Positions 1 through 64,000 of a stretch of DNA of 64,000 bases are shown here, in pieces. The stretch lies in NCBI GenBank assembly GCA_965113315.1, contig OZ220372.1. One strand, 5' to 3'. The notes under the pieces are model-generated. The model was given only the letters and a program-made list of their open reading frames with translations. It was not told where the DNA came from and did not search any database. Numbering within the stretch: the stretch's first letter is position 1; each line of letters opens with the position of its first letter. The stretch is from Podarcis vaucheri (taxonomy: Eukaryota). The position numbers and the translations under genes were made by a program.

Positions 1-480
1 TTCACTGAGATAAAAATACAAATAAATGGAAAGGCTGTAATGGGCCGGGGGTGGAGAAATAGAAAAGATTATTAGGCAAAGAATGATAGCATAGCTGTTG
101 CAGTCCATCTTCACTGACCAACGCTGTAAAAGGATAGTTTCCCTTCAAGGGGAAACTGTTCCTTAGTAGGAAGATGATAAGGGACTTATGTATCATTTGT
201 GCATGGCTATTTTGATTCCACTCAAATCACGTCATTTATTTCCTCATGTGCAAAGCAGTCCCTTGAAAAGACAACTACGCCATAGAGGTAATATATAAAT
301 CAGATACTACATACATAGTCTCCAATCCTTTATTAGCTTACATGCTTATTTGTGGGCCATTATTAACAGCAACTGCTAGATTTCTCTGCAACTTCTTATA
401 CTCCAAGTCAGTAGTAGTAGTAACCAACGTTTTTGGCAAGCGTGCCATGAAGCCCTAAGTATGAGGCAGTGCTACAATCT

Positions 481-720
481 TATTATTTATTTCATAAAAT
501 TTATATGCCACTTGATTGTAAAAAAAACCCATCCTCAAAGTGATTTCTACAAAAATATAAAACAGTAAGATCAAGAAAAAGCCACAACTGTACTTTAAAA
601 CATACTAAGGTTAAAATACCAAAACAAATTGAAATTATCTCAACTCTCTTAAGCATCCAGGTAGGCTTGTCTAAACAAGAATGTTTTTGCAGGCGCCCAC
701 CAAAAAGAGGTGATCTCATA
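481..720 (-). mobile_element. L2-type LINE 3' end fragment (degraded)
   Basis: A/T-rich tail and a terminal motif resembling the L2 tails at 7470, 8300 and 39500. Confidence 0.5.
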
Positions 721-978
721 AGTGCACAGTACATGTGTACTGTGACTCATGGAGGGGTGGACCACTGAGTTCCAATTTATGAGAAGACCAACCCCAGGCT
801 CTTCCTGCACTGCTGGGTCTGCACCACAAAGGTGTGCAGCTGCTGAATAGCCAACAGAATGAATGAAGGTGATGATTGGCCTAACAAATGGACCATTGAT
901 ATAAGTAAGGTTTTTTTCTTTTGCCCCCTTTGATATTATCAAAATACATAGTATGTTGGTACAATGATCTGTGCTTTC

Positions 979-1016
979 TGTGTGTGTGTGTGTGTGTGTG
1001 TGCGCACGCGCGCGCA
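979..1016. repeat. (TG)n followed by a CG/CA alternating purine-pyrimidine tract
   Basis: Seen directly in the sequence. Confidence 0.95.
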
Positions 1017-1390
1017 CCCTCCCTTCTACATATTGCCTGGAATGGGGGTTTGATTGATAATAAAAGTCAGTAGAGCCAACTGGTCCCCAACCACACCTCC
1101 CCAAGAGAACAGTGTTTATTCTAACTCTATCTAAGAAGTGTGAGATAAAAATAAAACAGTTCATGTTACAAATAAAATGAGGAAACATTTTCATATTGCC
1201 AAGCACAACCTTTTTATACATTAGGGAACCCAATGTGTGCGTTGTTTCTGTTGGTAAGTGCTTGGTGAGTCCAAGATACCCTTAGAAATCTTAAGCCAGC
1301 ATTTCAGGCACTGGTGAACTATTGCTGCCAACTGGAAAACTGAGGCAATATGTGTAGCTATTAAGAGAGGCTAAAAATATATGACTAGTC

Positions 1391-1526
1391 CAGGCATAAG
1401 CACTCTCGGCCCTCCAGACGTTTTGGGACTACAACTCCCATCATCCTTAGCTAACAGGACCAGTGGTCAGGGATGGCGGGAATTGTAGTCTCAAAACATC
1501 TGGAGGGCCGAGTTTGCCTGTGCCTG
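1391..1526. mobile_element. Non-autonomous hAT-type MITE (squamate GGGACTACAACTCCCATCATCC family)
   Basis: CAGGCA...TGCCTG termini, near-palindromic body, same family as 14543-14678. Confidence 0.8.
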
Positions 1527-2490
1527 TAATCATTCATATACACCTTTGCAGACAGCGCTTATTCCATTTCAGTGTGAAGACCAACACGTGAAGAAACTGC
1601 TAAATTTCTCCCCCTAGTGACTACAGAGATTTAATCATTTATGAGCCATTATGAGAGAAGGCTTGGAAATTGTCGCCCTGTCTATCCAAGCCCTAACTTC
1701 AGTTTTCCATACACATCTTAAGACGATAATTTTTAAAAGCAGGGAATAAACCCCAGTGAATATGGTAGCGTCTACTTCCAAGTAAATCTGCAGAGGGTTA
1801 CACTATGTGGTTATTTCCTCACCAGTTCATATTCTTACATTGTCCCACTAAAAGGTATGGAAAGGCAGGGTAGTGCCTAAGGCAAAGTCTACTGAGACAT
1901 GACAGATTCCATCATAATTCTTCTACTCACCCCAGCAAAGATAAAGCACTGTTAATTCACTTAATCTCCTATCCCAGGCACCTCTACTGCTTGTGCATGG
2001 AGATTTATTGACCATTTCCTTTAGTCCATCATACTCTAGGCTTTTCTGGGATATCAAAAGGAATTTACAGCCTATGGAAGTTAAATAAGCTGCAAAAAAA
2101 AGTGCTCTCCTTTGTCACTTTGTATTAGGCTGCCTCACACCTATCTGTTACCTCTTAGCTATGAGGGCAGGACTTTGGGACAGAAGTCCAGAACCTCACT
2201 CAACAGAGTAAGCAAGAAGACTGCCAAACATAGCAGGCCTGACTGACCACCTTTTGAAGTAGAATCAGAGTAGGGGGAAACCTCAAAGGTCATCTGTGCC
2301 CCTGCCAATACAGATAATCCACATAACCATCAAAAGAGCCTATCAGCAGCCTATCAGACTGCTATGTCTAGAGATTAAAATTACCTTTTTATTTAAAAAA
2401 AACAACTTTTGCTCAGTTTTCCAGCTTCAACTGCTAAGAAGGGAAATTGCTTCAATCAACTAAATCCTTAAGGAGCTGGAAGTTTATTGG

Positions 2491-2690
2491 ACATAAAGAG
2501 CTCTGCTGGATCAGGTCAAAGGTCCATCAAGTCCAACATCTTGTTTTCACAGTGTCCAGATGCCAACAGGAAGACCACAGCCAGGACCTAAGTGCAACAG
2601 CAACTCTTCCTTCTTGTGTTCTCCAGCAACTGGTATTCAGAGGCATCTTGCTTCCAAAAGTGAAGATAGAACAACAAAGCCATGCCACTG
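2491..2690 (-). mobile_element. Old CR1-type LINE 3' UTR fragment
   Basis: ACATAAAGAGCTCTGCTGGATCAGGTCAAAGGTCCATCAAGTCCAAC motif, shared with 9959 and 26490. Confidence 0.6.
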
Positions 2691-2898
2691 ATAATCTTGT
2701 CCTGGCTGGTATGTAGGAGAACAACTGTAAGAGTTGTGTGCAAGCTGGGAGCTGGAGGGAGAGACATGCCTTGCTTTGTGCTGAACATAATCTGTGGCTT
2801 TGGGCACCCCTGGAAACCTAATGGGAAGCCAAATCTATGGGAGTGTTAATGCTGTGAGCCCTTCCATCCTATGTGCAGTGTATAGGTGTAAACAAAAC

Positions 2899-2954
2899 TA
2901 TATATATATATATATATATGCTTTCGTAGCACACACACACACACACACACACAC
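2899..2954. repeat. (TA)n and (CA)n microsatellites
   Basis: Seen directly in the sequence. Confidence 0.95.
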
Positions 2955-3099
2955 AGTATAACTATATATCTTAAAGACACTGAAGCCTCTGCTGACCTTT
3001 ATCCCAAGGAAACTGAATCTTGGGTAAACAATTGGAACCCCTGGATTCTCTGGCCAATCAGAAATTGAGGTAGTGTGTAATAATATTATTTTTTTAAGT

Positions 3100-3760
3100 T
3101 TAGCTGCTAGAACTGTACACAGTATTCCAACAGTGGTCACACCATGGATTTGTACAACAGCGTTATAATATTGGCAGTTTTATTATCAATCCCCTACCTA
3201 ATGATCTCTAATGTGGAATTTGCCTCTTTCACACAGCTGCTGCACACTAAGTGAAAATCTTCATGACCACAATGTCCATTTCTGGTCAGTGTGACGCTGT
3301 TGGATTTCCTTGGCAATTATCCATTTACATATATGTTGAGTTTGATAGCACTATGGTCACTGTCCCCAATCAGTTCAACAGCATCATATACATCCCACTT
3401 CTGCTCTTGGGAACCACTTCTAATTAAATCCAGTATCACCACATCTCAGATCCCTGATAAATAGTCAAGGGGAACAGCCATTATGGGTATCTGGACATTT
3501 TACCTCTTTGCAGTGACTGGCACACACAAGCACCCATTCTATGTTAGGGTAATTGAAATCACCCATTACTACAGCATTTCCTCCTCTGGATGCCTCCTTT
3601 GATTTCATTTCCCATCTCAAGATCACCCTGTGCTTTTTGGACAGTGGGATAATTATAGGTTCCCAGTACTAAACTACTCTTGGAGCCCAGCATTACTAGT
3701 CACAGTGATTCTGTGGAGAAGTCTGTCCCTTTTTGGATTCCTAGCTTGTTGGTCTCTTAT
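3100..3760 (-). mobile_element. Degraded CR1 LINE ORF2 fragments: AP-endonuclease region joined to a 3' ORF2 segment
   Basis: Minus-strand translation gives AVVMGDFNYPNIEW (~3580-3535) and LDLI...LIGDSDHSAIKLNI (~3440-3333), typical APE endonuclease motifs of CR1. Confidence 0.75.
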
Positions 3761-6346
3761 GTCCTCTGTGATGTACAGAGCAATATCACCTCATATATAT
3801 TGTGTTTATAAATGATGAACAGATGAGGTCACTTCCAAGGTAACTTTGTAGCATAGAAACCTTGACATCATCACAACTAGCTGTCAAGTGACTGAATTAA
3901 TTATTTCTACATCCAGATTCTCAGAGTAGGCAAAGGCACCGGTATTAAAATATCCAAATGTTTCCATAGTCCATGATCACATAGGACCATTTAAGATGAA
4001 AAGCCTCAGGAATCAGAGTAAAATCCAGCTCATTTCCCTCTCACTCAGGTATCCTGCAAATTCCACATGAGCCTATTTAGTCTGGCTTTTTATCGTGGGG
4101 AGGGGTGGGGAGAGATGGTGACTATTTTTACACAAGAACCAGCCAACTATTTCAGGGGAGACTGGATAACATAAAAGGGTGGGCATGCAATAACTAAAGA
4201 GTCATTTAATATGTTTGATAAAGATGTGTTCTCACTTCTAAGTGAATTGGGTCTAAGCTGGAATCAGAATCCAGTATCCCAAATTGAATCAAACTATCAA
4301 CTTGAGGAATCCTTCTGAGTAACAAGCCTAGCACAATTATTATCCATTCTGTAATAAGTCCTGAGTACATGCCATGTTCATAATAAAATATCCCCCAAGT
4401 TACACTGCAGACTACTAGAGTATACATGGCGTTTTCATTAGCAAATGCTTGCTTTTTAAACAAAGTTTCCAAAAGCTCAAAACTGTCAATATAAACATAA
4501 ATAACACTTCAACACACACAGTTTCAAATGCAAAGAATGCTGCTGCAAAGCAGGGAGAAAGACATGATGCAATGGTGTGTAAGTCAGTGATTTTAAAACA
4601 CCCTCCAACATACCTAGTATGAAGCCAAAGCGCTTAAAGCAAATATATGAGCTGCAGCTTAGCTCATCTGCATACACATCAAGACTCATTTAACTGTTAG
4701 CTCTGAATGAAAACCTCCTCTCTAACACCCTTATCTTGCTTATTCTCATGGTGCACTTTGAACTTCAAAGCTATTCTTTTACTCAGTTTGGCTCCCATCC
4801 TTCACAACTGAAATCTCACTATTTCTACTGAAATTAATGGGACTTCAACGAGAGTAGCTGAATTGCAGTTTGGGAATTTAGAAAGACCTATAAGGGTGTG
4901 TTTTGCTGCCCCTCCACATTATTTTTACAGCAGCAATGGGCTTTGTGTCCAGCTGGAAGAGAAACTCTTCTAGCTGGACAAGGTTAAGTCTTATAGAAAG
5001 CAACCACTATGTTTGCCTGGTTCAGACAGAAAAGGCAGGAATAGTGAATAAAGGCAAGGAGGAAACACCACAATCACAGAAAGATGAACTATAGGAAATG
5101 ACCAACACTGAAGCAGCGGGACAAGGACATACTGGGTGAATCTAAAGGCTACCACCACAAGACACTTGGTTGCTTTTGCTGCTACAGACCACTCTTGAAT
5201 TTCTCAGCAGGGATAAAGCTAAGATTTGTACACACATAGTACTTAATATGCGTGTAGTACTTTAAATTATGCAAAGTACTTCACATGCATTATCTACCGT
5301 AGTTGTTATCCTTACAACAGCATAGTATGGTAAGTGAGCACTTTTATTCCCGTTACTGGAGATAGGAGGGCCACTTCTCATCCACAGTACTACACCAGCC
5401 CGTGGCTCAAGGAACCAATTACTTGAAAAATCAGAAAATGTGACACTTCATATCTTTATAATCCCTACACTGGGGAAAAAGACAGATTACTAATGCACTA
5501 AGGAACATATTTGTATTTTCAAAATGCAGCCTGTACTGACCAGTGGGATGGTGATGAGGAACTGGATCCAGACAAGGTGCCAGATTCCAAAATCCCCAAC
5601 CCTCACAAAGCCAACTTTGACAGGTAGGTGAGACCACCAATCTGTCAATCGCCAGATTACAGAGGGGCAGCAGTGGGGGGAGGGGATGTTTGACATGTAA
5701 AGTCAAAACTACATATAGGCAAAACAACCCCTCGGAACTGCACCCCCCGTAAGAAATTTTACCTTCTAGAATTGGTGCAAGATCTTGCGATGGCCTTGAG
5801 AGCCCAAGCAATAATCTCTCAGAGCCCAGTAAGCAAGTAGAAAGCTTAAAAGCTCTTTCTGTGCCAGGAAAACCCAGGAAAAAAAAGAGGTTTTAAGCCC
5901 TGTGCCTTGCATGCATTTAATTTGAATGATTGCAGCTGACTAGCCACCACATGCTTAAAACTGCAACAGGGCAAGTGAAATCTGCATACGTTGTGATCCT
6001 ACTGTAATGACATCTAGTGGTTGACATCTGTCAAAGTTCAAAGGTGGTAACTGCCGATCAGATGATTGGAAGTTACAGCACCAATCCAATCACCAACCCA
6101 GCGTCAATCAAAGAGTGCCTTCGAAGAGCCTTGCTCTGGAAAGGAGAAAAACCGCTCTGTTTCTGAACTGAGCGTTTTTTTCCAAGTGCAACTTCATTTC
6201 CCTATCTCCAGAAGAAGTGGTTTGGACGCAGAGCACTTACTCCAGTGCTTTAAACCCAAAGCACCTCCTCTAGGGAGCTCCCTAGTGCCATGGATCCTAT
6301 TGGAGTACCAATCAGAGCTGAATGGGAGCCCTGCTTGCAAAGAAAA

Positions 6347-6420
6347 TATCATAGAATCATAGAGTTGTAGAGTTGGAAGGGATCCCAAAGGACATCTAGT
6401 CCAACGCCCTACAATGCAGT
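6347..6420 (-). mobile_element. CR1-type 3' tail (LINE or CR1-tailed SINE)
   Basis: ATCATAGAATCATAGAGTTG...GAAGGGATCCCAAAGGACATCTAGTCCAAC, i.e. a (TTCTATGA)n tail on the minus strand. Confidence 0.75.
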
Positions 6421-7469
6421 GGGGCAAGTAGCCATGGTTTGTGGGAAGCTGCCTTGTGGACCAACTGGCAGCTGTGGCAGGCCTAATTAGACCCACAGGC
6501 TGCAGTTTCCCCACCATGATATGTTTGGTAGGGGTAACGTGCATAACAACCAGCCACTGTATGCATTCACCATACCTCATGGATAATGCATGAATAACCT
6601 ATCCATTAAGAAGAAACTGTGTACACATTTTTCAATCATTATATATACTCTCCAACAGGCCTTGGGGAACTTGCATATTTCAACAGGTTTTTGTACACTC
6701 TCTGAACAATATGCACACTCTCTAGTCAAATTCACACTTTCCAATAAATGTGCCCTTTGTTGCTATCTCAAGTTCAGGGGTGAGCAGCCCATTGTCCAAA
6801 AGTTCCATGCAGAACACTGTCTAATTTTATGCATGCACATAAACAGGACAGAACTTAATAGACTTAATTTGACGTAGTAATCTGACATTTGAATTAGTCC
6901 TTGCTAAATGAACTGATATTGGAATGGTTATTAGAAATCCCAATGCAACACTGTTGCCATAGTCATAGTTTTCTGCTTTGCATAAACTGACTTTCCTTTT
7001 AGACACAATGTAATTGTCTAGTTTATGGGAAAACCAAAGTTATCCAAGATGCTTCAACATGGTAATTTCCCCAGAAGTGGGGAAAGTAGTAGCTCCAAGA
7101 GATTATACCTAGGAGAGCTGGACTGCATGGCTATCATTTCTTCCTGTCATAGGCATACTTGAATGATGAGAAAGCTTCCCCAGACTCAAATCAACATGGG
7201 CTTCCCTAAAAGAAGCTAAAGGGGTATAAAAGTCTGCAGGCTCAACTAAAGGATTTGAATGGTGATGACAGCTTTGCCACAGCCTACCTGGTGTGGCTTT
7301 GTGACCCACCTATGGGTCTCCACATATTGGTTGAAGGATTGCACTTCCTCTGAAGTACCGGTTTGCAGCTTGGGTATGCTGCTTGATCTGGCATTGCTGA
7401 ATATCCAAGAGGTACTTGTGGCTGAGAGTGTGTTTGTCCAGCTTTGAGTGCTTACTGAATACCTTCCTC

Positions 7470-7620
7470 TTTCAACAAGCCTTGTATTTTGAGATCTTTC
7501 TCAGTCTGCATCAGTATTGCAATTGCTTTTAAGATGCTTTATTGTTTTATCACTTGTTTGCTGCTCTGGGTTCATCTGGGAAGAAGGGCGGGGATATAAT
7601 TTTTAAAATTAAAAATAAAT
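7470..7620 (+). mobile_element. L2 LINE 3' tail (degraded)
   Basis: Ends GGAAGAAGGGCGGGATATAAT...AATAAAT. Confidence 0.5.
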
Positions 7621-8299
7621 TGAGGTTAGTTAGGAACAGGCTTGAAAGTTAATTTTAAGCTCAGGTGCATTCTGCAGTGAAATTTCCTAATGCCAATCAG
7701 GAGCATGAACACAGCAAGGGCTAGAGATCTCACCTCTTGCACTGCCATGTGCACTTCCCAACTCTCACCCGCCTCCACTATCTCCTTCACTTTTCCACTG
7801 ACAATTTGGTGGCAGTGATGAGGACAGATACTGTTGTGTGGCCTTCATTAGGCTCTGAAACACAGCACTAGGACTTTGAGTCCCAAAATTTCAGGGATCA
7901 AAGACCTTAACAAAGGCCAGGGCAGCAATCTTTTTCATTGTCACCAAAAAGTATGTTTCACTGAGACAGGGCAGATGTGTGGAAGGCAGTAGGGCCAGTG
8001 CCAGGAAAGTTAAGTACAAGCCGAAACTGAACTGTTTGGATAATTGGACTTCATAACCAGCTGGAAAGCTCCAAAGTGGAGGAGTCATATTCTCTCAACG
8101 CCACAATTCTGAACTTTAACACTGCCAATACTGGACTCTATAGCAAGCACTATGTCTAACTGAGAACTATATTGGAACCTACATTTGAAAATGAGAGAAT
8201 CAAAAATTAACTGCCCTATCAGAAGGATTCTGGCTCATTAATATACAGCATGTGTGTTGCAGGTAGATGGACCAGAGGCACACCTAGGCTCCCTTGCAT

Positions 8300-8545
8300 C
8301 CCTGTGGAATGCCCTCCCATCAGATGTCAAAGAAATAAACAACTATCTGACGTTTAGAAGACATCTGAAGGCAGCCCTGTTTAGACAATTTTTTATGACT
8401 GATGTTTTAATGCATTTTTTATCTTTTGTTAGAAGCCGCCCAGAGTGGCTGTGGAAACCCAGCCAAATGGACGGGGTATAAATAATAAATTATTAATTAT
8501 TATTATTATTACTACTACTACTACTACTACTACTACTAGTACTAC
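8300..8545 (+). mobile_element. L2 LINE 3' end with an (ATT)n/(ACT)n microsatellite tail
   Basis: CTGTGGAATGCCCTCCC...GAAGGCAGCCCTGTTTAG...AGCCGCCCAGAGTGGCT...GGGGTATAAATAATAAATTATT, a typical squamate L2 terminus. Confidence 0.8.
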
Positions 8546-9958
8546 ACCCTGGGCAAGGAGCTGCCCTCCACCCCCATCCCATCACCTGGAAGCCAGAGTG
8601 GAGGGCTTTTTGCACACACACACACACACGCCTGCACCCTTGACAAGGGCCAACCTGGTCAACCTCTAGGTATGCTCCTGAGATGACTCCAGTTAAAGGA
8701 TATTTGGGAACAGATCTGGACACATCTGCCTAAGACCTTAGAGTGTTGCTGCCTAAAACAGTAGATTAGACATTACTGGGTTAACTGTACAAGTGGTCTG
8801 GATCAGTATAAGGTAAAATACATGTTTCCAAAATAGAACCAAGCTTGTTTATGTATGAACCATATCACATGCCTTCTAGATGTTCAAAATGATCTTATAC
8901 TTGGTGCACATGCTTGCAAGTGAATAAATGCCTAAGTAAAATATAAACATATGTCAAGCCATACAGGAGTTGAAATCTAGAAAACTCTAGTTTGGCATCA
9001 CTAAAGTGGAAAGCTTTGCAATCAAAGTGGGGTTTGGGTCAGCATTATTATTTTGATTGAGCACTATGATAAATTTTAAAATCATATTTTATAAGAGTGT
9101 ACTCTTTCATTTCTAAGAACTCACCTATTCTCATCTGATATATTTAAAAATGCACTATCGCTCCTGACACAGCTGCCATATGCATGAGAGGTATGAGGTT
9201 GTTTCAGAAACTAACAGCAATTTTGATATACAGCCTAGGCAGCCATTACTTCCAAAATGCCACACTGACAGTCTCTTTCTCAGACATATGGTCTTGAAAC
9301 TCTCTTCTAATCATTAGCGCTTTAGGCAAACCCAAGATTGTAGCTTACTCATAAATACAACTTTTCCCATTTTCATATGACTTCAGAAGATTTTCCTCAA
9401 GACTGCCCAGCATTTCCAAATGCAGACTGGGAAAATTCCTATGCTGATATAAGCAGGATGTATATGGTGTGTTGCTTGATTCACTGATATTCCAAGTTCC
9501 ATTATGTTCCACTTTCTTTTTTCTTTTCCCTCTTCCACCCCCCTTTTCTGTAGTCATTGTGAATTGCAGATTAATTTCAGCTTCAGTTTGTACAAAGAAT
9601 GTAAACAAGTGAAGTGCAAGACCAAAAGAACAGATGTGTCATCTTGTCACTTTCATTAGGCTTTCCCTTGGGGGCATTATCATTCTCAGATGTTTCCAAT
9701 AACCACATCTATCACAGGAGAATTTCCCCTGGCATCCGTAGACCATGGAAAGCAGTAACCAATGACACCCCCCAATTAGAGCCAAAACTAGAAAATGGGC
9801 ACATGTATGCAAGTTCTTGGATTTGTTTTATACTGTAAATGCATACAACTATTCATCTGATGTGTTGCTGTGTGTATTCCTTCTGCTACAGTGCATTCCA
9901 AAGGCATTTCTAAGCAAACTGCAGTGACTGAATACAAGTTGATTTCCTGTTATGTGCA

Positions 9959-10060
9959 CAAGAACATAAGAGCAGCCTGCTGGATCAGGCCAATGGCTCT
10001 TCTACTCCAGCATCCTGTTCTCACTTTGACCAAGCAGATGCCAGGGGGAAACATGCAAGC
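9959..10060 (-). mobile_element. Old CR1-type 3' end
   Basis: AAGAACATAAGAGCAGCCTGCTGGATCAGGCCAATGG terminal motif. Confidence 0.65.
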
Positions 10061-10560
10061 AGCGCCTCAGCAAAAGAACTAGCGCCATATTTACATACGG
10101 GCTGAGCAGGCTGCAGCCCAGGGCCTCATAATCTAAGGGGGGCTTGGCCTCTTGCCCATTTTTTTTTTAACAGGTAGATTTATCTAGGCCCAGTTGCTTG
10201 GTAACATTAAACACTTGACGTATGACAGTTACACTAGCGTGTATTTACTGTTTAGTAAAGTTCGTGGAGGCTTTATCATTTGATTCTGAGCAGCTTTAAA
10301 GTCAGCAATGAAGCATTACAAGAGTTCAGATCACTGTCTTTCATTATAGCATGTATTTTGAGAACACATGAAGATGCTTTTATATCACTGTGAATCACAA
10401 TATTTAATTCTGACTTTTTATGAAAATGGTGAATAAACGATATGGAAGTGGTACTGGTAAAAGAAAGCAAAAAAAAATAACAGAAGGAAGTACTCAAAAG
10501 TTTAAAGCCAATCATGTCATATGGCTTTGTACAGCAGGCAGAAACAGCCCTATATAAACC

Positions 10561-10750
10561 CAGTGGCGTAGCGTGGGTTGTCAGCACCCGGGGCAAGGCA
10601 AGTAATTTGTGCCCCCTAACCCGTGGATTTGTGCCCCTAACCCGTGGATTTGCGCCCCCTAACTCGTGGATTTGCGCCCCCTAACCCTAACCCCCAAATG
10701 TTGTGCCCAGTGCGGCCGGGCCCCCCTGTACCCCCCACGCTACGCCACTG
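10561..10750. mobile_element. hAT-type MITE with 17-bp perfect TIRs, an 8-bp TSD and internal ~22-bp tandem repeats containing CCCTAA
   Basis: TIR CAGTGGCGTAGCGTGGG / CCCACGCTACGCCACTG; flanks TATAAACC (10553-10560) and CATAAACC (10751-10758). Confidence 0.9.
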
Positions 10751-11149
10751 CATAAACCCTCAGATACATTTATGTTTACAAAAAGAAGAAAATCAAGTAA
10801 CTACAGTGACCAGTCTGAGCAGACTGTAGAACAACCAGTTTATATACAGAATGCGGCCTCCTAAGAACTTCACAGAGAACTGTTGTCAGTAACTACTGGT
10901 ACCTCTACAAGTAAAGAAACTTCTGGAGAAAAGTGTGAATGAAGTGACAGGACCTACAACCAAAGAATTAACACAAGGCATTGAAGGAACATGCCATGAG
11001 ACAGTTACACCAAAAGAAGCAGTTCAAGCACATTACTGTCTTAAAGAAGTGGAAAACAAAGCAGATGATCTCAGCAAAAAACCTTGCATTACAGACACAA
11101 AAATACCAACTGCACACGCTACTAGTGATTTCAGAGAAATCAGGTTTGC

Positions 11150-11950
11150 AGTTCACATCAAATAACAAGGAAATATCATTCTGGATTGAGAAAGCTCCAT
11201 TGGAATGTCAGCACTCAGCTGCAGCTTTTACCACTTTGAAACAAACATGCAAAAACCAAGCCTGGTTCTGTTCAAAAAATTTATTCTATTCCACCAAAGT
11301 AAATGGAGAAACCTACCCTTGATAATGGCTAGTGTATTCTCCAAAAGAAGGAAAAGTCTCCTGTTTTGGTGCAAACTTTTCTGTAACCAAACTACCAACT
11401 ACAGCTTTAGCTTCTCTTGGATTTAATAATTGACATCACACTTTTCTTTTTCAAACCCACAAAAATTCTAAAAATCATATGAACTCTCTGCTAACATACT
11501 TAACAATAAAGTGTGGTCAAATGCTCACATCAAAACTCTGACAGCAAATCAAAGCAGAGCAGGATTACTGGAGGCACGTACTTCAGCGAGTTATTGCAGT
11601 GATTTCCCTTTTGGCAGAATGTGGCTTGGCATTTAGGGGAGACAATGAAATATTTGGTTCACCAAGCAATAGTAATGTTCTTGGATTGCTTGAATTAATT
11701 GCCAGAGCTGATCCCTTCCTGTGTGCTCACATAAATCAGTATGGAGGCAAAGGCTCTGGTCAGTCATCATGCTTATGCAAAACCATATGTGAAGAGGTTA
11801 TCCAGTTGATGGTTAATACAGTTCGAGAAGCAATACTGAGTGACATCAAACAGGCAAGTTATTTTAGTTTATCAGACAGTTCAACCCCTGATGTTTCCTA
11901 TATTGATCAACTTACTGTCATTGTTAGAGATGCTTCTCCTAGTGATGGAT
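11150..11950 (+). pseudogene. Decayed hAT transposase (ZMYM1-like / DUF4371 type); the host element may begin near 10080
   Basis: ORF 11599-12033 reads LAECGLAFRGDNE...GLLELIARADPFL..H...EEVIQLM...IKQASYFSLSDSSTPDVSYIDQLTVIVR. An upstream zinc-finger-like WLVYS...C...LF segment is broken by stops and frameshifts. No C-terminal dimerisation domain is visible. Confidence 0.85.
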
Positions 11951-13327
11951 TTCACTGTTACAGGCCCCCACTCCATTATTATGTTCAATTTCCATGTCCA
12001 CCAAGGAAAACATACAAGAGAGCTGAGCTGTAATTGGGTACCAGGGCATCCAGTTCTAACATTAAATATCACCAGAAGATGTAGCTCTATCAACCTCACA
12101 TATTCTTCCTGTAACTGTTTAATCTTATGTGTTGTCTATGTGCTTCCCACCTCATCTGAAACCCATTACTTCATGATCTGTTCTTAATGACTAATACAAA
12201 TAATTGGACCTTGCCCTTTTTTTAAAAAGTTCGTGGTACATTCACTTATGTCTCTGCCCACAGTGGTATTTCTGAAGGCTCAGTGTGATTCGCTCGCTGA
12301 GATTTCAAAGATGTTGGATGGATGACTCGTTCTTCTAAATTTGTGTAGTTCTATGTTATTAAAATGCAATGCCCAAATTAAACATTTAATAATTCTGTAA
12401 TGAGAATGAAAAGTCCATAATTATTTGTGTTGACTAGCAAATCTACTGGAAGGTTGCTTCAAAAGCAAAACAAAAGGAAAGGAAAGGGAAAGGTCAGTCC
12501 CAACAAACAAACAAAGGAGCAGGAATACCAAGAAATTGCCCCAGCTAAAAAACAGAATAATCACAGAGCTATTAATTATAGACCTTATTCTATATTGAAT
12601 GGTAGTGGAAAACATAATTTTGTTGTTTTTGCAGTTATAACAATATGAAGAATGCATAGAAGAAAAGCTACACCTTTGTAAATGCCATAACTGGAGTCTA
12701 TCAAACAGAGTAGTTGGGCATTCTTGAACTGAACCTGAGAGCCTATTTCACTCTTTGCTTTAATCATGGGCATTTATTTTGCAGAACATACCAACACAAT
12801 TTCAAACTGCAATTAAATTTAAAAAGTTAATAAATCTGGCAATTTCTATAAGTCTGGAATTAAAAATGTAAAACATTTACAAAATAAAGTAAAAGATAAA
12901 AGCCATCTCAGTTGTCGCAGAAAGTGAGTCTCGTCCAGGAAAGGCAAAATGTAATGTACTCACCCTGGGTCTATCTCAGTAAGTGCTCCAATCAATTAGT
13001 GCATAAATACACATCGAACAAAATTACAGCAGAAACCACTGTGATATCTACTTTAACTAATGTACTGGGATAAAAGGGCTTCCAAGATGTTAGTAAATAG
13101 TTAGGAAAACTATTCCTGAGTCCTGACCAGCATTTGGTAACAGGGTGATCAGATGAGAACAGGACTCCAGCCTTAATAGTTGTTTAGAAGAGAGAATTGC
13201 AGCAGATGTAGCTTATCATTCAAAAATTCCCTCTTCAATACAGTGAGAGGTGCAAATAGTCTTGTACTCTCTACACCCTTCCTAGTAGAAATGGCTAACA
13301 AGTCATAGACATGAGCATTCTTTAACA

Positions 13328-13450
13328 CAGGGATGGCTAATTTGCAGCCCTCTAGCTCCTATCATTCCTGACTATTGCCCATGCTATCTGGGGGTTGAAG
13401 GGAGATAGAGCTCAGCAACTTCTGGAGGAACACAAATTAGACTCCCTTGC
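13328..13450. mobile_element. Degraded hAT MITE, same family as 1391 and 14543
   Basis: CAGGGATGGCTAATTTG...CAAATTAGACTCCC termini and CCTATCATTCCTGAC core. Confidence 0.55.
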
Positions 13451-14542
13451 TTTCAGACCATCTGAGGGTCACAAATCAAGAACTGAGATATGCCCCCTGC
13501 AATGACTGATAAATAACATCCCATACACACTAAGTAAATCTAATTCTAAATTGTCTTTCAGAATGTAAGGATGTACTTGTACTATTCAGGCCTCTCTTTG
13601 CAAGTCTTTTGCCTCAAAGTCTGTTCAGTTGTATATTTGTGATCTTTTTCCCCATTGTATATCAAACAATAATAATACCCATCAGTTTGGGGACTCTGCC
13701 CACCAAAATGTCGTGTATCCTCCTCCTTCCTGCTTTCTCCTTTCGAAAGCTTTGCTTTTTTATTATCATCCCTCCCTAGGTCCTTTTGTTTACCCCTATC
13801 TAAGATCAACCTGTGGTAAAAAGTTCAAAGAAAGAAAGTGCTCCCCCATACCCTTCTCATGCAGATGTGAAAAAAGCTGCTCTTGGTTAGCTTCCCTCCT
13901 CCGCACAACTATCAAAGTGACAGAAACGGAGGGCAGGGCTCCAATAGGAAAGGCTTAGCCAATGGCACCCAGAAGTCCTTCTGCCAACTACATCCCTCTG
14001 GGATATTAAAGCAGTGGCTTCACTGCCATCAGTGCTGCCACCACAAAATTACTTAATGTGTGTGTAACATAGAGCAGCAGCAGTGAGCCAGCACAGAAAT
14101 CACACAGGATCCCTCATTATCTTGGCTAAAGGAGAGCTGTAGGGCCAAACTTTCCCTTCCCAAACCTCTGCCCTTTCAGCAGTAAATAGATTATTCCCTC
14201 CCGCCTTAAGGGAAGCACTGGCAATAAGTTTTAACTGCAGTTAGCATTAACTGGGGTTCACATGTGAAACCAACATTAGATTATGACTTCAAATCTCATA
14301 GTAACCTCCATCGAAAAGTGGAGCCAGCTTTATACCTTGACTATACTTAATGCAGGGAAAGGGGGATCTACAGTACTCCACAATTCTACAGCAGGCTCAC
14401 AAAGGCTGCAGTTCTAATCCCACACACATAGGAGTTTACTTCAAAGTAGATTGGTTAAGACTGCAGGCACTGTTGCTTAACTATTCTTCATGCAGCATCC
14501 CAGTGGCAATAAAAGGTGCTAACAGGAACTGAAAGACTATGC

Positions 14543-14678
14543 CAGGCTTCCTCAACCTCGGCCCTCCAGATGTTTTGAGACTGCAGTTCCCATCATCCCT
14601 GACCACTGGAAATGCTAGCTAGGGATCATGGGAGTTGTAGGCCAAAAACATCCGGAGGGGCGAGGTTGAGGAAGCCTG
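14543..14678. mobile_element. hAT MITE with a perfect 8-bp TSD
   Basis: TIR CAGGCTTCCTCAACCTCG / CGAGGTTGAGGAAGCCTG; GACTATGC at 14535-14542 and 14679-14686. Confidence 0.92.
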
Positions 14679-15260
14679 GACTATGCTATGGTGTATGGTG
14701 CTTTTGCGGGGGTGGAGTTTCTGTATTAATATCCTACCTCATATGTCCAGGGCCGAATCCTAGCACTGAGAACAATGTATGAAGTTTACCCAAATAACTT
14801 TCATGATAAAATTTGTCATGTAAGTCCCAACCTTCTGCCCTGCTTCCCCCTCCCCACCCCTCTGCTTCTAAAGTGCCACACCTCTTAGTTACAAGAAATA
14901 CCAGAAGGGGGAAAGTATGACAAATGAAAGCAATACACCAGTTCTGCAGTATTTTTCAACCAATCTAGCATTGGAACCTACATTAAGGGAAATACTTCTA
15001 ATAGCTTCTCAGGACAGAACTTATCTTTACTCAGAACCATTTCAGCCTAACTGATTTTTATCTGCACAGTATTAGCTGAGCTATTTAACCCCTAATAGTT
15101 GACACGGCATATTACAAGCAGTGGCATTTTAAAAACATGTAAGTTGAGTGGGGCACTTGCAAGAGACAGGGTTGGCCAAGTGGTTGTTAACTCAGGTCTT
15201 ACCGGGGTTAATAGCAACTCTAATTTATATTAATAGGTATCAACTACTCAGTATTAAATT

Positions 15261-15610
15261 AGGAACTCGGGTGGTGCTGTGGGTTAAACCATAGAGCCTA
15301 GGGCTTGCAGATCAGAAGGCTGGCTGTTTGAATCCCCGCGACGGGGTGAGCTCCCGTTGCTCGATCCCTGCTCCTGCCAACCTAGCAGTTTGAAAGCATG
15401 AAATGCAAGTAGATAAATAGGTACCAATCTGGTGGGAAGGTAAACAGCGCTTCCATGTGCTGCTCTGGTTCGCCAGAAGGAGCTTAGTCATGCTGGCCAC
15501 ATGACCTGGAAGCTGTACGCCGGCTCCCTCGGCCAATAAAGCAAGATGAGCGCCACAACCCCAGAGTCGTCTGCAACTGGACCTAATGGTCGGGGTCCCT
15601 TTACCTTTTT
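15261..15610 (+). mobile_element. Full-length Sauria SINE
   Basis: tRNA-like head, GTAGATAAATAGGTACC core, GCTGGCCACATGACC motif and CCTTTACCTTT tail; TSD ACTCAGT(A/G)TTAAA at 15246-15258 and 15611-15623. Confidence 0.92.
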
Positions 15611-16295
15611 ACTCAGTGTTAAACAATGCTTATTAGCTAACTTTCAAAAATCAATAGCTTTGAAAAATGAATTAAGTCAAACGGAATAAAATTCACTGCA
15701 AAAATACACTAATCTTTGCAAGGTTTTTGCAATATTTTTAGCATGTAGCCCACTGGAGAGAGGGCAAATGGGGGTTTAAAATGCAGACTTTCCATATGGC
15801 ACTGCAAGCACACTAACACCTGGGACATGAAGCCCTGATGCCAAGGCAGTCACAGAGGGGTCCAAACAGCAAATGGATACTGGATTCCTTATAGTTACTG
15901 TTTAAACCAACAATTAGCTTTCAAACTCTGTGAATTCCATTTTAAACTAATGCTGCAATCCTTTCCACACTCACACACTGAGCTTGGAGGGATTTCTTTC
16001 TGAGTAAGCATGTGCAGGGTGGGACTGCAAATTTTAACAATAGAAAGGGAAGGATTACCAGCACACACTGGTTTCCTGTTTTATCAGTGATCTCACCTTT
16101 AGCAGTGGGGAGAGCACAATGTGTCTGTGCAAATAAATGGGGTACAAGGCACCTGCATTTAACTGAGTTGTGGGATTAGTGGGAAATGGAGGTGGCAATT
16201 TAACTAGATTCATCTTTGCTGCAGCCCAAGATTTTTTGTGGAATTTTTTTTGCTGAACTTCCCTGTTTTCAACAGGCATATGCAATAACCTTTAC

Positions 16296-16384
16296 ACTGC
16301 AAGCCTGGTCATAGCTACTCAGAAGTAAGTTCTATTGAATTCAGTGGGGCTTACTCCTAGGTAAAGGGTTTAGGGTTGCAGCCT
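16296..16384. mobile_element. Short palindromic reptile MITE (GTAAGT...TTGAATTCAGTGGG.CTTAC family); related copies near 1745, 14404, 15951, 19275, 25430 and 54880
   Basis: Recurrent internal palindrome and CTGCAA..CCTA / TAGG..TTGCAG ends. Confidence 0.55.
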
Positions 16385-17498
16385 GACATACAACCAGCCG
16401 CCTAATCTCAAATGAATACTCAACAGCAATGACAGGCTGCCTAATAGAGACAGAATCCAAGGATTAGGCCCTGCAAATATCCAGATGCCAGCTAATAACC
16501 TAACAATATGCAACCAAGAGTTCATTGACCTGCTCACCCACCAACATGATCTATCCCATCACAGCCCAACCAAACTTTCTGCTGTCTAAAAAGGGCAAAC
16601 AGTCCCAGTGCAAATGTGTCCCAATGGTTACAAATTTGCCATAAAAAATACAACATTCAGAAACATGCTAACAAAAGTTTAGGCCTTTCAAAGAAAGGTT
16701 ACAGTGTTAAACCGAAGAAATAGAATGTATCGGTAAGTTTGACTGTTGCTTTCAGCTAATCAAGGCCAAAATTCTCTCTCCCAGTACAGACCTTAAATTA
16801 GCACAGCAAACCCAGGAATATTGTTATTGTCAATGACAGCTCTAGTGAATGAAGTCAATCCTTTCCTTATATACATTTGAACTTTGCAGAGAAAAATCAC
16901 AGACTTTATCTCTTGAATTTCATGGCCTTCTACAAATTTTCTCTCAGCCCATGGAAATGCATGTTTGTAAATATATATATAGTTGTATATATTAAAGCTG
17001 TATATACTACCATGACCACAATATTTGGAAGAAGTCTGATCTGTTATATGGCATTCCAATTTTATTATTTGGGTCCAAAACTCAGAAGAGAATGACAACT
17101 CAAGAACAAGTCTGCTTATTTACTTCAACATCCCACCTCCAAATCACTGTGATTTGAGTTGCATTGGAAAATAATTCACTGAGATTAAAAGCTAGAACTG
17201 TTCCCCAAAACAAAATATCTCTCAACTGCCTCCCCTCTGGAGCTCTGGGTGTTTCCCAAGACACTTTGGTTTTGTTTCTCAGAAAAGAGACAGGGGAAAG
17301 TTTACATGTTTAACTTTTTGGAAAAACAGATGCCTCGTGGTGATTCCAAAGCTTAGGGGATAGCTCATCTCCACTGAGACACCTTATTCACAGTAAGTTC
17401 ATGGCCCAAATCATCCTGATTTGCCTTGTTTTTCACTCTGTGTGTGTCAAACACACACATACACCCAGAATAACACTTAAATGTTTCTGCCAATACCT

Positions 17499-17690
17499 TA
17501 AAGGTAAAGGTAAAGGTACCCCTGCCCGAACGGGCCAGTCTTGACAGACTCTGGGGTTTGTGCGCCCATCTCACTCAAGAGGCCGGGGGCCAGCGCTGTC
17601 CGGAGACACTTCCGGGTCACGTGGCCAGCGTGACAAAGCTGCATCTGGCGAGCCAGCGCAGCACACGGAACGCCGTTTACCTTACGCCAT
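17499..17690 (-). mobile_element. 5'-truncated Sauria SINE from a different subfamily than 15261
   Basis: (AAAGGT)3 tail, CTTCCGGGTCACGTGGCCAGC and CCGTTTACCTT motifs. Confidence 0.85.
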
Positions 17691-17706
17691 GGTAAAGTTC
17701 TTAGTC

Positions 17707-18001
17707 CAGACATAGGGAACCTGTGGCCTTTCAGATGTTGCTGTGCTACAACCAATATCATCCCTGACTACTGGCCATGCTGTTTGGGGTTAACAGTCAG
17801 ATTCCATCTATGCTAAAGAAGCTGTTAGACTTTTTTTGGTACTTGTTCATGACTGCATGCAAACTATACATTTGAAGCACATGACTTTCCCCAAAGAAGC
17901 TTGGGAACTCTAGTTTGTTAAGGGTGGTAGGAATTGTACCTTGGGGGGACAGTTCCCAGGATTATTTGGGGCAAGCCATCAGCTTTAAATATATGGTGTG
18001 T
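17707..18001. mobile_element. Cluster of degraded MITE fragments
   Basis: Half of a hAT MITE at 17707-17790 and a palindromic element at 17860-18001. Confidence 0.5.
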
Positions 18002-19019
18002 GGACAGTCAATATCTTATGTAATTGTTCCACTGTCTGCCTGTATCTTGATAAAATGTGTGTGTTGTTCAGTATCATAGTGCAGAACTGCACTGGTGACA
18101 TTGTATTTCACTAATAAAGATCAAGTAGGTGACAGTTATTCAAGCATTTATTAGATAATTGTTTATCAACCTCAGCCCCCATCTGAAAAGTGCAAGTAGG
18201 GTTCTTGTAAGTCCCCACCCCATTCTGCGATATCAACAGTGGACTACATTACAAGGCTGTCATAGTATCTCTATTATTAAAAGTGGATCATATTAAAATA
18301 GATTACATTACAAGGTTCACATAAACCCATCAGTCTTGTATTTACCCCATCCCCACCACCCCCATCATGCAGTATGGGGATGTTAAACTACCCCATAATT
18401 CAAGGTTGCCATAAGCTCATAGCTCGGCATCAGCCCCTCACTCCTCATAACGTGGTATCTCTTTCTCATTCGCTGCCTCTCTGTTATATGAGAACATTAA
18501 TATTAGTTTCCTTCTTCCCTCCTAGTATAGCATTTACAGAGCAATTTTGATTGGGGCAGGGGTGGAATCTTCATCACATTTTCCCCACACAGGACCTGAG
18601 TTTGGAAAAATCATTAACTTCTGTTTTTGCTTATTCTATATATAGGCAGTAAGGGGGGGGCACTCTGCTGCCAAATCACTGCAACACGATCCTAAGAAAA
18701 ACCTACCACATTTACCCTTCTAACAAAAGAAATCTATGCCATCAAAAATAACTAGGAATTTCAGTTTTCATAGAAAGAAACTGTCAGTCAAGAACTTCCT
18801 TGTGTTTATGCTTTTCATTCCTAGTAAGCATTAAGCGGTACTCCTCTTAATGCTTACTACAGAAATAAATATTAACATGTTTACTTTATACAAACTGTAG
18901 GTAGAAAAGATCAGAAATTGAGCTGCTATATAGAACCAGGGTGTTTCTCACTGTGCACCCTAATCCCATAAATTTTATTGCCATTGTACTTAGGAAAACA
19001 GCTGAACAGTCTTACATAT

Positions 19020-19247
19020 ATAGATAGGTAGCCGTGTTGGTCTGCCATAGTCAAAATAAAAAAATTTCTTCCAGTAGCACCTTAAAGACCAACTAAGTTA
19101 GTTCTTGGTATGAGCTTTCGTGTGCATGCACACTTCTTCAGATAATATCAGATAGTATCTGAAGAAGTGTGCATGCACACGAAAGCTCATACCAAGAACT
19201 AACTTAGTTGGTCTTTAAGGTGCTACTGGAAGAAAATTTTTTTATTT
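19020..19247. mobile_element. Short Penelope-like element (PLE) insertion with an inverted terminal segment and a 12-bp TSD
   Basis: AGTCTTACATAT at 19008-19019 and 19248-19259; GGTAGCCGTGTTGGTCTG and TAAGGTGCTAC PLE terminal motifs; perfect 80-bp inverted repeat 19065-19144 / 19156-19235. Confidence 0.85.
19155..19192 (+). ncRNA. Minimal type I hammerhead ribozyme motif (PLE-associated), with a mirror copy on the minus strand at ~19108-19144
   Basis: GTAT-CTGAAGA-A-GTGTG(CATG)CACAC-GAAA-GC-TC^ATAC: core CUGANGA...GAAA...UH, stem I GUAU/AUAC, stem II GUGUG/CACAC, minimal stem III. Confidence 0.75.
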
Positions 19248-20229
19248 AGTCTTACATATGTTTGCATTGTTGTGTGCACATGTTTACTTGAAAGTAAGTC
19301 TCACTTGTGAGTTCATTAGGATCTACTCCCAATGTAAACATGCACAGGTTTGCATCCTTAGTTGCATAGGTTGGAGTCAGATTTCTCTTTCAAATCACAG
19401 CCTCCTCTCCTTTATTTGAGAGAAAAGTAGTTAAAATGGCCATTTGTGCACTGTAGCAAGTCTTCCTCAGACTGAGCCAGTTGAGTTGGCACTTTCCCTG
19501 AAATAGTTACTTGTGGAAATGGAGATAAGATTTACCTTTCTTCCATAGTCCATGAACATTTCCTAATGAAGTCTGCGTTGCAGACAAATGATCAGAGCAA
19601 ACTGTTTCCTGTTTGTTTTTAATACAATGCTGGAGAGCTGCTTACAAGAGGTCCATTGTTACAAAAACAGAAAATATAGAATAATCAGAAGGAATATTTG
19701 AGCAAATATTAATTATGAAACACAGGGTTTCCATACAAGAAACTGCCCGTATCTGTAGCAACTTTCTGCATAGGATATCTAGGAAATAGATTGTAACAAG
19801 CTAATGGATGGTACCAAACTGTTTTTAAGTAGAGGGAAACATTAAAAATATTTAACAGCTTTTACTGACACTCCTAACAGCCATTGTGTGTGTATGTATA
19901 TATATCTCTCTCAACACACAGAGGAAATCAAAATAATCCTCTATGGCACATTGGAGTTGGAGATTGTGACTTGCCCCAAACCACCTAATGTAAACAATAT
20001 TGTATCTGTTGTACCTGAAGACTAAGAATTATGGCAGGGTGTTTGTTTGTTTTTAAAGGTTTTACATAAGCATGTGCAACCACAAGAAAATATTAATGCA
20101 GAAGCCAGGATAATGTATTTCCCAGTGCAGGTGATGCCCTTCAAAGATAATCATTTAGGCCGCAATAACATTTGCCACCCTCATAAAACCTAATGTGGGT
20201 TGTTGTTGTTTTCATTTCCCAACAATTAT

Positions 20230-20292
20230 TGCAGGAGGTTGGACTAGGTGACCCTGGTGGTCCCTCCCAACTCTATAATTCTATAATTCTGT
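20230..20292 (+). mobile_element. CR1-type 3' tail
   Basis: GGTTGGACTAGGTGACCCTGGTGGTCCCTCCCAACTCTATAATTCTATAATTCT. Confidence 0.7.
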
Positions 20293-20879
20293 TTCATTTA
20301 TTATTGGTCACAATGGAGCTTCATACACACATTTTTTTTATACAGCTATTCCACAAGTTACATGAAATCACTTATTAAAATTTAATACGTTTTGGGAGAA
20401 AGTAGTTTATTATATAAATATGACTGTGTGGGGTAAAAATACATTTTTCAGAGGAAAATATTTTGAACTACATGCCTACTATATAGAATTTGACAACTGG
20501 AAAATGCAAATGGATTCTTCGTGCCCTTACTATGGCCAAAAGACTACTGGTGCACTGAATGGGTAAGTGTACAACTCCATTTAATCAATGAATTGAAGAT
20601 ATGACTACACTTGCAACTTATGAAGGGATTGCTTATAGACGTAGACTTTGCATGGACAAGTATAGTGACATCTGGAATGCATTTATACAAAATATAGTGG
20701 GATATATATATGGATAATAATAATATGTATACTTTAGATAATAATATATGGAATTGTAATTGTTAGATTTTATAATGTTGTAGTATACCTGTTCTTTATT
20801 TTTATTTAGTTCAATTAAAAAAAAACAAGTTATAGGAAATCACAACCAGGCCTGGATTCTTGAAATGGTAGCTCTAAGC

Positions 20880-21016
20880 CAGGGGCAAGGGCGTCTGGTC
20901 CTTCCGATGCTGCTGGACTACAGCTCACATCATCCCTGAACACTGGTGATGCCAGCTGGGCCTGATGGGAGTTGGAATCCAACAACATCCGGATACTCAC
21001 AGGCTCCCTATCCCTG
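20880..21016. mobile_element. hAT MITE, same family as 14543
   Basis: CAGGGG...CCCTG termini and GGACTACAGCTC..CATCCCTG / GATGGGAGTTG core. Confidence 0.7.
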
Positions 21017-22599
21017 AATGAAGCAAAAATAAAAGAAATGAATTGTGAGTCAGAGAACATAAAATTAGTTCCACTGACATTGCTATTGGCTTTTTCCTTT
21101 TAGGTCAGGAATCCCCTGTCTTTTTTTTAATTTTATTTCACCTGTTACAGCATCCATTGTTAACCTGATAGCTTGTTAAGGTCAGGAGAAGCAGCTGTTA
21201 CTGCATCAATAGAAAACAATAAAAAGAGATGATGATGATGATGATGATTTATCTATACCCCACCCATCTGGCTGGGATGACTTCCTGATACCTGGAAATC
21301 TTTCTCCAGATTTTGAAATGTGATGCTATCAGAGTTTAGGATAACACCCTGCATATAGTGTATGGGGTAGAGAAATGGTTTGGAGACAGGTTAAAATTAG
21401 TTTAAACAGGAGAAAAAAGAGTTTTTAAGAGCTGTGAGTTAACTTGGGTGAAAGAGCTCTCTCTGGAAATGTGATGTACAGATATTGGGAGCTGACTGCT
21501 GCTTTTAGGAGTTGGCCTGGTTCCAATAGCTTCTGCTTGTAAGTAAAAACAAACAAAGAATTTTCATCCAAGGGAAACAAAACTCTATCGTATTTCCTGA
21601 GATGATGTGACTAGCATGTGCATCATTCCTAAACATGCATGGTTACAACTGACCATTTCGTATGTTTTCTGGAAATCTGTTGTGTTTTCCTTTATTAACT
21701 ACATGGGCTAGCATAATTTAAAATCTATCCTTAAACTTGACTTTGATACCAATCTGTCCTGCACTTCCCAAAAGACAAGCAGAAACATAAAACATTCACG
21801 CCATTAATTGTACTACAAATTGAATACGTACAAATTTTATAAGGCTTTGCTTTAAAAGCACAAGCTGTTATAGGGCAGTGATGGACTCAACATGATCCAC
21901 TGCTTCTAATTGTCTTGACTGGACCAAAAATGCCAGAAGATTTTTCCTCTAACAATTAAAACAAAAGGATGTGTATGCATTCCCCATATCCTGAGTTGCT
22001 TGTTAGTGCTGCAGGAGTGAAGGGGGTGTCACTGGATATTTTCCCAAACTTATTGCTTCCCTAGTAACAAGTCATGTGCTCTCCATCCCTCCTCCACCAA
22101 GGGTCAAAAAACAAGAGTTTGTGCCAACTCCTGTCTAAGAAGGATTGTACTTCAGGGCCGCCCACAATACAACTTCTAACAAGTACTGCCATGCATGCGC
22201 ATGGCAGGTTGAGTATGCAGGTTGAGCATGCACATTGTGCAGGTTGCGTATGTGCAACCAACCCAGGGCAGCTTGCATCAGATATGCAATGGCTTCCACA
22301 AATCAGTGCTGCTGCAGAGAGTCGTGAGGACTCCTGCTATAAAGTAAAAGGAAAGGGAAATGAAGAAAAGCTTGCAAGAAAGTAAAATCTCACAGTTCAG
22401 CATGGACCGAAGAGTGCTGTTATTTCCTCATCAATGAAGTCCTGATCATGAAGACAGCCAACCCTCTGCCTGGTCTCTTGAGTCCACGATCATCCCAGGG
22501 AGCAAGCAAGCAGCTCCGACAGCAGACTCCCCTGAACTTCACTGTTCCAGTGACTGAAGAAGCCTCTGCTCATATTCACAGCCTGCTAGCAGGTGGAGC

Positions 22600-24290
22600 C
22601 GTTTGCCTGGGCTGCGGCCAGCTCACTCGGTCTCACTGAGCAGAGGCGGATTAGCCGGCAGCCGCTTTCCTCTTTATAGAGGCGATAAAGAAATGAAGCA
22701 ATCCGGACAAAGGCACGAGAGGGGAACTGGTCCGCTCAGGTTGCTGACAGCGTTTTTCCCCGGCTGCTAGATGGGCAGGAGTCTGATGCGAGGGCGGAGG
22801 TGAAATGCCCAGGACAGGCAGCTCTGGATATGGGAAAGGAGTGGGGTGGGGTGGGAAGGCAGAAGCCGGGGGTGCAGATTTGGACAGCTGAGGCAGGCCG
22901 CATACGTGCCTTATTATTTCAGATTAATGAATCCAGTCTAAGGGATCACTGCCCTCGTCCCCTACTCACAAGTCACAGGGATTCGAATTACTGCCATCCC
23001 CGTGTATAACATGAAATCAAATTCTGTTAATATTTTCTGCTACTATTTAGCCATCTCTCAAACGGGGGAGATTGTGTTTTAACTAATCAGCGTTAGTCCT
23101 TAAGGCGCTATAGGGTGTTTTGTTGCTTTTAATCAGCATTAAATGTGTATAAGAGGGAGAGGGGCGTGGGAGTGGTAAGTGTGCACAGAAGGGTGTGTGT
23201 GCGAGAGAGAGAAGAGTACTGAGGAAGCGCTTTGGGAAGGCGACGCGGGTGCGCTGCTACCGCCTTGCGATCCCCGGGAGGTATGGCAGTCGGTGGCGCA
23301 GCACGCGCTGCAGGGAGCGGACTCTGGGCAGGCCCTGAAGGAGCCGGGAAAGGACAGGCGTGGAAGGAAACGAGTCCTGATTAATCACCCTCCCCTTCTT
23401 CTGAATAAATGTGAAGGTATGATTAAGATACTGTTGGCAGGTAAGGCACGGCTAGAATCCATACAGGAAAAAGAAACGTGGAGTTGGCGGACCTTACGAA
23501 GTGGAAACGCGCGCGCGGAAGACAATGGCGTGAGGGGACGAAACCCAAGAGCGGGGTGGCGAAGAAGCCCCTCGGGGAGACGCTGGTCGTCGCCACAGGA
23601 AGGCCTGGCACTGCGCACGTGCCCAGCCGCAACAGCGCTGCCCTACTGCGGCTGACACGCGCCTGCGCGCGCGCTCTCCCGCTCGGCACGTGCCTCCAGC
23701 GGCAACAGGCGGGGCGAGCAGAGGGGCGCAGAGCGCGCGCAGGCTCGGCCCGGGGCTCGTGGCGGGTCGCGCACGCCTGCTCTCTGGCCGGGCCTGGACG
23801 AAAGGGGTTGGGCGAGGCCAGGTTTGCCAGGACAGACATTTATCGCCTTGGGGTAGACGGGGAGAGAGGAACGGGAGCCACGGCAAAGAGGCCTCGCTTG
23901 GTCCGCCTCGTCTGGGAAAGGAAAAGCCAGCCTCCTGGGCGAGAGGGGAGCCGTGCGTGGGCGCCAGCCCGCAAAAGGCGCCCGCTGTGTGGCTTGGGGG
24001 GTCTCTTCGGGGTATTTATACGCGTGCGCTGCCTCCAAGGAGTATCCAGCTGCAATCCTATATGCACAATTGCCCGGGAGGAAGTTCTCCTGAACTCGGT
24101 GGCCCAGACTTCGGAGCAGGCGCGTTGAGGAAAGCACGCACTGCAGTGGCCAAGGCTGTCTCGCCAGCTTCCTCGCTAGGATGCGAAGAAGTTTCACACG
24201 GAGCCCATCAGCTACAGAACCACCATGTCCCAAGGAGGGACAGGGATGTAAGACGGGGCATGGAATGCAGGTCATCGTACCCGACAAGTT
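22600..24290. promoter_or_regulatory. Intronic CpG island (candidate enhancer or alternative/antisense promoter)
   Basis: Sharp rise in GC and CpG content, no recognisable transposon, and a cluster of TAATC motifs. Confidence 0.8.
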
Positions 24291-26489
24291 GTGTGTGAGA
24301 GAGACAGAGAGAGAGAGAATATAAGCTCTACATGCTGGTTATCTCTGTCAGAAAATGTTGATATGTGAAGTGGACCTTACAACTCCATAGCTAAATGAGA
24401 ATTTTTGATACACAGTAGTTCCCAGTGTATATATATATTGATATTAGTTGTGGGGAGTAGAGTCCCCTAAAAGTCCTGGGTACCAACAATTTCGTAAGTT
24501 AGTAAATGTAGATTACTAAATGCTTGAAGTCTTCACCCAGGTGTGAGACAGTTTAGCAGTGTGGAAATGCAGGCTGAATCAGTTTCCTAGCCAGGGGAGA
24601 AGAACCATAATGCAGTAAAAGGAAGGCAATGGGCGACTGACCCAGTTACCCTATGCTGAAGCAGAAGAGTATGAGCCCCTCCTCCCGTGAGGGGATGGGG
24701 CACAGATACAATGGCCAAGTTTAGGATTTCAGTGTCTGATGCTGTAAGCTGGGAGGGGGAGTTCCAAGTGCACAGTGATGGTAGACTGAAGGGGAAATTG
24801 TAGTCTTTTTAAAAAAATAATAAAAAGAGGCCTTTTAAAATTTGAAAAGCCAGGCAGGAGGAGAACTTTGAGCAGGCTGGCAGAGGCAAGCTGGAAGAGA
24901 TACACAGAGGTGGTGCTTTGGGTGCCTTTTAATCCAATGCGGTGCTCCTGCAGGAAGCAAGCCCCTCCTGAGGTGTGAATGCTGGAAACTCCTTCAGTAG
25001 TAGACTCAGGTGTAAATAAACCATATTTCATAAATACACTACAGCCTCCGTTCTGCCTCCTTTCCGAAGGAAACACAAACCCCGGTTAAGTGCCAGGACC
25101 CCTGAAATCTTGTGCACCGCTCAGGAAAGACTGGGTTGGCCGGTAAAAATATATACACACTCTGACTGCACCTACATAAACTAAAATGTATGTGTGTCAG
25201 CATCACATATTTTAATTTGAACATTATTTTAATGGTTCTTTCTTTCATTATGGGAAAATATGGAGGTAATTGCTGTGATTTTTAGCGTTGCAGTTAAAAG
25301 GTCTTCCAGGGAAGCAGATGCAACAATAGTCACTATTTTCCTATTTTTCTTTTAATTTCTGTGCACTTTTTAGATTGGTGCGATCTATGTGTGGTTTTTT
25401 GTGTGATACTGTTTGTGATATGCATTGCTGTACTAATCCTGCAGCACAGAACTCTGCATGTTCACATGCAAATAAATCCTAGAGTCCAATAGGGATTGCT
25501 ACCAAGCGTGCAGAGGATTGCAGCCCTGATTTCTAAAATGAGAGCTACTACAGCTCAAACTTCCCTGAAAGACACATCCATTTGGTTGGAAGCCTTATCT
25601 CTACTCCAGGTTATCTGGGGCTTCTGTCTGAAGACCACTTCACGGATGGGATTTTTCTGATATAGAAATAATCTGCATCTACTGAAAAAAATGTGTAGAC
25701 TCAAAGAATTCACAAGTATCTATTTTTCAGTTTTTGGAAGCTTGCAACATGTCGAAACATGGCAAACTAAACAAGTAGTTTATACAATATGTATAAATGG
25801 GTGCCAGAGATTGTGTGGTTGTTACTACATTGAGATCTCTGCATAGAAAAAATGTCCTGTAACAACTTCCAGTAATCACTGTAAAAATGCTGCAGATTCA
25901 AAGGCAATTACGTCACATATTTCAAACCTGGCCTTGGCATTAAATAGCTATTATATTTACATATAGTCACTTCAGGAATTAATCATCTTCACCTATGACT
26001 GCATGGATCAGTGTACATTTCTTTTTGTGTCTTCTTCTGTCAGTATGCAAGAGTGGATAATGTTGCATGATGTGTATTCCATATTTTCATCTACCTATCA
26101 TGGTTGGTATGTTCTTTATCTATGTGGTGAATATGTCCCAGGAATAATGTGTGTGTATACATCTGAATGTATGTGTATCACATTGTGTTTGTTTATTCTA
26201 CATAACATCTGAAGTTTATGCCTATCAATATGTGTATGCTGTGAATGAACAGGTAATTATGCTGTCATTTTTAATGCAGTCACAGCCAACTATAGGGTCA
26301 CACCTCCCACCTTGACCTTTCACAGATATCTGCCACTCCTTTGCCACTGCTTTACCATTCACTTCCTAATCTGCCTGCCCATTTTCTGTCACCAGTCAGA
26401 CTTTGTACAAGTTAGTTCGTAATTTTACTGCAGTCCTAACCCCATCTGTTTTCTCTAACATGTTTCAATGGCATCCAACTTGGGCTGCT

Positions 26490-26740
26490 TTAACAGGGAA
26501 GTAGACAAATTCATGGAGGATTAGGCTATCAGTGGCTATCAGTCCCAATAATGGCATTCATAGTTCAGGTATCAGCCTCTGTATGCCTGTGAATGCAAAC
26601 TTTGGGGGATCATGAGTGGGACAGTGAAGTTGCAGTAATGTCCTGCTTGTGGGATTAGCATAGGCACCTGATTGGCCACTGTGGGAATACACTTTTGGAC
26701 AAGCTTGGACTTTAGTCTGATTCAGCAGAGCTCTTACGTT
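26490..26740 (+). mobile_element. Old CR1-type 3' end
   Basis: TAGACAAATTCATGGAGGATTAGGCTATC...GTCTGATTCAGCAGAGCTCTTA. Confidence 0.65.
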
Positions 26741-28401
26741 TTGAAGCCTCTTTGAAGTTCACCAACCCACATACCAAATTAACAGCAGGCATCTAATGAA
26801 TTGGAATGGGAAGAGAACAAAGGTCCAGATTATTAACCAGATTATTCCAGATCCAAGGATAGAAGTGGCTTTGTATGCTTTTCCCACATAGCCAAGTTGC
26901 CCAAGCTATTCAGGAACCATACTGTGATTTGAGAGGCCTACATTTTGTTGGATGTATTCTGTTGTTGGTTGATTGTACTACTTGTACACTGATTCAAGCA
27001 AGAGAAGTAGCAAATAGTGGTGGCATGAAGTAGAATAGATTAAAGAGGTGGCTGAAAATACATTTAATCAATGTTTGAGGAAAACTGAAGTCAAACTGTG
27101 CACCTGAGTACAGAAGACCTGGAGCTGCTGCTCCCCTTTCCTTGCTTTCATCCATCCCTATGTTTGGACTGCTTTGGAACTGGAGAATTTAGAGGCTAAT
27201 GGCATTTTCACAAATGAGGCTCTGGATGCCTTTCAATCGGATTCCTTCCAATGCATCATTTGTGAGCATTATTAAAGCAAAGCAGGAGAGAATCCTAGTG
27301 AGTGACATTAGCTCTCATGATGCACAATTTGCATTTCAGCCTTCCTATCCTATTTGCCTGAATAGGTGATTGCTACTGATGGAGAGGAAAGGCCAGTTTT
27401 AAAACTGTGTGTCCATTCCAGTTTGTGAAGATGTGGGGAAAGCTGCATTAAGTGTCCTATGACCACTGGCAACCTGCATTCTAATCACATATAGGGATAT
27501 TTTCACACGTGAAGCTTAAATAAGTTTGCATTGAATCTAAAACTCAGACCTTGGTAAGAATGTGCATCCAGTTTCCTTTCTGCGTTCTAAACTTCTCACG
27601 CCACATTCACTTCCTATGACACAAATAATAGGAGAGAGCTCCAAACTATATTTTAAGCGCCTCATCGAAACGTCTACAATTCGTGCATTGGAATGAGGAG
27701 CGAAACGCAACCGAGAATCACTGGAGAACCGAAGGTGCAGCTCAGGTGCATCCAGGAAAGTTCTCCGCAAGGCAAGCGCATCGCTCGAGGCCACCCATCC
27801 GCCGCCAGGCGCGGCGGCCACTGCGCGGGATCTCCGCAGCGCTGCCCAGCCCCGCCTGCCTGCCCCATGCGCGGCCTGCATGCCCTCCAGCAAAAGACGA
27901 AAAGCGTCCGATCCTTCCCGGGGCGTGCTGCGCTCTCATGTCCGCGCCCTGCGCTCCGCAGCGATCCTAAGGAAGGGATCTCTCCGGAGTCGAGGTGCCC
28001 TCGGCGAAGGGGGCGTGGGAAAGGCAATCCCGCCAAGCGCTCGGCAGTCCGCTCCGTCCCGCCAGCCTCGAACGCTTCTTGGCGGGAAAGCCCGAAGGGC
28101 GGGACGAGGGCACGGGTCCAACCCCGGTCCCCTGGCGCCGAAGCAGTGCCGCAAGGCAGGGGAGGAGGGAAGGAGGCGCCCGGCAGCAGCAGCAGCAGCC
28201 CCGCGAGCAGCCCGCACACCTGCCGGAGCGGAGGGAGGGAGCCCCGCCCCTTCCGAGGCAGCCAGCCACGCCCCCTCTGCCCCGGCACGCGGGCCCCGCC
28301 CCTCGCGCACACGCCCGCCCGCGCTCACTCCCCGCGCAGGTAAACTTTAGACTCCCACTCGCGGCGAGGGGGACGCAGGCCGATGTCACCGAGATCCTGA
28401 G

Positions 28402-28411
28402 CTATATATAG
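28402..28411. promoter_or_regulatory. Perfect MEF2 consensus site (also TATA-like)
   Basis: CTATATATAG matches YTAW4TAR; it is an isolated AT patch in GC-rich DNA. Confidence 0.5.
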
Positions 28412-30224
28412 ACGCGCCAGGCAAACGTGGCGGGAGGGGGATCCTCCCTCGCCCCCGCCCGCCCCTCCCTCCCCCGCCACCAAGGGTCGGGCGCGGAGCC
28501 GGGGACGGGAGAAGAGCGCCAGAGGAGCCGCGCTCCGTCTCCTGGCCCCGCCGCCCGTCTGCCCAACGGGGACCGAGGAGGAGGAGGAGGAAGGAGCCTC
28601 CGCTCCCCTCGGGGGCGCCAAGAGGCGCGGCAGCCTCCGCCGCCCGCCTCACCCCCGCGCGGTCCTTCGCCACCCGTCCCGCCCCAAGGCAGCCCGAGGG
28701 GGTGTGGTAGGCGCGGACGGAGCCAGCCCACCGGGCCCAGCGCCGTCCGTTGCTGCACGCGGCAGCCGCGATTCCCCGCCTAGGAATGCGAGCAGCCTCT
28801 CGCGGCTGCGGGGAAGGTGGGCAGCGCGGGGAGGCCGGCGGGGGCGGCGGGCAGGGAGCCCGAGGGAGCCCCTCTGGGGGGCGAGCCAGAGGGGCCTGGA
28901 AGGTGGCCATAGAAAAAGCCCCTCGGAGCCGCTGGGGCGGGGTGGAAGGAGGCATAGGGGCCCGGGGAGGCGGGGGCCCAGCACCGGTCCGGAGGGGCAA
29001 CCGAAGCGCAGGAGAGGGCAGCCCCCTCGGATGAATGGCGACTCCAATTCACGCCCTGGCTGGCGTTTCTCCTCCGGCAGCAACAGCAGCGCCTCGCCAT
29101 CCACACCCACTCGCGAGAGAGCCCGTCCTCCTTTGTCTTGCCACCATCTTACGGAAAACGAGCACGTCCAATTTCTCTCGTGCCTACACTGGGGGGGATG
29201 TGTGTCGCGTAGGCACCGCCGAGCAGCCAGAGAGCCATTTTGCATCTAGCGAGGAGCAGCTCGCTCGCGAGCGCGTGTGTGAAGTGGGTGGGTGGGTGGG
29301 TGGGGGGAGAGAAAGAAAGAGAGGCTGCGTGGCTCGATCAGAGAGGAGGGGGGGAAGAAGACGGAGACCTCGGGGATGAAAACCACCAGCCAGAAATGCA
29401 AACCCGAAGCAGCTTCCAATAAATAAATAAGGCCACCCAAGCATGCAGTGGGTTTTTGCAGCCGATCTCCTGGCGGGCTTGGACGTGGAGCAGCCCTCCT
29501 GCACCTGCCCACTCCCTGGGCCGGTGCCTGCTCCTGCCCCTTCTCTTGAGGGCAAGCCCCCTGGCGGCCAGTGGCCAGCAGCCTGTCCCGGGAGAAGCCG
29601 CCTCGCTGCATCAGGCCTCCCCCCCCCGCGCTCCGGGGCCTGCTGCCGCCGCTGCTGCTGCCACCGCTGCCTGCCACGCTCCAGCCAGACTGAATGCACC
29701 ATCTTGCCAGCCCACTACCATGTTGCACACTTCGATTGGCCGCCGGAGGAGGGCGAGGAGGCGGCTGCCAAGGCCAGGGGACTCGGGCATGCAGGGGGAG
29801 AGGCAAGTCCATCTTGATCCTGTCCTAGACACCTGCCTCCTGCCCCACCCCCCCACCCCCCTTTGCAAGCGCCAGAGGAGCCGCGACACCGTCGTGACAG
29901 GCGGGAAGCTGCCGGGGGGGGGGTGGCGGCGGCTTGCCTCCTTTTGCTCCATCTCATCTGAGGAGCCAAGCGAAGGAGAAATCAACATGTCTGCACTGCT
30001 CCCCATCTTAAAATTGTACCTGCTCTCCGAACAGCATGGCTGGCTCTTTTGTGAGCTTGAGCTACTGCTGCTGTGCGGGTGGTTCGTGCCATTCGTACAA
30101 ATGAGCCCCTAAACATGAGTTGCTACTTTTCCATGGCAGATTTTCCCTTCCCCACCCCCGCCACCCCCTCTTCACCTTTCCTGCAAAGAAAGAGAGAGGC
30201 GAAGTCCTTTTCCCCCCCTCCTAC

Positions 30225-30641
30225 CTTGGTTTGTAGAAGCAGAACCTCTAGGCGGACAGATTAAGGGAGTGAGCATGTTGGGAGTATCCAGTATCCTCTT
30301 CTTGCTTGCATATCCACATAAGAAGAATGAGGTTTGGGGAGCAAATGGGGAGGGGGCGATGCAATATGTTTCTAATTGGAGGGGGAGAAAAATCTTTTTC
30401 TTGCAAGAAGGCTCGGCTTTGGCAATCTTTGTGTCTTGAAGCGGTGCAAATGTAAAACGAGGTTGAGAGAGGGAGGGAGGGAGAGATCGGCTTCGAAGAT
30501 GAATCAGACCGTGTGGAGAGGAGGGTCATAAAATGCAGGATCCATAGAGATCATTTAAAAAAAAAAAACACCAAATCGTGATGGTTCTTCTAAGGATGCA
30601 GATAATACAATAGAATATATAAATATATATTCCTGTGAGCC
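30225..30641 (-). other. GRIN2B: GRIN2B last non-coding 5'UTR exon (~417 nt)
   Basis: Acceptor cttctactag|GGCTC (an alternative cag lies ~9 nt downstream) and donor ACCAAG|gtagga. The sequence ...TTCTTATGTGGATATGCAAGC...CAACATGCTCACTCCCTTAATCTGTCCG.CTAGAGG...TCTACAAACCAAG matches the mammalian GRIN2B 5'UTR as recalled; BLAST confirmation is needed. Confidence 0.85.
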
Positions 30642-30991
30642 CTAGTAGAAGGGGCTGGCTCTGGCTGTCGCGGATGTCGGTGCTGGTCCTCTGAGAAGCA
30701 TGGTTATTCCCCAGGCGTCCCCTCCTGAAAAGGAAAAAAGGGGGAGAGGGTCGGTATTGAGCTGGCTGCGAGAAAGACCGAATCGCTCCCGTAGCGAGGC
30801 ACTAGCACGTTTCCAAGAATGGCAAGGAAAACGCATTTCCCCACATCAGCCCCCACTAAAGGAATGGCCAACAGCTGGCACGGCTCTATAAATATTTCAG
30901 AGATGCTCTAGCTGTGCCGTTGCTGGGACGGGCACCGAGGCGAACTGGAGAAACGGGCGAGCGAGAAACCACCGAGAGAAGGAACCCCGTA

Positions 30992-30992
<1 letters not shown>

Positions 30993-31031
<39 letters not shown>

Positions 31032-31052
31032 ACACACGAGCGCGTGCGCACG
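30993..31052. repeat. (CG)n(CA)n alternating purine-pyrimidine tract
   Basis: Seen directly in the sequence. Confidence 0.9.
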
Positions 31053-31230
31053 ACAGCCAGCCCCCCACTCGCGAGGAACATTTCGCTGGCGAGCAAGTGC
31101 CGTTCCCAACCCCATCTGCATTGCTGCTGACATGTCGGCGGTCGCTTCCCCACCCCCCACCCCTCCTCCTCAACCCACCGCCACCCCCAACCCCCCGGGA
31201 ATGAATGGATGAAGGAATGAATGAATGGGA

Positions 31231-31262
31231 GGCGGGCGGGCGGGCGGGCGGGCGGGCGGGGG
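31231..31262 (+). repeat. (GGGC)n repeat, a potential G-quadruplex / Sp-KLF-EGR site array
   Basis: GGCGGGCGGGCGGGCGGGCGGGCGGGCGGGGG. Confidence 0.85.
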
Positions 31263-31441
31263 TCTCCGGGCTGAGCAGCGAGGCTGCATTTGGCTGCTCT
31301 GGAAAGGTGGCGGGGAGATGCACACGCGCCGCTGGCGGGCACGCGGGGCTGCTGCCCATCGCCCATCACCTGCAACGTGTGTCCACGGGAGCAATGGCAG
31401 CAGCATCTCCGGCAGCCCCTTCCCCGCCGTCCATCGGTTAC

Positions 31442-31520
31442 CTGTTAGCTAGGCGTTGTTGCATGCAGGGGAGGCGGATCGAGACCCGGGCTGCTTAGGG
31501 CACGGTCTTCCCAATCCCAG
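31442..31520 (-). other. GRIN2B: Probable upstream non-coding GRIN2B exon (or the 3' end of the first exon)
   Basis: Donor AACAG|gtaacc at 31441; candidate acceptor ttgctttttcag| at 31521. Confidence 0.6.
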
Positions 31521-31584
31521 CTGAAAAAGCAACGAGACCGCCAACGAGCCATCGTGTGCTAGAGGAGAAGAGCCCATTACGTAC

Positions 31585-31700
31585 CGGCAAGAGCCTCTTC
31601 CCACGAGCAACAACTGGCAAGTCCACTGGGGAGCTGCCTGGGCTGGGGTGGGTGTGTGGTTTTCTTTTTCCTTCCCCCCACTCACTCACTCCCTCTCTCT
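31585..31700 (-). other. GRIN2B: Candidate first non-coding exon / TSS region of GRIN2B (5' limit uncertain)
   Basis: Donor GCCG|gtacgt at 31584, positioned downstream of CRE-like sites within the CpG island. Confidence 0.4.
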
Positions 31701-31996
31701 CTCTCCTCCTTTTGGGGAGGGGGGCAGAGGGCCAGTGCAGATGGACCACGCTCGGGTCCGCGCAGCTCACACGCGGGGTCTTCTCGGAACGGGCGAGCGA
31801 TCGCTGCTCAGCGCAATCCGGAAGAGATGCCCGCGCGCATCGTCCTCCTCTGCAATCATAAATAACAGGAAAAATTAATCCCACGGAATTCCTCGGAGGT
31901 GTTGCTGGTGGTGAAAGGAAAGGAAGGTGAAAACTATGGCGAGAGAGAGAGAGAGAGAGAGGAGGAGGTGGGTGGGAGGAACCAAGGAGCCACGTC

Positions 31997-32004
31997 TCAC
32001 GTAA
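31997..32004 (-). promoter_or_regulatory. CRE / PAR-bZIP-like site TTACGTGA
   Basis: Plus-strand TCACGTAA; a second CRE-like site, CGTGACGT, lies at 32283-32290. Confidence 0.45.
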
Positions 32005-33299
32005 GGTGGACCCTCTGGGGCGCAAGGCAAAACGCTCCTGGGGACCCAAGGGGGGAGGTCGGGGCGGTGGGCCGGGGAGGGTCACTCTCCCAGGCGCCCG
32101 CCTACGAAGTCTCCAGCATTCACACGCATCCACGCCATGAATCTGGTTCTGTACAAGTGTGTGCGCGTGTGTGCGCGCGCGCGCCCGCGTTCAGCCTCGA
32201 AATGGAGGCGGAGGAGGCATTTCTTCTTCTGGGCCTGGCTTCCTCGCCTCGCTTGCTGAGCCACTGGCTGAGACAGCTGCCAACGTCACGTAGCCCGAGG
32301 GCAGAAGCGCCGGCTTCGCCCAGCCTCTCAGCGCCTCCTACTGGCGACAGCGGAGAATCGCGAGCGGCGCCCGCGAGCGGGATTGGGGGGCAATCGGTGA
32401 CCCCGGCCAGGCTGGGCCTCCGCTCGCCATCCCGGAGAAAACTCCCCTTCTCGAGAGCTTCTCAGGATGTTGGCGAGGAAAGAGCCTCACTGAGGTTTTC
32501 CTTCTTGCCTTCCTTCCCCGCGGGGCTTGCTGCTGGTGGAGCTTCCCTAGCTCCGATCCCGAGATCGGTGAAGAAAGGCAGGCGGTGGGGAGGCCAGCAG
32601 GAGACCCACGCGGCTATTCTGCAATTAAGGCCGGCACATTCATGGCCACACTCAAATTTAAGTAGCCAAGTGGTGGGAAGAAAGCTGAAAAGACGAGTCA
32701 GGCTCCTTCCCCACACGAGGTTCCGCTCTCCCCAAATGAAACAGAGCAGTAGCATTTAGGCAGTAGCATTTAGCTCTGGATCTGAGCATCCTCACACCTG
32801 TGGAAAACTTCTTCCCACACCTCTGGATTGTATTATTACCATTATTTATTAAGTTTGTATACCACCCTTCATCTGCAGGTCTCAAGGCGGTTCATGAAAT
32901 ATAACAAGATGAAAACAAGAAATCGATGTAGACCATATTAGTTAAACAAAAGTAACTGCCATCCCTTCATAGTCTGTAGGGCTGCACACTCAAAATCACT
33001 GACTATATAGGAATTCCACCTTCATCCATAATACGCACTCAAAAGGTGCAGAAAGTTCACCTACCTACAAGTTTCTAATCAGCATAACTGGGTGCCTGTG
33101 ACTATGGGGTGGGTTCACACAGACCCCTGACATTTCCAGTACACACAAACACACACCTCAGTGCTACACACTGTTCTCAGTAGATTTAGACACACCGAGC
33201 TCTGTACAGGATTGAGCCCCCCAAGATCGCAAGTGCTTCCCCCACATATAGAACATGTTTTGTGACCCCAGGTCTACACACGGGTATCATCCATATGCT

Positions 33300-33540
33300 C
33301 ACCTTATTTCTTTCTTTCTTTTTCTTTTTTTCTTTCTTTCTTGTTTGTACCACCCCTCATCCAAAGATCAAAGGACAGTTAACAACATAAAAATACAAAA
33401 TGTTAACACAAAATACATAACAAAACGAGAACAACCCAATAAACCCCACTCCCACAAACACATTTAAAAGGCCGTAGAATGTTTAATCTGCCAAAGTTCT
33501 GGTGACAGAGAAACCTTTTCACTTGGTGCCTGTTCCACCA
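33300..33540 (-). mobile_element. L2 3' end fragment
   Basis: (TTTC)n tail and TTTGTACCACCCCTCATCCAAAGATC terminal motif. Confidence 0.5.
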
Positions 33541-34053
33541 TGTCACATGTTACACCAGTGCAATCACACGTGTCAGGCACTTCGCATTTGTGTGCGCATG
33601 AAGTCAGAGACCAAAAGCCATCAGTTATGAAGGAGGGGTGGGTGGCCAAAAGGGTCAACTTCCAATTGGAGAGGATCTTGAATGGTTCACTCAGTTTGCA
33701 AGTTAATAGAAAACTATTTAGCACCAGGCCAGGACTCCACATGAGTTAGGCAAGGCAACAAAGCAGCACCTTCCTTGTCCTAGCAGACAAAAGCCTTTCT
33801 AAGAGGGCAAGGGGTTTAGGCTTGATTCTGGTTTTGCTCATTTCAGTTTTCAAGATCTCTGTTATGGTAATATTTTTTCTTCCAGAAACTAAGAAGGTGA
33901 TGGGACATTTCCAAGGAATTCTGCTACAAGGAACAGACAGACACCAGGAATGGCAACTCAGCCCCACGACTGTGGCTGTCTGGGGCCGTGGGTGCCATGC
34001 AGGGTGCCCTGGCACTGAAATTTGTGGGTGCCCGGCCCCTTCATGGGGAATTT

Positions 34054-35298
34054 GTTTTCAATTTTTTAAAATTGATTTTCCAAAAATTTTAAAACAAACA
34101 AACAAACATAAATCTTATCTATACTTAATCCAATCTTCATAACATTATTAGGTAACTTCCTCTAATTCCCCTGGCTGAATTTCTGTGTATATCATTGTAA
34201 CAGTTTTCCAAAACTAATTTCTCATAAAATTAACTTAATCAGTTAACATCATTCTTTCTTTTCATTTTGACTTTAAACATTTTATTCTCTACCATCACGT
34301 ATTTAAATCATAAACCTATCTAGTATTTGCAAGTATCCCCAGTTAAGTTATCTTAGCATATTTAACTAACTAGTCTTTAAATTTCATCCATTCCTTCTGG
34401 TCCTCCTTCTCCTTCTGGTCGCGGACTCTTCCGGTCAGGTCGGCTAGCTCCGAAAAGTCCATCATCTTCATCTGCCATTCCTCCACTGTTGGGACTTCTT
34501 GTGTTTTCCGGTTCTTAGCTAACAAAATTCTAGCTGCAGTTGTGGCATACAAAAACAATCTTGCATCTTTCTTGGGCAATTCCAAGTTTATTATTCCAAG
34601 AAGAAAGGCCTCTGGTTTCTTAATAAATGTATATTTCAACATTTTTTTCAATTCTTTATAAATCTTCTCCCAGAAGTCTTTCACCTTGGGGCAGGTCTAC
34701 CACATATGATAAAAGGTACCTTCTTTTTCTTTACATTTCCAGCATAGATCACCACTATTATGATATATCTTTGCTAATTTTACAGGAGTTAAGTACCATC
34801 TACAGTGGTACCTTGGGTTACATACGATTCAGGTTACATATGCTTCAGGTTACATACGCTTCAGGTTACAGATTCCGCTAACCCAGAAATAGTACCTCGG
34901 GTTAAGAACTTTGCTTCAGGGTGAGAACAAAAATCGTGCAGCGGCAGCGCGGCGGCAGCGGGAGGCCCCATTAGCTAAAGTGGTGCTTCAGGTTAAGAAT
35001 AGTTTCAGGTTAAGAACGGACCTCCAGAACGAATGAAGTACGTAACCAGAGGTACCACTGTATACATCATTTTCATAATATTTTCCTTTAACACCGTACA
35101 TGCAGTGAACTTGACCTCTTTCCTCCACAACCTTTCCCAATCTTCAAACATTATGTTATGACCCACATCTCTTGCCCAATCTATCATCACAGATTTAACT
35201 TGTTCGTCCTTTGTATGCCACTCCAACAATAAATTATACATTTTAGACAAGTTTTTAACTTTAGAGTCCAACAATTCCATTTCCAGCTTAAGTTTTTT
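34054..35298 (-). mobile_element. 5'-truncated L1-clade LINE (ORF2 C-terminus plus 3' UTR) with a 16-bp TSD
   Basis: CCTTCATGGGGAATTT at 34038-34053 and 35299-35314; reconstructed ...KMMYRWYLTPVKL... and CWKC..EGTFYHMW*TC zinc knuckle; ORF 34370-34684. Confidence 0.9.
34803..35060. mobile_element. Tc1/mariner-pogo (Tigger-like) MITE inserted in the L1
   Basis: TA|CAGTGGTACC...GGTACCACTG|TA with internal TTCAGGTTA repeats. Confidence 0.92.
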
Positions 35299-36092
35299 CC
35301 TTCATGGGGAATTTTGTGGGTGCTCGGGCACCCAGAGCCCCAGGGAATTGGCACCTATGACAGATATTGACTCAGGATGTAGCCTAAAATGTGGAACATG
35401 CTTCAGACACTATTTTCAGACACTATTTTCAAAAGCAGATTGTCAGCAGGGTCAATTGACACAGCAGACACAGTTGTCACTTGGTCATCACACATCCCTC
35501 TAGAAAGCATCTGTAACATGTGAAGAGGAGGCCCCATCACTGTAAACAAGATGGAGACATTAAGCAGAAAGCTAGAACTAATCATAGCTCCCATTGATGT
35601 TCACTGAAAGACGCATAAGTGGAATGGGCTGGCAAACCCATGACAAGAGGCATGGGACAGGCCCAATGGGCAAAGCGGCGAGGAAGCACTCTTTAACAGG
35701 CTAGTGGTGGGGCTGCAACTCCTACTTTTAAAGCCTGGGCTTTTGCCATAACAAGGAAGAAGCTGCTGGGGTAGAAGAACTCTTAATTATAATGCGTTGG
35801 GGTGCGGGTTGTTGTTGTTGTTTGACTACATACTACATCCCTGCAGTACCATGGCAGAACAGGCTTACAATATATGTGTACAGCAGTTTAGGGCATTATT
35901 TTAAAACAAAGCTCTTTTGCACTGTGTGCAGTGACATGTCTTAATTTACACCTGCGATCACCACAATGGCATATTTATTAGGCAGCAAGGTCTGTAATTA
36001 TTGACTGTCACCACTGCTCCACACCTGGAGCTCCTGTCTTCTGAGTGCCACACTGAACCACAGGTACGCTTTTGCTTTCTCAGGGAGGGTAA

Positions 36093-36660
36093 AGAATCAT
36101 AGAATCATAGAATCATAGAGTTGGAAGAGACCACAAGGGCCATTGAGTCCAACCCCCTGCCAAGCAGGAAACACCATCAGAGCACTCCTGACATATGGTT
36201 GTCAAGCCTCTGCTTAAAGACCTTCAAAGTAGGAGACTCCACCACACTCCTTGGCAGCAAATTCCACTGTCGAACAGCTCTTACTGTCAGGAAGTTCTTC
36301 CTAATGTTTAGGTGGAATCTTCTTCCTTGTAGTTTGGATCCATTGCTCCGTGTCCGCTTCTCTGGAGCAGCAGAAAACAACCTTTCTCCCTCCTCTATGT
36401 GACATCCTTTTATATATTTGAACATGGCTATCATATCACCCCTTAACCTCCTCTTCTCCAGGCTAAACATGCCCAGCTCCCTTAGCCGTTCCTCATAAGG
36501 CATCGTTTCCAGGCCTTTGACCATTTTGGTTGCCCTCCTCTGGACACGTTCCAGTTTGTCAGTGTCCTTCTTGAACTGTGGTGCCCAGAACTGGACACAG
36601 TACTCCAGGTGAGGTCTGACCAGAGCAGAATACAGTGGCACTATTACTTCCCTTGATCTA
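36093..36660 (-). mobile_element. Young 5'-truncated CR1 LINE with an uninterrupted ORF2 C-terminus
   Basis: ORF 36177-36641 [20 protein letters not shown]...[11 protein letters not shown]...RRLRGDMI...; (AGAATCAT)3 tail. Confidence 0.95.
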
Positions 36661-36874
36661 GAAGCAATCTGGACTTCTTTTTTCCAACATTTCCATTGCC
36701 TATATATATATTTATTGTATGGTTATTTATTTCTTTATTTTCATGTGTTCAAAAGTATGAGGTTCACATTGTGATCCTCATTGCATGCTGTTGGCCCTAC
36801 ATAACTGTCTGATTACCTAACTTGAGTCAGTACATAAATATTTTGATTTTCATAACTGCTTTAAGTTTATTTAT

Positions 36875-36875
<1 letters not shown>

Positions 36876-36951
<76 letters not shown>
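36876..36951. repeat. Compound (GT)n(GA)n microsatellite
   Basis: Seen directly in the sequence. Confidence 0.97.
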
Positions 36952-36953
<2 letters not shown>

Positions 36954-38569
36954 ATTATATAAAATAAATTGCAGAAAGACATTTTGATTGTTACCTTTCT
37001 AAAGGCAGGAACCATTATAGCTATGCAAGGGGTTTGAATTCATATCAGAAGGACCAATGTGTATGTAAGTATAATAGGAAAATGGTTAAAGGAAATTATG
37101 TGGGTTATGGCACTGGGGTGGTGGTGTTATTAAATAAATTAACAACTAACTGCTCCACTGCCACAATTATGAAAGTAGACCACTGAGTTAGTGCTATTAG
37201 CATGAGTAAGGCTTGAGGGCTTTGACCACAGGAAAATTTAGGATGAAAAGGAAAATGAGATTAAGAGGATATATATAATAATAAATGGCATAGAAAGACC
37301 AGTAGGCTGCAAGAAAATTTTTGTGGTGAAATTTAAAGGAAAATAGATATAACAAAACCTCAGTCGTGCAACCTATAATTTATGCATGAAATTAACTGAC
37401 AAAAAAAGAATGATTAGAAAAATACTAAGATTTTTCAAAAAGGGTTGAGAAAGTATAAATGAGACTCATACAGAATAGGGTAGGCAGAATAAAGGTAGTT
37501 TGGAGAATACTGTCACCACATTCATGGCTGTGGTGGAAAGTGAGGGAGCAGGGAAATTGGCACAACAACTAGGGGTATTCATGGGCTGCTGCCATCAGAG
37601 ATTCCACTGGTGGCACTTTTGTGGGTAGAGCAGGGAGCTCTATACTGGTAGAGTGATGCTGGTGTCACTTCACAGGCAGAGGTCAGCAGAGACCTGCAGT
37701 GCTGGGTGGAACGACACCTAGGTCCACCCAAATGACCTATTCGCCCCACCATCCCAGTGTACAGGTGGGGTGGATTGTAGTGTAAAGAGTGGGCATTAAC
37801 AAGAACATCTAAATACAAATGACCCAACATTGTTGTGAAAATCATTAAATTCCCATCTAATTTTGTTTGCTGTTGAATGGGATCTAGTGCATCCTATATA
37901 ATCCCACAAAGACTCACCAAGCTACAACAAAGCACAGAAGATCTAATTGTCATGCAGTGAAAGCGGCATCCTAAGCATGGCAAGTGTAGTTCATCCATCA
38001 TGTTTACCCTGGCAGCTGCAGTCCTATTAAGCTACTACTAAATGTTAGGTGTGCCATTTGCACCAGTATGACCTATGAAAACAGGAATGTCTTCAGTATT
38101 TTGTTTTCTATCCCAGCTTTGGGTCCAGCAGGATCCTCACAGCAGCTTATATAGATTAAAGAAAAAATGCACTACAAGAACACTGTAACAGCTTCTACTG
38201 CCTCTAGCACACATGCCAATTGATGCAGGAGTGTTTCTAGGTACTTAAAGGACTCAGGGCACAGGGCTATGATGCACATTTGCACATCCTGATTTTGAGG
38301 GATACACACCTCAAGGAAAAATAAATGGCCGGGTCTCATCAGCACTGTGCTTTGCAATGTACCCAGAACCCTGTAGGCAAAGTAATAAAGTGGGGAGGGG
38401 CCTGCTGCAAAAGTCCAGGGACCCAAGTCCTTGATTCGGTGATAGCAGTGCCCACCTTTTCCCCAAGACTGCAGGACTTTTTATGGCCCAAGAGCAGGGC
38501 AGGAGGAGCAAGATACAGCCCTTGGGCCTCCTAGGAGCTGCTGAGTGTCAGCAGTTGGATCTTCTGTTG

Positions 38570-38684
38570 CCTAGCTAGGGACCAAACAACGGGAGCTCAC
38601 CCCGTTGCGGGGAATCGTCCCACCGACCTTCTGATCAGGAAGCCCTAGGCTCTGTGGTTAAGACCACAGTGCCACCCACATCCC
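38570..38684 (-). mobile_element. Sauria SINE 5' (tRNA-like) fragment
   Basis: CAACGGGAGCTCACCCCG...CCTTCTGATC...CCCTAGGCTCTGTGG, the reverse complement of the head of the 15261 copy. Confidence 0.85.
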
Positions 38685-39499
38685 TTCAATAAATGGTAGT
38701 ATTTACATAACATTTAGGATATTGCAGGGGGAAAGACAGGCTGCAGCAGTTCCCCTGAACTGTGCCAAACATGGAAATTCCTGGTTTTAGCTAAGCCTAT
38801 TTAGTTTCTAACAATACATTGCATCCCACACCCACCCTGCCCCTCTCCCTTCACTTAAAAGCTACGCAACAGCTTCATGCAGCACTTCTATGCTGCCTTT
38901 AGAAAAGGTAGCTGTTCCATAGGCAGTACATGGGCGCAGCAATTGCTGGCCTACACCCTAAATCTTGAACTGCTGACAGAGCAGTTGATAGGGGTAGTTC
39001 AATAGAGTCTACTTCCCATAACATGTTTTCTGTGACAACCGAAAAATAATGGCACGGTGTTAGTAAATAGGGAACAAACGCTGTCATTTAACTACCTAGA
39101 GTGAATGAATTGCAGCAAGTTAAACATAGCAATGTAAGAGTTGCCATAGTGAATCAGACTTGTGATCCATCTTCAGAAATGTCCTGGCTAACAAGAGGCA
39201 TTCATTTTTCATTTTAAAAAATGAATGAAAACTCTTGAGCAGGTTGATATAGATAATCTTTCTAGAGTGTTAGATCTCCTTCCAAGCTATAATATTAAGA
39301 ATTGGCTTAATCCCTGCCCATATGAATTTCTGCTTTGTTTAAAAAAATTCAGCAGTAGGTAGCATTCTGTGTTTTTGTGTCTGTGTGATCTGAATAAACC
39401 ATACAGTTATGATGTTAAAAGGGGCATGCGACCAACCTCTGGCCACACACCAACTGCCCCATAGAGCTTATGATAATAATATTCTGTAGATGGTAATAG

Positions 39500-39800
39500 T
39501 ATTTGGTGGAATACCCTCCCAAGAGAGGTCAGATCAGCTCCCTCTTATCCACTGACAGGCTAAGACCTTCCTATTCAGAGAGGCCTTTGAAAACTAAGGT
39601 ATGGTGCTGATCACTGGGCTGCTGTCAGGGCAAACTGTATTTTAATTGCTGGTTATAAATGTGTTCTGATATATTTTAATTATTGCTTTTAACTGGTTTG
39701 TTTTTATAACTTTGTATTTTATAAAGTTGTTTTTAACTGTAAGCAACCTTCAATCCCAACTTAGAAGAAAGGTGGTATATAAATACATTATTTTGATGAT
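39500..39800 (+). mobile_element. L2 LINE 3' end (degraded)
   Basis: TGGAATACCCTCCC...GGCTAAGACCTTCCTATT...TGTAAGCAACCTT...GGTGGTATATAAAT. Confidence 0.65.
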
Positions 39801-39907
39801 GGTGATGATGATGCAAACCCTACCATAATAATAATAATTTAATTAAGTAAATTAAAATCCAATCTACTTAGCCAGGGTTATGTTTTTTCCCACCTAGACC
39901 ACAGGAA

Positions 39908-40036
39908 AGGCTTCTCCAGTCCAGTGGTGACCAAAATATTTTTGACAACTCCCATCATCTATGACAACTGCTGGCTGTAGCTGATGGGAGTTGTGGTCCA
40001 AAATATATGAAGGCCACAAATTGGGGGAGGATGTCC
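39908..40036. mobile_element. Degraded hAT MITE; further copies at ~45140-45235 and ~50895-51030
   Basis: ACAACTCCCATCATC / GATGGGAGTTGT inverted core. Confidence 0.6.
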
Positions 40037-43000
40037 ATTTGCGACCAAAAGGTCTAGTTTGAAGTCACCGAATGGTCACCGAATAGTTTTACCCAGCAGA
40101 AAGCCAGGCTTTTTTTTTTACTTCTACCCCTGCAAAAACCTAGAGTGCCTGGAATAAGAAGCCCCTGGACCAGTTTATAACAATCTGACAGGTTTCTTTC
40201 CTATGGGCACTTTTCTCATGTCTATAATTTTTAGACCCATTGCCCACAAAATATTAAGAAGAGTAAGTGATTCCTTTTGCAACCCACCAAAACTGTAAGA
40301 GCTACTATTGAGTAAAAACCCACAGCAATTATCCTTCTGAAATCTGGCAGGATTCATGCCCTCAGAATAAATGATTTTGCCTGCAAATTTCATCTAATGC
40401 CACACACAATTTTAAGTTATAGACAATTCCTTTAAAAAAAAAAATTCAAACTTTAAACTGAAGTGCTAGTATGCCTGCAAATTTCATCCACTTCAGTCAA
40501 AAGGGGGGGAGTTACACAGCTGTTCACCATCATCACCATAATGAATGGGAGGAAAAGAAGCAGACTTCAACAGACTCCAGCCTAAACAAGCAGCCTACAA
40601 AGCACCTTGGATCAAGGTGGGCTGTTTCCCAAGCACTGGATCAGGGTCTCAACTGAATCTTATGGTCAGTGCACTATATAGATTATGAACACTGAGGAAT
40701 CCTGCAGCTCATATTGAAACACGGACATCTTCACAGATTTCTTGCTTTATTTGTTTTTAAAGGAATAGGGAAACACGCAGAAAGCATTTTTGTTTTCCTT
40801 TATATGTTATGGGCTTAGGTTAGACGTGGCCAATTGTACTCAACAACTTCCTGTGAAACTTACTCAGGTTGGAGGTTATGCTTTAATAGTTTTGAAGTAG
40901 TCTGTTACATATGCCACCGCCACCAAGTTTTCTGTCATATTTAATCTGACAGTTCAGGTGGTTTTTTCCTCTCCATCATGATTCACTACACTGAATACTT
41001 GTTTCATTCATATGTTCATTTCCAATAAACACATAATGATTTTTGCTTGGAGGTGTTTGGCAAAGCCACAGGAGGTTTAGCTTTGCTGATCTAGGAAAGG
41101 CTGCAAGAGTTAATTCAATTCAGTGAATCTCAATGTAAAGGTTCTCAGTCTGTGAATGAAACTCATTCCAAATAAGAAGTTGGTGTGGCATATGCAGCTT
41201 TTTGTTTGAAAACATTTGCTATAAGCAAGGGGATGTGAGGAGCCCAGCTATTCAATGTCTTTGAGGGTAGGAGCTAAATTCATAGTTTCATAGTTCTGCA
41301 TTTGGAGAGGAATTTAGACTATTCCTCACATTTGTGTCTCACACTTCATACAAAGACTTCAAGGATTTACATTTTATCCTCACATTAGCTGCATGAGGTA
41401 CATATCAGGGATGGGTCATAGAGTTTAATGTATGTTTTTTGGGGGGCGGTTAGCCCTTATTTGACTGTTGATGTATTTTATGTGATTTCTTTTTTCATTT
41501 TTATATCTTATGTAAACTAGAGATTTCTTTTTGTACCAAGTGGTATACACAGTTTATAAATCAAGAGCCAAACACAAAAAGGGCTGAAAGTATAAGATCC
41601 TGGCACCAGCTGGAATCAGAATTGGATGGAGCACCTGCGTTATGGCGTAATGTAGGAAATCGGCCTAAAGCAATGCAGGAGAGTTATTCTAGGGGCAGAG
41701 TTGATCTCATAGCCGGAGCCAAGTAGTCCATCAAAAATGTTGGCTGGGACAGGTATATATAGTGGAGGACCAAGTAGGTAAATGGACAATGAAGCTGAGA
41801 AGTTGAAAACAAAGCTGCCAAGGAGCTGAACCCTGAGGTCTGACTTGTAGGCTTGGTCAAGGAGGAACTAACATGTTGTTAAGAGATGGTGAATCACTCC
41901 TGGAACCTGAGAGGACAATAGTGGCCCTTCTTTTCCACTATATAGCTTTAAGTGACTCATCACAAGCAACACCAGTACACAAACCAAGAGGCTCCAGATA
42001 CAAATCCAAGAAGATTTAACAGGAGGTTAGACGGAGTGAAAGTGAGATTCATGCCTGAATGGGGATTTGAACCCAGGTCTTCCATGTCCAACACTCTATA
42101 TCCATGATATGCAAATTTTAAAGGAAATTATGAAGTTCACAGGTTCAAATTCCCTCAAACAATTTTGTCAAGAATACTTTAGTTAGAGTTAGAAGTACAG
42201 CCTTAAGGAAAGAAGTTTGCCTATAATGCCTTTACGAAACTAGAATTGTAAATAATATTTAAATTCTGTAATACAGATCAGATTCCAACTGTTGCATTTC
42301 ATACCACAGAGCCACCAGGAATAAGAAGAATTTATTATTTCTAAATTGCATTTAAAAAATGCCTTGAGTTCTACAATGAAGGCTTCATCAGAGCATTGAA
42401 AACTAAATCAAAATTCCAGCAAGGAAGGAAGGATTTAAGTTTAGGCTTAAGCTTTGAAGTTGTTCCCAAGAAACAAATTATTATTGGATGGGAACCAACA
42501 AAGCAATTATCTAGTTTGCTGCTCATGCTACTGAGGGCTGCTGCCTGCACCCAGAGGGATCTGACACAAAGGCCCTTACCTAACCAGGCTTGTATAAAGG
42601 AACAAAATATTACTTACCATTATTCTAAACACTTCAGTTTCCTGGCTATATGCCACCAGTGCAGGGAAAGGGGAATGTCTGTGACTGTGATGCTGACTGC
42701 TGCTGAGATTATATACCAAAAACACTTTATCAAAATGATTGGGTTGCTATGGAAGTAGGCAAACTTATCTGATAATTTCATATTAAAGTTTTGCTTTTGA
42801 ATGATGCAAGATCAATTTATTCAGAAAGCCAAGAGCTAATCACTGCAGAAGGCTCACAACTCCTGTTTTGACAGTGAAATCAGAATTTCTGAGGTATATT
42901 TTTAAGGTTACCATATGTCTCTGCTTTCCCAAGATGCTTCCAATTTTCATATTGTCCCCCATTCTTCTGAAACCTCTAAAATGTCTCTTTCTCATCTAAT

Positions 43001-46000
43001 TATTTAAAACATTTGAGGTTTTAAATTTCTTTGGCTTTTTCTTCTTCAGCTGGTTCAAGGCCCTTTTACATTAACAAAAGCTACTAAGGAAGAACCTGAA
43101 AACAAGGGGACATGAGGTCCTGCTCAATAGAGTCCACCTGAGGGGACCAACGGGTGTCAAAGGCACATTTATATTTACACTTCTCAGTGGCCATGCCCTC
43201 TTCAAGTAGCTCAGCACCTAATTTGCTTCTTTCTTCTCTTCTGTAAGCCACTTCAGAGATTTCGACAGACATTCCCCAGAAGCAGGTGTAAATTTGAGTC
43301 TGCCTCTTTTTTTATTTTCTCAGGAGCCGAACAGGAGTAACAAGGATTCCTCTTGCACCATCCTATGTGGTGTATTTATTTCTTCAGCACCAACTGACAC
43401 CCTCAACTGCCCTCCGGTGCTTCCTACTCAAAGTGAATTCTTTGGTTGCCCCTGGCAACTCCCACAGCACAGACCTGGCTAGTAGTAGAATTTTAAATCT
43501 TAAGGGTGAATTTGGTTAACTAAATCAAAGAAATACCTTTGCTCCTCAGAACTCTGAGAAGTGGCATCCCTCAGGCTGTGAGGTTGGCAGCTGAAGAAGC
43601 ATTGGGGAGACAGGGGGACTTATTTATACAACAGCACCTCCAATGGTTGACTCAGATAAGATCATATAGTTAGGTAGTTCAACTCTCAGCTGCTAAATCG
43701 TCCCCAGCTTTTATATTCAGTTCCCTGGCTGTGTTGAGATTACATGGCTGCTGGTAGCTCAAAAGCCATTACCTTTTATATATAAAAGAACAAACAACCT
43801 GGCCTAATGAAACGGAGAGGTATATGGTTTAAAGTAGCTGTGGAAGGGATCTGACACTGACTTCTTGTGGGGAGGGGTGCAAAGAGCAGCTTCATGAAGA
43901 CAATATTCATTGGCCCAGAGGGTGTGTTCGCACCTAAATTTTCAAAACAGTAGCCATTTACTTCCACATTCATCCTTCTTTACAGTATGAAGAAGCCAAG
44001 GAGAAAATGGACATAGTTAAATTGTGAATAGCAGGTCCTGTTTTGGGGGTGGGTTTACAAAACTTGAGAATTAAAGCTTTGACTATAACACAGAGATGTT
44101 GCATACAGCTAGCATGCCCTGACTTGGCCATCCTAGGTTCACTGCAGAATGTTTCCCAAGGATAGGACAGAATTCCATCAAGAGCCAGAGGCCTTGTTTG
44201 CTCTAGGAACCAAGAGCCCTAGTGACAAGCACAATGCCATGTCATTTATCTGGCACCATGCATTGGAGAAAGCACTTGCCCTCTTCAGTGAACTGACAAT
44301 GAGGCAGCAACAGGTATTTCAAGAAAACAGCACGAACACTTATGTTATCTCTTTACAGGAGTTGGTAAAATATTTTTAATTCATTTACTGAGCTGAACTC
44401 ACGATGGTTATTTGCAAGGCTGTAGCCAGTGAATGGATGCCCTGATACAAATGAGGCACTGCTACACCCTAGCCAGTCATGTTCCCCTCCCCTCCCCACC
44501 CCCACCCCTGGGCTTTTAATGTATAATCTGATAGCTTCGATTTAAATAATGAAATCTTGTTTTTAAGATATGAAAAAAGTGTGTGTGTTGTTTTTTAAGT
44601 GAACACACAGCTGCCCACCCAGAAAGAAGCAATCTCCAAATTTTGCTTACCTGACCCATCCAGCTTTCTCTTCCCAGACTGAAATTTAAATATTCTGTTT
44701 TCTTCTTATTTGCATTCACAAAGCTGTACAGACACAAAGTCTAGTGTTCAGTCATTGGCAATGCCACTGTCACTATTCAACAGATACCCATGAAACTAAC
44801 TTCCATTTTGCATTTCCTATTATACTTGACATGCTGGCAAAAAGAGAAAATAATATTTTCCCAGTAGCAAATTATTCCACATTGAGTACTGGGAAAATGT
44901 GATATACTAACAAAGGAGTGATACTTGTCTGGATTATCCTTGACAAATTAATAACTGTTACACAATAAATGTGTAGCAGAAACACAATCTGAAGAGGCCC
45001 GTAATTATAGCATCACAGAATTCTATGTGGCTGCACATTGACTTCAGATAAATACGAGTTTTCAGATAAAGGGGGGATCATCTTCTGTAAATAAGATCCT
45101 TCTCCTAAGTAATTAACTAAAACCATAACCAATTCCTGCAGTCCTTCTCCCTATGGCAACCTTCCAGCGCTGACTTGAGCTGGTAGGAGTTGTTGTGGAA
45201 TATATATGGAAGGCAGCAGGTTACAGAAAGCTGTTCAGTGGAATATTCTAACTATGTTGGACAGTTTCAGCTCCAATGAAACATTAAATATATTTGTTGC
45301 TTTCATCTGGCTGGAGGGATGTTGCATTCTCTTTGCTCCAAGAACCATTTCCTCTCTAGATAGCATGGATAATTATACCTGCTTCCACCCACAGTTTAAC
45401 TAAAGTGGCATTTCTTAAACAGTTTATATAGAACAAAATTATTCAAAGGTACTTGGCATTCAGTAGTTCTCATTTTTCTTCAATGCTAAGAATCTTGCAA
45501 AAGGCTATGGGGGGCAATTATTTTCAAAAGGCTATTTTGTGAACCTGGAAAACATAAGAGGGAGGATTTTTCTTCATGCAACCTGATTCCCAATCAGTTG
45601 TTTGTCTGCAAGTAATGGAAATTTCACATTAAAATGTGGGTGATATCAGAGATGGCTCAAGACATTTGAGTGCCTGAGGCGGAAAAACTAAATTCCCCAC
45701 CCCCATGGTGGTAATGGTAGTAAAACAATAAACTAATTGACAATTTGTTGTCCTTAAATAGTACCCCAAAAGTTGCTGCCTGAGGCGGTTCTCCAAGTGG
45801 AGCTATGATAAAAACCAGAACAGGCCAAATCACATAAGGATTGTTGAAACAAAATGTGGCTCTAAACATCATAGCCAGTTATTAAACTGGCAATTGTCTA
45901 ATTTAGAAAATAAGAAATGAGTTTCACTTTGATTTCTGCCAGCTAAAATCTAGATGGATGGGAAGTGGTTTGTTTCTATTTCATTTTACCAGTCATTTTG

Positions 46001-46749
46001 CTAGAAAACCTGATCTCTAAGGTTGGGAAATACTTGTTCTGCACTGGAAATGAAAGTGCCAGAATCCTACCGAACCCAAGACCCAGAAAGACATTTTAAA
46101 TGGTATCCCAGGGCTATGGGAACAGCAATATACCTCTCTCTTGACATTTAAAAAGCAATATAAAGCTCATGCACATATCCAGCCTCCTAACTCCCCCCAC
46201 AATAAAATTAAGAGACTTAATTGAGCAGAGGGAAATCTTGTTTTAGAAATGGTGAAAGAATTTCACAACTAGTTTCTCATTTATTTGTTGTTGCTTTTAA
46301 AAAAAAACTTTAACAATATTAAGTAGGAAACAAGTCTGTGTTGGGGATGAAAAATGTGTCATACAGATCTATTCCTAATTAACATCTGGTGTAAGTTTAC
46401 ATGGAGACAGAATGGAAGAATAGGGTTGTGTGAACACTGCCGTTTTGTCTGAGTACAGTACTTGAGTGTTCCTGCTTCAGGTCCTGCATTAGAAGGGAGC
46501 ATTCAAGAGTTTAGTCAGTTTGTATTCCTGAAGTTCCAACTTTTTTTTCATATCCAAAATCAGTCTTGATATACGTACTTCCCATGGCACAGACCTTCTA
46601 TCTGCCTTTCCTCCCCTCAGATAGTACCATTGGAGGGACATGGAGTCTGATTTCTCTGCATCTTCACTCAAGACAGTCTTCCACATGGACACATCACATG
46701 CTTGTTTCTGCCCATGCCCTAGATGGAGGGGGGATATGCACCACGTTAT

Positions 46750-47009
46750 GTTGCTCAGTCCCTGCTCCTGCCAACCTAGCAGTTCAAAAGCACAAAGTGC
46801 AAATAGATAAATAGGTACCGCTCCAGCGGGAAGGTAAACAGCATTTCCATGTGCTGCTCTGGTTCACCAGAAGCGGCTTAGTCATGCTGGCCACATGACC
46901 CGGAAGCTGTACATCAGCTCCCTCAGCCAATAAAGCGAGATGAGTGCCGCAACCCCAGAGTCGTCTGTGACAGGACCTAATGGTCAGGGGTCCCTTTACC
47001 TTTACCTTT
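46750..47009 (+). mobile_element. 5'-truncated Sauria SINE
   Basis: Closely similar to 15355-15610; (ACCTTT)n tail. Confidence 0.9.
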
Positions 47010-47228
47010 ATGTGTGAACAGGAGAACAAGTGGCTTGTAAAACAGTGATTGAATTGCTCCCCAAACCTCAGGCTTTTATATACATTATTTACGCAATGAG
47101 TCCCGTCTGATTGGCTGGTTCTCCTTCCCTCCTGGAGCCTGACTGGTCTTTTCCTGCAAGCCAATCAGTTGTTGCATTCTAGAATCCTACTTGCCTATTG
47201 TTCTAGGATCCAAGCTTAGTACATAACA
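47010..47228 (-). mobile_element. Partial LTR-like sequence
   Basis: Minus strand starts TGTTATGTACTAAGC, has CCAAT/ATTGG boxes, then TATATAAAAG; no 3' CA terminus found. Confidence 0.55.
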
Positions 47229-48769
47229 AAGTGTCAGTGTCCTTTTGGTCAGGGAAGCTGCCTATGTGACTTTTCTGAACATAAAACACAGCAAAGAACA
47301 AAAGAAAGCCAGTTCACACTCCAGTTTATACATTACAAAGTAAACACTTTTTTCTTACATGGAGATTAATCTCTGTGATGGAAAAGCTAGCATGAAGCAA
47401 ATCATCAGAGCCCCCTGGCTAAATTATAAAGACAGGAGCAGCGTGGCTATTGCCTGGGCTGAATCTGTTACGGGAGTAAATAAAGGACTTCATCCTCTAG
47501 GGTCTGCCAGCCTTTCACCAGCACTAAATTCACTCTTTTAATAAAAAGATAATGTTATCTCATGGGAAACAGACTCCCTCCTGCCTCTTCCTTTGCTCTT
47601 AAGGAGCCAGCTAGCTCCCAGTCTCCCTCTGCAAGACAGTTACATCGTAATGAGGCGGGCTGGTTTCTCAAGGATAATGAATGCAAAAACAAGCAGTGAT
47701 GGAAATGCCAAGCCAGGGTCCATCACTCATTCCTGAGCTCTGGAATCCATTAGGAAGTGCACCAGGGAAATGGAGACCCAAGCAGCATGTGAATAGGGCC
47801 AGGGTTGCAGGCTGGGAATGATTAGGAATGCAGGACAATCAAAGTTAACGTTTATTTCACTCTCAAAAAGCACACCCTTTGTCTCCCAGTAAGGAGAATC
47901 AAAATGCCCCCCTTCTCCCCAGAGTCTTTGTGCTTCTGATCTGTGGCATTAATAGAGTTCAAGCAAGGGGACAGTCAGTTCATTACCAAGGTTGATTCAT
48001 GCATTTTGGAGACATTTTGTGTCTAATATTTTTTCCTCCCCAAAGAGCTTTATGTTTGGCAGCTCTTACTTTTTTTCACACATTTCACCTCCTTCCTTTC
48101 TAACAGAGGAAAAGGGGATGGGGAGAAGAACCATCTATGCAATTTTCTTCAGTCATTCTTTAATGCAAATAACTCAATTCATACTTAGACATGGTTATTA
48201 CACAGCCCCATTCACCCAGGCAGAATTGGCTTCCCAAAGCTACTTTCGCCGTTTTGCTTCTATAAATGATTGTTCATTTCCCTTTTAAATGATTTGTACG
48301 CTGTTGCTCTATTCCTCTACTTGTTCATTTAGGAAACAAATGTCTCTACGCCAGAGAGGGTATCTTGTGGGTTCAAATCTCTGCAAAGGTTAATTCAAAG
48401 AGCTTCATCCCTTGCATCAGTGAAAGCATCTATGAAAGCAGGAAGCCCTCATCCCATTTAATCAAAGGACTAGGAATGGGCAAATTGTTCTTGAGTACAC
48501 ACTCCTGATTCAAGGCAGCTCTCTCCACAGATTAACCTACACAATAATGTTGGTGCAGTGCTGGGGTGTTAAATTTAGATGAGGGAAGCCCAGGTTCAAA
48601 TTTCTGGGAAGGCATGATGCCCACTGGATGCCTGACCCAAGCTAAGAAGCAGAAAGAGATACATAAATATTCTTTTGCATAAAGCCAATTCCTGGGTTGC
48701 ACCCCATGATTGCATGACCAAGAAATAGAACTGAGGCAAAGTTATGAAGATCAAGAGATAGGTGGGCAT

Positions 48770-49203
48770 CAGGGTAGCGAAGGGGCTGAAAACAAGGCCT
48801 ATGTGGAAATAGTGAAAGACCTGCCTATGTTTAGCCTGAAGAAGGTAAAATTTAGAGAAGACACAATAGCCATCTTCAAATATCTGAATTGCTCTCATGC
48901 AAAAAATGAAGCATCAGGCTTGCTCTCAGTTGCTCCATAGAGCAGGATGAGTCCCAATGGAGAGTGGTAGGGAAGCAGATTTCATCTAAGCATTAGGAGA
49001 AACTTCCTAATGGTAAGAGCTATGTGGTGGAGGAGCAGGCTGCCCTAGGAGATGATGGGTTTTCCTTGGCTTGAGGTACTTGAAGCAGAGGCTCAGTTGC
49101 CACCTGTCAGGAGTGTTGTAGTTGCATTTTGCATTGAAGATCCTGCACTGAGCAGGTGGCTGGACTACATGTCCTTCAAGGTCCCTTCCAACTCTATGAT
49201 TCT
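48770..49203 (+). mobile_element. Older CR1 3' fragment
   Basis: Degenerate MFSLKK..FREDTIAIFKYL homologous to the 36177 ORF; tail CCTTCCAACTCTATGATTCT. Confidence 0.85.
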
Positions 49204-50202
49204 TTGTGTATAGGTGCTGACTTGGTCTTCAAAGGTTCCCACTGAGTTCCAGGAGACAAGTGCAGCCAAGAGGGATGAAATCTTCTTTCTAGCCCCAACC
49301 TTTCCCACCACCACCAGATTTGGGGGTCACCACAGGCAGTGGGCTGTTTCCCTCCACATAATAAAGGTTCCTTTGAGGCTGCTATACTTTCCTATGGGAA
49401 CAGATTCGAAACATCTGCATTGGAAACAAAATTATCCCCTCACCCTTGCCACATGGTGCAGACTTCAGTGATAGGGATTTCATAGGTGTTGAGGTACAAT
49501 ATACACATTGTTGAGCATTGACTCATTGCACCTTTGTGTTCCTGAAATATACAGGCCCTCCGTGAACACCCACCCACTCACACCTATCATGACAGACATT
49601 TTGCTAGCAGTAAATCCAGATTACTGTGCCACAGGCAAAGAAGAATGAACCTGGAATCTACAGGGCAGATGGCTTCAGGTGATTTAAATAAGTAAGCCAA
49701 GTTGTATCCTTCTGTGGAAGAAAAATATTGCCATGCTTAGGAGCAGTAGTTACACAATCAACACAGAGCTAATTCCTCTCATGTCATATCAGTGGTGTAG
49801 CTAATACTTCCTTCGCACCTATTGCCAGCACAGTAAGACAAACAGCACACGCAGTATTCAAACACATAATCAGATAGCACAGATGGCGTAAACGATCCTC
49901 CTCAGTCATGGTATATAGAATTTGGTAGAAACATTTCCCCAAACCACAGTTATTTAAAAGCTCAAGCTATCCAAATATACTTTGTGTCCCTTGTGAAGCC
50001 TCATATAAATGAAAACTCATATAAAATGTACTCTTGGTTTTATTCTCTCAAGGCCATTCAAATAAATGAAAATATATGCCTCTTTAAAAATCCACATATG
50101 GATGCATATTCGTTAGAATCATGTTTCAAAGGTTATTTGGTTTTTTTTAAATAAAAAAACTGTTGGGCTTGAAGAATCATGGATTAAATTCCAGCTCATT
50201 TT

Positions 50203-50232
50203 AAAATAAAATAAAATAAAATAAAATAAAAT
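50203..50232. repeat. (AAAAT)n microsatellite
   Basis: Seen directly in the sequence. Confidence 0.95.
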
Positions 50233-50429
50233 ACTTGAAATCAGCAATGCCAGCTTGCTGGGTAGCCTAGGGCATCATGACCTCTCTACCTAATTTGTCT
50301 CAAGATTACCATGGATGCACCATGATGCAACCAAATCAAATTCAGCAGGGACTTCTGTGTGTGGACTTCTGTGTGTGATTCATTGTGATTACAGATCAGA
50401 TTTATTCCTTAAAATGGCCTTTCACATTT

Positions 50430-50496
50430 GTGTATGTATGTACAGTATGTATGTAGGTATGTATGTATGTATGTATGTATGTATGTATGTATGTAT
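50430..50496. repeat. (TATG)n microsatellite
   Basis: Seen directly in the sequence. Confidence 0.95.
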
Positions 50497-52148
50497 CTGT
50501 TTTCAGTGATGTAGCTGGGGCTAGGATTGAGGTCCAGGGCTTCACAGCATGTTTTAGAGTTGGCATGAAGGGAGAGCAGGGCTTTCGTGTTTTTAACAGC
50601 TGCGTGACAGGCAGAAAATCAAAGGCTAAGCCTCTTCTAGTACTGTATATGGAAATGCTATTACTGGTATGGGGAAAGCTTCACCTGTTGACATTCTGTC
50701 TTTCAGATATCTTGTTAATTGTGTGTGGCCCTTGATTTATTGTAGAGCCCTTCGTTATTACCTGCGAAAGAGGTTTACTTATGACAAAAAGTTTATGTGG
50801 ATGTGTGCCTTCTGTGAGTGGGTTGTGTTTTAGTTGTTGTAACCCACTCTAGTGCCTTAGGGTGAAGGCCAGGTGGTTGTTGTTGTTAATTCAGATATAG
50901 AAAACCTTTGGTGTGCCAGATGTTTCTGAACTACAAGTCGCATCAGCTCCTGCAAGCATGGCCAACAGCCAAGAATGATGGCAGTTATAGTTCAGCAAAA
51001 TCTGGAGGGGCAAAGGTTCTCCACACCTGCACTAAGCCATTATTATTATTATTATTTATGCACACAAGGGTCAGCCTGCAGTATGAAAAGAAAGGTTCCC
51101 AAAAGCCAGGCATGTGTGCTCGAGATTTGGCCTATTCACATGTCGGATATCTATCCACTGGTCACAATTAAAAGCAAAAAAAAAGCTGGTATCCACCAAA
51201 ACGGGATGTAGAAATCAGCAGAAGCAACTTAGGTTTTGTTTGCAAGTAACACCAAGCTATGGTTTATTAAATGGAGCCACAGTAAAACAGGAACTACCCT
51301 GTTCCAGTAATGCAGGTATCAGACCTGACTTGGCTAAGGAGCTGTGCTCTCAGCCATCTACTTTCGTACTCCAGCCCAACTGATACAGAGAGCTGCGATT
51401 GCAGAGACAGCGGCACATGCTGACATAGCTAGTGTAGCATCCTGTACAAGGCAAATGGGACAAATCCATCATGCTGCAGTAGCTACACTCCCATTATAAC
51501 AACTTATTATACTACAGGGATGGCCAGCCTTTCAAGACAGGAGCCTCTGTACCTTCACCGTTGTGTAGGAGAGAGAATCTCAGCAGGTGCAGCTTTGTCA
51601 TTTCACAGCACAACAGAAGTCTGAAAAGGTACACCTGCTACGATTCTCCCCACCTGACATCTGAAAGGTACAGGAGTTTTTATGTTGCAAAGGCTGTACA
51701 ACCTGCTATGCTACTGTAGATACATGTGGTTACACTGACAAGGCTGCCTCCACAGGGATATGTAAACAAGTCCTCTCCAATCCTGCTCTTGTCCCAATCC
51801 CGGCCAAATGTCTTCACACCCTTCTCTGCAACATGATAGCAACACATGCCATCACTACACTGCTTCATTCTCATCACACCATCCCTCAAAATACAAGGCA
51901 CCTAACATTTTCTAAGTGCTCTGCATATATTTAAAGATGAGTTACTCCCTGCCTACAAATTCACAATCTAATAGACACAAAGCAAAGGGAGAAAGGAAAG
52001 GGGAAGGGAAACAATGGTGTCAACTCTTCATTCCTTTAGTTTTTCATTTGGCATGTCCATATGTGAATTTCTTAGTTTAAGTAGGGTTGCCAGATTTCAA
52101 AAAGTCAAAGTCCAAGCACAAAAGCTGTTGAACTTTTTTTTCTTTTTT

Positions 52149-52179
<31 letters not shown>

Positions 52180-52675
52180 TGCAAAATCACAAAAAGAAGT
52201 TTTTGAGCAATTTTTTTAGGGGGGAAATTGCCAAAATCTATACTTCCAGGACACTCCAGCGTTTTTTGACCAGACACTGCTTCTGACGACCAAATCCTAG
52301 CTATCTCTAGGAAATTCTGGACGTTTTGCAGCTGTAAGGAAGTGCCTACTTGCATGGAAAGCATTGCAATTGCTATTTCTTGCTGGATCTTATGTTACAT
52401 ATGATTTTAGTGCAGGAGGGGGTTCATTATTTCCTTTTGCTTGTATCCCCTTTTCCCATAAGGTGGGTGATGAATGGGGCCCAACTGGTCTCCCTACTAT
52501 ATTATCTTTCCGGGAGGCATGGAGGTGAGCGTTCCAGTGGCCCTGGGTGTCTTGGTTAGTGACAGGGCCTGGAGCATACATCCTTTTAATTTTGCAGTCT
52601 GCAATGTTCTGAGGTATGTGTAAATGATATTGTGTAAATATTAGAGTAATCAAGGTACACAGATATGGGATAGTA

Positions 52676-52937
52676 CCTTATTGGCCTGAATATAAGTCTC
52701 ACTTTTTTCCAAATTCCGACCATGAAAAGTTAAAGTGTGGCTTAAATTTGCAACCTTACAAAAATTGGCTTTTACAATATCACTGCTGAAACAGATATAC
52801 AGTAAAATGGGTGTGAGTGCCTGTGGAATTTTAAGGGAGAGGCTTATATTCGGGTATTGTCTTTTTGTCTCCCCCCCCCCTTGAATTTTAAAGGTGCCGC
52901 TTATATTCGGGTGTGGCTTATATTTGGGCCAATATGG
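52676..52937. mobile_element. Tc1/mariner-pogo-type MITE
   Basis: TA|CCTTATTGGCCTGAATATAAG...CTTATATTTGGGCCAATATGG|TA with repeated GCTTATATTCGGG. Confidence 0.8.
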
Positions 52938-53445
52938 TATGTATCTGCTAGATGTGTAGGTAAGTATATTAGGTGAAGTAGGATTAGTGTTCCTTTGGAA
53001 AGAGGAGAAACAGTACTTGGAAAGTTGGAAGTGAACGGTGATTGGATGTGGGAGAGGGTGTTTGGTTTGTTATGGCAGGGTTAGTGAGATAGAATGGGGT
53101 CAGTATTGTTGCTAGTCATGGTTTGGGCACAAATGGTGAGGGAGGATTTGGAAGGGTAGACTAGATAGGAGTCTTTATATGAACCAAGGTAAAATCCAAG
53201 AAAGTGTACAACTGAAACCTTACGCTTCTGTGCGCTGAATTACCATCAAAGCTTTTATTACTTCTGTTATCAATTAAACTGTTTCAGCATACGCACAGGC
53301 CTCTTGACTGGCTACCCTAGAGGTGGGGTCATTCAGATACTTGGCATCTGTGATGGCAGCGAAAATAAAGAGAGTTGGGAATACCTAGCAGAAACCCAGA
53401 TCAGGGCTTAGTGAGAGCAGGAGGTGGTGCAGGAAAATTGAGGTA

Positions 53446-53614
53446 CCGTATTTTTTGCACCATAACACTCACTTTTTTCCTCCTAGAAAGTAAGGGGAAA
53501 TGTCTGTGCGTGTTATGGAGGGAATGCCTATGGGTGGCATGCCTACGGATTTTCCTCCTCTAAAAACTATGTGTGTGTTATGGTCGGGTGCGTGTTATAG
53601 AGCGAAAAATACGG
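53446..53614. mobile_element. pogo-type MITE
   Basis: TA|CCGTATTTTT...AAAAATACGG|TA. Confidence 0.85.
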
Positions 53615-54442
53615 TAGGTCAGATACTGGAGCCAGAGAACCACATAGCTGAGGGAAAGTGGTGCAACACAGTCGTTGGGCATCAGGAAGTTTGGGCAGAA
53701 TGTTCTTTCTTGCACAGTGGGCCAAAGCAAAGACCCTCCAGCTCCTTCTCTGGCTGAAGGATGCCAGGTTAGCCTCACCCTTGCTGTTATGTTTGTGCAA
53801 CCTCCTGATGACCCTAGCACACCTGGCTGGTGACAGAAAGTACCATGTGCCTTCCTTCAGCTCTTTAGTCCCAGGTAACATCCAGCAACTATAGCTGCTG
53901 ATAATGCAGGAGCACAGCATCCCAGCCAGTATGCTGCAACACCAGCACAACGGTACAAAGTGTGATGTCGCACCAACACCATGCATATCAACTTGTTTGG
54001 CAGAGCTATGTCTCATAGGTCTCAACTACAGAACCATGAACAAAAGCATTCATTTCCTTTGTACAAGCCAAACAATCTCATGTGTGAAAAAATAAATGTC
54101 ATGGCAATGGGAAGAAACATAAAATGCAATTGAAAACGGCTTGGAAATTATTTTGTTCAGCTTTTGTGATGATGCAGAAAAAAGATTGCAACTGATGCCC
54201 CAAAGAGGCCAAACTCTGGTCAGCTACCTCAGAACAAAAAGGCAATTTAATAGCTCCCAGTTATTATAAATTTGCAGTCTGATACATACTTCCTTCACCA
54301 TATCCAAATTGCTGCTAAGTAAAGGTAGAGTATAGAAAATAGTAATGCAAACAACCCATTTTCACAGAGCAATAAAAGTGTGTTTTAATATTTATTTTGC
54401 AGGCTTCACTGTAATTTGCGCTAGAATACTTTTTATCCTGTA

Positions 54443-54797
54443 CAGTGGTACCTCGCAAGACGAATTCCTCGCAAGACGGAAAACTCGCAAAACGAAAGGG
54501 TTTTTAGTTTTTTGAGTTGCTTCGCAAGACGATTTTCCCTATGGGCTTGCTTCGCAAGATGGAAACGTCTTGCAAGTTTGTTTCCTTTTTCTTAAAACTG
54601 TTAATATAGTTGTGACTTGACTTCGAGGAGCAACTCATAGCACGCGGTGTGGTAGCCTTTTTTGAGGTTTTTGAAGACTTTGGTGATTTTTGAAGCTTTT
54701 CCAAAACTTTTCCGACACCGTGCTTCGCAAGACGAAAAAAACCGCAAGACGAAAAAACTCACGGAACGAATTAATTTCGTCTTGCGAGGCACCACTG
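54443..54797. mobile_element. Tigger-like MITE
   Basis: TA|CAGTGGTACCTCGCAAGACGAA...TTCGTCTTGCGAGGCACCACTG|TA with multiple CGCAAGA repeats. Confidence 0.92.
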
Positions 54798-56308
54798 TAA
54801 TGAGATATAATTTCAGTGGCCTGGCAGCCTTTTCTTTAGAGAACTATCCCTCAAGTGAACTCCTTTATTGGTTTTAGTCTACAATCCTATCCCCTAAGAG
54901 TAAGTTTCCACTGAACATAGTGGAACTTACTTCTGAGTAGACATGCCTGGGACAGCCTTGTAAATTCTTTCTGCCACCTCATTGTTGTCTCCCACTGTAG
55001 GACCCACTGAAGTGAGTGGGGCTTATTGTAATGAGTGTTTTGGTAATGGGAACGCAGATAAATCTTATAACCGTATACTTAGAGAATAGAGATTTGGTCC
55101 CAGCTGATCCAGACTATGAGGCACACTCCCTATTAATTCACCCAGATATGCACATGCGCATATCTACACACACATCCCTTCACATATTTTAATGCGTACA
55201 GGTTGTTTTGGTCAGCCAGTAGTACAGCCTCTGCTGCAAGCAGTGCTGTTCCTATTATTTAACATTTATACAGTTCCAGAAATGTTCCAGGCACCATAAA
55301 CCACCACCACTCAAATGTTAATGATTCACAAGTTCTCTGTAAGGCATCATACCAAGCCAACTTGGGGTAAATCCAAGTTAATTGAATATTGTTATTTTAC
55401 CTCTTGATTCAGCTATTCAAGCATAATTTGGTTTGACTTTCTATGACTCACACGTTGCCTTAAAAGAAGAATCAGAAAATGGCCAAACTCAAAGCCTGTG
55501 CCATGTCATCTTGGCTGTAGGACGTGCCGACTCCTCTTTATGGAGTCAGTTTTGGACCTTTACATTTCAGCTGCCTTCACTGAAATGAAGTAGTCCCCAA
55601 GTCCACATTTAAGTACAGTTGACTTTAATTTTGTTCTCAGTGTTAAGAAATCTGCCAGATAGTTTCATTGAAGGATTACCCAGCTTTGAACTTTGCTTCA
55701 TAGCAAAAAACAACAACACAAAAAACCCCAAATTTGGAGGACCACCAATAAAATAAAGCAGCAGCAGAAGAAAGTGAAGAAATGTGGAAGTGCCAGGGCA
55801 TGGCAAGAGGAGTTTAGGCTGATAGGCAGAATCAAGGTGGAGTCTGATTCAGAGGACAGCAGGTGCCACCTCTACAGTGGCCCCACAAGGTCATGGTAGA
55901 CTCTGCTCCTCATGCTTGAACTAGCACTGTCGTACCTACACATGAGTAATTAATACTGAGGCCTAATATGAATAGTAGAATGCTTGATATCTGGTGGGCG
56001 GGGCTTGTGGGTTATGCTCCAGAATCAGCCCCTCCCTTCAGTGTGTGTTCAGTTAAGAATGTCAGTTAAGAGGCACCAACTGCCTCTTCTTGCCTCTTGC
56101 CTGAGACTTGCCTCATGTTTTTGTATTTAGTTTCTCTCATTATGGTTTTTTTTTTACAGTTTTCTCTCAGTTTATTATTAAAGCTTGTTTACATTTACGT
56201 GAGTTACTTATTTTTCTCAAAGAAAAAGAAACTCTGCTGAAGAATGGTGGAATATTCTAAACTTGGGTGAGTGAGGGGATATTCCCAGTTTGCCAGGAGG
56301 ATTGGTTT

Positions 56309-56858
56309 TGTTAATCATCCCCCCACCTCCACAACATAATTAACAGAGGTATTGGCTGGGCGCTTAGATTCAAAACATGGGGCCTCCAGTGGGAGAGAGT
56401 TAAAAACACTCTCAGAGTTAACTGGCAGCATAGCATGTAATAAAACAAACCCTTCTGCACATCCGGTCTCCTTACAGCTCTTGCCCCTTTCTCTCTACTC
56501 CTCTGGCAATGAACAGACCACACACTTTTAAGTAAGTTTAAAATATTTACTTACTAAATCCAAATGTCTGGTTAATGCGCTAATCCATGCAGCAGCAAGG
56601 AGATCACAGGGTACAAAATGCAGCACATAGTTTCAAACATGCAGTCTGAACTTGGGTCCTGTTCAGACACAACCGGCCTAGTGGATTTCATGGCAAGAAG
56701 AAAGAGAGTGTGAGGAACAGGAAGAGAAGAAGATTCATTTCCTCACGAAGAAGAGAGGATGTGACCTAGCTGAGTCTAGGAACAGAGTTCTACGGTTAAA
56801 ACCCTTCATGCACTAACTAGCACTTATGCATAGTTATGTTTGACTGCAGTTTCCCACA
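56309..56858. mobile_element. Solo LTR (550 bp), probably in minus orientation
   Basis: TG...CA termini flanked by the 4-bp direct repeat GTTT (56305-56308 and 56859-56862). Confidence 0.6.
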
Positions 56859-57399
56859 GTTTTTTTTAATGCCTTTCTCTCGGGCCAGAGAAAGGTGGCA
56901 TGTAAATGTAAACTAAATAAGTAAATACATTATATGATAAGCAGTAACTTAATCCACGCATGTTCAAAGAAGAACTTGCATAATGTGCAGCATCAAGTCC
57001 ACAATGAACCGCTACTCAGAATTATAGCATCTGCCTTGACTGAGGAAGACCCCAGGTTGAACCACCAATATTTCCAGGGGCTACAATACTGGGCTTGTAT
57101 GGTCTGACTCAGTATAAGGTAACAAAGATACCAAGTCACAGGGACCCAATTAAAACTCATATTGATATAAACATATTCAAAAGATACAAGCTGCAGCCAC
57201 TGTGTATTCAACAATCCAATTCCCCAAACAATACAGCACATGAAGACAATAAAACAATTCTCCAAACAATACAGAACAAGATCTCCAGGACTGAGCCTCT
57301 CTTTGTACTTCTTCAGACACCAAATGGAGAATATGCATGGAAGGCAGTTATTAAATCTTTATTGTCTCAATTTTTCTTCCTTGGACAGAAGTATCATTG

Positions 57400-58260
57400 C
57401 TATAAATCCTAAAATGATATTATTGAAAATCACCTATTGAACAATATTAGACTGCACAATATGAGGCCACAGTCAATAACAGGATTAGAATACCTCTTGA
57501 AATTCTCTTACATATTCCTGCATCTAAGCACAGCCAAGAAGGATGGAACTTCTAGCACTGGGATATACAAAGTTATCAATATGGAAATTTTAGTTTTCTA
57601 AGAGGACATAGTATCTTATCTTAAAAAATCTTCTGAATTCAAATCCAAACCTGTGGTACAGGAATAAGGAGCTTTCCATTGATAGAAGAAGGATGAATAT
57701 ACTGAGTAAGGTTTGACTGAGGTCTTACATAGGAACAGAGTTGAAACAGATGTGATTCTAACACGTGGCTCCTCCACACCAATGAATTACTGGCTCTAAT
57801 GTGTAATACGTTGGTGGTGTATGTCCAGGCAATAATCCTTTCCCCCCCCCCCCTGCTGAATCACCGCTGCTGAACCCTTATTGCTGGTTTAATAACTATA
57901 AGTTGTTGGCCAAGGAATCCAAAACAGCCTTTTCATGCCAACATAAATATGCCATCTTTTGGAAGATTGTTCTATTTTCTGTATGTCTCTTAACACCACT
58001 CTTTCAAAGGCAGCTATACTGGGATTAGTAATCTTTGGAAGATATCTAAACTGGTATGTAGTGCTCTGTGTTATATCACTGAACACTTGTTTAAGCTTGA
58101 GTAATCGAATTAAAGATTCGAAAGATCAGTCCTCATATTCAAGGCATTGTATCCTGACATTGGTACCTATGCTGCCTGGAAGTGCCTTAAATAAACCACC
58201 ACATAACAATAAGTTATGTCCTTAAGGAATACTACTCTGCCTCTTTACTTCCTCCATAAT
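57400..58260 (-). mobile_element. Highly degraded Penelope-like RT remnant
   Basis: Minus-strand IVIKPA[frameshift]KGSAAVI (~57895-57855; compare the IKPADKG.AVV motif) and NPSIAAFERVVLRDI upstream. Confidence 0.55.
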
Positions 58261-61200
58261 TTCAAATGGATATGTCATCCTACAGGCAGAGCAGAGGGTA
58301 AGGGATGCAGTCACTGTCAGAATTATGGAATGGAGCAAGCAGCTTCCACTTTATAGTGGTGACTAGATGCAAGAAAAGAGAAGGCTCATTCCAACCATAT
58401 CTTTGTTTTGAGGAAATGGGCTGGTTCAGTTTTCCCCATCCCTTTGTGGCAAACTTCACCTGAGTTCTACCCAAGACAAGAGCTTTCTCTTACTTATGTG
58501 TACTCAGATGTTTCAAGTGTATAACTAACATTTTGAAAGAAACAAATACACTTGCAAATATGCATCTCACACAGGTACGACTCTCTCTTGAGTGACAAAC
58601 CTGGCTCTGCTTCTGCACTGTGTGCAAAATGAGCTCCAGTCCCTTCTGCTTTCTGCTCAAGCTTCCTCTGGCTGCATCCACCCTTGGGTATGCCCATGCT
58701 GGGTCCAGCATTATTCCAAATATGGAACCAGTGTGGCCTGGGGTGCCACATCCCATGTGCATCCAATAGTACCATCTCCCGCCACCCAGGAAACACCCCA
58801 AAAGGGGCTGCTGTCTCCTGGATGACAGCACAGGCCCTCAAAAACTCCTCTCCTAAAGCAGATTTTTGCCTGAGAGGTTCCACAAGCTGTGATTTCAAGC
58901 AAGCCAATTTGCGTTCATTCTCCATGCAACATCCACCAGTTCTTCTGAATTGCTTTAGAGCCGTGGAGAAAAGGAAATGCTCAAGAAATAATTATATGCT
59001 AAGAACTCCTTGCCCAAGTGCTTTCTACTTTTTTCACTGCCCCCTCTCCACTTTCTCTCCTCCTCCCCCTTCTCCTTCTTCTTCTTAGTTTCCTTTTCAT
59101 CTTCCTCTTTTATGTATTATTAGCTTTGGAATGATCTTTACTGAGGAAAACTTGAATCTGAAGGAAGGGTCTAATTGCACTACCTCTGAGGACTAATTAA
59201 GCCATCTGTGACTGACAGCCTTTCGAGCTTCCTTGTTTTGTGGTAGATAGAGCTGCAATGCCAGCTGTCCTAACTCCCCCCGCCCCCTTTCTGCAAAGCA
59301 AGAAAGGAAAAGGAAGGGCACAATTAATAGTTTGTCATTTTTGTTAGCACATTTCTTTAAGAAAATACCATCAATTGGCCTCCCTAGCTGAGACAGTTTG
59401 ACACCTGTCGTCTTTTCATCTTTTCCAAATGGGCTGCAACAGGAGGTGCTGCCCGAGTTTGACACTCGGAGACCCTCTTCAGCCACGTAAAATATGGCCA
59501 AATAATTTCCTTGAAACAAAGAGATGAATGTACTGTGTTGAGCGTTGTTGCCCTGCATAAATTAAAATTAACGTCTCTTTCCAGGCTGGATGCTCATAGG
59601 CCAGAATGCACATCATTCAGCAGACTACATTCTCCATCCAATATATCATCTGGACTGGATAACAACTTGGAAGAGCATCCTGTGAAGGCTAAAATGCAGT
59701 TGAGGCATGGCCAGGTCCTCTAGATAAGACCATACGGGCAGCAGTGGAGTGTTTTAAGGCAAGGAAGGTTTCCAAATTAAGCTCAGTGAGAACTGTGGAA
59801 ACAGCTCCTCTGTGTGCAGTATTTAAAATGGAAGATTATTATAGCCCAAAGCAGACAAGGACCCTGTTTTCCTGCATACCTGCACAATGAACAATCTCCC
59901 GTGCTCCTTTCTGCCTTTCTTTGTACAGTCCTGCTGCAGCTCTTGCCTTCCTTCCTCTTTCCTTTATCCCTTGTAATTTGCACAGAGGGTTGCTTCTGTA
60001 GCCAATTTATTTGTAAAGTTTCCTTCTGCAAGGGGAAAACACCGGTGGTTAAAAAATAGGAATGAAAATTATAGAACTGCTTTCCAGAATGACTTTTACC
60101 TTTTTTTATTATTTGCAGGATTTGTTTTAAACAGATTCAAGCTGATAGGAGGGGGTGGCATTTCTTCACCTCCAAACCCTGCCTTTGACCCAGCTGAGCA
60201 GGGGTGCAATTTAGGTGGGCCAGGGGCAGCCTCCCTCCCCTGCATTTCAGGCCACCTGTGATTATGCCTCAAGAGCATCTGTAAAGCCAGCCAACTCAGG
60301 CTGTTCCCAGGCGTGTCTTCAAATAGGAGTGGATGCAAATCTTTCAGATGCGAGGCGAATGCTGCTTTCCTTCCCTATCTAGTGAATGACACATCATGCG
60401 CGCACACATACACGGATCCCCACTCCCCGCATATAAGAGGTGAGCAGCCTACTTAGTTGTCATTTTCTGAGCACCCTTTCTGCTCAAACATCAACTGGGT
60501 ACCTTTTACGTGCTTTTCTGCGTACTATTCTATTCTTGAGAAACAACTCTGAGAAGGAAGCACTGTGGCTTCCTCAGGGGTGGTGGAAGGGGGTGGGGGT
60601 GGGTGCCCAAGCTACATGTCTCTCCTGCCCCAAATGGTCTGCCCGCCGCCTCCCCCTCAGCTGTCCTGCCCCGGCTCGCCCCGTCCCGTGGGCGGCTGGC
60701 CTTGCCCCTGGGTGCAGGGCACATGGACCACCCCAGGCACCCGACTGGCTTGCTCCGCCGCTGGGCTTCCTCACTGGCACCAGGGACCTGGGTGGTACTG
60801 TGCAGATCTAGCTCTGCTGAATGCCTGAAGTAGAGGCTTCCCCGGAACTTGATCCAGGAGAGAAGATGGCAGGTGCACCCAGCATGTGGTGAGTGCACTT
60901 ACACAGCAGGCAAGTAGACAGGAAATGAAAGCAACAGAAGACAACCTAAACAACAACAAACATTGCAAGAATATACAGTTCAATGTGAAAATGCTACTTT
61001 ATGCAAAGGTACTAATAAATATAGCCTAGTATTTGCAACACTTATACTTGGTGCCATGTGCTGCCTCTTACCTGTGTGGGGTGCTCAGCCCTCCTAGCAA
61101 CCCCCATTTGTTGGAGAGGTGTTGTATGTTCATGTCTGCAGTCCCTTGCTGTTTGGGTTGGCAATGTAATCAAGTTCCTATCTGTGTTGTGAGGCCAGGC

Positions 61201-61980
61201 TATTTTGTGCTCTTTCTCCATAGCTTTCCATCCCCGAAGCCCCCCCCCCCCTTGTGAGCTCTGAGTATGCATGACTTTAGATGAGAAAGATATAGACCCC
61301 ATATCATGTATCTTGTTGTCTGAGTTATAGTCTCTCTATAGGGTTTATATACTAGTGGTGCTGTGGGTGCTAAGTTACACCATATCCATGTTACAACATG
61401 GCAGACAAACTGTTGACACAGGGACAGCTAGTTTTTATTTAATTTCCACCTCCCCATTGAAGTCAATGGAAGAGGAATTTCCACTATACCAAGTCTGCTA
61501 CTAATAGAAAGTGGTATTGTCAACAGGGACATGGAATCTGTTTTAAGTGCCAGACACATCTCACCCATGACTCCACTCCATTTCAGCCATTCCACTAGCA
61601 AATCTGAAATGAGCAAAATTTCAATGAAACTGTTGCTGCACCGTCATATCTCATATAGCCTGGCTTTCATCAAATGCTATAGCTCCTCAGCCAGCAAATC
61701 TTCTAACCTCCCTGAACCTTGACATCTTGCCCACGCAGGCTATGTACACATTTAATGGCTTACAGTGCAGCTACATTGTTCTTTTTCTCAATAAGGAACA
61801 AAGCTGGTTTAGCGGGAATATGCATCAAAATGCAGACTCCCATAAGAAACTACATGATAGATATGGATTGTGGCTAAGGTTGTGCATACACTGCTTCCCA
61901 AACCAGCAGTGGAAGCACACAGGATGTAGCAAATGGGAATGTATATACAGGTTTGAATTGTCAGCTAGCTGCCATATATA

Positions 61981-62140
61981 CTGTATTTTTTCGTGTATAA
62001 GACTAGATTTCCCCCCTAAAAAAATAATGTCCAAAATTTGGGGGCATCTTATAAACGGATAGATCTCCCCACATTTTCTTAAATCGGAGTCCCCCAAAAT
62101 AGGAGGTGTCTGGGGATGTCTTATAGACAGAAAAATACGG
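61981..62140. mobile_element. pogo-type MITE
   Basis: TA|CTGTATTTTT...AAAAATACGG|TA. Confidence 0.8.
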
Positions 62141-62697
62141 TACCTAGAATGTTTCATTTCAAATCTAGATGTAGAAAATATGGCATGTCTGATTGTGAGA
62201 AAATAATACATGTCTCAAGCTTCTCCCTTATTTCTTTACAACATTCAAAAATGTATGCTTGCTTTAAATTAATTTCTCTACAATTTTCAACAGGATTAAC
62301 TAACTCCTTTATTTTTAAACAAAAAAACATTAAACAAGCCTATCCATGTTTAATGTTTAAAGCCTCCTATTTAAAAAATGTTACCTGTTTTCTGTTGTTG
62401 TTGTGAGGAGTACAAAATCTTCCAAGTGGACCCCAAGAACGGACCTTGCTGAACCACGACATCTTCCCACACTGATTTTTTTAGCTGTTGTACACATTGA
62501 GCAACATTTCATTTTTAATCAACATTTTGAAAATATGGGTGTCTTGATTCTCTCTTCTATTACATCTGTAAGCAGTATTGCTTCACAAATTGTGACCTAT
62601 TTAAGGGGTTCTTAAAGTGAATTCTACCCCCTATGGCTACAAAATTTGAAATTCAAACATTAAGGCCAGCGAACAATCTTTTGTGGGAGCTTGTTTC

Positions 62698-62747
<50 letters not shown>
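62698..62747. repeat. (GT)n(GA)n microsatellite
   Basis: Seen directly in the sequence. Confidence 0.95.
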
Positions 62748-62748
<1 letters not shown>

Positions 62749-63513
62749 ACTGATCCAGTTTGAATGAGTATGCAGTCACTAGTTCCTGCAATAAGTTCAC
62801 CAAGCATCTAAGTCACCAGCACACCTGTCATCAGTTGTGTACAAAAACAGTTAACACAGCCCATGACAGGCTTGTAGCGATCTGGGCATATGATGAATCT
62901 ATTCATAAGAGCAAAAATTTGGCATAGACTCAAACAGGGCTGGCCCAAAAAAATCCATCACATTATAAAGCAAACCCCAAAAGGTAGTAGTGGATGGTGC
63001 AGTGGGGCCATTGGTCGTGTCACTGCTGCGTACCAGAAGGCAGAGGGGAAGAGGCAAGGCAGCAGCGAGGTTGTCACACTGCAGATGTGCCAGCAAAGCC
63101 AATCAGGTGCTCCTGTCTGTGCATTTGCAAGGCACAAACTCCCTGCCTCTTTGTCCTTCCTCCACTGCCTCCCAGTAAGCAGTAGCAATGCAAATGGACA
63201 GAGGTCAGATGAGCAGCTGCAACCCACCATGCTGCTAAAAAGGAGGCACTAATAAGGGAGCAGTAGAGCAAGTATCTTGTGCATAATTCTTGTTAGATCT
63301 GAATAAAGGCAACACTATGCAAAAATAAATTAAAAAAGGCTTTCTGTAACACAGTCACCCTGCCTACCCCTTCACCTCATCAAATAACATTCCAGTCCAA
63401 ATGAAGAAATTTTCGTTTCTGTTCCCAAGAACTGTGCAGCCTATCAAAGGCTTTCCCAATGAGAAGACTGGTAATTTTAAGTAATGGCTTTAATGTTTAT
63501 ACCATGAAAACCT

Positions 63514-63662
63514 GCCAGCCTGGATAGCTCAGCTGGTTACAGCATAGTACAAGTTGCAGGTTTGATCCCCCTATGGGACAGCTGCATATTCCTGCATTAC
63601 AGGGGGTTGGACTAGATGATTCCTAGTGTCCCTTCCAGCTCTACAATGCTATGATTCTATGA
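63514..63662 (+). mobile_element. SINE with a tRNA-derived head and a CR1-derived tail (Squam2-like)
   Basis: A-box TAGCTCAGCTGG, B-box-like GGTTTGATCCC, then GGGTTGGACTAGATG...ATGATTCTATGA. Confidence 0.8.
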
Positions 63663-64000
63663 AAGGTTGGGGACCATGTTATTTGAAAAACTGCCATGCA
63701 AGTCTGCCCAGATCTTAAGGTCAATCTCAGAGGCCCTGTTCTCTGGCCCTCTGAAATGGCCCATCAGGCTGATGGGTATCGGGGACAAGGCCTTTCCAGT
63801 GGTGTCCCCACACCTATGACTTTCTCTCTCCAGAGGGGTACATATGGCCCCATCTGTAGTGGCCTTTCAACACTCTGAATACCTTTTTGTTTAAGTGTAG
63901 CATTTTGTTTAAGTGTAGCGTTTTAGTTTGGGGGTAAAGGTATTTGTGTTATTTAATTTATTCTGTTTAAAGCATTGGGAGGGCTGTGCTCTGAAAGATG

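What the first reader, a model, noticed from the sequence alone, without database searches (positions are those of the whole stretch)
19008..19259. Self-complementary hammerhead ribozyme cassette in the GRIN2B intron
Seen: a 228-bp insertion with a perfect 12-bp TSD contains a mismatch-free 80-bp inverted repeat with an 11-nt loop. Each arm carries a minimal type I hammerhead core (CUGAAGA - stem II - GAAA GC UC^), so both strands encode one. The plus copy has a 4-bp stem I; the minus (GRIN2B-sense) copy has 3 bp. Known: Penelope-like elements carry minimal hammerheads that are thought to cleave as dimers. Inference: the insertion is very young. In the GRIN2B pre-mRNA the antisense arm is transcribed first and should lock the ribozyme inside an 80-bp duplex, which is also a potential ADAR/Dicer substrate. 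Such self-inactivating inverted copies may be preferentially tolerated in introns.
Basis: partly seen in the sequence, partly recalled or inferred. Interest (0 to 1): 0.7.

Follow-up and report, generated by a model that had tools for sequence, protein, structure and literature searches.

The report
Penelope run-off hairpin marks RNA start
This hairpin is a recent, probably functionless insertion of a Penelope-type jumping gene, one of at least 756 near-identical hairpins in this genome; such short copies stop a fixed distance after a TATA-like box in two unrelated families, which likely marks where the element's RNA begins.

Summary
It is not special. It is the shortest form of the known Penelope-like-element (PLE) insertion (pLTR, inverted copy, 33-nt tail), from a young Neptune-type family: 12,903 exact arm matches, at least 756 such hairpins, and an intact 910-aa RT/GIY-YIG parent copy. 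The site looks empty in 2 of 3 DNA runs, so it is young. The 'locked ribozyme' follows from head-to-head geometry on either strand; intron preference was not testable. The addition: 51 of 100 arms stop 3-8 nt before the hammerhead, 29-34 nt after a TATA-like box. In an unrelated Poseidon-type family, whose TATA lies 28 nt further out, 27 of 100 arms stop 31-36 nt before the hammerhead, again 29-34 nt after the TATA; only 1 stops at 3-8. The stop follows the promoter, not the ribozyme. These stubs are therefore likely run-off cDNAs of the uncleaved mRNA leader, primed from both cut strands. No RNA start was mapped. The scan noted such hairpins before in other genomes.

The parts
19008..19019 (.). 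Target-site duplication, left copy (12 bp)
   Evidence: 12-13 bp is the modal TSD, 28 of 51 hairpins; contigs of two other organisms align to the flank and stop at 19019
19020..19052 (-). PLE tail (+89..+121 from hammerhead C3), on the long arm only; holds the start codon of the parent ORF
   Evidence: ORF of L319 starts in this segment; tail as defined in PMC8557442, PMC11167929
19020..19144 (-). Long arm: pLTR 3' part from -3 to +121
   Evidence: 99-100% identical to the top 40 genome hits over 123-125 nt
19109..19144 (-). Minimal hammerhead, minus copy: C3 at 19141, predicted cleavage after 19112, 3-bp stem I
   Evidence: cleavage not tested
19145..19154 (.). Junction filler: 3 nt plus a repeat of the 7 nt that end the left arm (19138-19144); likely templated end-joining
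   Evidence: sequence; similar slippage repeats at other junctions
19155..19247 (+). Short arm: pLTR 3' part from -4 to +88, no tail
   Evidence: 3' ends are bimodal: 46 of 100 at +80..+99, 42 of 100 at +120..+134
19155..19192 (+). Minimal hammerhead, plus copy: C3 at 19159, predicted cleavage after 19188, 4-bp stem I, extra A before G10.1, palindromic stem II, AGCU stem III
   Evidence: cleavage not tested
19248..19259 (.). Target-site duplication, right copy (12 bp)

Best explanation
The element is a young head-to-head insertion of two short end-pieces of a Neptune-type Penelope-like retrotransposon, likely made when the element's enzyme copied the uncleaved leader of its own mRNA from both strands of one staggered cut and ran off the RNA's 5' end. 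Shown: parent family, arm asymmetry, TSD, copy numbers, positions of the 5' and 3' ends. Inferred steps: (1) transcription starts about 30 nt after the pLTR TATA-like box, 4-7 nt before the hammerhead core; (2) the GIY-YIG domain cuts both strands about 12 nt apart; (3) each 3' end primes at one of two internal sites (+120 or about +88), as shown in vitro for an anole PLE; (4) both cDNAs stop at or near the RNA 5' end after 90-125 nt; (5) their ends are joined with microhomology or templated filler; gap filling makes the TSD. The copy lacks the TATA box, so it is predicted to be dead on arrival. The ribozymes are passengers, predicted to be held in the duplex in any read-through RNA.
For: Parent: L027 continues from the same 124 nt into a GIY-YIG domain; L061 has RVT_1 plus GIY-YIG; L319 is pLTR - intact 910-aa ORF - pLTR. 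Abundance: 12,903 exact 20-mers at -3..+16, 756 hairpin centres. 5' stop: 51 of 100 positional arms end at -3..-8; 8 of the 49 that pass end in the next 30 nt; TATA-like first T at -37. Test predicted in note 64, sent in the same turn as the search and before any end was mapped: Poseidon-type family, TATA-like first T at -65; 27 of 100 arms end at -31..-36, 4 of 63 in the next 30 nt, 1 of 100 at -3..-8. Both windows are +29..+34 from the first T. No end at the cleavage site: 0 of 60 partner arms at +28..+32. Two primings: in 20 of 39 polarised insertions the short arm reaches further 5' while only the long arm has the tail. One source: marker 68A is on both arms in 10 of 10 hairpins; 8 head-to-head pairs among 100 listed arms share the 0.9% variant, about 0.4 arms expected (counted). 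PAc cuts and extends both strands, starts at two sites that bound the tail, and does not need hammerhead cleavage (PMC11167929).
Against: No transcription start was mapped; RNA reads of a relative gave no start peak there and are mostly host read-through. The peaks are at -4 (20) and -6 (17), both G, and only 2 are at the best initiator base A(-7). The TATA call is by eye against a recalled consensus and has one mismatch; conservation across 56 related copies does not single it out. 18 of 60 partner arms stop inside stem II (+8..+21), so structure or microhomology also ends arms. One locus (L172) has arms that differ at marker 68. Samples are the first 100 matches on one contig, selected on a hammerhead 20-mer. 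Drosophila Penelope has a TATA-less promoter with an intron before the hammerhead (PMC2377424, PMC4209133), so the rule may not be general.
Confidence: 0.75

Rival explanations
1. Self-priming or fold-back: one strand is made, folds back near the hammerhead and copies itself; the tail difference comes from later trimming by the endonuclease (self-priming on an antisense template as proposed in PMC3846280).
For: Arms share variants far above chance; palindromes or short microhomologies sit at many joints; 10 of 39 insertions have equal 5' ends and 9 have the long arm further out.
Against: In 20 of 39 neither arm contains the other, which target-primed fold-back cannot give without added trimming. 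Single-arm copies stop at the same place. Long inverted pairs differ by hundreds of bases at the centre (L062, L072-L074).
Confidence: 0.12
2. The 5' stop marks something other than the transcription start: a 3' splice site (CAG at -8..-6 after a pyrimidine run) or a pause at the ribozyme.
For: Pyrimidine run plus CAG precedes stem I; in Drosophila Penelope an intron ends at the 5' end of helix I (PMC4209133); some arms stop in stem II.
Against: No constant exon sequence lies upstream of short arms; no skip joint was listed in 4 RNA runs (weak); in the second family the stop is 31-36 nt from the ribozyme and keeps its distance from the TATA-like box.
Confidence: 0.08
3. A non-autonomous hairpin element that is transcribed and copied as a whole hairpin, or a MITE-like palindrome.
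For: 87 loci share one identical junction; in the positional sample 12 of 12 arms with marker 68A were short.
Against: Junctions are mostly unique, and the modal one occurs with and without subfamily markers and in both polarities; marker 68A is also on long and full-length copies (8 of 32 arms pass the TATA); the window's junction is unique among 51; no A-to-G or T-to-C cluster in the body of 319 arms (1 diverged arm reached the threshold of 3, at its edge).
Confidence: 0.04
4. A retained regulatory cassette acting on GRIN2B pre-mRNA (locked ribozyme, ADAR/Dicer substrate), with hairpin copies favoured in introns.
For: Probably inside the GRIN2B unit; very stable duplex on both strands. Retrozyme copies are reported depleted in Xenopus introns (10.64898/2026.07.22.740005), so selection on genic copies is conceivable.
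Against: Apparently absent in two close relatives; one of at least 756; the geometry locks both strands regardless of gene; minimal PLE hammerheads are inactive as monomers or without protein (PMC4209133, PMC11167929), so there is little to silence.
Confidence: 0.03

Closest known systems
Canonical EN+ PLE insertion: pLTR, adjacent inverted 5'-truncated copy, 30-40-bp tail (PMC8557442 Fig. 2 legend; PMC3846280)
   Same: Head-to-head inverted copy, tail on one end only, TSD, hammerhead in the pLTR; a TATA plus initiator was noted in a rotifer pLTR.
   Different: Here both copies are only 93-125 nt, and the ends are not random truncations but cluster 29-34 nt after a TATA-like box. PMC3846280 reads the junctions as self-priming.
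Neptune clade of EN+ PLEs (definition in PMC8557442)
   Same: RT, CX2-5CxxC linker, C-terminal GIY-YIG in the parent ORF.
   Different: No tree was built; the insertion bias for microsatellites mentioned for Neptune is seen only at some loci.
PAc, Poseidon element of Anolis carolinensis (PMC11167929)
   Same: Two RT start sites bounding the tail, both strands cut and extended, uncleaved RNA as template.
   Different: Other clade; ORF start is in stem II there and in the tail here; no 5' stop or promoter is mapped in its main text.
Minimal hammerheads (min-HHR) of metazoan PLEs (PMC4209133)
   Same: Short helix I, extra nucleotide between 9 and 10.1, G10.1-C11.1, palindromic 15.2-16.2; dual motifs on opposite strands were already reported.
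   Different: Stem II here is a perfect 14-nt palindrome; activity untested.
Non-LTR retrozymes (10.64898/2026.07.22.740005)
   Same: Gene-less, hammerhead-bearing, pLTR-derived.
   Different: Those are tandem head-to-tail repeats; this is a dispersed head-to-head copy with a TSD.

Membership tests
EN+ Penelope-like element (family of origin) | Single ORF with RT and C-terminal GIY-YIG endonuclease, contiguous with this sequence | tested here: met
   Pfam RVT_1 E 5.5e-12 and GIY-YIG E 2.9e-05 in L061; 910-aa ORF between two pLTRs 97-98% identical to the window arm in L319
EN+ Penelope-like element (family of origin) | pLTRs from partial tandems, inverted 5'-truncated copy, 30-40-bp tail at one end | tested here: met
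   L319 partial tandem; 62 of 100 arms have an inverted match nearby; 33-nt tail in the window
Neptune clade | CX2-5CxxC linker between RT and EN | tested here: met
   Cx4CxxC before the GIY-YIG domain in the ORFs printed; absent from the second family's ORF
Neptune clade | Grouping with Neptune RTs in a phylogeny | not tested
   no reference sequences fetched
min-HHR of PLEs | Core CUGANGA...GAAA, NUH site, helix I, extra nt before 10.1, G10.1-C11.1, palindromic 15.2-16.2 | tested here: met
   sequence and descriptor scan against features listed in PMC4209133
min-HHR of PLEs | Self-cleavage as dimer or with protein | not testable with these tools
   needs in vitro assay; no genomic or read end at the predicted site
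Rfam hammerhead families | Covariance-model match | tested here: not met
   no hammerhead family among 13 matches at E<=1
Non-LTR retrozyme | Tandem head-to-tail repeats | tested here: not met
   single head-to-head unit with TSD
Self-propagating hairpin element / MITE | Copies share fixed ends and a fixed centre | tested here: not met
   ends asymmetric; the commonest centre is in 10 of 51 hairpins, the window's in 1

The most novel reading that the evidence does not exclude
Ultra-short PLE copies are not random truncations but complete cDNAs of the mRNA leader. The enzyme primes from both cut strands at two sites in the 5' pLTR of an uncleaved transcript and runs to the capped end. Genome sequence alone then maps PLE promoters to within a few bases, shows the hammerhead is not cut in the integrating template, and explains why hammerhead-only stubs dominate vertebrate PLE copies.
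Probability: 0.65. Interest if true: 0.55.

Novelty: new member of a known kind. Interest (0 to 1): 0.38.

Why it matters
The locus itself matters little. How PLEs transpose and what their hammerhead does are open questions (PMC8557442, PMC11167929). If the short copies end at the RNA start, thousands of genomic stubs give a free record of the reaction: promoter position, two RT start sites, a 12-13-nt staggered cut, one source for both arms, and an uncleaved ribozyme. This makes exact predictions for 5' RACE and for the existing in vitro system. It also means at least 756 near-perfect hairpins of about 90 bp lie in this genome as possible dsRNA sources.

Tried and rejected
Rfam: no hammerhead hit; the miRNA matches reflect the generic hairpin. 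Run search: no RNA holder listed. RNA reads of organism A, 4 runs: 84-90% run on into unlike sequence; no start peak at the predicted start or cleavage site; fragmented libraries of another species cannot decide this. The A>G excess in those reads was not taken as editing: multi-copy, other species, and also seen in DNA contigs. X21 had no reads on the unique flank, so intron status is unshown. The idea that marker 68A defines a hairpin master was dropped. Exact count of the upstream 20-mer (3,438) against 12,903 overstates the drop because older subfamilies differ there; the positional sample was used instead. One search had its gap one base short (6 odd matches), uninformative. (bacterial promoter scan) is irrelevant. 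The first Pfam scan of the second family used too short a piece; L286 gave RVT_1 E 1.9e-15 and GIY-YIG below cut-off. One search crashed midway and was rerun. Dropped rows: 13 of 51 hairpins not alignable without gaps; 5 of 44 insertions without clear long/short arm; one search collapsed identical contexts to 83, recounted as 100, where 2 arms stopped by an indel at -43 were counted as long. Literature searches showed no paper tying short-copy ends to the start site; subscription papers (Arkhipova 2006, Lunse 2017, not held) were not seen. The text supplements of PMC11167929 had no hits, but its Fig. S2 coverage plot is a picture I could not see and may show the same 5' step.

Full report
Observation. 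The TSD is 12 bp (19008-19019, 19248-19259). The arms 19065-19144 and 19156-19235 match without a mismatch around an 11-nt loop, and folding is far beyond shuffles (z -24.7). Each arm has a minimal hammerhead: C3 at 19159 (+) and 19141 (-), predicted cuts after 19188 and 19112, stem I of 4 and 3 pairs. Rfam has no hammerhead match. Positions below count from C3 = 0. The unit is asymmetric: the left arm runs -3..+121, the right -4..+88, leaving a 33-nt tail on the left.

Host context. The window is G000:C29:42160001-42224000 of a 1.6-Gb genome. That it is a lizard is my recall of similar repeats, not a call. The first coding exon of GluN2B lies 44 kb away on the minus strand, and a CpG island lies on the other side of the hairpin. 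A 5'-UTR intron is therefore likely but unshown. In DNA contigs of organisms B and E the flank aligns with 10 and 5 substitutions in about 720 nt and stops at the last TSD base while the contig goes on for 280 and 1,274 nt. This is what an empty site gives, though the letters beyond were not displayed. The third run has the insertion and no differences, and may be the assembly's own source.

What it belongs to. The top 40 genome hits to the long arm are 99-100% identical. Some run upstream into a GIY-YIG domain. Longer copies encode RVT_1, a Cx4CxxC linker and GIY-YIG, the Neptune layout in PMC8557442 (passages read). L319 is an intact copy: partial upstream copy, pLTR, 910-aa ORF starting in the tail, pLTR. 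Exact counts: 12,903 arms with the 20-mer at -3..+16; 756 hairpins with this centre and a gap of at most 13 nt. In the first 50 of these plus the window, TSDs are 12-13 bp in 28 of 51, and 17 of 38 alignable hairpins have identical arms over 76 nt. An inverted truncated copy with a one-sided 30-40-bp tail is the described PLE insertion (PMC8557442; PMC3846280, passages), and paired hammerheads on opposite strands were noted in PMC4209133 (parts 1-2 of 4 read).

Where the arms end. In the first 100 arms on contig C1, 3' ends are bimodal: 46 at +80..+99 and 42 at +120..+134. This matches the two RT start sites that bound the tail in the anole element PAc (PMC11167929, parts 1-2 of 4 read, whole main text). 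5' ends are not spread out: 51 of 100 lie at -3..-8, and only 8 of the 49 that pass stop in the next 30 nt. Long copies show a TATA-like box with its first T at -37 and an initiator-like CA at -8/-7 (consensus recalled). To separate 'RNA start' from 'ribozyme', I used a second, unrelated family found 30 kb away (L204; RT plus GIY-YIG without the linker, Poseidon-type; 11,511 arms). Its TATA-like box starts at -65, so a start-site stop was predicted at about -35..-26 (note 64). Found: 27 of 100 arms stop at -31..-36, 4 of 63 in the next 30 nt, and 1 of 100 at -3..-8. In both families the window is +29..+34 from the first T. None of 60 partner arms starts at the predicted cleavage site; 18 start inside stem II.

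How the hairpin forms. In 20 of 39 polarised insertions the short arm reaches further 5' while only the long arm has the tail, so neither is a copy of the other; 10 are equal and 9 are the reverse. Yet the arms come from one source. Marker 68A is on both arms in 10 of 10 hairpins, with one discordant locus elsewhere (L172). The window's arms share a variant found in 110 against 12,349 arms, and 8 pairs among 100 listed arms share it, where about 0.4 arms are expected (counted). Junctions often hold short repeats of the arm ends, as here. PAc cuts and extends both strands and uses uncleaved RNA (PMC11167929). The simplest reading is priming from both strands on the leader of one source's mRNA, run-off at the 5' end, and end-joining. 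Shown: anatomy, counts, end positions. Inferred: the start site, the two primings, the joining. Arm-to-arm conversion could also give shared variants.

Folding of growing transcripts shows the duplex forming as the second arm appears, so the ribozyme would be locked. This holds on both strands of every head-to-head copy and needs no selection. Minimal PLE hammerheads show little or no activity alone (PMC4209133; PMC11167929; PMC6765202, passages). Intron preference could not be tested without an annotation; the one related report finds retrozyme copies depleted in Xenopus introns (10.64898/2026.07.22.740005, abstract and first part of Results). Editing and small RNAs remain open: the RNA runs were of another species and multi-copy, and 319 genomic arms show no editing scar in their body.

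Against my reading. No RNA start was mapped. The peaks are at two G residues, not at the initiator A. The TATA calls are by eye. The samples come from one contig and were selected on a hammerhead 20-mer. Drosophila Penelope has a TATA-less promoter and an intron there (PMC2377424, passages). PMC3846280 reads such junctions as self-priming, which trimming could reconcile with the data.

Novelty. The insertion type is known and the locus is one of hundreds. A pLTR TATA/initiator was noted in a rotifer (PMC3846280). Seven searches showed no paper linking short-copy ends to the start site; key subscription papers and one supplementary figure were not seen. Earlier notes of this scan describe the same hairpins in other genomes and suggest an RNA start; I had formed the idea in note 27 before seeing them. 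The two-family TATA test is what this report adds. Interest 0.38; new member of a known kind.

Noticed in passing
L204:8430-9690 (G000:C29:42148430-42149690): Second PLE insertion between the hairpin and the GRIN2B coding exon: Poseidon-type, inverted pLTR plus tail, in a (TA)n tract; family of 11,511 exact arms, strongly tied to (TA)n. Its pLTR has a TATAAATA box on the antisense strand overlapping the sense TATA-like box.
   Followed up: yes
L319 (G000:C25:3431300-3436200): Intact full-length Neptune-type copy, 910-aa ORF between two pLTRs that share three subfamily variants; a short upstream ORF starts in hammerhead stem II.
   Followed up: partly
L149, L237, L240: The same hairpin insertion (same TSD and junction) at three places with 95-100% identical flanks: segmental duplication after insertion.
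   Followed up: partly
window 1378-1540, 14542-14679, 20906-20989: Three related older palindromic repeats without a hammerhead (self-match 76-77% for the first two), MITE-like.
   Followed up: no
window 18822-18859: 17-bp inverted repeat with a 4-nt spacer 150 bp from the insertion; present in all three DNA runs.
   Followed up: no
L028 (G000:C17:7033-10156): A hairpin copy of the family inserted within telomeric (TTAGGG)n repeats.
   Followed up: no
L160, L162, L023, L026: Short arms in direct tandem or with repeated 5' fragments at the junction, suggesting repeated template jumps at the RNA 5' end.
   Followed up: partly
L073:2900-3120: In run X23 the ORF-end region is covered about 7:1 by one mate direction, consistent with sense transcription of long copies in that sample of organism A.
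   Followed up: no
window 11542-12030 and 36180-36722: Open frames that look like a decayed hAT-type transposase piece and a CR1-type LINE end (recalled likeness, no search run).
   Followed up: no
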